Assembly: GCA_964355175.1 (NCBI GenBank)
Contig: CAYHBZ010000001.1
Span: forward strand, 505,400 to 550,381
Reading direction: 5' to 3'
Length of the DNA: 44,982 nt
Source: an uncultured Gammaproteobacteria bacterium
Lineage (GTDB): Bacteria > Patescibacteriota > Patescibacteriia > Magasanikbacterales > GWA2-37-8
The notes beneath the pieces are model-generated. The model was given only the letters and a program-made list of their open reading frames with translations. It ran no database searches and had not been told where the DNA came from. The translations under genes were made by a program, and so were the position numbers. Positions 1-44,982 of the stretch are shown piece after piece (within the stretch, counting starts at the first letter, position 1; every line of letters begins with the position of its first letter).

Positions 1-549
1 AATTGATGACGAAACTTTCAAAATCGGTTTTATTACTGGAAATTTGTTCACCAACAATTTAGTCTCTTCTACTTTATCATTTATTAACCAAATTTTATCC
101 GCTCTTTCAAAATTTAAAATTTCTTCCAATATTTTTTCTTTAGATTCATCAGCCATGAAAACATGGGTAAAATAATCACGAATCTTGGCACCGCCTAATT
201 TAAGCTCCTGAAAATACGGATCACCCAAACTTAATAAAATCATCGATTGACCATATTTCTTTAATGACTCTAAAAAATCCACGGCATCAACAAATAAAAA
301 TTTTTGAAGATTGTCTGAAACCTGAGCTAATTTTTCAAAAACTTTATCTTCATCAAATTCGGCTAATGCCAAAAATTGGGCATGGCGACGATCATTATAA
401 GTAAATTTACCATTACTATCGCTATAAGCCTGTTTGTAAGTTTGCCAAAATAATTCCTCACCAACGCCAATACTTTTTAAAGCTTCAAGGCGGGCTAATT
501 TGAAAGCCTGAGTATCAAAAAGAGTGTCGTCAAAATCAATAATAAACAT
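1..549 (-). CDS. HAD-superfamily hydrolase (partial; C-terminus runs off the left window edge)
   Basis: Manual reverse translation from the ATG at 549-547 stays open to position 1 (MFIIDFDDTLFDTQAFKLARLEALKSIGVGEE...). It has the DxDxT motif I (DFDDT). The start lies 1 nt after the stop of the upstream TrmB-like gene. Confidence 0.6.
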   Translation of the reverse strand, partial: MFIIDFDDTLFDTQAFKLARLEALKSIGVGEELFWQTYKQAYSDSNGKFTYNDRRHAQFLALAEFDEDKVFEKLAQVSDNLQKFLFVDAVDFLESLKKYGQSMILLSLGDPYFQELKLGGAKIRDYFTHVFMADESKEKILEEILNFERADKIWLINDKVEETKLLVNKFPVIKPILKVSSSI

Positions 550-550
550 A

Positions 551-1288
551 CTAATCTAATTTATCCCACAGTGCGTCAAAAATTCCTCTCTGCGTTTGGT
601 GCACACCATCATTTTCTATCACTACCCCAATCAAATCACCTTGATTATTCAAAGAAATATAAGCGGTGTGGCCAGGATAGATGATAATATATGTCGGTGA
701 ATCTTTTTTTATTTGGAGCCATTTACGCTCATCGAGCCCACGCAATTCACCGCCGCCGCCAATGGCGATCGCTTTTACCGTAATACCTTTGGCAATACGC
801 GCGTCGGAAAACGACTCAAAGCCATCATACAAATACTCGCGGATACCAACATCAGAATAAACCCGATAAGATCGTTCGGCATTTTTTTCACACACTTCCA
901 AAACTTGCTCCAAAATTTTCTTAATTTCTCCTTTTTCATAATAGCGCGCTACCGGACGCTGACCGCCTTCATCGTGAACCGACTTGAGCTCCTTTACAAC
1001 ATCCTTCATCTTTCTGCCTACCTCTTGCAACTCATCACTCTGATTTTGGACTAACACTTGGAGTTTTTCAGGATCTTCGGCAACGAAAAATTGCTTTGAT
1101 TCCTTTTCATAATAATTTATAAGACCTATTTCCTTGAGCCACTTCAAACCGTCATATACGGTACCGCGATTTAAACTAGTTTTTTTGGCCAAAATACGAA
1201 CAGACGTTGGGCCAAGCCCAACAAGTGTCAAATAAATTTTGGAATTTTTATCGGAAAAACCAAGTTTTTTAAAGATGCTTAAGTCCAT
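551..1288 (-). CDS. TrmB-family winged-helix transcriptional regulator
   Basis: 245-aa ORF. The N-terminus (LGFSDKNSKIYLTLVGLGPTSVRILAKKTSLNRGTVYDGLKWLKEIGLI) matches the TrmB HTH pattern. Confidence 0.75.
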   Translation of the reverse strand: MDLSIFKKLGFSDKNSKIYLTLVGLGPTSVRILAKKTSLNRGTVYDGLKWLKEIGLINYYEKESKQFFVAEDPEKLQVLVQNQSDELQEVGRKMKDVVKELKSVHDEGGQRPVARYYEKGEIKKILEQVLEVCEKNAERSYRVYSDVGIREYLYDGFESFSDARIAKGITVKAIAIGGGGELRGLDERKWLQIKKDSPTYIIIYPGHTAYISLNNQGDLIGVVIENDGVHQTQRGIFDALWDKLD

Positions 1289-1330
1289 ATTTCTTTTATA
1301 TTAGCCAAATTTATTATACTATATAAAAAC

Positions 1331-1361
1331 AAAAACTGTCAAAATTTATTCGACAGTTTTT
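1331..1361. terminator. Intrinsic terminator hairpin (aaaaactgtc...gacagttttt), usable on both strands
   Basis: CTGTC/GACAG stem flanked by an A-run and a T-run, 37 nt downstream of the PRTase stop on the minus strand. Confidence 0.55.
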
Positions 1362-1397
1362 GTGGATAACTTAAATTTTAGCTAAAAAATGGCTTAC

Positions 1398-1946
1398 TTA
1401 AGCGATTTTTACTTTGGCACGAGGGTCCAGAATATTATTTCTAAGCTCTTTCCAAGGATAAATTGGCCACTCCACAATCTCTCGTCCGAAGTAATCCGGG
1501 CTAAATCCAGCCCAGGGCTGTTTATAAAGCACACAATATTTCACTTCAGCTGGATTTTTAATATCCATGTAAGCCTTTACCAACTTTAAGGTGGATCCAG
1601 ACACAGCCATTTCATCTACCACCAATACTTTCAAACCACTGACATCTTTGGTGAGTTCCTGAGAAATAATTGGTCGGTCGCGGAGCTCCTGGTCCTTGCC
1701 ATCTTTTTGAACAATAGAAAAATCCACCTTGATAACATACAATTGTTTGTTGCCCAAAGTATAGGCAATCATCGAAGCCGGAATAAGACCGGAGCGAGCG
1801 ATAGAAACAATAATATCCGGTTCAAAATTTTCTTGCTTCATTTTGGCAATGATTGTCAAAACATCTTCCTCCACATCTTGCCATGATAGATTAATTATTC
1901 CCTCACTTTTGTTGTAATATTCTTGAGCGATTGGATTCATGGTCAT
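1398..1946 (-). CDS. Type I phosphoribosyltransferase, xanthine-guanine PRTase (Gpt)-like
   Basis: PRPP-binding motif VLVVDEMAVSGSTL, an IARSGLIPASMIA segment, and a C-terminal PW motif laid out as in Gpt. Confidence 0.7.
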   Translation of the reverse strand: MTMNPIAQEYYNKSEGIINLSWQDVEEDVLTIIAKMKQENFEPDIIVSIARSGLIPASMIAYTLGNKQLYVIKVDFSIVQKDGKDQELRDRPIISQELTKDVSGLKVLVVDEMAVSGSTLKLVKAYMDIKNPAEVKYCVLYKQPWAGFSPDYFGREIVEWPIYPWKELRNNILDPRAKVKIA

Positions 1947-1949
1947 AAT

Positions 1950-2963
1950 TTATTCCATTTCAGAACTATAATTTCCTAAAGCGGCCGCCGAAGCTAATTT
2001 AGCGCGATGCGCAAAAATCTCTTGAGAAAATTTTGTATTCTCTTCCTTACCCAACCAATTTTTTATAGCACTATTTTGCAAAGCGCGTCCGTAAGAAAAA
2101 GTTAACTTCCAGGGCGAGTTTTTTTCTTTGGCCAATTTACTAATAGCGCTTAGATTTACACAAGATTCCATTTCACTTTGACCGCCAGACAAAAATACAA
2201 TACCAGGTACTTGAGCTGGAACAGTCTCGCTAAAACATTTCAAAGTTTTTTGAGCCACTTCATCGGCTGAAACTTTTTCTCCTTCCAAGCTATATATTGT
2301 CATATTTGGTTTTAATATCAAACCACCAAGATCAACATTGACTTTCTTCAATTCCGCAAATAAAGTAGTGAGGGTCTTGTGAGTTACTTCATAGCACCTG
2401 TCTATAGTATGGGTACCATCCATCAAAACTTCCGGCTCTACGATCGGCACAATTTTATTTGCCTGACACAAAACAGCATATTGGGTAAGAGTTTTACAAT
2501 TCTCCAAAATACATTCATCGCTTGGAATATTTTCACCAATATTAATGACAGCACGCCATTTGGCAAAACGAGCACCCATCTCATAGTATTCTTTCAATCT
2601 TGAATCGAGATTTTCATCCCATTTGGCTACTTGCTCGCCTGGACGGCCTTCCATATCTTTAAGTCCGATATCTACCTTAATACCAGGAATTACACCTTTG
2701 GAAGACAAGTACGAGGCAAGTGAAACACCCTGCGAAGTGGACTGACGAATAGTTTCATCAAATAAAATCACACCACTAATATATTGCTCCATGCCTGGGG
2801 CAGTAAACAACATTTCACGATAACGGCGATGATTTTCGGCCGAATCTTCAATACCTAATTTATCAAATTTCTTTTTAATACTTCCACTACTTTCATCTGC
2901 CGCCAAAAGCCCTTTGCCGTCCGCGACCATTGCCTTGGCAATTGCTTGCAAAGATTGTTCCAT
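1950..2963 (-). CDS. Fructose-bisphosphate aldolase, class I
   Basis: 337 aa. Contains LLAADESSGSIKKKF and the Schiff-base lysine context ILKPNM, both typical of class I aldolases. Confidence 0.9.
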   Translation of the reverse strand: MEQSLQAIAKAMVADGKGLLAADESSGSIKKKFDKLGIEDSAENHRRYREMLFTAPGMEQYISGVILFDETIRQSTSQGVSLASYLSSKGVIPGIKVDIGLKDMEGRPGEQVAKWDENLDSRLKEYYEMGARFAKWRAVINIGENIPSDECILENCKTLTQYAVLCQANKIVPIVEPEVLMDGTHTIDRCYEVTHKTLTTLFAELKKVNVDLGGLILKPNMTIYSLEGEKVSADEVAQKTLKCFSETVPAQVPGIVFLSGGQSEMESCVNLSAISKLAKEKNSPWKLTFSYGRALQNSAIKNWLGKEENTKFSQEIFAHRAKLASAAALGNYSSEME

Positions 2964-2967
2964 ATAA

Positions 2968-3948
2968 TTAATTATTTAAAAAATTTTGAATAATATTTTT
3001 ATTTCCCAAAAATACCGGTACGCGTTCATGTAATTTTTCTCCCACCACTTCAAGTAAACTCTTTTCTCCATCGGTAGATAATCCGCCGGCTTGTTCCACT
3101 ATATAAGCCATCGGCTTGGCCTCATAATTCAACCGAAGTTTTGGTTTAAATTCACCAGTTCCTTTTTTGTCTAAAGCCGGATACATAAAGATGCCGCCTG
3201 TTATAAGATTGCGGTGTACATCACCGACCATCGCAGCCACATAACGCAGAGAACATTTCAAATCATCTCGTAAAAAGTTTACAAATTTTTGATCACCAGC
3301 ACACAGATACTTTAAACTGCCTTCATTAAAACTATATGTATCACATTTATCTGGTATCATCATTTTTTCACGGGTCAATAAAAATTCTCCCAGCGATTGA
3401 TCCAAAGTAAACTCATAGACACCATCGCCCCAACTAAATATTAAAACCGTACTGGAACTGTATAAAATATAACCGGCTAAAACCTGATTCTTTCCCGGCT
3501 GTAAAAATTGACGTTCGTCACTACGATCAAATTCAGCCAAACGACGCTGTACAGAAAAAATTGTGCCAATCGGTAAATTCACTTCCACATTATGTGAACC
3601 ATCTAGAGGATCAAAGGCAATAATAAATTTAGCATCTTTGCCAAACTCGCCCATATCTACTACTTCGTCTTCTTCTTCACTGGCCATCGCCGCAAAATTT
3701 CCAGTTTGGCGCAAATAATCCTTACAAAGTTCATTACAAAAAATATCCAGCTTTTTTACTTCTTCTCCCTGCACATTTATCTTTTCAGCCGCACCAATCA
3801 TCCCTACCAAACCGGCTTTGTTGGTATGGGCCGAAATAATCTTGCCGATAGTAGATAAATCAGAAAGAATAGCCACTAAACCATCACGCTCAGGGTGATT
3901 TATAAGCTCTTTTATTAAAAATTGAGATAAAGTAAGAGGTAAATTCAT
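2968..3948 (-). CDS. fbp: Fructose-1,6-bisphosphatase, class I
   Basis: Motifs DPLDGSHNVEVN and KLRLNYEAKPMAYIVEQAGG. I place the start at the internal Met (MNLPLTLSQF..., ATG at 3948). The 57-codon upstream extension in the ORF track runs through a palindromic repeat next to the 5S gene. Confidence 0.85.
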   Translation of the reverse strand: MNLPLTLSQFLIKELINHPERDGLVAILSDLSTIGKIISAHTNKAGLVGMIGAAEKINVQGEEVKKLDIFCNELCKDYLRQTGNFAAMASEEEDEVVDMGEFGKDAKFIIAFDPLDGSHNVEVNLPIGTIFSVQRRLAEFDRSDERQFLQPGKNQVLAGYILYSSSTVLIFSWGDGVYEFTLDQSLGEFLLTREKMMIPDKCDTYSFNEGSLKYLCAGDQKFVNFLRDDLKCSLRYVAAMVGDVHRNLITGGIFMYPALDKKGTGEFKPKLRLNYEAKPMAYIVEQAGGLSTDGEKSLLEVVGEKLHERVPVFLGNKNIIQNFLNN

Positions 3949-3973
3949 ATACAATAATGGCCATATTTTACCA

Positions 3974-4188
3974 CTTCTAAAAACTAAAAACAAGCCAAAT
4001 ATTTCCCCCGAACGAACGCTGAAAATATTCGGAAATAATTTGAGAGTCTCTGGGCCGTGGCTGGCCCTGCTGTTTGAGCCCTCAGGCGAGTTCAGGGCCA
4101 GAGGTTCAGAGAGTTTCAAATTATCCGAATATTTTCATAGTGAGTGAGTGGGGAAATATTTGGCTTGTTTTTAGTTTTTATTTTGAAG
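3974..4188. repeat. Imperfect palindrome of about 215 bp (element E1) between 5S rRNA and fbp
   Basis: The arms include a perfect 30-nt complementary block (3979-4008 versus 4150-4179) and a second block tgaaaatattcgg. The GC-rich centre holds a ggccctg...cagggcc hairpin and the core gctgtttgagccctcaggcgagtt (4069-4092). Confidence 0.8.
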
Positions 4189-4206
4189 AAATAAAAAAAG
4201 AGTCAT

Positions 4207-4318
4207 TGTCCTGGCGACGGCCTACTTTTGCCTTGCGGCTATCATCGGCGCAGATGAGCTTAACTGCTGTGTTCGGGATGGGAACAGGTGTGACCTCATC
4301 GCTTGTGTCACCAAGACA
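4207..4318 (-). rRNA. rrf: 5S ribosomal RNA
   Basis: The reverse complement reads GTCTTGGTGAC...CCTGTTCCCATCCCGAACACAGCAGTTAAGC...GTCGCCAGGAC. This gives the conserved loop sequence and a closing helix I. Ends are good to about 3 nt. Confidence 0.9.
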
Positions 4319-4424
4319 CTGACTCTTTAATTGTTCAAACTTGAACTTAATAGGTAAACCATGCGCGTTATATTGAGAGTATATTGATATCTTTGCATTC
4401 GTTTAAGCACAACTCAGTGCTTCC

Positions 4425-7632
<3,208 letters not shown>

Positions 7633-7800
7633 AAAAACACTTAATTGTGCTTTGCGGTATCTTATATATTGGTAAACATTTTAATGTTTCCTACCCTATT
7701 TTTGCGTTGATTTACCTATTAAGTTGTCAAAGTTCTTTCCGTTACAACCAGATGATTGTTTTGAAGGTTTTCAACGCAATCATCTGAGAGTAAAAAGTGT

Positions 7801-7838
7801 GTAGAAAATAAAAGAGCCACTCTTGCAAGTGGCCCTCT
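7801..7838 (-). promoter_or_regulatory. Leader hairpin plus U-rich / boxA-like tract upstream of 23S
   Basis: The minus strand reads agagggccacttgcaagagtggctcttttattttctac. This is an 8-bp stem with a bulge followed by a U-tract. TGGCTCTTTTATT loosely resembles boxA (TGCTCTTTAACAA). It is either an sRNA terminator or an antitermination module. Confidence 0.4.
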
Positions 7839-8034
7839 AAAATATCAGATTAAGATCTGTATTTAGAACCACTTGGATATTCTGAGTAAGAATTTAACTG
7901 CAATGTAGACATTGTCTTTAAATTTTTGGTTACCGGCTAAATGTCGGTATAACCCAGAGGTCCAAGGGTACGCTTTCAACCATTATCTTTTGGACGTGGT
8001 CCTGAATAAATCAGGAGATTCAAACGTAATTGCG

Positions 8035-8063
8035 ATTATACAGGATGATCATCAGGCTGTCAA
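8035..8063 (-). promoter_or_regulatory. Consensus sigma70-type promoter (TTGACA-17 nt-TATAAT)
   Basis: The minus strand reads cTTGACAgcctgatgatcatcctgTATAATcg. It lies about 395 nt upstream of the 23S 5' end, with no CDS in between. Confidence 0.65.
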
Positions 8064-8141
8064 GAGCCTATACTGTGGAAAAAATGCGGGGGAAAAAATA
8101 GTCGTTTTTGGGCTATTTTAGAGGTTTTTTTGAATTTTCTA

Positions 8142-8501
8142 CTACATACTTAGATCTTTATCCACTGCTGCCCAATCCATATTATCCCCATCATTAAAAA
8201 TTTTTTCATTTACCACTTCACAAAAAGCCGTGTACTCCGGAAAAGTTTGACCAATTTTTTTAACTATATTCCTTATGGCTATTAAATTTTTGGTTTTTAC
8301 ATACCCACGCAGAACTTCTTTCGCTTCTTCGTCCAAACGCTTAGAGAGCGCTTTGAGAACCAAGCCGGGCGGCACTTCCTCCCCTTGCCCAATCTTACCA
8401 AAAAGATCATCGGCATTAGCCTCTTCTCTAGTTTTTCTAAAAACGCTTTCTAGCCTTGGGTATCGTCCACCAACAGGTCCACCCATATTTTTCTCAGGCA
8501 T
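8142..8501 (-). CDS. Hypothetical protein
   Basis: ORF with no recognisable motif. The start is moved to MPEKNMGG (8501) so it does not overlap the upstream Smr gene. Confidence 0.5.
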   Translation of the reverse strand: MPEKNMGGPVGGRYPRLESVFRKTREEANADDLFGKIGQGEEVPPGLVLKALSKRLDEEAKEVLRGYVKTKNLIAIRNIVKKIGQTFPEYTAFCEVVNEKIFNDGDNMDWAAVDKDLSM

Positions 8502-8506
8502 ATTTA

Positions 8507-8782
8507 TTAAAATAATATTATACAACTACCGCCTTCGTCTTTATAATCCACCACTACTTTATATTTTTTAAAACTGCCCAGCACCGCTTCACGCAAACGA
8601 CCAGTTCCTCCGCCATATATCACCCGAGCACTACCAGCATTTTTTTCTACACATTGATAAATAAAAATATCCAATTTTTCCAAGGCGTCACTAGGATAAA
8701 ACCCGTGCAAATCAAGGGTAGGTATAGAAGCACCGATTTCAGCGGCAAAAAATTTTGCGGAATTTTTATTCATCTGGTTCAA
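8507..8782 (-). CDS. Smr-domain protein (MutS2 C-terminal-like nuclease domain)
   Basis: 91 aa. Contains LDLHG...VIYGGGTGRLREAV, characteristic of Smr domains. Confidence 0.75.
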   Translation of the reverse strand: MNQMNKNSAKFFAAEIGASIPTLDLHGFYPSDALEKLDIFIYQCVEKNAGSARVIYGGGTGRLREAVLGSFKKYKVVVDYKDEGGSCIILF

Positions 8783-9427
8783 TTATTTCTTCAATTTTGC
8801 CCAATCATCCAAAAAGGTTTTAATACCAATATCGGTCAGAGGATGTTTAAACAATTGCTGTAAAACTTTAAAAGGAATAGTAGCCACCTGCGCGCCAGCC
8901 ACAGCCGCCTTTTGTACAGTGAGCGGACTACGGATAGAAGCTACCAAAATCTGCGAAGCAAAATTATAATTTTTAATTATAGCTACCGAGTCGGCAATCA
9001 TTTGCATTCCATCATCACCAATATCATCGAGGCGGCCAACAAACGGACTAATATAAGTAGCCCCTGCCTTGGCCGCTAGCAACACCTGATTGGCGGAAAA
9101 TACCAAAGTAACATTGGTTTTTATACCCAATTTTTTCACTTCTTTTACGGCTCTTAGGCCATCTGGAGTACAAGGAATTTTCACCACCACATTTTTGTGC
9201 CAAGTAGCCAATTCCTTGGCTTCTTCAATCATTTTATCGGCCTCGAGCGATATTACTTCAGCACTTACCGGACCATCTACAATATCGCAAATCTCCAGAA
9301 CTACCTGTTTGAAATCACGACCTTCTTTGGAAACAAGACTAGGATTGGTAGTCACACCATCCACCAAGCCCCAAGCGTGGGCGGTCTTAATTTCTTCAAT
9401 ATTGGCGGTATCGATAAAAAATTTCAT
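8783..9427 (-). CDS. Transaldolase / fructose-6-phosphate aldolase family (short TalC/Fsa type)
   Basis: [33 protein letters not shown] and [10 protein letters not shown]. The start is taken at MKFF (9427). Confidence 0.9.
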
Positions 9428-9454
9428 GTTATTGGTAATTATTTTAATATACAA

Positions 9455-9483
9455 ATAATAGCTGATTATAAAAATATTGGCAA
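9455..9483 (-). promoter_or_regulatory. Candidate promoter for the transaldolase gene (TTGCCA-17-TATTAT)
   Basis: Hexamers read on the minus strand at 9483-9478 and 9460-9455, with a 17-nt spacer. Confidence 0.4.
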
Positions 9484-9494
9484 GAAAAGAATTA

Positions 9495-9530
9495 AAAACA
9501 TCCCGACTTTAATCGGGATGTTTTATATTT
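9495..9530. terminator. Bidirectional intrinsic terminator (aaaacatcccga...tcgggatgtttt)
   Basis: 12-bp stem flanked by an A-run and a T-run. Confidence 0.65.
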
Positions 9531-9531
9531 T

Positions 9532-9560
9532 TTGGATCGCTCGCATCTTATAAATACAAT
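9532..9560 (+). promoter_or_regulatory. Candidate promoter TTGGAT-17-TACAAT pointing into the GC-rich island
   Basis: Hexamers at 9532-9537 and 9555-9560. The ORF-track start at 9532 is a TTG that coincides with the -35 box. Confidence 0.35.
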
Positions 9561-9978
9561 TTTTATATCTACAAGACGAGAGCGAGGATCCAAAGATACT
9601 GCACCGTCTGCCGAGTTACCCCAGCATACCTTTTTCAAGGCGGATCACGAATACGCACGCGGACCTCCTTTATTCCTCACCAACGAAAGCGAGAAACTGA
9701 TAGAACAACTCGATGTGGAGAGGGCGGCCCAGCGAAGGAGCGCCGAACGTGAAGATGTCGAGCAGATGCATGGCGTCGAACCTTCCGTCCGTCGCACGCC
9801 CCTTGGCTTCAGCGGCGATTTGCCGCCTGAGATCTTCAGAAACATTCCCGAAAGACTCATGATCGAGGAGGTGATCGAGAGCCGCGAGGAAATCTTCGAG
9901 AATTCGCACAAAATAGAAATTCAAGGCATGCCTTCTTGCCGTTGGGCGGTTGGTTGTCTGTGCGTACATATACACTAA
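9532..9978 (+). CDS. Candidate ORF in the GC-rich island (hypothetical, E/R-rich)
   Basis: Open frame, but with a TTG start and no in-frame ATG before 9768, and no Shine-Dalgarno. A plus-strand promoter and a weak downstream hairpin support this orientation. Confidence 0.25.
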   Translation: MDRSHLINTIFISTRRERGSKDTAPSAELPQHTFFKADHEYARGPPLFLTNESEKLIEQLDVERAAQRRSAEREDVEQMHGVEPSVRRTPLGFSGDLPPEIFRNIPERLMIEEVIESREEIFENSHKIEIQGMPSCRWAVGCLCVHIH

Positions 9979-9985
9979 AAAAACG
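9560..9985. other. Compositionally anomalous GC-rich island; coding strand unresolved
   Basis: There is an abrupt rise in G+C. My hand count over about 112 codons gives roughly 60% at codon position 3 and 63% at position 1 of the plus-strand frame. Both flanks are AT-rich. Terminator hairpins lie on both sides (9495-9530 and 9981-10001). Confidence 0.7.
9670..9969 (-). CDS. Candidate ORF in the GC-rich island (hypothetical, 99 aa, helical-looking)
   Basis: This is the codon-for-codon antisense of the plus ORF (MYAQTTNRPTARRHALNFYFVRILEDFLAALDHLL...). The longer track ORF to 10053 runs through tRNA-Leu, so I trimmed it. There is no SD and no room for a promoter after the tRNA terminator. Confidence 0.25.
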   Translation of the reverse strand: MYAQTTNRPTARRHALNFYFVRILEDFLAALDHLLDHESFGNVSEDLRRQIAAEAKGRATDGRFDAMHLLDIFTFGAPSLGRPLHIELFYQFLAFVGEE

Positions 9986-10026
9986 ATCTTGTCAATCGTT
10001 TTCGTGGTTTTTGTTAAATTAAATTG

Positions 10027-10107
10027 TGCCTGGGAGAGGACTTGAACCTCCACGCCTTACGGCACGGGCTTCTAAGACCCGCGTGTATACCATTTCACCA
10101 CCCAGGC
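10027..10107 (-). tRNA. tRNA-Leu (anticodon UAG), class II with long variable arm; CCA not encoded
   Basis: Cloverleaf folded by hand. Acceptor GCCTGGG/CCCAGGC, anticodon loop CTTAGAA, 13-nt variable arm, T-loop TTCAAGT. Confidence 0.9.
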
Positions 10108-10196
10108 TAATATGGCCATATTTAACCATATTCTTTTTAAAAAAACAAGACTAAACAAAAAAACCCGATTAAATCAGGATTTTCTGTCCAACCAAC

Positions 10197-11417
10197 TTAT
10201 AGTTTATTTACAAAATCTTTATAACCAAAAGTTTTTACCACTTTATATTTTCCTTTTTTATCCAGAATACCGATATTTGGCAACGGGATACCATTGAAAG
10301 TGGTATTTTTTACAAAGGTATAGAGAGCCATGTCGGTAAATAAAAGCTTTTGTCCCGGCTGGATAGGAGCATCAAAAGAATAATCTCCAAAAGTATCACC
10401 GGCCAAACAAGACGGACCACCGATACGATAAAGATTTTTCTTTACCGGGCCCTTGGCAGCATCGATGATGCAAGGCTGATAAGGCATACCAAGCACATCC
10501 GGAGTATGAGTTTCAGCCGAAGCGTCCACGATAGCCACATGGCCTTTATTTTCAATAATATCCAGGACAGTGGTAGCAAAATAACCAGCATTGAGTACTA
10601 CACCTTCGCCCGGTTCCATATAAACCTGAATTTTATATTTTGATTTTAAATTTTTAATCAAACGAATAAGCAAGTCAAGTTTATAATCTTTCCTAGTCAC
10701 ATGATGGCCGCCACCAATATTGACCCATTTTAATTTTGGTAAATATTTACCAAAATCAGCTTCAAATTTTTTCAAAACTTCTTCCAGAGAATCAGCGTCT
10801 TGTTCGCACAGAGCATGAAAATGAAAACCATCAATAAGAGAAAGATCTTCACCTTTAAATTGTTCAGCAATCACACCCAAACGAGATTTAGCCACACATG
10901 GACTATATAAAAGCTTTGGGGATTTAGACAACATTGGATTAATGCGCAAACCCACTTGCTTGCCGGCTTTCTTTACCATCGCCGCGTATTTACGAACTTG
11001 GTTAAAAGAATTAAAGATAACAGTGTCAGAATATTTTATGACATCTTTAATATCTTTGTCGGTAAAAGCTGGCGAAAAGGTATGAACTTCTTTTTTGAAA
11101 TCTTCGCGACCCAGTCGAGCTTCGTAGATTCCGCTGGCACAGGCACCATCTAAATATTTGCCAATTAGAGGAAAAGTAGCCCGCAAAGAAAATGCCTTTA
11201 GGGCAATTAAGATTTTACAGCCGGTTTCATTTTTTACTTTTTTCAAAATCTTTAAATTCTCTTCGAGCACTGCTTCGTCGATAATATAAGCCGGTGTTTG
11301 AATATTTGCGGTTTGTTTTACAACATCACGCAAATGATTCAAAGTAACATGCGAAGGAAAAGTAAAATAAGAATCTGGAAATTTGTATTCATTTTTCATA
11401 AAATATTTTATTCCCAT
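10197..11417 (-). CDS. nspC: Carboxynorspermidine/carboxyspermidine decarboxylase
   Basis: PLP-dependent fold-III decarboxylase. Contains TPAYIIDEAVLEENLKIL, LKAFS, NIGGGHH and GPSCLAGD, and sits next to CANSDH. An alternative start is MKNEYKF at 11399. Confidence 0.85.
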   Translation of the reverse strand: MGIKYFMKNEYKFPDSYFTFPSHVTLNHLRDVVKQTANIQTPAYIIDEAVLEENLKILKKVKNETGCKILIALKAFSLRATFPLIGKYLDGACASGIYEARLGREDFKKEVHTFSPAFTDKDIKDVIKYSDTVIFNSFNQVRKYAAMVKKAGKQVGLRINPMLSKSPKLLYSPCVAKSRLGVIAEQFKGEDLSLIDGFHFHALCEQDADSLEEVLKKFEADFGKYLPKLKWVNIGGGHHVTRKDYKLDLLIRLIKNLKSKYKIQVYMEPGEGVVLNAGYFATTVLDIIENKGHVAIVDASAETHTPDVLGMPYQPCIIDAAKGPVKKNLYRIGGPSCLAGDTFGDYSFDAPIQPGQKLLFTDMALYTFVKNTTFNGIPLPNIGILDKKGKYKVVKTFGYKDFVNKL

Positions 11418-12655
11418 TTAACTTCTGGCACATCAGCGCCAAATACTTCCACCCAAGGTAGACCGTCAGTCATGAGGGCTTGCATAAATGGCTCTGGATT
11501 CATTTGCTCTACATTGAATACACCTGTTCCCTGCCATTCTCCTTTGAGAATCATCTTGGCCCCAATCATTGGCGGCACACCGGCAGTATAGGAAATACCC
11601 TGAGATTCAGTTTCGCGATAACACTCGGCGTGATCGCAGATATTATAGATATAATAAGATTTTGGTTGATTATTTTTATCCAAACCTTTGATAATACAAC
11701 CAATATTTGTCTTACCAGTATAATTCTTGGCAAGTGAGGCTGGGTCTGGTAATAATTTTTCTAACAATTTAATCGGCACAATTTTTGTACCATTATAATC
11801 CACTTCATCAATACGAGTCATGCCGACATTTTGCAATACGCGCAAATGAGCTAGATATTGTTCGCCAAAAGTCATACCAAAAGTAGCTACTTTCAAAGTT
11901 GGAAAATTTTTGACCAAAGACTGCAATTCCTCATGATAGAGAAGATAAGTTTCTTTTGGTCCGATCTCTGGATAGTTGAAAGCAAAATGATAATCAGGAC
12001 GAGAAGCTAATGGACTAATAATCGGACCCACATCCACCCACTGACCATCTTTCCAAAACTTAGCCGAAGAACCAACTTCGCGTATATTTATTTCCGGACT
12101 AAAATTAGTGGCAAAAACATGACCATGATCACCGGCATTACAATCCATGATATGCAATTCGTGAATTTCATTGAAATATTTTTTGGCGCCGTAAGCGGTC
12201 ATAGCCTGGGTCACGCCCGGATCAAAGCCGCAGCCAAGCACCGCTATCAAGCCGGCTTCTTTAAATTTATCACTCATCGCCCATTGCTCATCATAGCGCA
12301 TACGAGCTTCTTCGATTGGCTCGTAGTTCGCGGTATCGACATAATTCACTTTAGCTTCCAAACAAGCTTCCATCACAATCAGATCAAAATATGGATCAAC
12401 CAAATTGATAAGAATATTTGGACGAAGCTCCTGGAGCAAACGCACCAAATCGGTTTTGTCTGTCATGGTCACTGTCACGGCCGCGGTCTTAATAGTCGTG
12501 CCAGTTAATCTTTTAGCGGCCTCAGCAATACGATCGCATTTTGCCAGCGTACGACTAGCCACAATAATTTCATTAAAAACTTCCGGCTGTTGAGCACACT
12601 TAATGGCAGTAACTTTGGCTACACCACCGGCACCCAAAATGAGAACCTTGTTCAT
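11408..12655 (-). CDS. Carboxynorspermidine synthase/dehydrogenase (saccharopine dehydrogenase family)
   Basis: Rossmann N-terminus MNKVLILGAGGVA. Length and context are typical of CANSDH. The start is taken at 12655, not the 18-codon upstream extension. Confidence 0.85.
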   Translation of the reverse strand: MNKVLILGAGGVAKVTAIKCAQQPEVFNEIIVASRTLAKCDRIAEAAKRLTGTTIKTAAVTVTMTDKTDLVRLLQELRPNILINLVDPYFDLIVMEACLEAKVNYVDTANYEPIEEARMRYDEQWAMSDKFKEAGLIAVLGCGFDPGVTQAMTAYGAKKYFNEIHELHIMDCNAGDHGHVFATNFSPEINIREVGSSAKFWKDGQWVDVGPIISPLASRPDYHFAFNYPEIGPKETYLLYHEELQSLVKNFPTLKVATFGMTFGEQYLAHLRVLQNVGMTRIDEVDYNGTKIVPIKLLEKLLPDPASLAKNYTGKTNIGCIIKGLDKNNQPKSYYIYNICDHAECYRETESQGISYTAGVPPMIGAKMILKGEWQGTGVFNVEQMNPEPFMQALMTDGLPWVEVFGADVPEVKWE

Positions 12656-12725
12656 AGATAATTTAATTAAAATGATTGCTAAATTTAAATAAATTTTACA
12701 CACTAACAATCATAGTGTCAATATA

Positions 12726-12754
12726 TTGACAATTTGGCTTTTCTATGTTAGGAT
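12726..12754 (+). promoter_or_regulatory. Promoter TTGACA-17-TAGGAT with extended -10 TG
   Basis: Hexamers at 12726-12731 and 12749-12754, with TG at 12746-12747. A second perfect TATAAT lies at 12796-12801. Confidence 0.55.
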
Positions 12755-12800
12755 GGCCAATCGTTCTTTTTAAATTTAGTCAAAAAACCAGAGGCTATAA

Positions 12801-12863
12801 TCTCGATTTGAGAAGATTTTTTATATTATTTTTGTAGTCTAAAAATTCTTCTCAAATCCGAGA
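12801..12863 (+). promoter_or_regulatory. Long 5'-leader hairpin (stem of about 20 bp)
   Basis: tctcgatttgagaagatttt (12801-12820) pairs with aaaaattcttctcaaatccgaga (12841-12863) with two bulges. No U-tract follows on the plus strand. A small cccct/agggg hairpin follows at 12875-12889. Confidence 0.6.
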
Positions 12864-12921
12864 GTTTCCCTCAACCCCTGGGCTAGGGGCAGAAGACACC
12901 AAGATTGAAAAAAGAGGATCC

Positions 12922-13704
12922 ATGAACACGCACTTCCATATCAACGATCAAGGCTTCTTCGTCCCGACGGCCGAAATCAAGGGAGAAACGCTACCTGGCA
13001 ACGAGGACATCGACATCACCCAGGCTGGCGGTATCCAGGCGACTCTCCACCCCATCTTCCACCGTATCAAGGAGTCGTTTCCGCACTCGATGAACTTCGG
13101 CACGTTGGCAGAGTTCGAAGAACGTACCCGTTGGCTCAAGCGGCGACTGGGCGAGGAAGACGAGTACCGCAAACTCGCCAACGGTGTCTGCCTGCCGCTC
13201 GTACTGGGTCAGTACACGTCGACCAATCTAGGCTCCAACCTGGAGAAAACGTTCATCGCGTCTGCGGCACGATCGTACTGTCTGGATTTTCCGGGCCGCG
13301 AACTCGTGAACTACCGCAAGGGCAAGCTGGCCGACATGGTGGAGATCGTCGAAGGCACTCGTCACGATCGCGTGATCGCGAAGATGGCCGAAAGTCCGGT
13401 CTACGCGTTGTACTTCCCGTACGCGCTGTTGGGCTGGTCCATCCCGGCCGATCGCGAACTGATCGCCATGTTGCCCGAAAACTTCGCGCTGACGGGTGGC
13501 ATCGACACCGCCACGGCTTTGGCTGGCTACAGCTACCTGTTGGCCAGCAACTACCGCAAGCCCACCTTGGACTGCGCGGCAATCTGCTGGGACAACCCCA
13601 ACCGGTCGCTGTTCTTTCGTCCCGACGACGACGAACTCGTCTTCGACCGTGGTCGGCTCAGTGCCGACGAGAACTACGCGGGCGGTCTCCTGTACCTCGG
13701 GTAG
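12922..13704 (+). CDS. Orphan hypothetical protein (260 aa) with foreign high-GC codon usage
   Basis: ATG is preceded by AAGAGGA 4 nt upstream. GC3 is about 75% by hand count over the first 72 codons. No motif I recognise. The overlapping ORFs in other frames are typical high-GC shadows. Confidence 0.8.
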   Translation: MNTHFHINDQGFFVPTAEIKGETLPGNEDIDITQAGGIQATLHPIFHRIKESFPHSMNFGTLAEFEERTRWLKRRLGEEDEYRKLANGVCLPLVLGQYTSTNLGSNLEKTFIASAARSYCLDFPGRELVNYRKGKLADMVEIVEGTRHDRVIAKMAESPVYALYFPYALLGWSIPADRELIAMLPENFALTGGIDTATALAGYSYLLASNYRKPTLDCAAICWDNPNRSLFFRPDDDELVFDRGRLSADENYAGGLLYLG

Positions 13705-13787
13705 CGTCGGCCAGTCGACGTAGTGGTTTTTTTGACAACTATGTTCAGCACTAAGTCGTTCGCGATTTGGTGTCAAACTCTTACCTC

Positions 13788-13825
13788 CACGACCGGGCCC
13801 AACAGCCCGGTCGTCGTGTTTTTAT
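13788..13825 (+). terminator. GC-rich intrinsic terminator (cgaccgggc...gcccggtcg + T-run)
   Basis: 9-bp GC stem followed by tcgtgttttt. A weaker hairpin plus T7 lies at 13706-13733. Confidence 0.75.
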
Positions 13826-13870
13826 TATTGTAATTGAATAAATTTTGTGATAGCATTATCGTATATAAAA

Positions 13871-15226
13871 ATGACTATGTCCAAAAAATATATCGTCAAT
13901 AAATGCGGCGGTGGCATCATGGTGCCGACTCTCTTGCCACTCGTAAAAAAAGAACTTCAAAAACAAATTAAGAGTGGTCATTATCCAATTGTTGTTGTTT
14001 CGGCCATCAAAGATGTCACCGACACCATTATTGAATTTTTGTCAGCCTTATCGAAAAATAAAAAATCTTCTCAGGACATTGAAAAATTCATCGCCCATTT
14101 GCGTGGTATGCATTTGAAACTATTTCAATCCATGGGCGTGACCCAAGAAATAGAAAATCGCATATATACCCACTTGGATAAACTATTTGTTTTATTATCC
14201 AGCGACCTACAAAATTATTTAAAAAACAACTCTCCTGAATTGGAAACCAAAATCACGGCTTATGGAGAAAAATTATCCGCCGTATGTGCGGCTGAATATT
14301 TTTCTGCCAATAATTTAACTGCCACCGCGGTCTTTGCCGAAAATATTCCGGTGATTACCGATGATGTAGTGAAAGATGCTAATATTTTATATCCAGAATC
14401 AGAAAAAAATTTACAACGCTATATTTCAACCATAAAATCCATACCAGTAATTGCTGGATTTACTGGAAAAACTTCTAATGGAATAACTACTCTTCTAGGA
14501 AGAGGCGGCACTGACACTACTGCTTGTTTTGTTGGAGCCGCATTACGCGCCCACAAAGTAGTATTATGGAAAGATGTCGGGGCAGTATATTCGGCCGACC
14601 CAAGATTGGTACCACAGGCCCGCACCATTCCATTTTTGAGCTACGATGAAATAGAAGAAGCCGGCAAAATTATTCAAGGAAAAGCCGTGCGTTATTTGCG
14701 CCAATACAAAATTTCAGCCGAAATTGCTTCTTTGATGAACGCAAAAGACAAAACTACTGTCCGCGATACCAAACAAACAAAACCAGGCGCCAAGATGGTA
14801 AGCTTCAAAAAAAATCTGACACTTTTTTCTCTTCACCAGGGAGACGCCAGAGGATATGAAACACTTTTTGAACTAAGCAATCTGTGTGCTCGCCATAAAG
14901 TAAATGTAGTACTGGTCTGGAACGACCCAGCCAATCTACATGTAGCCGTAGAAGATACCAGCGGCCTGTTGTCCGATCTAAAACAAGATGTAAAAAATAA
15001 ATTTCCTCAAATTATTATCGAGACAGTGCACATGATTACTATTGTTGGTAACTTTAGCTGGAAAGATGTAAATATTTTTAATAAAACTCTAAACACACTT
15101 GATAAAAACGCTTTGATGGGTGCGTACCCATATCCCCAATGCATGAGAATGGAAGGTATAGTAGTTGCCAAAAACGATCTACCATCCCTGTTGCGTTCTA
15201 TGCATAAAACTTTTATTCATAAATAA
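13871..15226 (+). CDS. Aspartate kinase
   Basis: Amino-acid kinase fold (KCGGG, VVVVSA, LGRGGTDTTA) with a C-terminal ACT-like region. I prefer the ATG at 13871 over the GTG at 13847. Confidence 0.8.
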   Translation: MTMSKKYIVNKCGGGIMVPTLLPLVKKELQKQIKSGHYPIVVVSAIKDVTDTIIEFLSALSKNKKSSQDIEKFIAHLRGMHLKLFQSMGVTQEIENRIYTHLDKLFVLLSSDLQNYLKNNSPELETKITAYGEKLSAVCAAEYFSANNLTATAVFAENIPVITDDVVKDANILYPESEKNLQRYISTIKSIPVIAGFTGKTSNGITTLLGRGGTDTTACFVGAALRAHKVVLWKDVGAVYSADPRLVPQARTIPFLSYDEIEEAGKIIQGKAVRYLRQYKISAEIASLMNAKDKTTVRDTKQTKPGAKMVSFKKNLTLFSLHQGDARGYETLFELSNLCARHKVNVVLVWNDPANLHVAVEDTSGLLSDLKQDVKNKFPQIIIETVHMITIVGNFSWKDVNIFNKTLNTLDKNALMGAYPYPQCMRMEGIVVAKNDLPSLLRSMHKTFIHK

Positions 15227-15233
15227 TTAATTT

Positions 15234-16319
15234 ATGTTTCGTGTTGGAATTATCGGCGCTACCGGTATGGTGGGACAAAGATATATTACCTTACTGGTAG
15301 GACATCCATGGTTCAAAGTGACCTGTGTAGCGGCTTCAGCCAACTCCGCTGGAGTGACCTACGCCGAATCGGTAAAGGGACGCTGGCAAATGAGCGAATC
15401 AATCCCCACAGAAGTTGGCAAACTCACGGTAATGGATGCGGTCAATATTGAAGACATTGCTCGTGCTTGTGATTTTGTTTTTTCAGCCGTAGAAATGCCG
15501 GACAAAGAAAAAGTAAAACAATTGGAAGAAGATTTGGCTGGGGCAGGATTGCCAGTAATTTCCAACGCTTCCGCTCACCGCTGGACAGAGGATGTACCGA
15601 TGTTGCTTCCGGAAATAAATTCCGACCACACCAAAATGATTGACGCTCAAAGGAAAAATCGCGGTTGGTCCAAAGGCTTTATCGCAGTGAAACCAAACTG
15701 CAGTATCCAAAGTTTTTTAACACCGATACACGCTTTGCGCCAAGCCGGATATGAAATCGACCGCTTGTCGGTCGTGACCATGCAAGCAATTTCCGGCGCG
15801 GGCTATCCGGGCGTACCAAGTCTCGATATGGTAGATAATGTCGTGCCATACATTGGTGGCGAAGAAGAAAAAACCGAAAAAGAACCGCTCAAAATTTTGG
15901 GCGAAGTAAAAAAAGGAAAATTTGTTTTAGCTGATAATCTCACCATCACCGCCGCCTGCAATCGCGTACCGGTAAGCGACGGCCATACCGCTTGTGTGAG
16001 TATGTCATTTAAGAAAAAGAGACCAACCAAAGAAAAAATTATTTCTATCTGGAAATCTTTTTCCGCCGTACCGCAAAAATTAGATCTGCCAATGGCTCCA
16101 AAACAAGCCATCATATATCTAGACGAAGAGAATCGCCCTCAACCAAAAAAAGATCGCGACAGCGAAAAAGGAATGGCCGTCAGCATCGGTCGTCTGCGCG
16201 AATGTCCCTTGTTTGATTTTAAATTTGTCGCCCTAAGTCACAACACTATCCGCGGCGCCGCTGGTGGCGGAATTTTGAATGCCGAACTTTTGGTAGAACA
16301 AGGATACATCAAAAAATAG
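15234..16319 (+). CDS. asd: Aspartate-semialdehyde dehydrogenase
   Basis: IIGATGMVGQ NAD(P)-binding loop, active-site KPNCSIQ, and SHNTIRGAAGG. Confidence 0.9.
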   Translation: MFRVGIIGATGMVGQRYITLLVGHPWFKVTCVAASANSAGVTYAESVKGRWQMSESIPTEVGKLTVMDAVNIEDIARACDFVFSAVEMPDKEKVKQLEEDLAGAGLPVISNASAHRWTEDVPMLLPEINSDHTKMIDAQRKNRGWSKGFIAVKPNCSIQSFLTPIHALRQAGYEIDRLSVVTMQAISGAGYPGVPSLDMVDNVVPYIGGEEEKTEKEPLKILGEVKKGKFVLADNLTITAACNRVPVSDGHTACVSMSFKKKRPTKEKIISIWKSFSAVPQKLDLPMAPKQAIIYLDEENRPQPKKDRDSEKGMAVSIGRLRECPLFDFKFVALSHNTIRGAAGGGILNAELLVEQGYIKK

Positions 16320-16330
16320 ATGGTGGAATA

Positions 16331-16369
16331 AAAAAATAATACGGATAATTTATCCGTATTATTTTTTTA
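16331..16369. terminator. Bidirectional terminator between convergent asd and the agmatinase gene
   Basis: aataatacggata / tatccgtattatt stem flanked by an A-run and a T-run. Confidence 0.65.
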
Positions 16370-16375
16370 TGATAA

Positions 16376-17293
16376 TTACTTGCTCTTAAGCAAAAACTTG
16401 TAATTAAACAATTTATAAACAAGTAGCGCCGCCATAAATTCCGAAGCCGGCAAACCTTTTATCGGTGCCAACTCATTCACATCAAACCCAACTACATTTT
16501 TATTTTTAAATACAGATCTCATTAAATCCAGACAATCATACCAATTCAGACCACCCGGCTCCGGTGTACCCGTAGCTGGCAAAAAACTAGGATCAAAACC
16601 ATCCAGATCAATACTGATATAAACATCCTTTTTTAATTGACAAACAATTTTGGCAATAGATTTAGCTTTCGTAGCCGCGTCAAAACCAAAACGGCTTGGA
16701 CTATAAATTCTATCCATGTATTTATTCTTTTTCACCCAATCAATTTCTCCTTGTGAAATACTGCGAATACCTACTTGAATTACAGTGTCGACATAATCAT
16801 AACTGCGTTTCATGGAGCAAGCATGACTATATTTTGTTCCTTCATAACTATCACGCAAATCACCGTGCGCGTCCCAATGTAAGACCGATAAATTTTTATA
16901 TTTTTGCGACAATGCTTTCACTGCGCCTGGCGTGATCGAGTGTTCACCACCAATCATACCCACAAATTTTCCATCTTTGATAAGTTCCGCGTATTTTTTG
17001 AAAACCGTATTAAACATTTTTTCCGGTGGCATTTCTTTTACTTTCATAAACGGCAAAGTATGTAGACCATACTTGGCATAGGCCTCCACATCAAATTCAC
17101 GATCATAATATTCCATCTGCGGCGAAGCAGCAATCAAAGCGGCCGGACCTTTGTCCGCGCCTTTGCCGTAAGAAGAAGTCTTGTCGTATGGTACTGGCAA
17201 AAGCACCGCTTTGGAATTTTTATAAGTTTGACCTTCAAAACCACCAAATGTTGGAGCGTATTTTATTCTTTTGTGCATAAAAAATTTTACCAA
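16376..17293 (-). CDS. speB: Agmatinase (ureohydrolase/arginase family)
   Basis: Mn-ligand motifs GGEHSIT, HWDAHGDLRD and SIDLDGFDPS. It overlaps the upstream decarboxylase gene by 7 nt. Confidence 0.85.
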   Translation of the reverse strand: MVKFFMHKRIKYAPTFGGFEGQTYKNSKAVLLPVPYDKTSSYGKGADKGPAALIAASPQMEYYDREFDVEAYAKYGLHTLPFMKVKEMPPEKMFNTVFKKYAELIKDGKFVGMIGGEHSITPGAVKALSQKYKNLSVLHWDAHGDLRDSYEGTKYSHACSMKRSYDYVDTVIQVGIRSISQGEIDWVKKNKYMDRIYSPSRFGFDAATKAKSIAKIVCQLKKDVYISIDLDGFDPSFLPATGTPEPGGLNWYDCLDLMRSVFKNKNVVGFDVNELAPIKGLPASEFMAALLVYKLFNYKFLLKSK

Positions 17294-18645
17294 CCAAACT
17301 TCTTCCCGATTTCTTCGGGAGTTTGATGCTCACGGGCGACATTGATATCACCATCTTGGCATACAATATTGGCTGGAGAAGATAATAAACAATGTTGAGA
17401 ACCTAGAGCGTCCTGATAAGCACCGGTATCAAAGAAAGCCACATACTGAGTTTCACCTTCTTCAATTTTTGGCAAACGCACATAACTACCGCCGGTATAT
17501 TTATCATCACTATCACAGCTACTACCACAGAGCCAAACTCTTTCTAATTTTTTGGAATTTAAATTATTGATTGGCACCACATGCCATTTTTGTTTAATAG
17601 ACCAGGTATCAATCAAATCATTCATAAAACTGCCGTCAATCACATACCACTTGCGAGCGGCCGCGCCTTTTTTAATATCTTTTTGACCGATAACTTTAAA
17701 AATTGTAATCTGTGACGGCGCCATAATATGACTACCCCATTCACAAATAATATGCGGCGGCTGAACACCATCACCGTTGCCGGTATGTTTGGCCAGATAA
17801 CTCACAATTCTCTGCACAATCCCTTGGACGGAATACATTTTTTTCTTATCGCGATTCACCGCAAAGCCACCACCAATATTGATAGTATCAAGTTGCGGAT
17901 TTACTTTTTTCAATTTTTTATAAATAGACAGGCCTTCTTTGAGAGCGGCCATAATATCATTGGCATGCGGAATCTGAGTACCAACATGATAATGTAAGAT
18001 TTTAAGATTACGCAATTTGCCTAAATCTAATAATTCTTCCGGTGTAAAACCAAAACGATCAATCGAATGATCCCAATGTGATTTGGTGCGCACAGAAAGA
18101 TCCACGCGAATACCAACTTCACCTTTATAGTTGCGTAAATAATTAAGTTCGTGCTGATTTTCAATAATTGGCACAATGTCGAGACCCTGCTCACGCAATT
18201 CTTTGATCAAAGCCAAATATTCATGGGTCTTTGGACCATTACAAATAACTTTGATACGAGAATTAAATTTATGCTGTTCCCACAAACGCTTCACAATCCA
18301 TAGCTCATTGGCGGAAGAAGTTTCAAGATTTGCACCCTCAGTAATAAGCGGCAAAATAAATTCACGGTTCTGATTTACTTTCATTGGGTAATGAAAGTAA
18401 AATTTACCCTTATACTTATACTTCTTAATATAAAAATCAAAAGTCTTAATCAAATTTTCAACACGATTTTCAATAATAAAAGGAAAGACCATCTCTAAAG
18501 AGGTTTCATATTTTTGAGTGAGTTCGTGAAGATTATACTGGTAGTTGCCTTCTTTTACCAAAAGTTCACCGTCCTTATTGATGTCGAAAAATTGTGTATC
18601 AAATTCCGGTTTACCAAGCTTCCAGAATTCCTTGAAGTTTTGCAT
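17287..18645 (-). CDS. PLP-dependent Orn/DAP/Arg decarboxylase family protein, probably a short arginine decarboxylase
   Basis: HYHVGTQI, INIGGGFAV, CGSSCDSDD and FFDTGAYQ. Its coupling to agmatinase argues for arginine as substrate; this is inference. Confidence 0.75.
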   Translation of the reverse strand: MQNFKEFWKLGKPEFDTQFFDINKDGELLVKEGNYQYNLHELTQKYETSLEMVFPFIIENRVENLIKTFDFYIKKYKYKGKFYFHYPMKVNQNREFILPLITEGANLETSSANELWIVKRLWEQHKFNSRIKVICNGPKTHEYLALIKELREQGLDIVPIIENQHELNYLRNYKGEVGIRVDLSVRTKSHWDHSIDRFGFTPEELLDLGKLRNLKILHYHVGTQIPHANDIMAALKEGLSIYKKLKKVNPQLDTINIGGGFAVNRDKKKMYSVQGIVQRIVSYLAKHTGNGDGVQPPHIICEWGSHIMAPSQITIFKVIGQKDIKKGAAARKWYVIDGSFMNDLIDTWSIKQKWHVVPINNLNSKKLERVWLCGSSCDSDDKYTGGSYVRLPKIEEGETQYVAFFDTGAYQDALGSQHCLLSSPANIVCQDGDINVAREHQTPEEIGKKFGW

Positions 18646-18695
18646 AAGCGCCTAAATGAGTACAAATTTAGTAAAAACCCATTAAATATGCATGT

Positions 18696-18724
18696 ATTAT
18701 AGCATAAAAAAGCAGTTTTGTCAA
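18696..18724 (-). promoter_or_regulatory. Perfect consensus promoter TTGACA-17-TATAAT for the decarboxylase-agmatinase operon
   Basis: The minus strand reads TTGACAaaactgcttttttatgcTATAAT, about 50 nt upstream of the ATG at 18645. Confidence 0.7.
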
Positions 18725-18752
18725 TGGGTTTTCGCCATTTTTTCCTCGCTGA

Positions 18753-18924
18753 AAAACTTTCTGGCTAGATTTTTTGCCATTGCGAAGCTCTTGGAAACAA
18801 ATTAATAAATTTTTTAGTAAAATGTCGCTGTTTGAGCGAAGCGAGTTGTGCATTTTACGTTAAGAAAAATTTGTTAATTTGTCCAAAGCGTAGCACAGGC
18901 AAAAAATCTAGCCAGAAAGTTTTG
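18753..18924. repeat. Imperfect palindrome of about 170 bp (element E2)
   Basis: Perfect 25-nt arms (18754-18778 versus 18898-18922) plus further partial arm pairing. The central core is gctgtttgagcgaagcgagtt (18827-18847), shared with E1. Confidence 0.8.
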
Positions 18925-18940
18925 AAGCCAAGAATAAACA

Positions 18941-18972
18941 AAAATACCCTCAACCTAAGTCGAGGGTATTTA
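18941..18972 (-). terminator. pnp intrinsic terminator
   Basis: The minus strand reads ataccctcgacttaggttgagggtatttttgttt. The stem-loop sequence closely resembles the terminator at 24835-24878. Confidence 0.7.
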
Positions 18973-18982
18973 AATTTATATT

Positions 18983-21199
18983 TTATGGTCTGCGTCCGCC
19001 ACCAAAGCCACCGCGACCACCACCACTGCGTCCGCCACCACCAAAGGTGCGTTCACGCGGAGGTTGTTCTACATAGCCTTCTGGTTTTTCAGTCAAAGCT
19101 TTCATACTAAGGTTCACGCGATTCATGGCGTCTACTTCTTTCACCACTACTTTGATCTTATCACCCAGCTTCATCACATCAGATGGTTTGTTGGTACGAG
19201 CCCAAGCAATGTCCGAAACATGCACCATACCGTCTTGTCCTGGCAAGATGTTGATAAAGGCACCAAAGTCTTCCATACGCACTACTGTGCCCTCGTAGAC
19301 CTCACCAGCAGTCACTTCATGAGTGAGCTGCATGATCCAATCCTTGGCTTTTTGCATACCTACGGAATCACTGGAAGTCACGAGCACTTTGCCGCTGTCT
19401 TCAATATCAATCTGCACACCAGTTTCAGCAATGATCTTGTTGATCATTTTACCGCCTGGACCGATAACATCACGAATCTTGTCCGGGTTGATCATGATAG
19501 TTTCAATGCGTGGAGCATATTTGGACATCTCGGCTCTAGGCTGAGCAATAATTGTGGCCATCTTATCCAAAATCTGTAAACGAGCTTCACGAGATTGTTT
19601 GAAAGTCTGAGCAACAATTTCCCAATTAAGGCCATCGGTCTTGGTATCCATCTGAATAGCCGTGACACCATCGCGAGTACCGGTAATTTTGAAATCCATA
19701 CCACCTGGGCCGTCTTCTACATCTTGTAAATCTGTAAGTACTTTCCAGCGTCCTTTGTCGTCGCTAGCCAAGCCCATCGCAATACCAGCTACCGGCTTTT
19801 TCAAAGGTACACCAGCGTCCATGAGAGCCAGAGTAGATCCACAAGTAGAAGCCATAGAGCTGCTACCATTACTACCCAAAACTTCAGATACTACACGCAT
19901 AGCGTATGGGAAATCTTCCGCGCTTGGCAACATCGGCTCCAAAGCACGTTCAGCCAAGGCACCATGGCCAATCGCACGGTTACCTGGACCACGTAGTGGA
20001 CCAGTTTCACCATAGGTGGCTGGAGTATCGCTGTAATGATGCATGTAGCGCTTGGTTCCCTCTTCTTCCATAGTATCAAGTGTTTGGACATCACCAGGAG
20101 CACCAAGAGTGACGATAGATAATACCTGTGTATCACCGCGCTGGAACAAACCAGTACCGTGAGTACGCGGCAACAAACCAACTTCTACAGACAGATCGCG
20201 AATATCAAATAGACTGCGACCATCCAAGCGTTGATCTTTGTTTAAAATTTGTAAAGTAATATATTTTTCTACGTAGATTTTTACGCGACCCAAAATAATT
20301 TTTTGAATGCCTTCATCTACTTCTTTGGCTTTGAGCATTTCAGCGACAGCGGTAGAAAATTTCTCGATCAAAGCCACACGTTCTTTGCGATCTTTTTTTG
20401 GAGCATCAAAAATCCATTCATCGGATTTTGATCCCACAAATTCTTCTACTTCTTTTTCAATCGCGCGCAAAGTAGTTTCTTTTTCACTCAAATTGGCATT
20501 AAGATCTTGTTTTGTCTGTCCAACTTCCGCCGTAATTTTGGCAATAAAATCCAAAAGTGGTTGGAGTTGCTGACCACCATATTTCATCGCAGTCACCACA
20601 TCGGTATCTGGACATTCATTACAGCCCGCTTCTACCATGATCAATTTTTCAGTGTTACCAGCTACTACTATATCAATATCACTAAGCTTGCGTTCAGCCA
20701 AAGTTGGATTGATTTTAAAATTTCCATCTACGCGTCCGACGCGCACACCAGCAATACCACCCTTCCAAGGAATGGAAGAAATAGAAAGCACGGTACAAGC
20801 GGCTACAAGCGCGGTAATCTGAGAATCATTTTCACCGTCATAAGACAGAGCGGTCAAAATCACCTGAGTATCATTGCGCATTTTTTCATCAAACAAAGGA
20901 CGAATAGAGCGATCTACCAAGCGACCAGATAAAGTGGCTTCTTCAGTAGGGCGACCTTCGCGTTTGATAAAGCGACTGCCTTTGATTTTGCCGGCAGCAT
21001 ACAATTTTTCTTCGAAGTTCACCATGAGCGGGAAATAGTCGATCCCATCACGAGTGTTTTTACTCATCGTGGCGGTAGCCATAATGACGGTTTCTCCATA
21101 TTGCACCACGCACGAAGCGTTGGCTTGCAAAGAGAGCTTGCCGGTTTCAACGGTGAGCGTACGACCGCCCCATTCCATTGAGAATTTTTTTACTGACAT
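18983..21199 (-). CDS. pnp: Polyribonucleotide nucleotidyltransferase (PNPase) with a C-terminal Gly/Arg-rich tail
   Basis: Two RNase PH domains plus KH and S1 (GEVYEGTVVRMEDFGAFINILPGQDGMVHVSD). The start is taken at MSVKKFSMEWGG (21199). The tail is FGGGGRSGGGRGGFGGGRRP. Confidence 0.93.
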   Translation of the reverse strand: MSVKKFSMEWGGRTLTVETGKLSLQANASCVVQYGETVIMATATMSKNTRDGIDYFPLMVNFEEKLYAAGKIKGSRFIKREGRPTEEATLSGRLVDRSIRPLFDEKMRNDTQVILTALSYDGENDSQITALVAACTVLSISSIPWKGGIAGVRVGRVDGNFKINPTLAERKLSDIDIVVAGNTEKLIMVEAGCNECPDTDVVTAMKYGGQQLQPLLDFIAKITAEVGQTKQDLNANLSEKETTLRAIEKEVEEFVGSKSDEWIFDAPKKDRKERVALIEKFSTAVAEMLKAKEVDEGIQKIILGRVKIYVEKYITLQILNKDQRLDGRSLFDIRDLSVEVGLLPRTHGTGLFQRGDTQVLSIVTLGAPGDVQTLDTMEEEGTKRYMHHYSDTPATYGETGPLRGPGNRAIGHGALAERALEPMLPSAEDFPYAMRVVSEVLGSNGSSSMASTCGSTLALMDAGVPLKKPVAGIAMGLASDDKGRWKVLTDLQDVEDGPGGMDFKITGTRDGVTAIQMDTKTDGLNWEIVAQTFKQSREARLQILDKMATIIAQPRAEMSKYAPRIETIMINPDKIRDVIGPGGKMINKIIAETGVQIDIEDSGKVLVTSSDSVGMQKAKDWIMQLTHEVTAGEVYEGTVVRMEDFGAFINILPGQDGMVHVSDIAWARTNKPSDVMKLGDKIKVVVKEVDAMNRVNLSMKALTEKPEGYVEQPPRERTFGGGGRSGGGRGGFGGGRRP

Positions 21200-21285
21200 A
21201 CAGTATTTTTCTTTCCGAAGCTGATTCAAGAGCTAGAGACCTTGTAGGTCTATGTGTCCTTGAACCAACCTCTAAATTAATAAAT

Positions 21286-21852
21286 TTATTTTTTAAATTT
21301 TGGATTAAATACTTTTCTTTCCATGATTAGAAACTTGTGTTTTTCTTCACCGCCCAGATCAATAAAATCATCCGCTTCTTCACGCAATCTTCCAGATGAA
21401 GTATTGCCAAAAGCCATCACTTCTACCTGCTTGCCCTGATTCTGCAAATATTCTACCAACGGTAAATAATCACCATCACCAGAAACCAAAACAATCGTAT
21501 CCAGACTTGGCGACAGACGAATTGCGTCCACGGTAATACCCACATCCCAGTCGGCTTTCTTTTCACCGCCATAAAAAATTTGCAAAGGGCGTTCTTTGGT
21601 TTCAATACCTTGATTGTAGAGAGCGTCGAAAAACGGCTGTTCTTCTTTACCTTCAGTACTTACCACATAAGCAATCGCGCGAATGAGTTTGCGGCCAGCT
21701 GTAGCTTCTTTTACAATATTACCAAAATTTACTTTGCAATGAAAGAGATTTTTGGCGCTATAGTACATATTTTGTACATCAATAAACACCCCAACGCGTT
21801 GGTCGGGGTGTTTTAGAGGATGGGTTTTTTTACTATTCGTGGGTTTCATCAC
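21286..21852 (-). CDS. NYN-domain (LabA/DUF88-like) putative ribonuclease
   Basis: VGVFIDVQNMYYSA and LVSGDGDYLPLV, characteristic of the PIN-like NYN fold. Confidence 0.75.
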   Translation of the reverse strand: MMKPTNSKKTHPLKHPDQRVGVFIDVQNMYYSAKNLFHCKVNFGNIVKEATAGRKLIRAIAYVVSTEGKEEQPFFDALYNQGIETKERPLQIFYGGEKKADWDVGITVDAIRLSPSLDTIVLVSGDGDYLPLVEYLQNQGKQVEVMAFGNTSSGRLREEADDFIDLGGEEKHKFLIMERKVFNPKFKK

Positions 21853-22195
21853 CTTTTTCCATTAACTCCGCTTCCATGTCGAGTTCATCCACTTCGGCTG
21901 CGGCAACGCCAGCTTTTACAACGGCGCGTGGAGCTTTGATTTTTAATTTCTTTACCAAATTTTCGTAGCTTTCAGCATTTTCCTTTTTGAGGTAACGCAT
22001 GAGACGACGACGAGTACTCACTTTGCGTAACAAACCGCGGCGTGAGGAATGATCTTTTGGATGGCCTTTCAAGTGACCAATCAATTCTTCAATCTCGGCA
22101 GTCAAAATGGCAATTTGCACTTCACTGCTACCGGTGTCACCAGTATGAGTCTGAAATTTCTTAATTAGAGCCTGCTTTTTCTTTAAATCTAACAT
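21833..22195 (-). CDS. rpsO: Ribosomal protein S15 with a C-terminal extension of about 30 aa
   Basis: TGDTGSSEVQIAILTAEIEELIGHLKGHPKDHSSRRGLLRKVSTRRRLMRYL, followed by an Ala/acidic tail that typical 89-aa S15 proteins lack. Confidence 0.9.
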   Translation of the reverse strand: MLDLKKKQALIKKFQTHTGDTGSSEVQIAILTAEIEELIGHLKGHPKDHSSRRGLLRKVSTRRRLMRYLKKENAESYENLVKKLKIKAPRAVVKAGVAAAEVDELDMEAELMEKGDETHE

Positions 22196-22344
22196 ACATG
22201 CATAATAATTACCGGGCCATGCGAAGGCATGTCTTAGCTGGTCCGGATCTCGACAAAGTCGAGGTTATTTAACAGGGTTTAATATAGCAAAATAACCAAA
22301 AAATGTCAAGCCACCGAACAGGCGTACGCGGTTTAATTTTTGCC

Positions 22345-23247
22345 CTATTGGCCCAATTTAAACAAGTCTGACATCCTTTCGGCAGTAGCCGAAGCCCCTG
22401 GAAATTTGCTTATACCTAGCCCCTCTAGGAGAGTGCGGAGCAAATCTTGATGTTGATAAAATTCACGGGACTTGTACTCTGGTCGAACCTTATCCCCCAC
22501 AAAAACCACTGGTATTCGACCACCCCCATGGCGTTTATCACTGGCCTGACCCTCGTCAAAAACTATGACCAACAGTCCATCTTTCATAAAATCTTTATTT
22601 TTGACCAGAGGGTCAATGTTGGCCTTTAGCCATTTGTCAGCATCGGCACGACTACAATCATGGGCGGTATGACAGGCATCAGGTACAATAAAGGAAAAAC
22701 TTGGCAAATTGCCGTTGTCCAAATCTTTAGAAAATTTAGCAAAAGAAACAATTTTACTCTGTTGGGAGGAATGATCCACCACATCAATAAAATAAGCAAA
22801 TGGGTTGTGACGTTTTATATAACTACCGGTATTACCTCCCATATATCCGGAATATGGCAAAGCATCCGCATACACCTTCCAGCTTTTGCCGGCTCCGTTT
22901 AGTCTTCTGACTAAATTATCATCTTTAATCACCCCTTTAAAACGATCATCATTAGTTTGTATTTTCCCCGTAGTAAACATAAAATAATTCCCAATAGAAG
23001 GATGGGTATTGGCATAAAATTCAGAGGTGTGAGCATATTTTTTAACCAATGAATTCAAATAGGGCATCTTTGAACTGCCAATCACTTGTTCATAACTACG
23101 ATTTTCCAGAAATACTACCACTTCGTGGCCAAACTGCGGTACGGCCTGGTCTTTATAGGCGTTGGCCGAAGCGAATTGAGGGTATAAATTACCAAATATT
23201 ACTAAGAATGATACGAAAACCACCAACAAAATATTTTTAGTTTTCAT
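22345..23247 (-). CDS. Secreted phosphoesterase-family protein (AcpA/PlcN-like acid phosphatase/phospholipase C family)
   Basis: Signal peptide, then VVVFLENRSYEQVIG, HPSIGNYF, PDACHTAHD and LLVIVFDEG. Confidence 0.7.
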   Translation of the reverse strand: MKTKNILLVVFVSFLVIFGNLYPQFASANAYKDQAVPQFGHEVVVFLENRSYEQVIGSSKMPYLNSLVKKYAHTSEFYANTHPSIGNYFMFTTGKIQTNDDRFKGVIKDDNLVRRLNGAGKSWKVYADALPYSGYMGGNTGSYIKRHNPFAYFIDVVDHSSQQSKIVSFAKFSKDLDNGNLPSFSFIVPDACHTAHDCSRADADKWLKANIDPLVKNKDFMKDGLLVIVFDEGQASDKRHGGGRIPVVFVGDKVRPEYKSREFYQHQDLLRTLLEGLGISKFPGASATAERMSDLFKLGQ

Positions 23248-23340
23248 AAAATTAAATAAGTAAGTTAATTAACTTACTTATACTGTACCACTGTGTTTAA
23301 TCCTTGTAAACAAGATCATTAAAAAGATAAAATCCGGATA

Positions 23341-23709
23341 TTAACCATTCAATTTCGAGAATATTAGAGTAGTGATGGCATATGAGCAAGCTACTATTAC
23401 CAAGCCGATTGCAGCCGCTTCGAGGGTACTTCTGGCTGTGGTTACGTTTTCTTCATTGCCCTGAGCAGTCATCCAGCGGATACCGGCAAAGAGCGCAAAA
23501 CCGAGAAACAAAATACCCATTAAAGATAGAGTGATTTTGAGAATATTTTCAGTAATACCTTCGACAGTATTGCCACTAGCATATTGTGTGGCCGAAGCAA
23601 AGGTGGAAAGCTGATAATCATCAGCTTTGGCCGGCATAACAAAAAAACTAGCGCCAAATAAAAATAAAGTGGCGGAAACAAGTACTGTTTTAAAAAATAA
23701 TTTAAACAT
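23341..23709 (-). CDS. Small two-TM VirB2/TrbC-like pilin-family protein (solitary paralog P0)
   Basis: Signal peptide, then hydrophobic helix, then RWMTAQGNEENVTTAR loop, then second hydrophobic helix. This is the same architecture as the array at 24885-29471. Confidence 0.75.
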   Translation of the reverse strand: MFKLFFKTVLVSATLFLFGASFFVMPAKADDYQLSTFASATQYASGNTVEGITENILKITLSLMGILFLGFALFAGIRWMTAQGNEENVTTARSTLEAAAIGLVIVACSYAITTLIFSKLNG

Positions 23710-23779
23710 AGTAAAAATATACGAATATTATACCACACCTTGATTTTTGTGTAAAAATAAGATATGATGGCCGCAATAC

Positions 23780-23851
23780 GGCCCTGTAGTTCAATGGATA
23801 GAACATCAGCCTTCTAAGCTGAGAATCTTGGTTCGATTCCAAGCGGGGTCA
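23780..23851 (+). tRNA. tRNA-Arg (anticodon UCU); CCA not encoded
   Basis: Hand-folded cloverleaf with anticodon loop CTTCTAA and T-loop TTCGATT. Confidence 0.9.
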
Positions 23852-23856
23852 CAAAA

Positions 23857-23890
23857 TAAAATCCTTCCCATCGCCTGGGAAGGATTTTTG
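23857..23890. terminator. Bidirectional terminator (aatccttccca...tgggaaggatt)
   Basis: 11-bp stem flanked by an A-run and a T-run, between tRNA-Arg (+) and the convergent GT2 gene (-). Confidence 0.7.
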
Positions 23891-24628
23891 TTAACGATAA
23901 TTGATATATTCTTTGGAAAATGGTCGCTCCAGATACAATACCCAGAAAAAATTTATGGCGTATTTTAACCCCATTTTCACTATCCCTTCGGCCACTATTC
24001 TGCGACTGGAAGAAAAAATAGGCAATTTAAAAGTAAATTTAACTTGTCCAAATTTGATAAGACGACGGGCCAGATCAATATCTTCTCCATAAAATTTCAC
24101 GTCCCGATTATAGCCGCCCATTTTCAATATTGCTTCACGTTTTATCACATAATTTCCTCCCTGAACCATTGAACCAATTTTTAAAAAGTTATTAAAAAAA
24201 TAAAAAAAGTAAGCCAGGGAATAAAAAATTTTCACTAAAAATTTATCTATTTTTGTTAGACCCACGTAGTTGAGCGGACCACTCAAACAAACCAAATTCT
24301 CATTTTCTCTATACTCCGACAACACCTGTCTTAGCCATCCCTCAGGCAAACAATTATCCGCGTCAATATTGACAACTAAATCTCCCTGACTATTTGCAAA
24401 ACCACAGGCACGAGCACAACTTATTCCTTTTTGGGACTCGTGGAATAAATGAACATCGGGAAAATTCTTGATTGCTTCGACTGTTTTGTCGGTGCTGGCA
24501 TTGTTTACCACTATTACCTCCACCTGCGATCGCAAATTGAGAGAATCCACTTCTTTAAAAATAGATTCTAAACATTTGGCGATAGTTTTTTCTTCGTTAT
24601 AAGCTGGAATGACAAAAGACAATTTCAT
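23891..24628 (-). CDS. Family 2 glycosyltransferase
   Basis: SFVIPAYNEEKTI, VVNNASTDKT and NIDADN (the DxD region). Confidence 0.85.
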   Translation of the reverse strand: MKLSFVIPAYNEEKTIAKCLESIFKEVDSLNLRSQVEVIVVNNASTDKTVEAIKNFPDVHLFHESQKGISCARACGFANSQGDLVVNIDADNCLPEGWLRQVLSEYRENENLVCLSGPLNYVGLTKIDKFLVKIFYSLAYFFYFFNNFLKIGSMVQGGNYVIKREAILKMGGYNRDVKFYGEDIDLARRLIKFGQVKFTFKLPIFSSSRRIVAEGIVKMGLKYAINFFWVLYLERPFSKEYINYR

Positions 24629-24749
24629 GCTCTTTAATTATATCTATAATACCTGAAATCTTATAACAAAATTACAATTGGGTCAATGACAGGCCACCTA
24701 CTTGAAAAAAAATAAAAAGTGTGGTATAAATAAGCGACAGTCACTAATG

Positions 24750-24824
24750 GGGTGGCTATAGTTTAGTGGTAAAACTGCGGTTTGTGGTACCGCTATCGAG
24801 AGTTCGATTCTCTCTAGCCACCCC
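24750..24824 (+). tRNA. tRNA-His (anticodon GUG) with encoded G-1 and encoded 3' CCA
   Basis: G-1 at 24750 opposite discriminator C. Anticodon loop TTGTGGT. Ends in ...TAGCCAC-C-CCA. Confidence 0.9.
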
Positions 24825-24834
24825 AATGGTGATT

Positions 24835-24878
24835 GAAAAAAATATCCCCCGACTAAGTCGAGGGATATTTTAATTTTA
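24835..24878. terminator. Bidirectional terminator (atatccccc gactaagtc gagggatat)
   Basis: Hairpin flanked by an A-run and a T-run. It ends the pilin array on the minus strand and tRNA-His on the plus strand. Confidence 0.65.
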
Positions 24879-24884
24879 TACTTT

Positions 24885-25358
24885 TTAAGGACAAGTACCG
24901 GCACCACAGTTTGGGGCCAAAGGCTGTTGAACACTCCAATAACTTCCGGATAACACCCCTTTGCCAAGCAAGGTATTGAATACAAAAATGGTAATGCTGT
25001 AGGCTAATAATATCACGGCCAAACCAATCACTGCCTGAGTTAAAAGGGTTTTGGCTTTAGTTACTTCATCTTCATTGCCACCGGCAGTCATCCATAGATA
25101 GCCGGCATAGATAGTCAAACACAGGAAGACCATTCCGGTAAGACTAAGTAAAATTCTAATTACCGAAGCCACTACTTCTCTAGGATCTTTCGCCTCACCC
25201 AAATTCGCGCCTTCACTGCCAACGGCCGCGCCAAGCTGGGCGTTCATATCATCGGTATAGCTAGTACTGGTGGCCATTGCTGGCATTGCCAAAAAAACCG
25301 AAAAAATAAAACTACCTAACAGCACTACGGACAAAAATTTTTTTCTTAAAAAAAACAT
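24885..25358 (-). CDS. VirB2/TrbC-like two-TM pilin paralog P1 (C-terminal 2-Cys tail)
   Basis: Signal peptide, LWMTAGGNEDEVTKAK loop between two hydrophobic helices, and a tail ending ...NCGAGTCP. Confidence 0.8.
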   Translation of the reverse strand: MFFLRKKFLSVVLLGSFIFSVFLAMPAMATSTSYTDDMNAQLGAAVGSEGANLGEAKDPREVVASVIRILLSLTGMVFLCLTIYAGYLWMTAGGNEDEVTKAKTLLTQAVIGLAVILLAYSITIFVFNTLLGKGVLSGSYWSVQQPLAPNCGAGTCP

Positions 25359-25361
25359 ATT

Positions 25362-25856
25362 TTATTCTTTTGGAACACCGGCCGCATTATTTTTGGCGGC
25401 ATTTTTAAGACCTTGATACCAACAAGTAAAGAATCCGTCGGTACAATTAGTGTTACTTCCTCCACCTACTTTACTACTCCCGGCACTCTTAGTCCCTGAA
25501 GTTGTAGCCGCTATCACAAAAGCGGTGATAGAGTAAGCGGCCAAAGTAATAAACATACCAAGCGATGCGCGCATTATTATATCTTTGGCTTTGGTTACCT
25601 GATCTTCATTGCCGGAAGCAGTCATCCACAGAAATCCGGCATAAATTGTAAGTGCCAAAAATATTGTTCCGGACAATGACAGTGCTACTTTAATATATTT
25701 ACCAATCTGCTGAGACAAGGTCAATTCATTCGCCGCATCAAATCCAGACACAGTGGCGATTGTGCCTGCCCGGTCGGTACCAATATCTGGAGCCGCTTGA
25801 GTCAAGGCTGGCAACAACAATATAATTAATAAAATTGCCGATAAAATTTTTTTCAT
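25362..25856 (-). CDS. VirB2/TrbC-like pilin paralog P2 (C-terminal 2-Cys tail)
   Basis: LWMTASGNEDQVTKAK loop and a tail NCTDGFFTCWYQG. Confidence 0.8.
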   Translation of the reverse strand: MKKILSAILLIILLLPALTQAAPDIGTDRAGTIATVSGFDAANELTLSQQIGKYIKVALSLSGTIFLALTIYAGFLWMTASGNEDQVTKAKDIIMRASLGMFITLAAYSITAFVIAATTSGTKSAGSSKVGGGSNTNCTDGFFTCWYQGLKNAAKNNAAGVPKE

Positions 25857-25860
25857 AAAT

Positions 25861-26376
25861 TTACTTCTTTACCGTACACGCACTATCGCTAAAATTATTG
25901 TCATCAACACAGGTAGTTGTTTTTATTACCCCACATTTACCATCTTTGTCTTTACAATAAATCTCTGTTTCTGGAGATGGGGTTGGAGTTGGGGAGCCGC
26001 CACTATTCAATTTACTTGTAACAAAAGCCGTAATAGCATACGCACTCAAAGTCACCGCCAAACCAATCACCGCTTGAGTTATGATATCCTTGGCTTTGGT
26101 CACTTTTTCTTCGTTGCCAGCTGCAGTCATCCAAAGTATGCCGGCATATACGGACAAAGCCAAAAATATTGTTCCTACCAAAGAAAGGGCTCCTTTGATT
26201 ATTGTACTGATTGAAGTATTTATATCACTATTTAAACCTGCACCTTTTGATCCCGCCACCGAATCCAATCGGCCAATCGCCGAATTTCCATCTTTTACGC
26301 TTCCAAACTGGGCACTGGCGGACAAAGGAGCTACCAAAGCTATTAATAATACTCCTAAAATTAAAATCTTTTTCAT
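25861..26376 (-). CDS. VirB2/TrbC-like pilin paralog P3 (C-terminal 4-Cys module)
   Basis: LWMTAAGNEEKVTKAK loop and a tail YCKDKDGKCGVIKTTTCVDDNNFSDSACTVKK. Confidence 0.8.
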   Translation of the reverse strand: MKKILILGVLLIALVAPLSASAQFGSVKDGNSAIGRLDSVAGSKGAGLNSDINTSISTIIKGALSLVGTIFLALSVYAGILWMTAAGNEEKVTKAKDIITQAVIGLAVTLSAYAITAFVTSKLNSGGSPTPTPSPETEIYCKDKDGKCGVIKTTTCVDDNNFSDSACTVKK

Positions 26377-26385
26377 AAAATATTT

Positions 26386-26910
26386 TTATTTCTTTGTCTG
26401 ACAGTTATTATCTGTATAAGTATTATTATCGGCACAAACAGCTGTCTTGATATTGCCACAAACACCCTTAACATCCTTACAATAATCCTCTGCAACCGGA
26501 TCCGGAGTTTTTTTTGTGCTCGTACTTAAATTAGTAAACACAAAATTCGTAATAGCATAAGCGGCCGATACTATTATCAAACCAATAATAGCCGACTGAA
26601 TGACATCTTTTGCTCTTTGTACATCATCGCTGGCACCCATGGATTTCATCCATACTATACCGGCATAAAGCATCATACCCAAAAAGAACATGCCGGTAAA
26701 AGACAACAAAAGCTTTACCACCAACCCAATCACGCCCACCAAACCAGTTTGCCCTTTGATATTATCCGGCAATTGGGCACTTTGTTGAGTAGCGGTAAGA
26801 CCGTAGTCACTGTCCGCGACTGCAAACACCCTTTGAGGAAAAATTACACCCACCAATAAAAAAAGAAGGCTTAAAAAAACCACTCCATTAATTATCTTTG
26901 TTAAAAACAT
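26386..26910 (-). CDS. VirB2/TrbC-like pilin paralog P4 (C-terminal 4-Cys module)
   Basis: VWMKSMGASDDVQRAK loop and a tail YCKDVKGVCGNIKTAVCADNNTYTDNNCQTKK. The start is taken at MFLTKI (26910). Confidence 0.75.
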   Translation of the reverse strand: MFLTKIINGVVFLSLLFLLVGVIFPQRVFAVADSDYGLTATQQSAQLPDNIKGQTGLVGVIGLVVKLLLSFTGMFFLGMMLYAGIVWMKSMGASDDVQRAKDVIQSAIIGLIIVSAAYAITNFVFTNLSTSTKKTPDPVAEDYCKDVKGVCGNIKTAVCADNNTYTDNNCQTKK

Positions 26911-27031
26911 ACTTTTTATTATTGGGCAAAGAAAGAATTTTTTCCTTTCTCTTACCAATAATTATTTTTAGAGAACGCGCGCCAATTTCCTAGGATTTTC
27001 CGGCGAACCGGCGCGCAATTCTCTAAAATTA

Positions 27032-27445
27032 CTATGGTGCTCCAGTGAGACCAGTAGCGGAAGAAAGCTGAGTAATGACAAATGAGGCCAAAGCGTAAGC
27101 GGACAAAATAATGGCTAGACCGATAATACCGGAGAAGATCCATTTTTTTGCTTCGCCAACCTGGTCTTCGTTGCCACCGGCAGTCATCCATTTGAAACCA
27201 CCTACCAAGATGATTACTACGGCTACGATACCGAGCAAGCCCATGGCTACGCGGATAATAGAAGCGATTGTGGAACGTACATCAGTACTTCCCAAACCGA
27301 TAGAAGCGCCGTAACTTAAACCTAAGTCTTTGGCTTCCATAACACCTGAGGTCGTGATAGCGCTTGCGGACAATGGACCAAAAGCGGCCAATGCCAACAA
27401 TAAAATAGCGGATAACGACAAACTAGTTGCTAAAATCTTTTTCAT
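27032..27445 (-). CDS. VirB2/TrbC-like pilin paralog P5 (shortest; no Cys module; candidate major subunit)
   Basis: KWMTAGGNEDQVGEAK loop. A strong GGAGGTG Shine-Dalgarno lies 6 nt before the ATG at 27445. It has its own TGtTATAAT extended -10 at 27485-27493. Confidence 0.8.
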   Translation of the reverse strand: MKKILATSLSLSAILLLALAAFGPLSASAITTSGVMEAKDLGLSYGASIGLGSTDVRSTIASIIRVAMGLLGIVAVVIILVGGFKWMTAGGNEDQVGEAKKWIFSGIIGLAIILSAYALASFVITQLSSATGLTGAP

Positions 27446-27521
27446 AATGTCACCTCCTTCCAAAATGTTGTTTTCATATCAAATATTATAACACAATCCA
27501 ATTTTTTAAGCTACATTATTT

Positions 27522-28067
27522 TTACTGCCCCAGTGGATGAAAAAATGCGTCAATGATAGCTTTTAATATCACATAGCTAGCCACTGTTATCACCGCTCCC
27601 AGCACCGCCCAAAGAATAGTTTTGGTACCGGATTCTATTTTCTCAGGATTACCACCAGCATCGATCCAACTTACGGCTCCTTTTACTACCATCAACAATA
27701 CCGCACCGCCCATTATTCCCATCGCTACTCTGATTACCTGACCGATTATATCAGCTGGAGTTTTGACACCTCCCAAAGGATTATCTAATTTTGTATAGAT
27801 GGCTTTAGGATTTTGCGCTGATTGATTTTTGCTGGTATCAACCTCTTTTTTAGGAATTTTACTGCAATCTCCAGCTTGCTTGGTACAAATCAAGGCGTCC
27901 GTGCTTTTACATTTCAAATTCGTTTCTGCTTCACTGCTATATTCGGTACAGCCACCATCCGCGCAAACACATCTGAATGTGCTATCAGCCAAAACTACAG
28001 ATGGCAAGAGAATGATTAGTGCCAAAAAAAATGTTAAAAATATTTTTTCCAATTTTTTCATAATCAT
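27522..28067 (-). CDS. VirB2/TrbC-like pilin paralog P6 (N-terminal Cys-rich module)
   Basis: Signal peptide, then FRCVCADGGCTEY...KCKSTDALICTKQAGDC, then the two-helix pilin core (SWIDAGGNPEKIESG). Confidence 0.75.
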   Translation of the reverse strand: MIMKKLEKIFLTFFLALIILLPSVVLADSTFRCVCADGGCTEYSSEAETNLKCKSTDALICTKQAGDCSKIPKKEVDTSKNQSAQNPKAIYTKLDNPLGGVKTPADIIGQVIRVAMGIMGGAVLLMVVKGAVSWIDAGGNPEKIESGTKTILWAVLGAVITVASYVILKAIIDAFFHPLGQ

Positions 28068-28783
28068 CCAAATAAATTAGTAAACACAAATTTTACAAAT
28101 ATATAGCTGGATAAACTAAATACTATACCTAGGCTGGTCCAGGTCAATATACTCTTGGCTTTGGTAATATTTTCTGGACTAGACGACATCCATAAAAAGC
28201 CGGCATAAATATACATTATCATCGCTAGAGCACCGATAGGAAACATTAAAAAAGAAATTGCTCTTCCGAGTAATTGTACCACCCCATCTTTCCCCGTCAT
28301 AAAACCGACCGGATTCAAAATCTTTTTGGCTTCTGTTTTCAGCTGTCCTAATTTACCGGAGGCACTGGTATTAAAATCATCACAGTTACCTGGCTCAAAA
28401 TTACAATTTATCTCACCCGGATATCCTTTTTTACAAAGCCCAATATCATTGGATATATGGCATTTTTGTTCGGCGGTTTTGGTGTCGGTACAAACACAAC
28501 GATCGCTTGTGCCGCCTCCGCCATTGGGAGTTTTTTTACAAGGACCAGGATAAGCTTCACAACTTCCCACCGTTGCACATTTTGCTTGTGCTGTTGCCAA
28601 ATCCGGCTGCTGAAAACCATCATTACAAACGGCTTTATCTGCCGCCATATAACCCTTTCCTTTGGAAATATAGCCAAGACGACAATCACAACTATAAGTC
28701 TCAGCCTTGACCACCGACGGACTCGCAAAAAGCATCCCTACTAAAAATGCTCCAAAATATAATACCGTTTTAAAATTTTTCAT
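28064..28783 (-). CDS. VirB2/TrbC-like pilin paralog P7 (large N-terminal Cys-rich module)
   Basis: About 15 Cys in the first 150 aa (YSCDCRLGY..., CVCTDTK...), then the pilin core LWMSSSPENITKAK. The start is taken at MKNFKTV (28783). Confidence 0.75.
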   Translation of the reverse strand: MKNFKTVLYFGAFLVGMLFASPSVVKAETYSCDCRLGYISKGKGYMAADKAVCNDGFQQPDLATAQAKCATVGSCEAYPGPCKKTPNGGGGTSDRCVCTDTKTAEQKCHISNDIGLCKKGYPGEINCNFEPGNCDDFNTSASGKLGQLKTEAKKILNPVGFMTGKDGVVQLLGRAISFLMFPIGALAMIMYIYAGFLWMSSSPENITKAKSILTWTSLGIVFSLSSYIFVKFVFTNLFG

Positions 28784-28784
28784 A

Positions 28785-29471
28785 CTATTGTAAAGCATAA
28801 GTACTGCTGATACCGATGGCCGTACCTAAATAACTAACTAAAACATAGCCACAAAAAGCTACTACCAACCCCAGCAACGCGGCCATTATTATATCTTTCC
28901 CTTGAGTAATTTTATCCGGGGATCCGCTGGAGAAAATAAGGACGAAACCGCCATAGATAAAAAATAACAATGCCAAACCACCGACAAAACTTAATAAATA
29001 ATTCACAATAGTCAACATCAATGTGATAAAAATAGTCACATCAGTACAAGGATTTTTTTTATCGGTAAAATCAATCTTATCGGCCAAAGCACAGGCTGGT
29101 ATCACTTGACTCTTGGCGGCCTGCTCCACCTTCTTATCATCTTCTTTGGTTTGCTTTAAATTCTTTAAAGCAAGAACTTTTTCCTTTTGCCAACTACTTT
29201 TTCTTGCCGCGCAATCTTTTGTGTCATCCGCTTGCAAACACACAAAATTTACTTTCCCTTGAGGCACCAAAGTGGCGGGATAGGTAACACACTGATCTAA
29301 TGGCATCACTTTACAAACCGTTTCGGTGGTATTATTTATTTGCTCCGGTGTAGCCGAATCTAAATCTAGCTGACAATAACAATATATATCAGCGGCTTTC
29401 ACGGCCGTTGGCTGAAAAAATATTACCAAAAGCGGTAAAACCAACAGAAATACCTTTACAAAATTCTTCAT
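28785..29471 (-). CDS. VirB2/TrbC-like pilin paralog P8 (N-terminal Cys-rich module)
   Basis: IYCYCQLDL...VCKVMPLDQC...FVCLQADDTKDC, then a divergent pilin core (VLIFSSGSPDKITQGK). The start lies 1 nt after the SBP stop. Confidence 0.7.
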   Translation of the reverse strand: MKNFVKVFLLVLPLLVIFFQPTAVKAADIYCYCQLDLDSATPEQINNTTETVCKVMPLDQCVTYPATLVPQGKVNFVCLQADDTKDCAARKSSWQKEKVLALKNLKQTKEDDKKVEQAAKSQVIPACALADKIDFTDKKNPCTDVTIFITLMLTIVNYLLSFVGGLALLFFIYGGFVLIFSSGSPDKITQGKDIIMAALLGLVVAFCGYVLVSYLGTAIGISSTYALQ

Positions 29472-29472
29472 A

Positions 29473-30837
29473 CTAAAAAGTTTGATTTACCTTGGCGGCG
29501 CCTTGATTTAGAATCTCAGCCTTTATCTCTTGCGCCCGACTATCTTCTCCGATCGGCTGAAGCCATCGGGCAATCATTTCGCTTATTGCTTTTACAGCAG
29601 CCGCATAATCGCGCCCACGATACCAATTTTTGGCAATTAAAATTTGATTCACAAAAGGTTCGAGCTCCGGTTTAGTTTTTTGATCGGTAATATAAGCACG
29701 CAAAGCGGTCGGTCTGCCAGTCTTATCCAGATAATCCTTGGTAGCTTTGGAGTGAGTCAAAAAATTAATTAAACCCCAAGCTTCATTTTGATGCTTTGAT
29801 TTGGCCGTCACAGTCTGCACCCAATAGCTAGCCACATTGACCGGCTTATCCGGATTTAATTGAAACAACGGCAATACACGAAAATCCAATTGCGGAGCGC
29901 GAGATTTAATAATTGGATAGTGGTAACTATAACCAAAGAAAAATCCTACTTTTCCATTTACAAAAGCATCAAGCGCGTCACCCTGATCAGCCGACCAACT
30001 ATAAGTATCACGGGCCGGATTGGCATAATCGGTATAAAAATCCATCACATCAAAGGCGGCTCCACCTTGATTGAAGAAAGCTTGACCACTGCCGCCAACA
30101 AAACTTAAATTACTCTGCTGATACAAAATATAGAGCAGATCATCACTACCCGGCACATTTTCTCCAGTACCAAAAGCGGCTCCGGATTGAATAATTTTAC
30201 CAGTTTTTTTGTCGTACTTGGTAATCTTTTTTACATGCTGCTGAAATTCTTCCCAATTGGTCGGTGGTTGAGCAATACCGGCGCGATCCAAAAGATCTTT
30301 ATTGTAGTAAACCGCCATCATATCTATCGAAAGCGGCAAACCATAGATTTCTCCGCCCTTTACCACATCATCCTTTACCACTTTAATATATTCATTATCA
30401 AGCTGAGCCAGATTCACGAGCGGCTGAGTGAGAGTATTTACCGTCACCGTCTGACTAAACTTTCCTTTTTCCACGAGCACGGTCGTATCTGGCACAGACG
30501 CCGGCATCGGTGCAAGTTTACTGACAAATTTTCCTAAATCACGATTTTGTATAGAAATAATATCCGGACCATGGTCTTCGGCCAAAGCTTCAATCAGACG
30601 AGGATACAATTCATCGGCACGCAACTGGCGAATATTTACATTTATATATTGTCGTAGACCGCGATAGGCATTTATTTCAGCCTGCATCGCATCCACATCA
30701 TCAAACACTGTCCAATATTCCAGCGTTACCGGTTTGGTAGCCTGTTGTTGAGCGCCAGACAAACCTTTACAACCAAAACCAGCGGTCAAAAGCAAAACCG
30801 CCAGAGTAGAGAATGAAATTATATTTTTTAATTTCAT
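29473..30837 (-). CDS. Lipoprotein, ABC-transporter extracellular solute-binding protein family 1 (sugar-type); orphan, with no permease or ATPase nearby
   Basis: Lipobox-like LLTAGFGC. Size and sequence style match sugar SBPs (YWTVFDD..., AVYYNKDLL, WEEF). Confidence 0.75.
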   Translation of the reverse strand: MKLKNIISFSTLAVLLLTAGFGCKGLSGAQQQATKPVTLEYWTVFDDVDAMQAEINAYRGLRQYINVNIRQLRADELYPRLIEALAEDHGPDIISIQNRDLGKFVSKLAPMPASVPDTTVLVEKGKFSQTVTVNTLTQPLVNLAQLDNEYIKVVKDDVVKGGEIYGLPLSIDMMAVYYNKDLLDRAGIAQPPTNWEEFQQHVKKITKYDKKTGKIIQSGAAFGTGENVPGSDDLLYILYQQSNLSFVGGSGQAFFNQGGAAFDVMDFYTDYANPARDTYSWSADQGDALDAFVNGKVGFFFGYSYHYPIIKSRAPQLDFRVLPLFQLNPDKPVNVASYWVQTVTAKSKHQNEAWGLINFLTHSKATKDYLDKTGRPTALRAYITDQKTKPELEPFVNQILIAKNWYRGRDYAAAVKAISEMIARWLQPIGEDSRAQEIKAEILNQGAAKVNQTF

Positions 30838-30846
30838 AATTTAGTC

Positions 30847-30894
30847 TGTCATCCTGAGCGTAGCGAAAGATCCCTCATCTCATTCGGGATGACA
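30847..30894. repeat. GTCATCC...GGGATGAC hairpin repeat (REP-like family member)
   Basis: tgtcatcctgagcgtagcgaaagatccctc...cgggatgaca. It contains the GAGCGTAGCGA core. Confidence 0.65.
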
Positions 30895-30917
30895 ATTATA
30901 AAAACTTAATTGGTAAA

Positions 30918-31787
30918 TTATACCACAGTTTTCAAATATTTCCTAAAGTCATCTTTTAATTTTGGATCGCGCAAAGCAAATTCAACATTGGCGCGCAAAT
31001 ATCCCAATTTTGAACCGGTATCATGATAAGTGCCGTCCACCTGACAGGCGTAAATTGGACGTTTTTTTAACAATTTGAATATCGCGTCTACCAACCACAA
31101 TTCACCGCCTTTTCCTATTTTTGTTTTTTCCAACGCTTCAAAAATATCCGGAGTCAACACAAATCCACCCAAACTGGCGATACGAGACGGAGCGGACTTT
31201 GGCCCCGGTTTTTCCACAATATTTTTTACTTGCACTACTCCTTTTTCAACTTCTATACCGTCAATTATACCATATCTTTCAGTCCCACTATCATCTACTT
31301 TGTACCCTGTCACAACCGGATCGCCATATTTTTCATACACTTCTACAAGTTGTTGTAATTGAGATTTTTTGGGAGTATAAAAAAATTCATCACCCCACAT
31401 TACTGCAAAAGGTTCGTCCCCAATTATATCCTTGGCGCACAAAACCGGCGTACCATTTCCATATGGACCCTTTTGGCGAATGAAAATAAAGTTGGCCATA
31501 TCGGCAATCTTTTTTACATCTTCGGCCATCTCATGTTTCTTTTGCTTTTTCAGCCAGTTGATCAATTCATAATTTGGACTAAAATGATCTTCCACCGCAC
31601 GCTTGCTCGGACCGGTTACCATAATAATATCAGTAATGCCAGCACGAATTGCGTCTTCTACCACATATTGGATAATCGGTTTGTCCACCACTGGCAACAT
31701 CTCTTTTGGCTGAGCTTTGGTAGCTGGTAAAAATCGAGTACCCAGACCGGCGACCGGAATAACTAACTTACGAATTTTTTGTGACAT
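30918..31787 (-). CDS. galU: UTP-glucose-1-phosphate uridylyltransferase
   Basis: IPVAGLGTRFLPATKAQPKEMLPVVDKPIIQY, plus typical length. Confidence 0.92.
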   Translation of the reverse strand: MSQKIRKLVIPVAGLGTRFLPATKAQPKEMLPVVDKPIIQYVVEDAIRAGITDIIMVTGPSKRAVEDHFSPNYELINWLKKQKKHEMAEDVKKIADMANFIFIRQKGPYGNGTPVLCAKDIIGDEPFAVMWGDEFFYTPKKSQLQQLVEVYEKYGDPVVTGYKVDDSGTERYGIIDGIEVEKGVVQVKNIVEKPGPKSAPSRIASLGGFVLTPDIFEALEKTKIGKGGELWLVDAIFKLLKKRPIYACQVDGTYHDTGSKLGYLRANVEFALRDPKLKDDFRKYLKTVV

Positions 31788-31806
31788 AAATAATAGTTGT
31801 ATTAAA

Positions 31807-31831
31807 GATCCCTAGCTACGCTCGGGATGAC
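31807..31831. repeat. Half-copy of the same hairpin repeat, inverted relative to 30848-30872
   Basis: gatccctagctacgctcgggatgac is the reverse complement of gtcatcccgagcgtagctagggatc, about 21/25 identical to 30848-30872. The two copies bracket galU. Confidence 0.6.
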
Positions 31832-31863
31832 ATAATTATAGCAAAGAAACAAAAAATTGCAAT

Positions 31864-33237
31864 TTACTCTACTTCCTCCCAAGAAATCAGATTATACTGC
31901 GAACCAACTGGAAAACCAGGTGGAGGCCCATAGGTCAAATTGGCGTCATAAGTAGCATTGGTGACGCGATAACCAGAAACCACTGCCCCACCACCCGACA
32001 CCCAGCTCCAAGTCCAAAGTCCATTAGAGATTACCGAACCATAAATAATCAGATCATCTTTCATATCGCCCGGATAATAATAGCGTTTGGCCGCTCCGTT
32101 TTGAGCTAGCAATGCGGCGTTAATTTCCAGTGAATTTAGAGAATCATGCGGGATTAAAATATTTTGTTCGGCCATTAAACCCAACACATGATTTCCATCT
32201 TTGGCACTATATAATAAATTACCATTTATAATAATACTTTTCCCAGTAGCTGTACCTACAGTGGCGCGACCATTTATCGTGCCGTCTACCCAGACATTAT
32301 CTTCTACATATATGTAGCCATTTGTGGGCATACTATAAGTAGTAGGCGTACCATATGTAGCCGCGTCAATGCACGGCCAAAAATAATTATTATCATTTAC
32401 ATCTTTGGCTTTATAACAATTAGTAGTATTTACTTTATAAGCTTTAAAAGTGCCGTCAGACAAAAACTGCAGACGCCAACCTTGTTTGCCAGAAGACGAC
32501 AAATAAACACCGCCGACTTCCTGGGAACCGGTTTTTATCTGAGCCAAGCTGGCAGTAATAGCCGAAAAATCTTGCGCTGGTGCCGGGAAACTCCAATAGG
32601 TGGTCGGACCTCCTTGACCCCAAATACCGGGCTTAATTTGATTACCACAACCATGATAATCTTTACAGAGATAAGTCGGCACCGCGCTAGTAATTGGAGC
32701 ATTACCTACACCATCAAAGCGAACACCGCCGTTGGCATGAAATTTACCGCTAATTGTTTCATTGTTCCCAATCCACACATCGCCATTAGTCAAAAAAGCA
32801 TAATCCGTCAGAGCCGGAAAACCCAAACGCGCTTTGAGTACACGTTTGCTGTTGGGCTGTGAATCCAGCCAGCCGGTAGATTCTACCGTCACCACAGTGG
32901 AGCCGGTAAGCGGCGCAATAATATTGAGAGAAAAATGACCGACCGCGTTGCCGTCTTTATCTTCATAGGCATGGACATACGGTCCGGAAGCGCCAGTACC
33001 ATCTTGGTAATCATTTTTGTCGTGCGCCAGATGCCAGCGATAATAATTTATCCCGGCTTCGGCAATCTGAAAAGCCATCTCGCGATTGTGTTTATAATTC
33101 GACGCCCCGTTCTCCGAAATAGCATAACCCGATACACCAATCACAATCAAACTAAAAGCAATCGCGCCAAAAATCATCACGAACATTAAAATATTGCCGT
33201 GATTATTTTTTTTAAATTTTTTAAAAACAGAATTCAT
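31864..33237 (-). CDS. Hypothetical pilus-associated protein with a PilX-like hydrophobic N-terminus
   Basis: N-terminal TM segment (ILMFVMIFGAIAFSLIVIGVSG) followed by a large extracellular domain. It abuts two prepilin genes. Confidence 0.55.
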   Translation of the reverse strand: MNSVFKKFKKNNHGNILMFVMIFGAIAFSLIVIGVSGYAISENGASNYKHNREMAFQIAEAGINYYRWHLAHDKNDYQDGTGASGPYVHAYEDKDGNAVGHFSLNIIAPLTGSTVVTVESTGWLDSQPNSKRVLKARLGFPALTDYAFLTNGDVWIGNNETISGKFHANGGVRFDGVGNAPITSAVPTYLCKDYHGCGNQIKPGIWGQGGPTTYWSFPAPAQDFSAITASLAQIKTGSQEVGGVYLSSSGKQGWRLQFLSDGTFKAYKVNTTNCYKAKDVNDNNYFWPCIDAATYGTPTTYSMPTNGYIYVEDNVWVDGTINGRATVGTATGKSIIINGNLLYSAKDGNHVLGLMAEQNILIPHDSLNSLEINAALLAQNGAAKRYYYPGDMKDDLIIYGSVISNGLWTWSWVSGGGAVVSGYRVTNATYDANLTYGPPPGFPVGSQYNLISWEEVE

Positions 33238-33843
33238 TTAATTACTTTTTAAATTTCTAATTTCTGTTTTTCCTTCTATATAAAGCGGCGCTGGCGAAAC
33301 ATTTGGTCGCAAATCGAGCCAAAGTTTAATGCCGATCATACGGATTTTGGAAATATCTATCGGGAAATTCATACTAGAGGTGCTACTGATGCCGTCGTAA
33401 CTTTGATCATAATAATAAAAAAGAGTGGTGGTATTATTGAGATCATGAGACACTTCCGACACCACTTCATTGACACTGTTATAAGCAAGCGGAGTGCCGG
33501 TCGGTTTGATAATACCGCGTTTGAGAGTGGTGCCAGAAACAAAATATCGCACTCGTTCTTTCCAGCTATCAGTATCAACATTGGAATAAAAAATAATTTG
33601 ATCCGCGTTGGCTAGCTCTACCGGATAAGCACCGACACTAGAATAACTAGAACGACGCAAATCATTCAAAAAATTTTGACTGGCAATACGACCATCATTT
33701 TGCTTTGACAACTGCTCAAAAACCACATCTTTGCCGTGATTGCCCCATATGAGCATTTCCGCGATAGTGCCGGAAAACATTATAAATATTCCCATTACTA
33801 CCAGCATCTCAATCAGCGAAAAACCTTTATTATTCAATTTCAT
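33238..33843 (-). CDS. Type IV pilin-like protein (prepilin-type N-terminal cleavage/methylation motif)
   Basis: KG|FSLIEMLVVMGIF gives G-1, F+1 and E+5. Confidence 0.8.
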   Translation of the reverse strand: MKLNNKGFSLIEMLVVMGIFIMFSGTIAEMLIWGNHGKDVVFEQLSKQNDGRIASQNFLNDLRRSSYSSVGAYPVELANADQIIFYSNVDTDSWKERVRYFVSGTTLKRGIIKPTGTPLAYNSVNEVVSEVSHDLNNTTTLFYYYDQSYDGISSTSSMNFPIDISKIRMIGIKLWLDLRPNVSPAPLYIEGKTEIRNLKSN

Positions 33844-33844
33844 A

Positions 33845-35638
33845 TTATAAAGGTGACAAATTTACTTCCACTTCCCCGTTGCCGCTCACAGAAATATCAC
33901 CATTGTTGGTGCTATAGCCACTACGAGAAATATCCAAATTATAAGTACCACTGCTTAAACCATTAAAAAATACTTGGCCTGGCGGAATACAATTATTGGT
34001 AAAAGTAATATCTACTTCTGAAAGCTGAGGCGTATAATGATTGTCGGCCGTAGACAAAAATACACGATAACGCACATAGCGATTATTGGCCAAACCGGAA
34101 TATATCACCGAACTGGTACTCGAATAATAAGTGGTATTACTGCCATCAGGACCAACAAAATTCCAGCTAGCGGCGTTGGGTGTATTGGTCGCGGCCAATT
34201 GAAACAGTATTGGAGAGGCTCCGGTTTGAGCCGGCTGTGAGAGTGGTTCAAAAATTAAATTGCGCAAAGTCACGCTACTGCCCAAATCAAAAGTAGATGA
34301 TTCCAAATTGCCACTGGCGGCATAAAAATTTCCGGTCTTTTTTAATTTCAAATCACCATCCGGTGATGAATTTTCTAAATTTCCACTATCGACAAAATAT
34401 TTGGCATCATCAATAAAATTAGTCTGGCCGCTTCCATTAGACCAATCGGTCTGACGAATATATCCCAGATCAGTTTGCAGACTATCATCAAAGCCAGAGC
34501 CGACCAAATGCACCGTGGCATTGGAAAGCGGTAGACCGGTGCCCGCATCCTTGGCTTTTATCAACAGGGAATTGGCTGTATGCGATTCCAGAATTAAAAA
34601 CAAATTTTGGCTTGATCCCGGATTTAATTTAAACGGCAACATCGGCACTGTTCCAGCCAAATCATAAGTGGTTCCATCTAAATCCAAATCATAGGTATCC
34701 CATTCTAAATTATTTAAACTATAATTATTGGCAGAAAGAGAAAAATTTAAACTAGTTTTATAAACATTTGGATTGGCGCCAAGAATTTTTGTACCAAATA
34801 AATTTACCGAAGGGCCGCCGACCGCCCCGCAAGTCTGATCCACTGAATAAACATTTAAATCCGACGACTTATCGATACTAAAACTTATCTCGGTGATATT
34901 TTGACTCACTACATTCGATGGCGGTTTGAGTGGATTGGGATTGGCGACTGAGCTACTCACCGTGTAATCACTATTATATCCATTTTTACTTACAGTAATA
35001 TTATAGCTAAGTGTGCCGGTGGGCGCGTCCACTATTTTTAACATCCCATCATTATCGGTCACATCATCGATAATCACATCCGGGTTGATCACGGTGTTTA
35101 CTATATGAACATTGGCTTGAGTTACCGGCAAACCATTGGCATCAAAAACATGAATAAATAAAGCGCCATTTTGACTAGCCCCTTCCAAATTTTTTGGAGA
35201 CACTATCGTACTAAGTATTACCGGTTCTTTCTGACTACAATTATCACAAATCGCTGACATTTCTACCTGTTTATAATCCGCGGCAGAGGCATCATTTGGA
35301 TTACCTCCCAAAATTCCATCAAAAGGATCGTCAATATTGCGAACCGAAGTAATCACCGTAAAATTAGCGCCATTGCGATTGATAGTTTGTGAATGTAGTA
35401 ATACACCTGCTGGTATACCATTTACCAGACCCACACTATCATATGGAATATTGTGTACGATTTCCAACTGTTCACTCAGCAAAGCCGTTTCCAAAATTTT
35501 CATGCGCGACTGATACACAATTTTAAAGACCATCGATATAGTACTATATATACCCAGCGCGAAAATCAAAAAAATTGCGATCGCGACACTGATCTCAATG
35601 AGAGTAAAGCCGGAAACTTTAAATTTTTCTTTTTGCAT
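33845..35638 (-). CDS. Large (597 aa) type IV prepilin-like protein with repeated carboxypeptidase-regulatory/Ig-like modules
   Basis: SG|FTLIEISVAIAIF prepilin motif. Several ...V.V....G...T.D..G.. beta-sandwich-like repeats follow. Confidence 0.75.
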   Translation of the reverse strand: MQKEKFKVSGFTLIEISVAIAIFLIFALGIYSTISMVFKIVYQSRMKILETALLSEQLEIVHNIPYDSVGLVNGIPAGVLLHSQTINRNGANFTVITSVRNIDDPFDGILGGNPNDASAADYKQVEMSAICDNCSQKEPVILSTIVSPKNLEGASQNGALFIHVFDANGLPVTQANVHIVNTVINPDVIIDDVTDNDGMLKIVDAPTGTLSYNITVSKNGYNSDYTVSSSVANPNPLKPPSNVVSQNITEISFSIDKSSDLNVYSVDQTCGAVGGPSVNLFGTKILGANPNVYKTSLNFSLSANNYSLNNLEWDTYDLDLDGTTYDLAGTVPMLPFKLNPGSSQNLFLILESHTANSLLIKAKDAGTGLPLSNATVHLVGSGFDDSLQTDLGYIRQTDWSNGSGQTNFIDDAKYFVDSGNLENSSPDGDLKLKKTGNFYAASGNLESSTFDLGSSVTLRNLIFEPLSQPAQTGASPILFQLAATNTPNAASWNFVGPDGSNTTYYSSTSSVIYSGLANNRYVRYRVFLSTADNHYTPQLSEVDITFTNNCIPPGQVFFNGLSSGTYNLDISRSGYSTNNGDISVSGNGEVEVNLSPL

Positions 35639-35679
35639 ATATACATTATACCAAATTTTCTCACAAAAAAATATCCACT

Positions 35680-35709
35680 TTCAACAAAAACAAAAAAATG
35701 TGGTATAAT
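35680..35709 (+). promoter_or_regulatory. Candidate ftsK promoter (TTCAAC-18-TATAAT with TGg extended -10)
   Basis: tTTCAACaaaaacaaaaaaatgtggTATAAT, 18 nt upstream of the ATG at 35727. Confidence 0.4.
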
Positions 35710-35726
35710 AATGTTAACAAAAATTT

Positions 35727-38063
35727 ATGGCGCGCTTGTATCGTCACTACCAAAAACGTCAAAGAGACGATGGACCAAAAATAAATCTCAATCCGGAAGT
35801 ATCTCAGGGACTTCTGGCGATTTTGTTATTTGTCGTGGCTGGACTATCTATATTGAGTTTCTTTAATATGGCTGGTGTGGCCGGTATTTTCATCGATTCC
35901 ACTCTTGCTCTCATATTTGGCAGTGTCCGCTATGTATTTCCGCTGATGCTTATCACGATTGCGGTTTTGCTTATCAAAGACTTGGAATATAACTATCGCC
36001 ATACCCATACTATCGGTGCGTTCTTATTCTTTCTAAGTTTCAACGGCCTTATCCATATCCAAAAGCCGCTTATTAATCTGATCAGCGAAGCCACTCAAGG
36101 CTACGCCGGCGGCCTATTTGGTTTGGCGCTTTCCTGGCCACTGCTAAAATATGTCGGCTATTGGGGAGGACTCATGATTCTTATTGGATTATTATTAATA
36201 TCAGTAATATTTTTATTCAATACTACTCTGGCCCAGATCGTAGAGATAAACAAAAAATTCTTTATGATGCTTGGTTGGGGCGGACAACAAATTGTCGCTT
36301 TTTTTGCTAGTTTTAAAAATGGCAAATCCGAGGAGCCGGTAAAATTCAGTATTAAAGGCGACTTTGCCTATGCCGAAGATGAAAATGAAGAAAATGCCGA
36401 CGAAGAAGAAAGAGTATTTAGCAAAAAAGTTATCGACGATGAAGACGAAGAATCAGAAGAAATTCCAGAGGAAGCTGAAAAACCAGAAATAGTAGAAAAA
36501 GAAGAAATTGTGATGGAAAAACCAGACTATTCCGATTTCAAATTACCGGCAGTTGATCTACTTTTCACCTCCAAATCCAAACCAACTTCCGGTGATATCA
36601 AAGGCAATGCTGAAACTATCAAAGATACTTTCCAAAATTTTGGCATCGAAGTAGATATGGGCGAAGTGCGCGTCGGTCCTACCGTGACCCAATATTCCAT
36701 GAAACCAGCCAAGGGTGTGAAGCTTACTCGCATCACTACTCTATCCAATGATTTGGCTTTGGCGCTGGCCGCTCACCCAATTCGTATCGAAGCACCAATC
36801 CCAGGCCAATCACTAGTAGGTATTGAAGTGCCAAATGAAAAAGTAGCCATGGTCACCCTCAAAGAATTATTAGAGAGCCAGGAATTCAAAGAACGCGGAC
36901 ACAATCTCATGATTGCTTTAGGCAAAGATGTGGCCGGTAAAGTCTGGTTTGCGGATTTACCAAAAATGCCGCACTTGCTCGTAGCGGGCGCCACTGGTTC
37001 AGGTAAAACTGTTTGTATCAATACTATTATTTTAAGTTTACTCTACCAAAACACTCCCGAAACTTTGCGCTTCATCATGGTAGATCCAAAACGCGTAGAA
37101 CTTACTCTTTATAATGGCATCCCTCATCTACTTACTCCGGTAATTACCGACCCAGCCAAAACTGTGAACGCTCTCAAATGGACCATCGGCGAGATGGAAA
37201 GACGCTTTGACACTTTAGCCAAAGCCGGTTGTCGCGATATTATTTCTTATAACAAAACCGCTGAAGAAAAATTTCCTTATATCGTATTTATAATCGATGA
37301 GTTGGCCGATCTGATGGCTACGGCCGCCAGCGAAGTTGAAGCTGGTATTATCCGCGTAGCCCAAATGGCTCGTGCCGTTGGTATTCATCTGATTGTGGCC
37401 ACCCAGCGTCCAAGTGTAGAAGTTATTACCGGTTTGATGAAAGCCAACATCCCGGCTCGCATCGCTTTCTCCGTAGCTTCCCTAATTGATTCCCGTACTA
37501 TTTTGGATTGCTCTGGTGCCGAAAAATTACTCGGTCGCGGTGATATGCTTTACCTCACTGCCGATCTTTCGAAACCAAAACGTGTCCAAGGCGCGTTTGT
37601 CTCCGAAGAAGAAATGAAACGCGTAGTAAAATCAATCAAGGGAGATAATTTGCCAACTTACGACGAATCCATTGTTTCCAAAAATGGCAACACTGGAACA
37701 GGCGGTACCGTGAACTTATTTGGTGGTGCTTCCGATGACCAAGATTCACTCTTTGATGAAGCCAAACGCACTGTAATCGAATCCGGCAAAGCTTCGGCCT
37801 CATTACTCCAACGTCGTCTCAGAGTGGGCTACGCTCGCGCCGCCAGATTGCTTGACGAACTAGAGGAAGCTGGTATAGTAGGTGCAGCGGATGGCGCCAA
37901 ACCACGCGAAGTTTTCACTGAACATTTAGCGGCGAAACCAGGCCTTCATCGCCCTCAATTCGATGAAGAAATACCGGAAGACGAACAAACTCTAGACACC
38001 GGCGGCACTGTCTTTGACAGTCCAAAAGAAACTAAACCTTCTGATGAAGAAACTGCAGTATAA
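35727..38063 (+). CDS. ftsK: DNA translocase FtsK/SpoIIIE
   Basis: N-terminal TM helices, an acidic linker, Walker A GATGSGKT, IDELADL, ATQRPS, and a C-terminal gamma (winged-helix) domain LLQRRLRVGYARAARLLDELE. Confidence 0.93.
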   Translation: MARLYRHYQKRQRDDGPKINLNPEVSQGLLAILLFVVAGLSILSFFNMAGVAGIFIDSTLALIFGSVRYVFPLMLITIAVLLIKDLEYNYRHTHTIGAFLFFLSFNGLIHIQKPLINLISEATQGYAGGLFGLALSWPLLKYVGYWGGLMILIGLLLISVIFLFNTTLAQIVEINKKFFMMLGWGGQQIVAFFASFKNGKSEEPVKFSIKGDFAYAEDENEENADEEERVFSKKVIDDEDEESEEIPEEAEKPEIVEKEEIVMEKPDYSDFKLPAVDLLFTSKSKPTSGDIKGNAETIKDTFQNFGIEVDMGEVRVGPTVTQYSMKPAKGVKLTRITTLSNDLALALAAHPIRIEAPIPGQSLVGIEVPNEKVAMVTLKELLESQEFKERGHNLMIALGKDVAGKVWFADLPKMPHLLVAGATGSGKTVCINTIILSLLYQNTPETLRFIMVDPKRVELTLYNGIPHLLTPVITDPAKTVNALKWTIGEMERRFDTLAKAGCRDIISYNKTAEEKFPYIVFIIDELADLMATAASEVEAGIIRVAQMARAVGIHLIVATQRPSVEVITGLMKANIPARIAFSVASLIDSRTILDCSGAEKLLGRGDMLYLTADLSKPKRVQGAFVSEEEMKRVVKSIKGDNLPTYDESIVSKNGNTGTGGTVNLFGGASDDQDSLFDEAKRTVIESGKASASLLQRRLRVGYARAARLLDELEEAGIVGAADGAKPREVFTEHLAAKPGLHRPQFDEEIPEDEQTLDTGGTVFDSPKETKPSDEETAV

Positions 38064-38072
38064 AAATTAATT

Positions 38073-38780
38073 ATGTCGGTTTTTTGTTATAAAAACTTAG
38101 ATACAGCCAGACATTTGGGAGCCGAGTTGAAAGAAGCGCGCGAAAAAAAACAATTTTCATTAAACGAAGTCGAGCGACTCTCTTTTATTCCTACTAAATA
38201 TTTACAGGCTCTCGAAGCCGGTGATTTTTTATTATTGCCAAAAGGCGGAGCTCACCTCAAAGCTTACTTGCGTAAATTATGCGAGCTGTATGATCTGAAT
38301 TTTGAAAATATTATTTACAAATTTCATTGCGAAGACGGTTTCAAAAAAACCGCTCACTACCAATCAAAAAACAGTTCTTCCCATTTGCATCATAATTTTT
38401 TATGGGCACGAAATTTATCTTTGGCCGGTTTCGTATTATTTTTTATTGGTTATTTAGGATTCCAAATTTACGGCATTACCACTCCTCCCAAATTAGTAAT
38501 TTTTACTCCAATTGAAGGACAAATTTCCGCGCGCACGGAAATTTCCGTACAAGGTGCCACCGACAAAGAATGTCATCTAGAAGCCAACGGCCAAGAAATA
38601 AAAGTAGATGAAAATGGTCAATTTAATACCACAATTTTGTTGGCCGACGGTGTGAATACTTTGACCTTGTCGACCACCAAAAAACATGGTAAAACTACTA
38701 CACTAGTTCGTCATATTGTAGTCAATGACCGAGCTGCCAAAAAAGTAACCGTTAAGAACTTGGGAGATAAAGCTTTTTAA
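38073..38780 (+). CDS. RodZ-like HTH (Xre-type) membrane protein
   Basis: LGAELKEAREKKQFSLNEVERLSFIPTKYLQALEAGDF, then one TM segment and an extracellular C-terminal domain. Confidence 0.65.
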   Translation: MSVFCYKNLDTARHLGAELKEAREKKQFSLNEVERLSFIPTKYLQALEAGDFLLLPKGGAHLKAYLRKLCELYDLNFENIIYKFHCEDGFKKTAHYQSKNSSSHLHHNFLWARNLSLAGFVLFFIGYLGFQIYGITTPPKLVIFTPIEGQISARTEISVQGATDKECHLEANGQEIKVDENGQFNTTILLADGVNTLTLSTTKKHGKTTTLVRHIVVNDRAAKKVTVKNLGDKAF

Positions 38781-38811
38781 GCTTTAGGTCTTAATTCCTT
38801 AATTTTAATTT

Positions 38812-39885
38812 ATGGCAAAATCCACGAATGAAGAAGTGAAGCAAAAGCTCAAAGCCGCTGAAAGTGCGATCGAACAAATCAAAAGCAAATTTGGTGAAGG
38901 TGCTATCATGACCTTTGGGGAGTCCAAAACCATGCAGGTAGATGCGGTTTCAACCGGTTGTTTGTCAGTAGATATCGCTCTGGGTGTAGGCGGCGTACCT
39001 CGTGGTCGTGTAATTGAAATTTATGGACCAGAAAGCTCCGGTAAAACCACCTTGGCTCAGCATATAGTAGCGGAAGTCCAAAAATTAGGTGGCATTGCCG
39101 CTTTCGTAGATGCCGAACACGCCCTTGACCCAGACTATGCCAAAAAAATCGGTGTAAATATAAACGAACTCCTCATCTCCCAGCCAGACACCGGTGAACA
39201 GGCCCTAGACATCGTAGAAACTCTGGTACGCTCCAATGCCATAGATGTAATAGTAATTGACTCTGTGGCCGCCCTAGTGCCAAAAGCAGAAATCGAGGGC
39301 GACATGGGAGACTCTCACATGGGTTTGCACGCTCGCCTGATGAGTCAGGCCCTACGCAAATTGACCGCTATTATTTCCAAGTCCAAAACCGTCGTGATCT
39401 TCATCAACCAGACTCGTATGAAGATTGGCATCGTATTTGGTAATCCAGAAACCACTACTGGTGGTATGGCACTGAAATTTTACTCCTCCGTGCGTATCGA
39501 AGTTCGCCGCGCCGCTCAAATCAAACAAGGAGATAAAATTATTGGCAACCGTGTAAAAGTAAAAATAGTAAAAAATAAAGTCGCCGCACCGTTTCGCACT
39601 TGTGAATTTGATATCATGTATAATGAAGGTATTTCATTGTCCGGCGATACCCTAGATGCCGGTGTACTCTACAAAGTAATTGAAAAACGTGGTGTTACTT
39701 ACAGCTTTGGTGAAGAAAAATTGGGTGTTGGCCGCGAAGCCGCCAAACGCTACCTCAAAGAAAATCCAAAACTACTCAAAGCCATCGGCAAAGTAGTAAT
39801 GGACGCTGTAGCCAAAGGTGAACTGCCAGTAGATGAGGAAGAAGCCAGCGCTGGTGCTGAAGTGCCTCCACCAACAGAAGAATAA
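38812..39885 (+). CDS. recA: Recombinase RecA
   Basis: [23 protein letters not shown] and [10 protein letters not shown]. Confidence 0.97.
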
Positions 39886-39889
39886 TTCC

Positions 39890-39955
39890 TGTCATTCCCG
39901 TGTAAACGGGAATCCTCATTATCTTAATCAGATTCCCGTTTACACGGGAATGACA
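39890..39955. repeat. Perfect 25-bp inverted repeat of the GTCATTCCCG...CGGGAATGAC family; likely recA/sod insulating terminator
   Basis: tgtcattcccgtgtaaacgggaatc (39890-39914) and gattcccgtttacacgggaatgaca (39931-39955). Each arm is itself a small hairpin. Confidence 0.8.
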
Positions 39956-39962
39956 AAAAAAT

Positions 39963-40541
39963 ATGTTTACCCTTCCAAAATTGAATTACGACTACGACGC
40001 TCTCGAACCATATGTGGATGCCAAGACAATGGAAATCCATTATAGCAAGCACCACCAGACCTATATCGACAATCTCAATAACGTTTTGACCAAATATCCA
40101 GCTCTTCAAGCTCTATCTGGTGAAGAAATTGTTAAGAATTTAAACACTTTGGAAGTGTCCGAAGAAGACCGTAAAAAAATTCGCAACCACGGTGGTGGCT
40201 TTATAAATCATTCACTTTTTTGGGAAATGATGGCACCAAAAAAAGAAGTCAATGAAAAATTGTCTGCTGATATTCAAACCACTTTTGGATCACTAGAAGA
40301 ATTTAAAAAACTTTTCACCACTGCCGCCACTTCCCAATTTGGTAGCGGCTGGGCTTGGCTTGTCACTGATCAAAATAATCAACTAAAGGTATACGGTACC
40401 GCCAATCAGGATTCCCCGCTCACTCTAGGCCACACTCCGCTCATCGCGCTAGATGTCTGGGAACACGCTTACTACCTCAAATACCAAAACCGTCGCGGTG
40501 ACTATATCGAGAACTGGTGGAATGTCTTGAAATTAATCTAA
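39963..40541 (+). CDS. Fe/Mn-family superoxide dismutase
   Basis: FTLPKLNYDYDALEPYVDAKTMEIHYSKHHQTY and DVWEHAYY. Confidence 0.93.
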   Translation: MFTLPKLNYDYDALEPYVDAKTMEIHYSKHHQTYIDNLNNVLTKYPALQALSGEEIVKNLNTLEVSEEDRKKIRNHGGGFINHSLFWEMMAPKKEVNEKLSADIQTTFGSLEEFKKLFTTAATSQFGSGWAWLVTDQNNQLKVYGTANQDSPLTLGHTPLIALDVWEHAYYLKYQNRRGDYIENWWNVLKLI

Positions 40542-40554
40542 AATTAGCAAAAAA

Positions 40555-40598
40555 TCAAGAAAACCGCTCTATCCAGGGTGGTTTTCTTGATTTTTTTC
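40555..40598 (+). terminator. Intrinsic terminator after the SOD gene
   Basis: tcaagaaaacc...ggttttcttga stem followed by T7. Confidence 0.75.
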
Positions 40599-40613
40599 TG
40601 ATTGTATTATAGA

Positions 40614-41318
40614 ATGTTAAAATCAAATATGATTGAAAATCAACTACAACATATCGCTTTTATCATGGACGGCAACCGCACCTGGGCGGCCGCTCGCGGC
40701 TTACCAAAGCTGGTCGGACACAATGAAGCGGCCAAGTCTTTGAAGAAGATAATCACTGCCTGCCACGAACGCCAGATTCCTTTTGCGACCTTTTGGGCCT
40801 TGTCTACCGACAATCTCAAACAACGCAGTCAGGATGAATTAAACAATCTCTTTGCATTGTTTGAGCAAATAGTAGACGAAATTCAGGAATTGAAAGAGAA
40901 AAAAATTAAAATTAATATTCTAGGCGACGTCACCAAACTTCCAGAACGCACCGGCAAAAAATTATTACTAGCTCAAGAACAAACCCAAAATAATGTTGGT
41001 CTAGTCGTAAACCTAGCCATAAATTATGGCGGACGCGACGAATTGACACGCGCTATTCAAAAAATAATAAACAAAAATTATAAACCGGAAGAAATCAACG
41101 AACAATTGGTAGAAAAATTTCTTGATACTGCCGGCATACCGGAGCCAGAGCTCATAGTCCGTAGCGGTGGCCACTTCCGCCTTTCCGGATTCCTCGCCTG
41201 GCAAGGAATTTATTCCGAACTATATTTCACTCCGGTGAAATGGCCAGATTTCACTCCGGAAGAACTGGACAAGGCCATTGCCTGGTATCGACAACAAGAA
41301 CGCAAACGCGGCAAATAA
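40614..41318 (+). CDS. uppS: Undecaprenyl-diphosphate synthase (cis-prenyltransferase)
   Basis: HIAFIMDGNRTWA, FWALSTDN and IRSGG-like VRSGGHFRLSGFLAWQ. I prefer the ATG at 40614 (or 40629) to the TTG at 40602, which sits right after the terminator T-run. Confidence 0.9.
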   Translation: MLKSNMIENQLQHIAFIMDGNRTWAAARGLPKLVGHNEAAKSLKKIITACHERQIPFATFWALSTDNLKQRSQDELNNLFALFEQIVDEIQELKEKKIKINILGDVTKLPERTGKKLLLAQEQTQNNVGLVVNLAINYGGRDELTRAIQKIINKNYKPEEINEQLVEKFLDTAGIPEPELIVRSGGHFRLSGFLAWQGIYSELYFTPVKWPDFTPEELDKAIAWYRQQERKRGK

Positions 41319-41348
41319 AAAAATCCCGACTTGATCGGGATTTTTTAA
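41317..41348. terminator. Bidirectional terminator (aaaaaatcccgac...tcgggatttttt)
   Basis: Hairpin between convergent uppS and the DHH gene. Confidence 0.7.
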
Positions 41349-41368
41349 TATTTATTTTATAATTACCA

Positions 41369-42295
41369 CTAACTATTTAAATATTCTTTAATTAATGGAT
41401 ATATCTGTTTTCTAAGCATTATACTATTATTACAAGCTACTCCATTTTCAAATTTAACTACTAACACTTTTGATACCAATTCTTCAGTATTTATATCCAC
41501 AGTCACAAACTTATTTTTACCATTGGCCAAATCCACAAAATTTAAAAATATATAATCCAGCTGTTGTTCATTTTTTAATTCTTGTAAAACCTGCTTAATA
41601 TCCACTAAATTACTGTTAACATAATCGTTAGTGTCCAAAATTTCAAGCTGAGCAATACTTACTTTTTTACCACCGAGGTCAAAAGTTTTGAAATCGGACA
41701 TTAATATATCTTTAAATGGTTGCTCTAGATTTGATTTATAGGCAAACATCTCATAGACAAAATTTTCTGGAATCTCTACTTGATCTTTCAGCCACTGCGC
41801 CATTTTGATATCCCTATCGGTCGTTACACTACCTTTAAAATTCATTGTATTAGAAGCAATTGCTCCATAGAGAAGAACCGCCGACGCTTTTGAAATTTCT
41901 ACTCCTTTATTAAAAAATTTTTCCGCTATTAAAGTTGCGCAAGCACCCACTAATTCAAGCTGAATTTTAGCATTAATAAATCCAGCGGTATCATTGAACT
42001 GACGATGATCGATGACCTCTACCACCTGCTGGGGTATTATTCCGTTGGGCAACGATTCTACATCACTAGCATCCAAAAAAATCACTTGTACATCGATTGG
42101 CACCTTTTCTTCCATCACCAAATCAATAGAAATAGCAAACTTATCCAATACAAATCTTGCTTCTTTATGTGGTTCCCCGGCAATTTTTGCTGTCGCAAAC
42201 ACTCTCTGTTTACCTAAAAATTCTGCATAAGCCACAGCACAAGCTACGCCATCTAGATCCGCATTTTTATAAGAAGTTACAATAATATTTTTCAC
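41369..42295 (-). CDS. DHH/DHHA2 phosphoesterase, family II inorganic pyrophosphatase-like with substituted metal ligands
   Basis: At 308 aa it is collinear with family II PPases: D13, D15, D75 and H97 are present, but Y9, R98 and N149 sit where H9, H98 and D149 are expected. Confidence 0.7.
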   Translation of the reverse strand: MKNIIVTSYKNADLDGVACAVAYAEFLGKQRVFATAKIAGEPHKEARFVLDKFAISIDLVMEEKVPIDVQVIFLDASDVESLPNGIIPQQVVEVIDHRQFNDTAGFINAKIQLELVGACATLIAEKFFNKGVEISKASAVLLYGAIASNTMNFKGSVTTDRDIKMAQWLKDQVEIPENFVYEMFAYKSNLEQPFKDILMSDFKTFDLGGKKVSIAQLEILDTNDYVNSNLVDIKQVLQELKNEQQLDYIFLNFVDLANGKNKFVTVDINTEELVSKVLVVKFENGVACNNSIMLRKQIYPLIKEYLNS

Positions 42296-42300
42296 ACTTT

Positions 42301-42537
42301 TTATTTTTCCAATTTATCCTCCAATAACTGGATAGTCGCTTTAGCAATACCTTCACATTTGGCGATCAACACATAATCCACCTCTGTCGCAGCCACTACC
42401 TCTTTGTTAAATGTCTTTATTCTTTCCTGCCAAAAAATACTCGTTTGGTCGTCCAATAGATTAGCGGCCAATTGCATATCACCCAAGATAGCCGTAAACC
42501 AACCTTTTCTGAATTTATTTTTCTTCAGGTGTTGCAA
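42301..42537 (-). CDS. Small hypothetical protein (TTG start)
   Basis: 78-aa ORF ending 5 nt before the DHH gene start. No motif. Confidence 0.35.
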   Translation of the reverse strand: MQHLKKNKFRKGWFTAILGDMQLAANLLDDQTSIFWQERIKTFNKEVVAATEVDYVLIAKCEGIAKATIQLLEDKLEK

Positions 42538-42677
42538 CAGCTGTCTCCCTTCATTAGAATTAATACAGAAGCAATTGTAGCGCTACTCTGACCTTTTGTC
42601 CAGAAGAAATTATAGACAAAAAAATGCTTTTGAACTAAGATACCCTACAGAATACTTATTTACTTTGACATTTCGAT

Positions 42678-43265
42678 ATGAGAAATAAATTATTGTTAAT
42701 TGCTTTCTTGCTCTGCTTTGCCTTTGCTTTATTCATAGGCTATAAAATAGGCAAACCCACACCGCCTAGCGAGCAAGTAAATTCCCAATCTATTGTACAG
42801 GCTCTCAAACACGAAGGGTTTTTAGTGACAGAAACATACATCATCACCCAACAAATTAAAATCGATCGCTCCACCGGCAGTGCTTTCAAGGATTTCTTCT
42901 GGGGACAAGATATTACCGCTATTGGCACTATGAAAACAAGTCTGGGAGTGGATTTGAGCAAACTATCTCCCGAGGATATCAGTATGGACGCTCAAACCAT
43001 TACTTTATTTGTGCCAGCACTCGAGGATCACGGGGTAGAGCTTATAGGTGATATTACTCTTCAGAATAACCAAGGAATCTTTAAAAAAATTTTTAATAAC
43101 GACGACGGTTATAATGCTGCTTATACCAAATTAAAAGAATCTGCTTTGACAGCAGCCAAAAGCGATGTGGTGAAAAAAGAAGCGGAAGAAAATACTAAAA
43201 AAGAAATTGCTCGACTGGTGCGATTAATAGCTGGCGACCGAAAGATTGAAATTATTTACAGATAA
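42678..43265 (+). CDS. DUF4230-like membrane-anchored protein
   Basis: N-terminal TM segment, then EGFLVTETYIITQQIKIDRS...GVDLSKL, the pattern typical of DUF4230. Confidence 0.6.
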   Translation: MRNKLLLIAFLLCFAFALFIGYKIGKPTPPSEQVNSQSIVQALKHEGFLVTETYIITQQIKIDRSTGSAFKDFFWGQDITAIGTMKTSLGVDLSKLSPEDISMDAQTITLFVPALEDHGVELIGDITLQNNQGIFKKIFNNDDGYNAAYTKLKESALTAAKSDVVKKEAEENTKKEIARLVRLIAGDRKIEIIYR

Positions 43266-43290
43266 GCACAGATAGAAAAATAACTAAAAC

Positions 43291-43328
43291 AAAAAAATCC
43301 CGTCTATTTTACAACGGGATTTTTTTAA
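43291..43328. terminator. Bidirectional terminator (aaaaaaatcccgt...acgggattttttt)
   Basis: Hairpin between convergent genes. Confidence 0.7.
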
Positions 43329-43334
43329 TTAACT

Positions 43335-44735
43335 TTATTTTTTTATAAATTTATTAAGCGTAGATGGAATTTCGACACCTTGTATTTTTTGTCCTCCAGA
43401 TTTTAAAGGTGAATCATCATCTTCTCCGGTAAGTTCATCTCCACGATTTTCGAATTCTTGTTTAAAATTTTCTAGTTCTTGAAGAACATCCATTATCGCA
43501 TCTTCATCGATTGGAGTAGTTTTGAGCAACTCCTTAATCTCTTGTCCCTTTTCAACCATCTGAGATTGGATATCCTCAAGTCCACTTGTGTCTAATTTCT
43601 TCTTCTTTAATTGAGCAATCTCGTTTTTAACCTGTTTTAATCCTTTATTAAATTCACTGGTAAATCTTCCTAAATTGCTCATCATTGAAATTACACGCTG
43701 TTGTTCCCATACATCTTCCATTTGACCAAAGAAATCATTTTCTAATACTTCAAAGGCTTCTTCGGCATCTCCTGCTGCAATCTTACTTGCTGCATCATCA
43801 CGAACAGCTTTTAATTTATCAACAGCCTCTGTAAAAGATTGATAAACCGAAGTTAAATCAATATCTTTTGTGCGTAATTTATCAACTGTTGTTTTTGAGC
43901 GGGTCAATTCACGTTTTACTCGTGTTAATTCACGGTCAACCTGCTTGATCATTTGTGGCCATCGTGAAAGCATCTCCATTTGTTGCCTATATTCATCTAA
44001 ACTTTGCATTAATTCCGGTAAATCCTGCATTAAATTTTGCGCAGTCTCTGGGTCAGTAGCATTATTTAAATTTGCAATACCTTCTCTTATTTTAGAAAGG
44101 TTCTCTTCAAGTCCGTTTGGTGGAGCAATTTTTTGTTTTTTTAATTTTGCAACCTGTTTTTCAAACATTGAAAGGTTACGCCCCATATCTTTAGCTCCTC
44201 TTTTCATGTCTTTTAATTGTCGCTCATTATCTGCCAGTGAACGTCTATCATCTTCCATGGACCTCATATTATTATCTAATTGGTCCACGTTTATTTTTTT
44301 AAAGTCTTTAGGGCTGTTAGCTGATTTGCTTTGGTCTATTATCTCACGAGTCTGATCCATTTTCCCTTGCAAATCCTTTGGAACCGGCATCCCACGGGAT
44401 TCTAAATTTTTCGACATTGAATCCAGCTCATTTATGTTACGCTCCATTCTTTGAGCGTCATTTCGAACTTGCTCTATCTGATTTTGCACTGGTGCAGTAG
44501 GTACATTTGATGGTTCAGGTGCTGGTTTTGGTGTGATAACATTTTCAGAAGGTGGCTGAGGCGAAATTACACCTGTAGAATCTTCGGCCGAAACGCCGTT
44601 GGATTGAAATGATTTAACTATTGTTTTGAATAGCTGTGGAACTTCTAGATAAAAAGCTTTTGCAGGTGATGGAATACCAAAAAACATTCCTAACAAAAAA
44701 ATACCCAATAAATACCTCACTTTGTATTTGTCCAT
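43335..44735 (-). CDS. Secreted/anchored coiled-coil protein, hypothetical
   Basis: Signal-like N-terminus, a Pro-rich spacer, then about 350 aa of heptad-like charged sequence. Confidence 0.6.
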   Translation of the reverse strand: MDKYKVRYLLGIFLLGMFFGIPSPAKAFYLEVPQLFKTIVKSFQSNGVSAEDSTGVISPQPPSENVITPKPAPEPSNVPTAPVQNQIEQVRNDAQRMERNINELDSMSKNLESRGMPVPKDLQGKMDQTREIIDQSKSANSPKDFKKINVDQLDNNMRSMEDDRRSLADNERQLKDMKRGAKDMGRNLSMFEKQVAKLKKQKIAPPNGLEENLSKIREGIANLNNATDPETAQNLMQDLPELMQSLDEYRQQMEMLSRWPQMIKQVDRELTRVKRELTRSKTTVDKLRTKDIDLTSVYQSFTEAVDKLKAVRDDAASKIAAGDAEEAFEVLENDFFGQMEDVWEQQRVISMMSNLGRFTSEFNKGLKQVKNEIAQLKKKKLDTSGLEDIQSQMVEKGQEIKELLKTTPIDEDAIMDVLQELENFKQEFENRGDELTGEDDDSPLKSGGQKIQGVEIPSTLNKFIKK

Positions 44736-44929
44736 ATTTACATAAATTATTTAAATAACTAATTTATTATAGCACATTTACAATTAGATAGGTACTTGAA
44801 AAAACGTAATATGCCGGAAATATACTTTGGAACCTCACTATCAAAAACAAAAATTTGGCTAACTTAAAACTAAAAGACCCCTACCAAGATATGGCGGAGG
44901 TCTCCAAAAACTGTTCTTTTGCCGAATTG

Positions 44930-44982
44930 TCGGGGTGACAGGACTTGAACCTGCAACCTCCTGGTCCCAAACCAGGCGCTCT
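44930..44982 (-). tRNA. tRNA-Pro (anticodon UGG), 3' portion only (5' end beyond the window)
   Basis: The reverse complement reads ...CCTGG-TTTGGGA-CCAGG...GCAGG-TTCAAGT-CCTGT-CACCCCG-A. Confidence 0.8.

Follow-up and report, generated by a model that had tools for sequence, protein, structure and literature searches.

The window analyzed here is a stretch of 44,982 nucleotides, and its GC-rich island (9560-9985) starts just past the 3' end of a minus-strand tRNA-Leu(UAG) gene, where a sequence-only reading had placed it. All the genes around the island are on the minus strand, including a carboxynorspermidine-decarboxylase-like gene on the tRNA side and a transaldolase/fructose-6-phosphate aldolase gene (Table 1). 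The GC-rich patch is real, but the figure of about 60% G+C first given for it was too high: the island has 51.6% G+C versus 40.7% for the whole window, with 54.6% between 9600 and 9960 and 57 to 57.5% in the richest 200-nt segments. Both of the hairpins said to bracket the island are present, and a further long hairpin (9591-9534) lies inside the bracket, but the hairpin next to the tRNA is only a weak terminator. Misassembly can be excluded, because independent contigs in Logan, drawn from two studies (runs X1, X2, and X3), span positions 9200 to 10061 with zero differences and the island is covered at the same level as its flanks. The read depths on either side of the tRNA were matched in the three runs (13.5 versus 13.9, 13.4 versus 11.5, and 9.66 versus 8.81), leaving no trace of the coverage discontinuity that had been named as a sign of an assembly artifact.

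Table 1. Coordinates of the features in and around the cassette, in positions of the window
Feature	Position	Strand	Basis	Remark
Carboxynorspermidine-decarboxylase-like gene	10197-11417	-		Neighbor on the tRNA side
tRNA-Leu(UAG)	10026-10107	-	ARAGORN; Rfam tRNA, 56.6 bits	Its 3' end bounds the variable slot on the left
Weak tRNA terminator hairpin, AAAACGAU-UGACAAG-AUCGUUUU plus U run	10002-9980	-	Read from sequence	
Candidate promoter, TTGACA (9995-9990)-17-TATATG (9972-9967)	9967-9995	-	Conservation	
Small 5'-UTR hairpin	9949-9938	-	Alignments	
Ribosome-binding site, AAGAAGG	9931-9937	-	Sequence	6 nt before the TTG start
CDS, 84-aa protein	9924-9670	-		TTG start, TAA stop
Perfect Shine-Dalgarno, AGGAGG	9669-9664	-		Directly after the stop codon; same in L009 and L012, GAGG in L001
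Mini-ORF, GTG CGT ATT CGT GAT CCG CCT TGA (M-R-I-R-D-P-P-stop)	9658-9635	-		5 nt after AGGAGG
GAAA-tetraloop hairpin, GCCUU-GAAA-AAGGU	9641-9628	-		Helix 4; the mini-ORF's Pro-stop end forms its 5' arm
Hairpin UGCUGGG-GUAA-CUCGGCA, 7 bp	9626-9609	-		Helix 5; next helix abuts its 3' end
Hairpin of ~25 bp (20-bp main helix plus GGAUC/GAUCC base)	9591-9534	-		Helix 7
Intrinsic terminator ending the cassette	9524-9495	-	Scan: 13 pairs plus U run	
Transaldolase promoter, TTGCCA-17-TATTAT	9455-9483	-	Scan, 10/12 matches	Bounds the slot on the right
Transaldolase/fructose-6-phosphate aldolase gene	8783-9427	-	Pfam TAL_FSA, E = 1.7e-63	

The plus-strand ORF (9532-9978, 148 aa) and the minus-strand ORF that stops at 9670 line up exactly codon for codon, as first described, and the coding strand had been left undecided, with a hand count of about 63% for the GC3 of the minus frame (0.61 when measured). 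The comparison with relatives assigns the gene to the minus strand through gapless orthologs, pN/pS ratios, and the pattern of differences by codon position. Orthologs of 84 or 81 amino acids are encoded in L001, L002, L009, and L012 (81 codons in L012), which align without gaps, are 43 to 51% identical at the amino acid level, and share 28 invariant residues. Between the window and L001, the alignment is gapless over the central 255 nt and just 60% identical there, with flanks that are much more alike. The pN/pS ratio was 0.38 to 0.52 in the minus frame versus 0.87 to 1.24 in the in-register antisense frame (three pairs), and the antisense translations were 30 to 32% identical between lineages. 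Differences between the window and its relatives at the first, second, and third codon positions (30/30/42, 27/26/53, and 29/24/46) showed an excess at the third, and the Nei-Gojobori dN/dS of the minus frame was 0.2 to 0.35, all these values coming from three independent lineages, with the selection statistics, like the covariation statistics of the 3' tail, leaning mostly on L012. The pattern of substitutions indicates that the frame 9924-9670 is under purifying selection. The sense frame is free of TTA, CTA, and TCA codons in every lineage, and this is why the antisense frame stays open in all of them; the plus ORF is a shadow ORF, and the third, Ser-rich ORF is broken in relatives.

The ORF of L001 and L009 begins at an ATG aligned with the TTG at 9924 of the window. 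The ATG at 9969, previously taken as the start, was abandoned, since in L001 and L009 the corresponding extension runs into a TAG at codon 4, and this ATG lies inside the likely -10 element; a look-up of the 99-aa product as it had been called returned no record. Among the explanations first offered for the island, that of a small gene is thus borne out by a conserved minus-strand CDS, and we have high confidence in the assignment to the minus strand and in the description of the gene and its cassette.

The encoded protein is acidic (pI 4.9; 4.1 to 5.1 across lineages), and AlphaFold2, given a four-sequence alignment, modeled it as all-helical (mean pLDDT 81.5, pTM 0.75). No frame of the island matched Pfam, PADLOC, PHROGs, NCBIfam, or a PDB sequence profile, and Foldseek gave no fold match in the PDB or among viral models (best E values of 1.8 and 0.31, TM scores below 0.5). 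An exhaustive HMMER profile search of 1.84 billion representative proteins recovered the three cassette variants only, and a word-indexed search of 5.8 billion clusters retrieved nothing beyond them. With a dN of 0.44, the CDS exceeds the adjacent transaldolase gene (0.036 to 0.042) about 12-fold, and dS is saturated in both. Fast evolution, acidity, and presence or absence among relatives are more in line with a factor for accessory interaction or protection than with a housekeeping role.

The sequence-only reading had seen no room for a promoter on the minus strand after the tRNA terminator. A perfect TTGACA nevertheless stands 17 nt before a TATATG, and the arrangement is kept in relatives (TTGACA-17-TATATG in L001 and L009, TTGACA-17-TATACA in L012). 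The loop of the tRNA terminator hairpin contains the candidate -35, and the candidate -10 ends without the usual T; the pair was not listed by a consensus scan. We infer from this conservation that transcription would start at TTGACA-17-TATATG. Alternatively, it could come from read-through of the tRNA terminator, a hairpin with only two G-C pairs that is absent from the terminator-scan listing. This hairpin is kept in L001, L009, and L012, and another terminator is found in the relatives with an empty slot or an unrelated gene described below. The string TTGGAT-17-TACAAT, proposed as a plus-strand promoter, does occur at 9532-9560, but it degenerates to ACGGAT-17-TACAAC in L012 and belongs to the conserved long hairpin (helix 7). 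The small hairpin of the 5' UTR has a GNRA loop in relatives (GCCG-GUGA-CGGC and GCCG-GCAA-CGGC), and the ribosome-binding site has a counterpart in L001, with AAGG 6 nt before its ATG.

Transcription of the island is seen in one metatranscriptome, which shares its sample with a DNA run containing the locus and in which a 242-nt contig corresponds to positions 9610 to 9851 with one mismatch; this is a single, unstranded assembled contig from one run, in which the RNA strand is not distinguished and whose recovery could have been favored by GC bias. In the same metatranscriptome, the first 40 kb of the window are otherwise represented just by 23S rRNA and five to six segments, among them a pilin-like gene, at much higher depth, and one segment in the other GC-rich island of the window (12870-13825).

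Relatives were reached via the transaldolase protein, by comparing the contigs that encode its closest homologs. A check of the tRNA-Leu flank in related genomes had been suggested, and it showed that the slot between this tRNA and the transaldolase gene carries the same insert, is empty, or holds another small gene. The first state (type A) is that of the window, L001, L002, L009, and L012, whose transaldolases are 93 to 95% identical. The slot is empty in L003, where a tRNA-Leu 100% identical to that of the window is followed by a different terminator and then by the same transaldolase promoter, leaving only ~130 nt between the tRNA and the transaldolase gene; the contigs of L004 and L005 begin within the tRNA and are consistent with an empty slot. 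In the third state (type B), found in L006 to L008, L010, L011, and L041 to L043, an unrelated GC-rich gene stands immediately upstream of the transaldolase gene, in the opposite orientation, and encodes a Cys-rich, zinc-ribbon-like protein of 73 to 75 aa; the tRNA is further off in L006 to L008, beyond an EamA-type gene. The type A insert extends from 10025, at the tRNA 3' end, to about 9486, just before the -35 hexamer of the transaldolase promoter (~540 bp), and it is present or absent between the same conserved neighbors in close relatives. A small genome is thereby seen swapping tiny accessory genes in one fixed slot. We also considered that the island might be part of a diversity-generating retroelement and rejected it, with no template/variable repeat pair showing adenine-specific differences anywhere in the window, changes at all codon positions, and pN/pS below 1.

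The location at a tRNA 3' end, the G+C content above that of the surroundings, and the absence from some relatives would also suit DNA of recent import, or what is left of an element that had integrated at the tRNA-Leu gene, both of which had been put forward for this island. We hold such an origin to be very improbable. Between the tRNA and the transaldolase promoter, there is no integrase, only the 84-aa ORF and shadow ORFs without a Pfam match, and sensitive blastn of 9500-10030 against the window did not detect the tRNA 3' end repeated in direct orientation on the far side of the insert, which leaves the integrated remnant unsupported. The island had no blastn match in phage and plasmid collections, no homolog of its gene was found in any other organism, and searches for repeats, template repeats, and att sites found no copy of any part of the island in the window, including at 12870-13825. 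Composition also argues against import. The GC3 of the cassette gene is 0.61 in the window and in L001, 0.65 in L009, and 0.56 in L012, compared with 0.33 to 0.39 for the transaldolase gene in the corresponding lineages, and the synonymous sites of the cassette gene have largely turned over between lineages (pS of 0.64 to 0.83). Since GC3 was kept high through saturated synonymous change, the composition is an equilibrium property, not the decaying residue of a recent import, and the proposal of foreign DNA is unsupported too. The type B occupant of the slot is also GC-rich (GC3 of 0.66 to 0.72), and the other island of the window has a GC3 of 0.79 versus 0.61 for the cassette gene. A GC3 of about 0.6 is thus actively maintained in a genome with a GC3 of about 0.35, and atypical composition is no evidence of recent import at this locus.

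The 3' tail of the insert (9669-9495, ~175 nt) is far more conserved than the neighboring synonymous sites. Between the window and L001, it is about 95% identical, versus 60% for the CDS, with 3 to 7% difference per 60-nt segment between 9438 and 9617; in the same comparison, codons 1 to 72 of the adjoining transaldolase gene have a pS of 0.39, and the tRNA differs in its anticodon stem and variable arm. The non-coding tail is therefore under much stronger constraint than the protein preceding it. The minus-strand RNA 9525-9672 folds far better than shuffled sequences (z = -6.0), as does its counterpart in L012 (z = -5.1). The tail forms four hairpins with compensatory support. Of the 60 pairs in the consensus structure, which are 98.7% paired, 10 changed on both sides, compared with 2.5 ± 1.4 in shuffles (0 of 500 reached 10) and at most 3 in slid controls, this compensatory variation coming almost wholly from one lineage, L012. 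At the level of single elements, the GAAA hairpin is closed by a G-U pair in the window and by a G-C pair in L012; in helix 5, L012 has both bases replaced in two pairs (C-G to U-A and G-C to A-U) and one base replaced in two others; the 20 pairs of helix 7 are 98.8% paired, with one compensated pair; and seven pairs of the final terminator are compensated in L012. This terminator looks bidirectional. A search of 9400-10120 against Rfam, at the gathering threshold and at E values up to 10, returned the tRNA and spurious hairpin matches only, the best sub-threshold match merely following the long hairpin.

The suggestion of a structured RNA of about 420 nt was thus right for the last ~175 nt and wrong for the coding part. 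The window's CDS does fold better than shuffles (z = -3.06), but the values are positive in L001 (+0.35) and L012 (+1.08), and conserved RNA structure within the CDS was rejected. That the whole ~420 nt would be a non-coding structured RNA, or hold a gene on the plus strand, is extremely unlikely: the window's fold and the open 148-aa plus ORF speak for it, and against it stand the positive z values of the relatives, the lack of an Rfam match, the pN/pS and the low identity of the antisense frame, the loss of the plus-strand promoter string in L012, and the z of the plus-strand fold (-0.20). A less extreme proposal, in which the functional product is the ~175-nt 3' RNA, as a small RNA or cis-acting element, and the 84-aa frame is a weakly constrained passenger, also seems unlikely to us. 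It draws on the contrast in identity between tail and CDS and on the high dN of the latter, and it is opposed by the low pN/pS of the sense frame in all three pairs, by the gapless orthologs with their 28 invariant residues, and by a helical model that is confident with only four sequences. These points in favor of a coding frame would be compatible with a dual-function RNA.

The tail starts with a perfect Shine-Dalgarno sequence followed by a seven-codon ORF. AGGAGG occurs 7 times in 45 kb on both strands (15.2 ± 3.8 in shuffles), and only two of these copies precede a start codon, that of the mini-ORF and that of the pilin-like gene, the most highly expressed mRNA seen in the metatranscriptome; 34 of the 36 long ORFs are without even the 4-nt core of a Shine-Dalgarno. 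A perfect Shine-Dalgarno, very rare in an SD-poor genome, thus feeds a seven-codon frame with the core Arg-Asp-Pro-Pro, which is found in all lineages. In L012, the mini-ORF reads ATG TGC AAG CGC GAT CCG CCT TGA (MCKRDPP and stop), so that across lineages the start codon switches between GTG and ATG, an Arg codon shows a synonymous change, and neither the last four codons nor the stop vary. The mini-ORF is a separate ORF, because lineages differ in the frame that it takes relative to the main CDS, and its fusion to the main ORF by read-through or frameshift was rejected on the same ground. RDPP has been reported to be a partly arrest-permissive variant of the RAPP core in ApdA and ApdP and one of the most under-represented tetrapeptides in bacterial proteomes (PMC12992588). 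At the point where the ribosome would stall, the nascent chain has 6 residues only, which is shorter than in any characterized RAPP-type peptide. That the mini-ORF acts by pausing ribosomes is plausible from its sequence, although we hold this view tentatively and at somewhat less than even odds.

The mini-ORF may instead be untranslated, with AGGAGG...CCGCCUUGA kept only as RNA, as an arm of the GAAA hairpin and as the base of the 3' domain. The match to RDPP would then be coincidental and the tail a simple stabilizing or terminating 3' UTR. We take this possibility seriously, while giving it less than an even chance. Chance alone would put one R-x-P-P-stop into the six frames of a 45-kb sequence in about 48 of 100 shuffles, and the codons that never vary fall on helices 3 and 4. 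Pattern scans also recovered no homologous layout: the arrangement of Shine-Dalgarno, 5 nt, start, two codons, RxPP, and TGA was found in no CPR genome among 185,579 species representatives, and searches of genome, metagenome, and viral contigs for a conserved 23-mer, an 18-mer, and the layout itself gave zero or chance-level hits, none of them in CPR. On the other hand, such a coincidence of a perfect AGGAGG 5 nt before a start codon is very rare here, and the predicted helices need neither the GTG/ATG swap nor the synonymous Arg change.

Taken together, the evidence makes it probable that the island constitutes a minus-strand accessory cassette with a single gene, complete from promoter to terminator, that is carried by one small group of Candidatus Magasanikbacteria and has a conserved folded tail and a mini-ORF at which ribosomes may pause; the taxon name agrees with those of the transaldolase relatives. 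In the mechanism that we propose, transcription would start at the promoter overlapping the tRNA terminator, or arrive by read-through of the latter. Ribosomes leaving the main ORF, or loading at AGGAGG, would translate the mini-ORF and pause at Arg-Asp-Pro-Pro/UGA, and the paused ribosome would occupy the foot of the folded 3' domain. The state of translation could in this way be coupled to the fate of the mRNA 3' end, either its stability or terminator read-through into the transaldolase gene. Inspection of the folds found no simple competing pairing that would allow the terminator to be opened when a ribosome stalls. The most specific form of this idea, a minimal arrest sensor, or ribosome trap, placed after the gene rather than before it and setting the stability or terminator read-through of exchangeable GC-rich orphan cassettes in Magasanikbacteria, is speculative, and we regard it as doubtful.

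With the cassette described here, an ambiguous GC-rich patch becomes a defined transcription unit whose strand, start, stop, and boundaries are settled. Should the mini-ORF stall ribosomes, its six-residue nascent chain would offer a tiny and easily testable model of arrest and a pointer to the control of accessory genes in ultra-small bacteria. If the arrest sensor were real and formed one module shared by such cassettes, it would represent an undescribed class of 3'-terminal translation-sensing elements and the shortest natural RAPP-like arrest peptide.

Several known systems share part of this organization. Phage morons and comparable autonomous accessory cassettes are extra genes with their own promoter and terminator, inserted between two conserved genes. 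The cassette resembles them in being a single gene of atypical composition, present or absent between the same flanks, with a promoter-like site and a terminator of its own; the terminator is clear, and TTGACA-17-TATATG is conserved with an imperfect -10. It differs in lying outside a prophage, in that its promoter is inferred, and in having diverged with the host lineages rather than being freshly acquired. Genomic islands linked to tRNA genes are likewise strain variable and located directly past a tRNA 3' end, whereas the cassette has neither an integrase nor a duplicated tRNA end and measures only ~540 bp. In termination stalling of the TnaC type, the leader peptide ends in Pro and is followed by UGA. 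The mini-ORF is also very short, with a C-terminal Pro, a UGA, and RNA signals just downstream, but it shows no sequence similarity to TnaC and no Trp-sensing residues, and Rho-dependent control is not indicated here. A further comparison is with the RAPP-type arrest peptides (ApdA, ApdP, ApcA, and CruR, together with SecM and its RAGP). Their ORFs lie upstream of the gene that they regulate, whereas the mini-ORF follows the only gene of the cassette and precedes hairpins and a terminator; a full intrinsic terminator and a separate promoter stand between it and the transaldolase gene. RAPP-type peptides are also longer and usually carry a localization signal, and the seven residues of MRIRDPP are too few for an N-terminal signal or membrane segment through which export could relieve the arrest. 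Their core is Arg-Ala/Gly-Pro-Pro, compared with Arg-Asp-Pro-Pro in the mini-ORF, a change that was partly permissive in ApdA and ApdP mutants (PMC12992588). What they have in common with the mini-ORF is the combination of a short ORF ending in Arg-x-Pro-Pro with an RNA structure beside it.

Five related metagenome contigs (L007, L010, and L041 to L043) carry a Cys-rich small gene directly upstream of the transaldolase gene (see the table below). It is GC-rich (GC3 of 0.66 to 0.72) and encodes a zinc-ribbon-like protein of 73 to 75 aa with the C-terminal end ...GPGS-H-CVG, for which searches against Pfam gave zinc-ribbon matches, all under threshold. This protein is just 44 to 70% identical between strains, whereas the transaldolases of the same strains are >90% identical. 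The gene differs from that of the cassette, the GC-rich insert found in the window between tRNA-Leu(UAG) and transaldolase, and lies on the opposite strand.

Besides this tRNA-Leu/transaldolase slot, there is a second variable slot. In L001 and L009, a gene for 255 aa without a Pfam match separates transaldolase from Smr; it is missing from the window. L010 has an additional gene after Smr.

Coordinates of variable-slot genes in the related contigs and of the pilin-like gene
Feature	Location	Strand	Context
Cys-rich small gene	L010:3641-3862	-	directly upstream of transaldolase gene
Cys-rich small gene	L007:4631-4909	-	directly upstream of transaldolase gene
Cys-rich small gene	L041:119-337	-	directly upstream of transaldolase gene
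Cys-rich small gene	L042:464-685	-	directly upstream of transaldolase gene
Cys-rich small gene	L043:836-1060	-	directly upstream of transaldolase gene
255-aa gene	L001:3857-4624		between transaldolase and Smr genes
255-aa gene	L009:4144-4911		between transaldolase and Smr genes
136-aa gene	L010:4926-5336		after Smr
Pilin-like gene, 143 aa	window 27032-27463	-	TrbC/VirB2-like by eye

The polyamine route beside the slot seems strain-dependent. Close relatives, with transaldolases 91 to 92% identical to that of the window, encode ornithine/arginine decarboxylase and AdoMet decarboxylase/spermidine synthase (L003:1-4012 and L006/L007:830-3954), with an additional arginase-family gene in L003, where the window (10197-12709) has a carboxynorspermidine dehydrogenase/decarboxylase pair. 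The anticodon stem and long variable arm of tRNA-Leu(UAG) itself differ between the window (10026-10107) and L001 (2525-2610), whereas the 3' tail, the folded RNA following the cassette gene, is nearly identical; the tail is thus better conserved than the tRNA.

In the metatranscriptome, most of the window's AT-rich genes have no contig, while the other GC-rich island (ORF 12922-13704), like the cassette, has one, of 267 nt (window 13230-13496; depth 3.5). This may reflect genuine expression or a GC-biased library. Judged over the whole window, Shine-Dalgarno sites are strikingly scarce in this genome: the two strands together contain 7 copies of AGGAGG (15.2 ± 3.8 in shuffled sequences), and 34 of the 36 ORFs of at least 150 aa have no 4-nt SD core ahead of the first ATG. 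Among the window's real genes, a perfect AGGAGG leads just one, the pilin-like gene, which is also the window mRNA best represented among the metatranscriptome contigs (478 nt; depth 34.8).

Follow-up and report, generated by a model that had tools for sequence, protein, structure and literature searches.

Why should a single GC-rich gene lie in the middle of an AT-rich polyamine-biosynthesis cluster of Candidatus Magasanikbacteria (Patescibacteria/CPR), a host with a genome of ~0.95 Mb? The question comes from a stretch of 44,982 nucleotides (the 45-kb window, or simply the window), in which the aspartate kinase gene (AK) has homologues of 87% protein identity that carry the name Ca. Magasanikbacteria; L032, a relative often cited below, is GCA_026396535.1. 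The first-pass annotation had described the island as an orphan gene, either recently acquired from a high-GC donor or created by chimeric assembly, with a function that might relate to polyamines.

The abrupt jump in composition reported there is confirmed. The whole window has 40.7% GC and its top values, 56-63% in 300-nt windows, are all found between 12901 and 13800. Over its full length, the 260-aa ORF (12922-13704, plus strand) shows GC1/GC2/GC3 values of 0.58/0.42/0.79, and the GC3 of ~75% previously counted on 72 codons was thus a fair estimate. A and T are both scarce at its third positions. No other gene of the window comes near this GC3 (range 0.26-0.44), the mean of the neighbours being 0.36. 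Pfam assignments agree with the polyamine genes as they had been named and with a location between the CANSDH/CANSDC and AK/asd pairs, inside the AK leader. The gene's own ribosome-binding site, its two GC-rich terminators and the long out-of-frame and antisense ORFs that shadow it were likewise located. The elements of the locus are the following.

10197-11417, minus strand: carboxynorspermidine decarboxylase-like gene (Pfam)
11408-12655, minus strand: saccharopine-dehydrogenase-like CANSDH (Pfam)
12693-12721, minus strand: sigma-70-like CANSDH promoter, TTGACA-17-TAAAAT, 11/12 matches, in a region conserved in L008
12726-12754, plus strand: sigma-70-like promoter, TTGACA-17-TAGGAT, TG-extended; host DNA that now reads into the cassette
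12789-13820 (+/-10 nt), plus strand: inserted block of ~1.03 kb, delimited by aligning L009, L010, L032 and L033, where the site is empty
12801-12862, plus strand: long AT-rich near-perfect hairpin at the left insert end (z = -3.4)
12875-12889, plus strand: small GC leader hairpin, CCCCUG-GGC-UAGGGG, with a similar one in the L011 leader
12912-12918, plus strand: ribosome-binding site AAGAGGA, three nt before the ATG
12922-13704, plus strand: 260-aa gene, whose product is a short form within an unnamed family of DGR variable (target) proteins
13131-13754 (plus strand), 13228-13776 (minus strand) and 13253-13582 (minus strand): shadow ORFs overlapping the 260-aa ORF
13588-13701, plus strand: VR-homologous segment encoding WDNPNRSLFFRPDDDELVFDRGRLSADENYAGGLLYLG, with a gapless 38-codon alignment to the L004 TR
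13704-13733, plus strand: first terminator-like hairpin (13704-13721) and T-run, starting within the stop codon and conserved in L008
13789-13824, plus strand: second terminator, with a 10-bp GC stem ACGACCGGGC/GCCCGGTCGT (hairpin 13789-13814) and T-run, at the right insert end
13828-13856, plus strand: AK proximal promoter-like element, TTGTAA-17-TAGCAT with TGTGA upstream, as read from the sequence
13877-15226, plus strand: AK (Pfam), true start at 13877 (MSKKYIV...)
15234-16319, plus strand: asd (Pfam)
Beyond asd, minus strand: agmatinase and arginine decarboxylase (Pfam)

The relatives provide the intact CANSDH-AK region that had been proposed as a check. The gap between both genes measures ~125-130 bp and holds no cassette in L009, L010, L033-L035 and ERZ1426823 (AK 74-77% identical), and the cassette is also missing from the 184 bp that separate them in L032 (AK 87% identical). 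Because this orthologous site is empty in relatives, the block from ~12789 to ~13820 is, on the alignments, demonstrably an insertion relative to them, and the earlier description of a separately terminated, real gene set into the AK leader stands. The same site is occupied in L008 (AK protein 88% identical), where an insert of 58-70% GC lies at exactly the position found in the window. Among relatives, the site is thus either empty or filled by an allele whose protein is only 32% identical, and this among close genomes: L032 and L008 are equally close to the window, with flanking genes 79-88% identical in all three pairs.

The insert contains, in order, the AT-rich hairpin, the GC-rich leader, one ORF and the two terminators. 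This ORF is the only one, no mobility gene is present, and no flanking direct repeat beyond chance marks a target-site duplication at the insert ends. The promoter at 12726-12754 is host DNA, since the empty L032 site has the same promoter (TTGACAAAATGG...) and ~60 nt of leader; the cassette does borrow a host promoter, as had been suspected. A promoter travelling with the cassette, an idea drawn from TATATTGACAA being common to L011, is ruled out by this empty site. The plus-strand promoter stands back to back with that of CANSDH on the minus strand. On the other side of the insert, the element at 13828-13856 is also host DNA, conserved in the relatives with an empty site, and it probably acts as the AK promoter, to judge from its sequence. 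Searches with the insert itself returned little. An Rfam scan of 9400-14000 (E<=1) gave only chance-level miRNA/sRNA matches, and the GC-rich island was not retained as a known RNA. Its DNA had no match in phage records by blastn, nor did the 260-aa protein in plasmids by tblastn. Pattern-based scans of viral contigs for family members yielded no confirmed relative, the 3' terminator hairpin had 0 matches in viral contigs, and its three matches in metagenome contigs were discarded as unrelated terminators in GC-rich genomes.

The orphan status proposed for the gene must be rejected. A word-indexed protein search with the 260-aa protein returned the query itself only; a full HMMER search over 1.84 billion cluster representatives recovered 417 homologues at E<=1e-3, of which 49 at E<=1e-30. 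The closest one, P0002 (L011), is 41% identical, the ten clusters checked were all singletons at 90% identity, and the source names of family members go no further than 'hypothetical protein'. Of the 50 alignment columns with >=80% conservation across the family, the window protein retains 38. Together with the GC content of its codon positions, the 417 homologous clusters and a predicted structure of high confidence (pLDDT 95.5), this conservation establishes that the gene is real.

The absence of a recognised domain, noted earlier for the protein, extends to its family. No family-level match was obtained in Pfam, NCBIfam, PHROGs, PADLOC or PDB sequences, where only stray single-member matches appeared (a Tgt fragment fused to P0004, NIT, a photosystem subunit, LmuA and 6ewj), and Pfam detected no FGE-sulfatase, DUF1566 or lectin domain in 58 family members. 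The window protein has no signal peptide or transmembrane segment (maximum 19-residue hydropathy of 0.90). AlphaFold2 supplied with a 58-sequence family alignment gave a model with a mean pLDDT of 95.5 and a pTM of 0.93 (the single-sequence model, with a pLDDT of 31, was unusable). The predicted structure is that of an alpha/beta protein with five beta-strands at its C-terminal end. A Foldseek search of this model, as the first-pass annotation had recommended, found no match in PDB or BFVD (best E 0.7, TM below 0.3). Since Foldseek is able to miss remote CLec variants, this result lowers the claim of a C-type lectin fold without excluding it. A family with such a confident model and neither a solved relative nor a detectable C-type lectin similarity is worth following up, as are its general GC3 excess and the insertion site, empty or filled by very different alleles depending on the sister genome.

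The nature of the family is indicated by the genes that surround some of its members. A diversity-generating retroelement (DGR) is recognised by a variable region (VR) in a target gene and by a template repeat (TR) beside the genes for Avd and a reverse transcriptase (RT). Downstream of the family member P0021, L004 has a 58-codon 'ORF', then bAvd on the opposite strand and an RVT_1 reverse transcriptase. A repeat of the final 117 nt of the member gene occurs 522 nt downstream with 85% identity, and 16 of the 17 mismatches fall at adenines of the downstream copy (TR). A family peptide pattern and a 15-sequence sub-alignment, scanned over GTDB species genomes, led to 17 loci. Their CPR hosts are Falkowbacteria, Saccharibacteria, Doudnabacteria, Nealsonbacteria, Minisyncoccia and Parcubacteria, and three MAGs lie outside CPR (Thermodesulfovibrionales, Gastranaerophilales and a gammaproteobacterium). 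Of the 17, five (L016-L019 and L024) reproduce within 2 kb the target, TR, Avd and RT layout of L004, which brings the loci with an adjacent DGR to 6/24, a lower bound as several contigs are short. In the DGR-linked members, the VR consists of the last ~110-125 nt of the gene (~36-40 codons) and, when the six systems are pooled, 91 of 100 VR/TR mismatches lie at TR adenines. Because adenine-biased VR/TR pairs and Avd/RT genes accompany six of its members, the family is established as one of DGR variable (target) proteins. In L017, two VR copies are found for one TR, and remote or multiple targets therefore do occur. The TRs encode, for example, SLNLNANDYKLNFDNRNLNANDNYAGG, where Asn (AAY) codons are interleaved with hydrophobic residues that are conserved. 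In the model of the window protein, the AAY-equivalent positions map to the three strands nearest the C-terminus (residues 229-234, 238-244 and 252-258), and the variable side chains would thereby line one face of the beta-sheet and form a putative binding surface.

The window protein carries the mark of this family at its C-terminal end. Its identity to the six targets with verified VR/TR pairs is 35-40% (E 1e-41 to 1e-54), and the last 38 codons of its gene (13588-13701) align to the L004 TR gap-free, codon for codon. The codons found at the nine AAY positions of this TR are TTC, CGT, GAC, GTC, CGT, CGG, AGT, GAC and AAC, with the form NNY retained at 8/9 of these positions in the window VR. 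The conserved GC-rich VR end (...NYAGGLLYLG*) is also kept, the window reading ...AACTACGCGGGCGGTCTCCTGTACCTCGGGTAG and the L004 TR ...AACTACGCCGGCGGCGTTCTTCTCCTCGGG. Inside the 45-kb window, no repeat of 12861-13830 and hence no TR copy was found, tblastn with the L004 RT and Avd gave no match at E<=1, and Pfam recognised no RVT or Avd domain among the 19 window ORFs. A 24-mer of the VR end had 0 matches in a genome-contig collection, from which the window genome is accordingly absent. We are confident, short of certainty, that the gene belongs to the DGR target family, as a short form, and lies within an accessory insert of ~1.03 kb. Because the window is devoid of TR, Avd and RT, the copy may be a stand-alone 'frozen' variable protein, which we favour as the likelier state, or a remote target served by a DGR in another part of the ~0.95-Mb genome, which we retain as the less probable one.

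The mechanism that best accounts for these data would be as follows. An accessory insert of ~1.03 kb occupies the leader that joins a host promoter to the AK gene of Ca. Magasanikbacteria, and its single gene encodes a soluble 260-aa protein of an unnamed, large and highly diverse family, the variable proteins of CPR-type DGRs. In DGR-linked members, the adenines of the TR, mostly in AAY codons, are copied as random bases into the VR, and the varied side chains, gathered on one face of the predicted sheet, would create a binding surface. Transcription of the window gene probably starts at the host promoter (12726-12754) and ends at the gene's own two terminators, and AK would retain its proximal promoter downstream of the insert. 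Several points weigh against this reading. Neither TR nor Avd nor RT occurs anywhere in the window, and the window copy may therefore not be diversified. An adjacent DGR accompanies only 6/24 loci, a figure that is a lower bound. The window protein is a short form without the N-terminal domain of ~50 aa that the DGR-linked long forms possess. Finally, the C-type lectin fold of solved DGR variable proteins was not detected by Foldseek.

How the window came to hold its particular version of the gene is addressed by the occupied site of L008. The gene is there on the plus strand (L008:2856-3632) and encodes 258 aa; it had escaped the gene caller, which picked two antisense shadow ORFs in its place, an annotation trap. 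The L008 protein aligns to that of the window over its C-terminal 181 residues only, to which the 32% identity applies, and keeps 30 of the 50 conserved family residues. Nucleotide identity between both genomes amounts to 84% in the host promoter and leader, drops to 39-54% across the left hairpin, the GC leader and the CDS, and returns to 82% in the 3' UTR with both terminators; the flanking genes are 80-88% identical. The L008 hairpin (z = -4.4) takes the corresponding position, and its inner stem differs in sequence. For each of both alleles, the best match is P0002 and not the other allele. The P0002 locus (L011) adjoins rpiB and is a GC-rich island as well (55% vs 38% GC); it ends with the terminator hairpin of the window (CGACCGGG...CCCGGTCGTYGTGTTTTT), and this second terminator is common to the L008 cassette and to the L011 cassette in its different genomic context. 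That a coding part should differ so much more than the non-coding DNA beside it is not easily explained by ordinary drift and favours the replacement of alleles. The window and L008 genes would then be anciently diverged, exchangeable alleles whose coding part was swapped by recombination, with breakpoints near the left hairpin and the stop codon. The shared preference for P0002 points the same way, and the CANSDC, CANSDH and AK trees, which conflict over the closest pair among window, L008 and L032, suggest recombination. However, a fast-evolving protein next to a constrained 3' UTR could give the same pattern, the L008 allele with its 30/50 conserved residues may simply be decaying, and no donor allele was found. 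We give such a swap an even chance; it would refine the reading of a DGR-family gene in an accessory insert rather than replace it.

A recent transfer of an orphan gene from a high-GC organism, not yet ameliorated, was the first reading of the island, with its GC3 gap to the neighbours, its absence from the same site in relatives and a nearest homologue at only 41% identity. The insertion part of this proposal is upheld by the empty sites, and the high-GC donor has become doubtful. Indeed, the GC3 excess is a trait of the family: across loci, the family gene exceeds the GC3 mean of its neighbours in 19/23 cases (mean difference +0.16, Wilcoxon p = 1.5e-4) and has the highest GC3 of its locus in 15/23. 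In the same vein, the targets of the six DGR cassettes have a GC content of 0.48-0.65, about the same without the VR, against 0.33-0.42 for their own Avd and RT genes, a difference of 12-28 GC points with genes that lie next to them. Since the excess is family-wide and none of the loci found belongs to a host as GC-rich as its family member, high GC does not identify a high-GC donor. The 417 homologous clusters also contradict an orphan, and the 32%-identical L008 allele at the same site is equally GC-rich; if both alleles derive from one ancestral insertion, the GC content has not decayed over a long divergence. Taken together, a fresh arrival from a GC-rich donor appears distinctly improbable. 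The excess could instead be the trace left by a locus-specific process, such as GC-biased conversion tied to frequent recombination or retrohoming. Adenine-specific depletion was discarded as its cause, A and T both being depleted at third positions. The fuller proposition, in which the family is a DGR scaffold other than the C-type lectin fold and owes its GC3 excess to a locus-specific process and not to foreign origin, is offered tentatively and is rather unlikely.

The position of the gene inside the CANSDH/CANSDC-AK/asd cluster could also denote an accessory enzyme or regulator of the polyamine or aspartate pathway that was recruited there, and its conserved polar NYR, SRH and RE motifs could conceivably be catalytic. 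We consider this role, which had been left as a possibility, to be very unlikely. The homologues reside in unrelated contexts (GroEL, Mur ligase, rpiB, YceG, tRNA synthetases) and never beside polyamine genes in 23 other loci, the gene is missing from most relatives that have this cluster, and two terminators separate it from AK.

Finally, a chimera in which a GC-rich fragment of another organism was joined into an AT-rich contig would explain the abrupt shift of composition at both ends, but it can, as far as assemblies go, be practically discounted, as the independently assembled Logan contig ERR3856787_42905 (L001, 8762 bp) is 100% identical to window positions 10036-18797 through both junctions, a different run (SRR22388113, L008) shows the site filled by a homologous GC-rich gene that is followed by the same 3' UTR, and the L011 and L006 genomes contain the same kind of island. 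The insert is independent of the assembly. The VRs are identical in both assemblies of the window genome, an agreement of little weight as it probably reflects the same reads.

It is important to recall that DGRs are unusually common in CPR bacteria and that their target proteins are almost entirely uncharacterised. An unnamed family of at least 417 clusters, which is a recurrent DGR target in CPR, now has a high-confidence model. If the tentative proposition of a non-lectin DGR scaffold with a locus-specific GC3 excess is true, diversified or exchangeable binding proteins would be flagged in AT-rich CPR genomes by GC-rich islands of one gene, and stand-alone copies such as the window gene would be interchangeable alleles that persist at set positions. 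A locus that is empty, or holds one allele or the other, in sister genomes offers a tractable case for the gain, swap and loss of variable proteins in ultra-small genomes. Besides, the locus is a cautionary case: an island that resembles a fresh transfer or a chimera belongs to a family that is GC-rich wherever it is found, and composition alone would misassign its origin.

Among known systems, small genomic islets (single-gene insertions in intergenic hot spots) resemble the window insert in that close relatives either have or lack them at a single orthologous site, and in their atypical composition; here the insert also has its own terminators. It differs from them by the lack of an integrase or transposase, of a clear target-site duplication and of a tRNA at the site, and by an atypical composition that goes with the gene family and not with a donor.

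The solved DGR variable proteins, namely Mtd of a Bordetella phage, Treponema TvpA, archaeal AvpA and Thermus TaqVP, have a C-type lectin fold. The family has in common with them the concentration of variable residues in the last ~40 residues and a conserved GC-rich VR 3' end that abuts the stop codon, and a ligand-binding role is presumed for both. In contrast, it shows no sequence-profile match to any PDB chain and no Foldseek match (E 0.7, TM below 0.3) despite the pLDDT of 95.5, and its model shows a regular alpha/beta domain in which the VR takes up three beta-strands in succession.

The closest known system is that of the CPR DGR targets ('clade 2', Roux et al. 2021, PMC8144416; UVR/ungrouped, Wu et al. 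2018, PMC5758913). The DGRs of CPR bacteria make up a clade apart, with targets that usually have no recognisable domain or membrane anchor (PMC5758913, PMC8144416, PMC11661182), and many of these targets are placed in 'unknown VR' classes (PMC5758913, PMC8144416), to which we liken the family at class level. The window copy departs from them by having no TR, Avd or RT within 45 kb and by its short form without the N-terminal ~50 residues. With these targets the family shares a C-terminal VR for which an adenine-rich TR, with its AAY codons, serves as template, the target-TR-Avd (opposite strand)-RT layout in six loci, proteins free of recognisable domains, transmembrane segments and signal peptides, and hosts that are mainly Patescibacteria.

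Another GC-rich island of the window (about 56% GC) lies on the minus strand at 9527-9968, and its surroundings are as follows.

9500-9526: bidirectional terminator hairpin adjoining the island
9527-9968, minus strand: GC-rich island, flanked by a transaldolase-like gene and tRNA-Leu(tag)
about 9990-9962: promoter-like site TTGACA..TATATG, directly upstream of the island

On the minus strand, the island has a predicted MFE of -169.6 kcal/mol, far below that of shuffled controls (z = -5.8); the plus strand does not stand out in this way (z = -1.3). An Rfam search at E<=1 returned no match, nor did the ORFs of the island match Pfam or PHROG significantly. We consider the island a candidate structured RNA of ~440 nt, of no recognised kind.

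The carboxynorspermidine decarboxylase-like gene (CANSDC) of the polyamine cluster has different neighbours in a relative, L009, where a large serine recombinase with Resolvase, Recombinase and Zn_ribbon_recom domains (L009:30-1625) lies directly beside it. Since the corresponding side in the window holds tRNA-Leu and the above GC-rich island instead, the CANSDC-side flank of the cluster is likewise variable. Elsewhere in the window, the ribosomal RNA genes comprise:

4209-4315: 5S gene, adjoining the 23S match
4422-7626, minus strand: 23S rRNA match

The 23S match spans 3205 nt versus 2925 nt for the model, which indicates about 280 nt of inserted sequence inside it; no 16S gene stands beside it within the window.

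Upstream of the inserted 260-aa gene, the -35 box of the divergent CANSDH (carboxynorspermidine dehydrogenase) promoter stands back to back with that of the plus-strand promoter, and the two make up a perfect palindrome of 16 bp, TGTCAATATATTGACA (12711-12736). It is conserved in L008, a related contig carrying a homologous gene at the same site, and nearly conserved in L032, a relative in which the site is empty.

Two further observations concern the family of diversity-generating retroelement (DGR) targets to which the 260-aa gene belongs. At L017, a locus of a Saccharibacteria MAG, two segments resembling variable regions match a single template repeat (the segments listed for the repeat being L017:5470-5624 and L017:7266-7391). 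One lies in the analysed family gene and the other ~1.2 kb upstream, which suggests that one DGR serves two targets of the same family. In the homologue P0004 (261 aa), the N-terminal 60 residues match tRNA-guanine transglycosylase (Tgt); either two genes have fused here or the cassette has inserted into tgt.

Finally, across the GC-rich insert of L008 (L008:2817-3680) the public annotation lists two antisense shadow ORFs (81 and 165 aa); the true gene occupies 2856-3632 of the plus strand. Such miscalls illustrate an annotation trap for GC-rich genes that sit in AT-rich genomes.

Follow-up and report, generated by a model that had tools for sequence, protein, structure and literature searches.

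A chromosomal array of nine VirB2-like pilin paralogs, eight with cysteine-bearing variable ends, in a Magasanikbacteria-like Patescibacterium

In a 44,982-nucleotide stretch of chromosomal DNA (hereafter, the window) from an ultra-small, Magasanikbacteria-like patescibacterium (CPR), we found nine divergent pilin paralogs, all on the minus strand: eight lie back-to-back (24885–29471) and a ninth, P9, is detached from them (23341–23709). We consider it likely that these genes form a chromosomal T4SS pilin array of the Patescibacteria type (VirB2-like, PF18895), with P5 as the bulk subunit and the other paralogs as accessory, knob-bearing subunits. All nine open reading frames were present where a first-pass annotation had placed them; they are listed here with their neighbours and with two predicted elements around P5.

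30918–31787, minus strand: GalU-like UTP-glucose-1-phosphate uridylyltransferase, upstream neighbour (Pfam NTP_transferase)
29473–30837, minus strand: orphan carbohydrate-type solute-binding protein, SBP (Pfam SBP_bac_8 and SBP_bac_1, E 1e-24)
28785–29471, minus strand: P8, pilin with predicted N-terminal 8-Cys ectodomain, 228 aa (PF18895, 35.4 bits)
28064–28798, minus strand: P7, pilin with predicted N-terminal 12-Cys ectodomain, 244 aa (PF18895, 27.2 bits)
27522–28067, minus strand: P6, pilin with predicted N-terminal 6-Cys ectodomain, 181 aa (PF18895, 34.5 bits)
27485–27493, minus strand: extended –10 promoter-like element TGTTATAAT upstream of P5, read from the sequence
27032–27463, minus strand: P5, bare Cys-free pilin (PF18895, 44.3 bits, E 1.8e-11)
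26967–27028, minus strand: stable hairpin directly 3′ of the P5 stop codon, putative terminator or mRNA stabiliser (MFE)
26386–26958, minus strand: P4, pilin with predicted C-terminal 4-Cys knob (PF18895, 22.4 bits, below the 26.6-bit cut-off)
25861–26376, minus strand: P3, pilin with Ser/Pro/Thr linker and predicted C-terminal 4-Cys knob, 171 aa (PF18895, 33.7 bits)
25362–25856, minus strand: P2, pilin with 2-Cys C-terminal tail, 164 aa (PF18895, 26.7 bits)
24885–25358, minus strand: P1, pilin with 2-Cys C-terminal tail, 157 aa (PF18895, 30.5 bits)
23891–24628, minus strand: family-2 glycosyltransferase between array and P9 (Pfam Glycos_transf_2, E 1.7e-29)
23341–23709, minus strand: P9, detached ninth pilin, 122 aa (PF18895, 35.9 bits)

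Sequence comparisons support assigning these proteins to a two-helix, VirB2-like pilin family. A Pfam profile search matched PF18895 (T4SS_pilin) to all nine paralogs (E 1.8e-11 to 1.3e-4), eight of them above the curated gathering cut-off and P4 below it, although the P4 core is 44–47% identical to the cores of P1–P3. The NCBIfam model NF045849 was matched by eight of the nine, with P5 on top (35.6 bits, E 5.4e-9) and every score under the 40-bit cut-off. The first-pass annotation had called the proteins VirB2/TrbC-like; the T4SS-pilin affiliation stands, but direct membership of TrbC/VirB2 PF04956 is rejected, the best score being 16.6 bits against a cut-off of 27.9. P5 was the top scorer of the nine for all three models. 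Close homologues, from Candidatus Magasanikbacteria or Patescibacteria, are named 'pilin' at NCBI, and a profile built from the nine paralogs matched 86,173 representative clusters at E ≤ 1e-3. That profile found no solved pilin in the PDB, Foldseek returned no PDB match, and hhalign against an approximate VirB2 sequence gave 12% probability.

The core alignment covers all nine proteins, with G75, G112 and Y120 (P1 numbering) invariant within the helices; the other eight match P1 at 21–41% identity over the full length, and core identity spans 24–65%. The loop motif that had been described as common to all copies is exact (WMTAxGNE) in P1, P2, P3, P5 and P9 (five of nine) and degenerate in P4, P6, P7 and P8. 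Intergenic gaps measure 3, 4, 9, 73, 58, –4 and –14 nt, in agreement with the earlier range of –14 to +9 nt except around P5, which is flanked by the gaps of 73 and 58 nt. For P4, M17 at about 26910 is likely the true start, giving a product of 174 aa; the 174-aa gene call was taken from the related sequence L001.

Each of the nine proteins has an N-terminal hydrophobic, signal-like region with an AxA-type end, followed by two transmembrane peaks. The first-pass annotation had described a signal peptide and two hydrophobic helices; prediction shows a signal peptide of the Sec type and a hairpin of two helices throughout, and an AlphaFold2 model of P3 yields a helical hairpin of residues 50–84 and 89–125 (pLDDT ~80). 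In the predicted topology the WMTAxGNE-x-V-x-x-AK loop is cytoplasmic and the two ends of the mature protein face out of the cell, placing both variable parts (the C-terminal tail and the N-terminal region past the signal peptide) in the extracellular space. In solved structures of TrbC/VirB2/TraA pili, the two termini are found on the outside and the loop points toward the lumen, so that decorations at either end would be exposed on the surface.

The eight paralogs other than P5 carry 2 to 12 cysteines in their outward-facing parts, and every count is even. The N-terminal modules, previously credited with 7 to about 15 cysteines, hold six in P6 (positions 33, 35, 40, 53, 61 and 68), 12 in P7 and eight in P8 (31, 33, 53, 61, 78, 87, 127 and 142) on recount, whereas the earlier description of the C-terminal tails was confirmed: four cysteines each in P3 and P4 (P4 tail, YCKDVKGVCGNIKTAVCADNNTYTDNNCQTKK), two each in P2 (138 and 145) and P1 (151 and 156), and none in P5, which lacks a module. 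One additional cysteine sits inside a membrane helix in each of P1 (C80, helix 1), P8 (C207, helix 2) and P9. The P7 ectodomain is built from two CxC-initiated sub-modules, and the second half of the P7 module resembles the P6 module. Among 644 related pilins, ~40% have at least four cysteines outside the core; C-terminal tails with at least two cysteines show even counts in 155 cases versus odd counts in two, and mature N-terminal extensions 144 even versus 12 odd counts (3 or more). Cysteines occur at a frequency of 3.9% in the extensions versus 0.1% in the core, with background ORFs at 0.9%. The near-universal parity argues for extracellular, disulfide-bonded ectodomains; an MdbA-like oxidoreductase and VKOR are enriched in CPR genomes (bioRxiv 10.1101/335083). 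Some family members are bulky, with a 52-Cys tail in locus L005 and a protein of 1362 aa in locus L049.

The bare paralog, P5, is shown by its predicted signals as a transcription unit of its own: its likely true start, the ATG at 27445, is preceded by a Shine-Dalgarno sequence (AAGGAGGTG, 27451–27459) and, further upstream, by the promoter-like –10 element, and the gene is followed by the hairpin. The 86-nt stretch containing this hairpin (26955–27040) has an MFE of –35.4 kcal/mol (z = –5.3), with none of 200 shuffles as stable. Among relatives, the median upstream gap is 78 nt for P5-type genes versus 8 nt at other pilin–pilin junctions, a strong Shine-Dalgarno sequence precedes 30% of P5-type genes versus 1% of other pilins, and the 70 nt 3′ of the gene have a median MFE of –22.8 versus –9.1 kcal/mol. 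The P5 core is 62–92% identical over 79 related loci, with a 35-bit margin above any other paralog—a figure inflated by P5 having been the lead query that selected the loci. Its conservation and these sequence-predicted expression signals (own promoter-like site, strong ribosome-binding site, terminator-like hairpin) suggest that P5 is probably the major subunit. P9 likewise has a strong promoter-like site (23727–23755; TTTACA-17-TATAAT with an upstream TG, 11 of 12 positions matched). A detached pilin beyond the array, before PNPase, occurs in ~20 related loci, and in 11 of these its best match is the P9 of the window.

In our proposed model, a T4SS-type filament, or a pilin pool embedded in the membrane, would consist largely of P5, and its assembly would require T4SS ATPases whose genes lie elsewhere in the genome. 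The remaining paralogs would co-assemble via the shared core as accessory subunits and present small knobs, stabilised by disulfides, on the outer surface. With these knobs the epibiotic bacteria may attach to, or recognise, the host cells that they need, and the quick divergence of the knobs might be an adaptation to differing host surfaces. We know of no Patescibacterium on which a T4SS pilus has been observed. Pili are normally absent from Gram-positive-type T4SSs (PMC12857230).

No VirB4, VirB6 or VirD4 homologue was found among window ORFs of at least 100 aa, as the first-pass annotation had stated; the sole related ATPase is the housekeeping FtsK, and neither the window nor the 10 kb past either end holds T4SS ATPase or channel genes. 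In the wider search for T4SS ATPases that it had proposed, none of the 120 T4CP homologues listed maps to the window's 953,736-bp contig. ATPases of the TrwB/T4SS-DNA_transf family do occur on other contigs of three MAGs with syntenic arrays (GW2011_GWA2_37_8, Gr01-1014_13 and RIFOXYD2_FULL_41_14), and on a Magasanikbacteria contig (L019) a P5-type pilin lies ~2.5 kb from a TrwB/T4SS-DNA_transf coupling-protein-like gene.

Upstream of the array, the GalU-like gene scores just below the cut-off of NCBIfam TIGR01099 galU (324.6 versus 326.8 bits, E 4.7e-97) and is syntenic in 55 of the 79 related loci; on the other side, the glycosyltransferase is syntenic in 12, its slot being taken in others by a GT28/MGDG-synthase-like gene. 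The SBP, which has a lipoprotein-like N-terminus (…TAGFGC…) and weak similarity to GanS/MalE/UgpB, ends with its stop codon 1 nt ahead of the P8 start. Its gene was found in 60 related loci, the gap to the first pilin ORF being 6 nt at the median and at most 20 nt in 45 of the 63 SBP genes measured; an ABC permease gene is absent from the window. The pilus model has no explanation for this tight coupling, which would suit a different, rather unlikely reading: that the proteins are two-helix membrane anchors displaying disulfide-rich ectodomains—'pilin' being a family name only—and might cooperate with the co-transcribed solute-binding lipoprotein, for instance in a nutrient-capture or host-contact patch. 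The lack of T4SS genes nearby and of a significant match to solved VirB2/TraA pilins fits such anchors too, VirB2-type pilins do reside in the membrane before assembly, and ectodomains of several hundred residues, as in L005 and L049, would be bulky if carried by every subunit of a thin filament. Against this, the two glycines and the tyrosine in the helices are invariant in all nine paralogs, and a bare, highly conserved P5 with strong predicted expression signals better suits a polymer with one major subunit. Moreover, family members lie inside T4SS clusters beside virB4 in 1,135 assemblies of other Patescibacteria (PMC12102498), and the P5-type copy in L019 is close to its coupling-protein-like gene.

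The pilin reading also draws on how the array has been kept. At least five pilin ORFs are present in 74 of 81 sequences (the 79 related loci, L001 and the window; median nine, maximum 13), and the array, its gene order and the translationally coupled SBP gene recur in ~55–60 of the 79 loci, the closest relatives keeping the order P8-P7-P6-P5-P4-P3-P2-P1...P9. Core type predicts module across these loci: N-terminal modules go with cores of the P6, P7 and P8 types and C-terminal tails with those of the P2, P3, P4 and P9 types, and of 123 P5-type cores, 99 are bare. Among 564 homologues of P3 the core is conserved and the tail varies in sequence with four to six cysteines; P7 orthologues share ~70–80% core identity, with an ectodomain variable through indels in which RC[VI]C…C…G.C is invariant. 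Other genera contain separate orthologues of each paralog, arranged in the same order. We therefore conclude that the paralogs are old, individually maintained and not homogenised, and reject the earlier idea of modules shuffled among copies, module type tracking core lineage and array position; of the modular, disulfide-decorated surface filament or adhesin repertoire proposed by the first-pass annotation in place of a standard conjugative pilin locus, the non-standard locus and the outward-facing variable parts stand.

The same pattern makes it very improbable that the array acts as a repertoire for antigenic or phase variation in which an expressed pilin is rewritten by gene conversion from its neighbours, with a conserved DNA block as recombination site; the first-pass annotation had suggested that the block could support gene conversion. 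Such a block exists—TTCRTTGCCNNNNGCAGTCATCCA, or TTCRTTGCC-N4-GCAGTCATCCA, has exactly five copies versus 0.01 expected by chance—recA is present in the window, and a parallel with the Bartonella and Anaplasma VirB2 paralogs has been drawn in the literature (PMC12102498). Yet the block is just 24 nt long with four free positions and merely encodes WMTAxGNE, the surrounding DNA is 63–79% identical, and each of the nine copies is a full gene from start codon and signal peptide through to the stop, none being a truncated silent cassette. That the gene products are small peptides, secreted or membrane-active (bacteriocin-like or holin-like), with an incidental hairpin likeness to pilins is more improbable still: small, hydrophobic two-helix proteins in multicopy arrays and certain Cys-rich tails, as in some bacteriocins, would fit, but the profiles matched are specifically PF18895 and the Mycoplasma ICE pilin-like NF045849, no immunity, ABC-exporter or modification genes lie nearby, and the chromosomal synteny of the locus is kept across many genera.

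Compared with known systems, the window pilins share the signal peptide and helix-loop-helix hairpin of the TrbC/VirB2/TraA pilins of diderm T4SSs (PF04956; F, T and RP4 pili), and their W/M-rich helix 1 end aligns with 'GISWM' of VirB2 (approximate query). They differ in falling below the PF04956 threshold, in a monoderm host lacking a linked VirB3-B11 operon, in up to 13 paralogs in the array family versus one pilin, and in disulfide-rich extensions, which the classical pilins lack. Mbov_0395/MMCAP2_0565 (Mycoplasma ICE, NF045849) likewise combines an 80-residue two-helix core with a monoderm T4SS, but is a single-copy gene within an integrative conjugative element. Tandem amplification and diversification of a surface-exposed pilin, proposed to widen host interaction (cited in PMC12102498), are shared with the T4SSs of Bartonella and Anaplasma phagocytophilum and their multiple VirB2 paralogs. 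These pathogens are diderm and intracellular, have complete VirB operons and lack Cys-rich add-on domains. Their VirB2 variation is regarded as a means of immune evasion.

This kind of locus is already published for Patescibacteria (PMC12102498, PMC10633639, PMC12857230). Quinonero-Coronel et al. (2025) described 441 VirB2-like arrays of 2–11 pilin genes in 383 assemblies, mainly in Microgenomatia and Saccharimonadia, with VirB4 in 2,417 of 3,035 genomes (PMC12102498); the known arrays include the 'Sec-secreted array' of Nanosynbacter lyticus TM7x and the six-pilin array of Southlakia epibionticum ML1, the Southlakia array being essential (Wang et al. 2023, PMC10633639; PMC12857230). What we add is the conserved array order with a coupled orphan SBP, a bare P5 predicted to be separately expressed, and the even-Cys ectodomains; in the Patescibacteria array papers (PMC12102498, PMC10633639) we found no mention of even-parity Cys-rich ectodomains or of a separately expressed bare paralog. 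Like the published arrays, ours consists of tandem, chromosomal PF18895/VirB2-like genes of low mutual identity without a relaxase nearby (average 25% and maximum 54% there; 21–41% full-length and up to 65% in the core here). Unlike the Southlakia array, which sits inside a T4SS cluster, the window array lies away from T4SS genes and is coupled to GalU and the orphan SBP, and the Magasanikbacteria and Uhrbacteria loci examined here reach 13 genes, compared with at most 11 in published arrays.

The first-pass annotation had proposed eight consecutive minus-strand genes and a ninth copy sharing one core, and an ORF listing together with an alignment of the products confirmed this layout. We refer to the tandem genes as P1–P8 and to the detached ninth as P9.

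Pilin genes in the ORF listing over 22–31 kb
23341-23709, minus strand: P9, the ninth pilin
24885-25358, minus strand: P1, tandem pilin
25362-25856, minus strand: P2, tandem pilin
25861-26376, minus strand: P3, tandem pilin
26386-26958, minus strand: P4, tandem pilin
27032-27463, minus strand: P5, tandem pilin
27522-28067, minus strand: P6, tandem pilin
28064-28798, minus strand: P7, tandem pilin
28785-29471, minus strand: P8, tandem pilin

The junctions from P1 to P8 measure 3, 4, 9, 73, 58, −4, and −14 nt, bearing out the tight spacing noted earlier, with the larger two gaps flanking P5. One protein-coding gene and two tRNA genes lie between the array and P9. All nine pilin genes are complete. 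Their products have 21–41% full-length identity and share a core of ~78 residues, in which two Gly and one Tyr are invariant in the alignment. A hydropathy scan revealed an N-terminal signal-like segment and two more hydrophobic helices in each of the nine, and AxA-type cleavage sites can be seen in their sequences.

All nine proteins matched PF18895 (T4SS_pilin; gathering cut-off 26.6 bits), eight of them above the cut-off (26.7–44.3 bits, with P5 scoring best at 44.3), and all have the architecture of this family, namely a signal peptide, two hydrophobic helices, and a short polar loop. P4 stayed under the cut-off (22.4 bits, E 1.3e-4); its core is 44–47% identical to those of P1–P3. Against TrbC/VirB2 (PF04956; cut-off 27.9 bits), none of the nine reached the threshold, the best being P5 (16.6 bits, E 0.009) and P1 (13.2 bits), and the window contains no VirB/Trb mating-pair-formation operon (VirB3, B4, B6, and others). 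Hence, the VirB2/TrbC-like identity first assigned to these proteins stands as far as PF18895 is concerned and fails for PF04956. Eight of the nine pilins also gave sub-threshold matches to NF045849, an NCBIfam model of a pilin-like conjugal transfer protein from Mycoplasma ICEs (P5: 35.6 bits; cut-off 40 bits). These matches hint at a related pilin in monoderm MPF_FATA-type elements—a similarity bearing on the question of whether the Patescibacteria pilin was co-opted from diderms. We rejected a type IV pilus (T4P) pilin identity, as N_methyl (PF07963/TIGR02532; class III signal peptide G|FxxxE) is absent from all nine proteins. At E ≤ 1e-3, a profile of the nine pilins matched 86,173 cluster representatives (clustering at 50% identity), so the family is very large. 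The profile's top matches (P0135–P0282) were single proteins with 2–17 pilin cores, including one of 1775 aa with 17 such stretches (P0142); these could be genuine poly-pilin fusions or result from faulty gene calling.

Structure prediction with AlphaFold2 yielded, for P3 (40 homologues), a confident helical hairpin (residues 50–84 and 89–125; pLDDT ~80) and, at low confidence, a small beta-hairpin in the Cys tail. A Foldseek search of this model against the PDB returned nothing below E = 4, which is unsurprising because the confident part is a bare helical hairpin that carries little signal. Likewise, a search of PDB sequences with the core profile found no solved pilin, the sole returns being designed 'Pizza' proteins, which we consider spurious. 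The P7 model (11 sequences; mean pLDDT 57.5) was too poor for reading the Cys-rich domain or for a fold search. An hhalign comparison with an Agrobacterium VirB2 sequence gave a colinear alignment at 12% probability and serves as a lead only.

In line with the first-pass annotation, we found no VirB4, VirB6, or VirD4 homologue among the window ORFs of at least 100 aa; the 10 kb beyond each end likewise harbor no T4SS gene, only housekeeping genes. The earlier view that this is not a standard conjugative pilin locus holds in its non-conjugative flavor. A contig from Magasanikbacteria encodes a protein of 851 aa with TrwB_AAD_bind, T4SS-DNA_transf, and TraG-D_C domains and, ~2.5 kb downstream of it, a P5-type pilin. 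This coupling-protein-like ATPase has >4,000 homologues, and among the 120 matches listed none is on the 953,736-bp metagenomic contig that contains the window. In three MAGs with a syntenic array, coupling-protein-like ATPases are encoded on other contigs than the array, in housekeeping surroundings, arguing that T4SS genes are dispersed in this lineage.

Arrays of this kind have been described. Searching 3,035 Patescibacteria genomes with PF18895, PF04956, and other profiles, Quinonero-Coronel et al. [quoted passage not shown] The present array resembles these in its tandem or one-non-pilin-gene separation, the low mutual identity of its members, and its Patescibacteria host; it thus adds one more example to a locus type already described and reveals no new system. 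Epibiotic growth of Southlakia epibionticum requires a predicted pilin gene series in its T4SS cluster (Wang et al. 2023; PMC10633639), whereas the window array sits away from T4SS genes. A 2025 review notes that, among Gram-positive-type T4SSs, these systems alone have VirB2-like pilins (PMC12857230).

A one-genome-per-species scan with five pilin cores gave 79 related loci, mostly from Magasanikbacteria and Uhrbacteria; a nine-core HMM was then run against them. Five or more pilin ORFs were present in 74 of 81 sequences (the 79 loci, the related locus L001, and the window), with a median of nine and a maximum of 13. The order GalU, SBP (an orphan carbohydrate-type solute-binding protein), array recurs in 55–60 loci. 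The closest loci keep the succession P8-P7-P6-P5-P4-P3-P2-P1, followed by a detached pilin before PNPase; this detached pilin is P9-type in 11 of the ~20 loci possessing one. Module type tracks core type: N-terminal Cys modules go with P6/P7/P8-type cores and C-terminal Cys tails with P2/P3/P4/P9-type cores, and P5-type cores are mostly bare (99/123). The kept order and this association imply that the paralogs are old and individually maintained, which, together with a DNA identity between copies of 63–79%, argues against both gene conversion and module shuffling. The former had been raised on account of a conserved DNA block, which is indeed present exactly in five copies (0.01 expected by chance) and corresponds to the codons of W-M-T-A-x-G-N-E. 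The longest block common to the copies, however, measures 24 nt, 4 of its positions being free, and we reject conversion of the Neisseria pilE/pilS type, from which the array differs in having complete genes throughout, without silent truncated cassettes or long identical tracts. Shuffling, as proposed in the first-pass annotation, is equally rejected, given that module type is tied to core type across loci and gene order is kept.

The N-terminal modules contain 6 (P6), 12 (P7), and 8 (P8) cysteines, not the 7 to about 15 first counted; the earlier counts were correct for the C-terminal tails of P3 and P4 (four each) and of P1 and P2 (two each), and for P5, which has none. Every ectodomain of the window array thus has an even number. 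Cysteines outside the core number four or more in 262 of 644 related pilins. Cys frequency is 3.9% in the extensions, compared to 0.1% and 0.9% in the core and background ORFs, respectively. Of the C-terminal tails with at least two cysteines, 155 had an even and 2 an odd number; for N-terminal extensions after crude signal-peptide trimming, the figures were 144 even and 12 odd (3 or more). Such parity is what intramolecular disulfides predict, and would put both termini on the oxidizing, extracytoplasmic side. The predicted pilin topology, placed by Cys parity, is VirB2-like (N-out/C-out), in keeping with the earlier notion that the variable parts are exposed. In orthologue alignments, the cores are conserved and the ectodomains vary by substitutions and indels with their cysteines kept; judged from these sequences, the fast-evolving ectodomains appear disulfide-bonded and outward-facing. 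CPR genomes are enriched in an MdbA-like oxidoreductase and VKOR (bioRxiv 10.1101/335083). We found no description of Cys-rich pilin decoration in publications on Patescibacteria T4SSs. Some related loci encode pilin-core proteins with very large Cys-rich C-terminal regions (L005, 9846-11456; L049, 9800-13886; L011, 14101-15531). Tails of some relatives extend over several hundred residues, with Cys numbers as high as 52 and repeats that to the eye resemble EGF; others of these proteins attain a total length of 1362 aa.

P5 stands apart from its paralogs. Across loci it scores 35 bits above any other paralog, and its core is 62–92% identical, compared to ~35–70% for other pilin types, a contrast inflated because P5 was the lead query when the loci were selected. 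The window copy of P5 is preceded by an extended −10 element (TGTTATAAT), its internal ATG follows a perfect Shine-Dalgarno sequence (AAGGAGGTG), and a hairpin (−35 kcal/mol, z = −5.3) comes directly 3′ of the stop codon. Across loci, the gaps flanking P5-type genes are 78 and 88 nt versus 8 nt at other pilin junctions, a strong Shine-Dalgarno sequence precedes 30% of P5-type genes versus 1% of others, and the median MFE of the 70 nt downstream is −22.8 versus −9.1 kcal/mol. On these signals, P5 is probably the major subunit, expressed strongly and apart from the others; P8-P7-P6 are probably co-translated with the SBP, and P4–P1 would form another unit. For P9, a separate promoter-like site close to consensus is present. 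Large ORFs adjoin the lone P5-type pilins of L044, L045, and L060; these ORFs lack informative Pfam matches and may be spurious.

The SBP gene (29473-30837, minus strand) lies 1 nt upstream of P8, with galU further upstream. For 63 SBP genes in related loci, the median gap between stop codon and first pilin ORF is 6 nt; the SBP gene and the first pilin gene are translationally coupled, and this arrangement, with GalU upstream, is conserved across Magasanikbacteria and Uhrbacteria. No ABC permease is encoded near the SBP, and we found no mention of its coupling to pilin arrays in the Patescibacteria T4SS publications consulted. Upstream of galU (31864-35638, minus strand) are three T4P minor-pilin-like genes, two with N_methyl (33238-33843 and 33845-35638), unlike the nine pilins, and one with a weak PilX_N match. 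They are syntenic in 20–27 related loci, so that this surface island combines pilin systems of two kinds. The slot between array and ninth pilin is always occupied by a glycosyltransferase—a family-2 enzyme (GT2) in the window (23891-24628, minus strand) and 12 loci, and an opposite-strand GT28/MGDG-synthase-like gene in many others (e.g., L002, 13901-15022; L013, 4772-5860)—which hints at pilin or lipid glycosylation.

Patescibacteria account for much of bacterial diversity, living attached to other microbes; in their one genetically tractable species, the T4SS and pilin arrays are essential. A speculative reading, to which we assign a low probability, is that the Magasanikbacteria and Uhrbacteria loci encode a monoderm T4SS-type heteropolymer filament with a P5-type shaft, knob-bearing accessory pilins, and the SBP, possibly also GalU and the glycosyltransferases, as apparatus parts. 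In this filament, the shaft would consist of the conserved, bare P5-type pilin, and accessory pilins, as many as a dozen, would each contribute a distinct disulfide-knotted knob, the mix of knobs forming a combinatorial host-recognition surface. The invariably co-transcribed orphan sugar-type SBP lipoprotein would act, for example, as a ligand-capture module at tip or base, and the flanking GalU and glycosyltransferases might serve in pilin or lipid glycosylation. As to the first-pass annotation as a whole, family, exposed variable parts, and non-conjugative flavor were upheld, and shuffling and gene conversion were not. What is new is incremental but useful, namely the split into major and accessory pilins, the even-numbered Cys decoration, and the conserved SBP coupling away from T4SS genes. 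The locus thereby gives a known system a testable structure—a major-looking paralog, fast-evolving ectodomains that appear disulfide-bonded and outward-facing, and an array locked to an SBP across many genera—and these features could guide work on host recognition and on whether a monoderm does in fact build a VirB2-type pilus.

The host belongs to the Patescibacteria (CPR). Close homologues of the pilins are named 'pilin' or 'hypothetical protein' and come from Candidatus Magasanikbacteria or Patescibacteria, and the syntenic loci are from Candidatus Magasanikbacteria, Uhrbacteria, and 'Patescibacteria group' MAGs; the assignment rests on these relatives, the contig of 953,736 bp, a 23S rRNA with ~280 nt extra, and the lack of an adjacent 16S gene. 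The match to the 23S rRNA (4209-7626, minus strand) spans 3205 nt compared to a 2925-nt model, indicating insertion(s) of ~280 nt. A 5S gene adjoins the 23S, and there is no 16S gene in the window, which suggests that the rRNA genes are unlinked. Many MAG records with the title 'uncultured Gammaproteobacteria bacterium' (L004, L007, L009, L011, and others) are evidently mislabeled, as they contain the Patescibacteria-specific array and synteny. The remaining window genes are of housekeeping type: 23S and 5S rRNA, tRNAs, S15, PNPase, RecA, FtsK, SOD, UppS, and sugar and polyamine metabolism. Finally, a GC-rich island (12795-13704; 54.5% versus ~40%) contains an ORF of 260 aa (12922-13704, plus strand) with no Pfam match, ahead of which lies a long palindrome (12795-12869); the gene may have been horizontally acquired.
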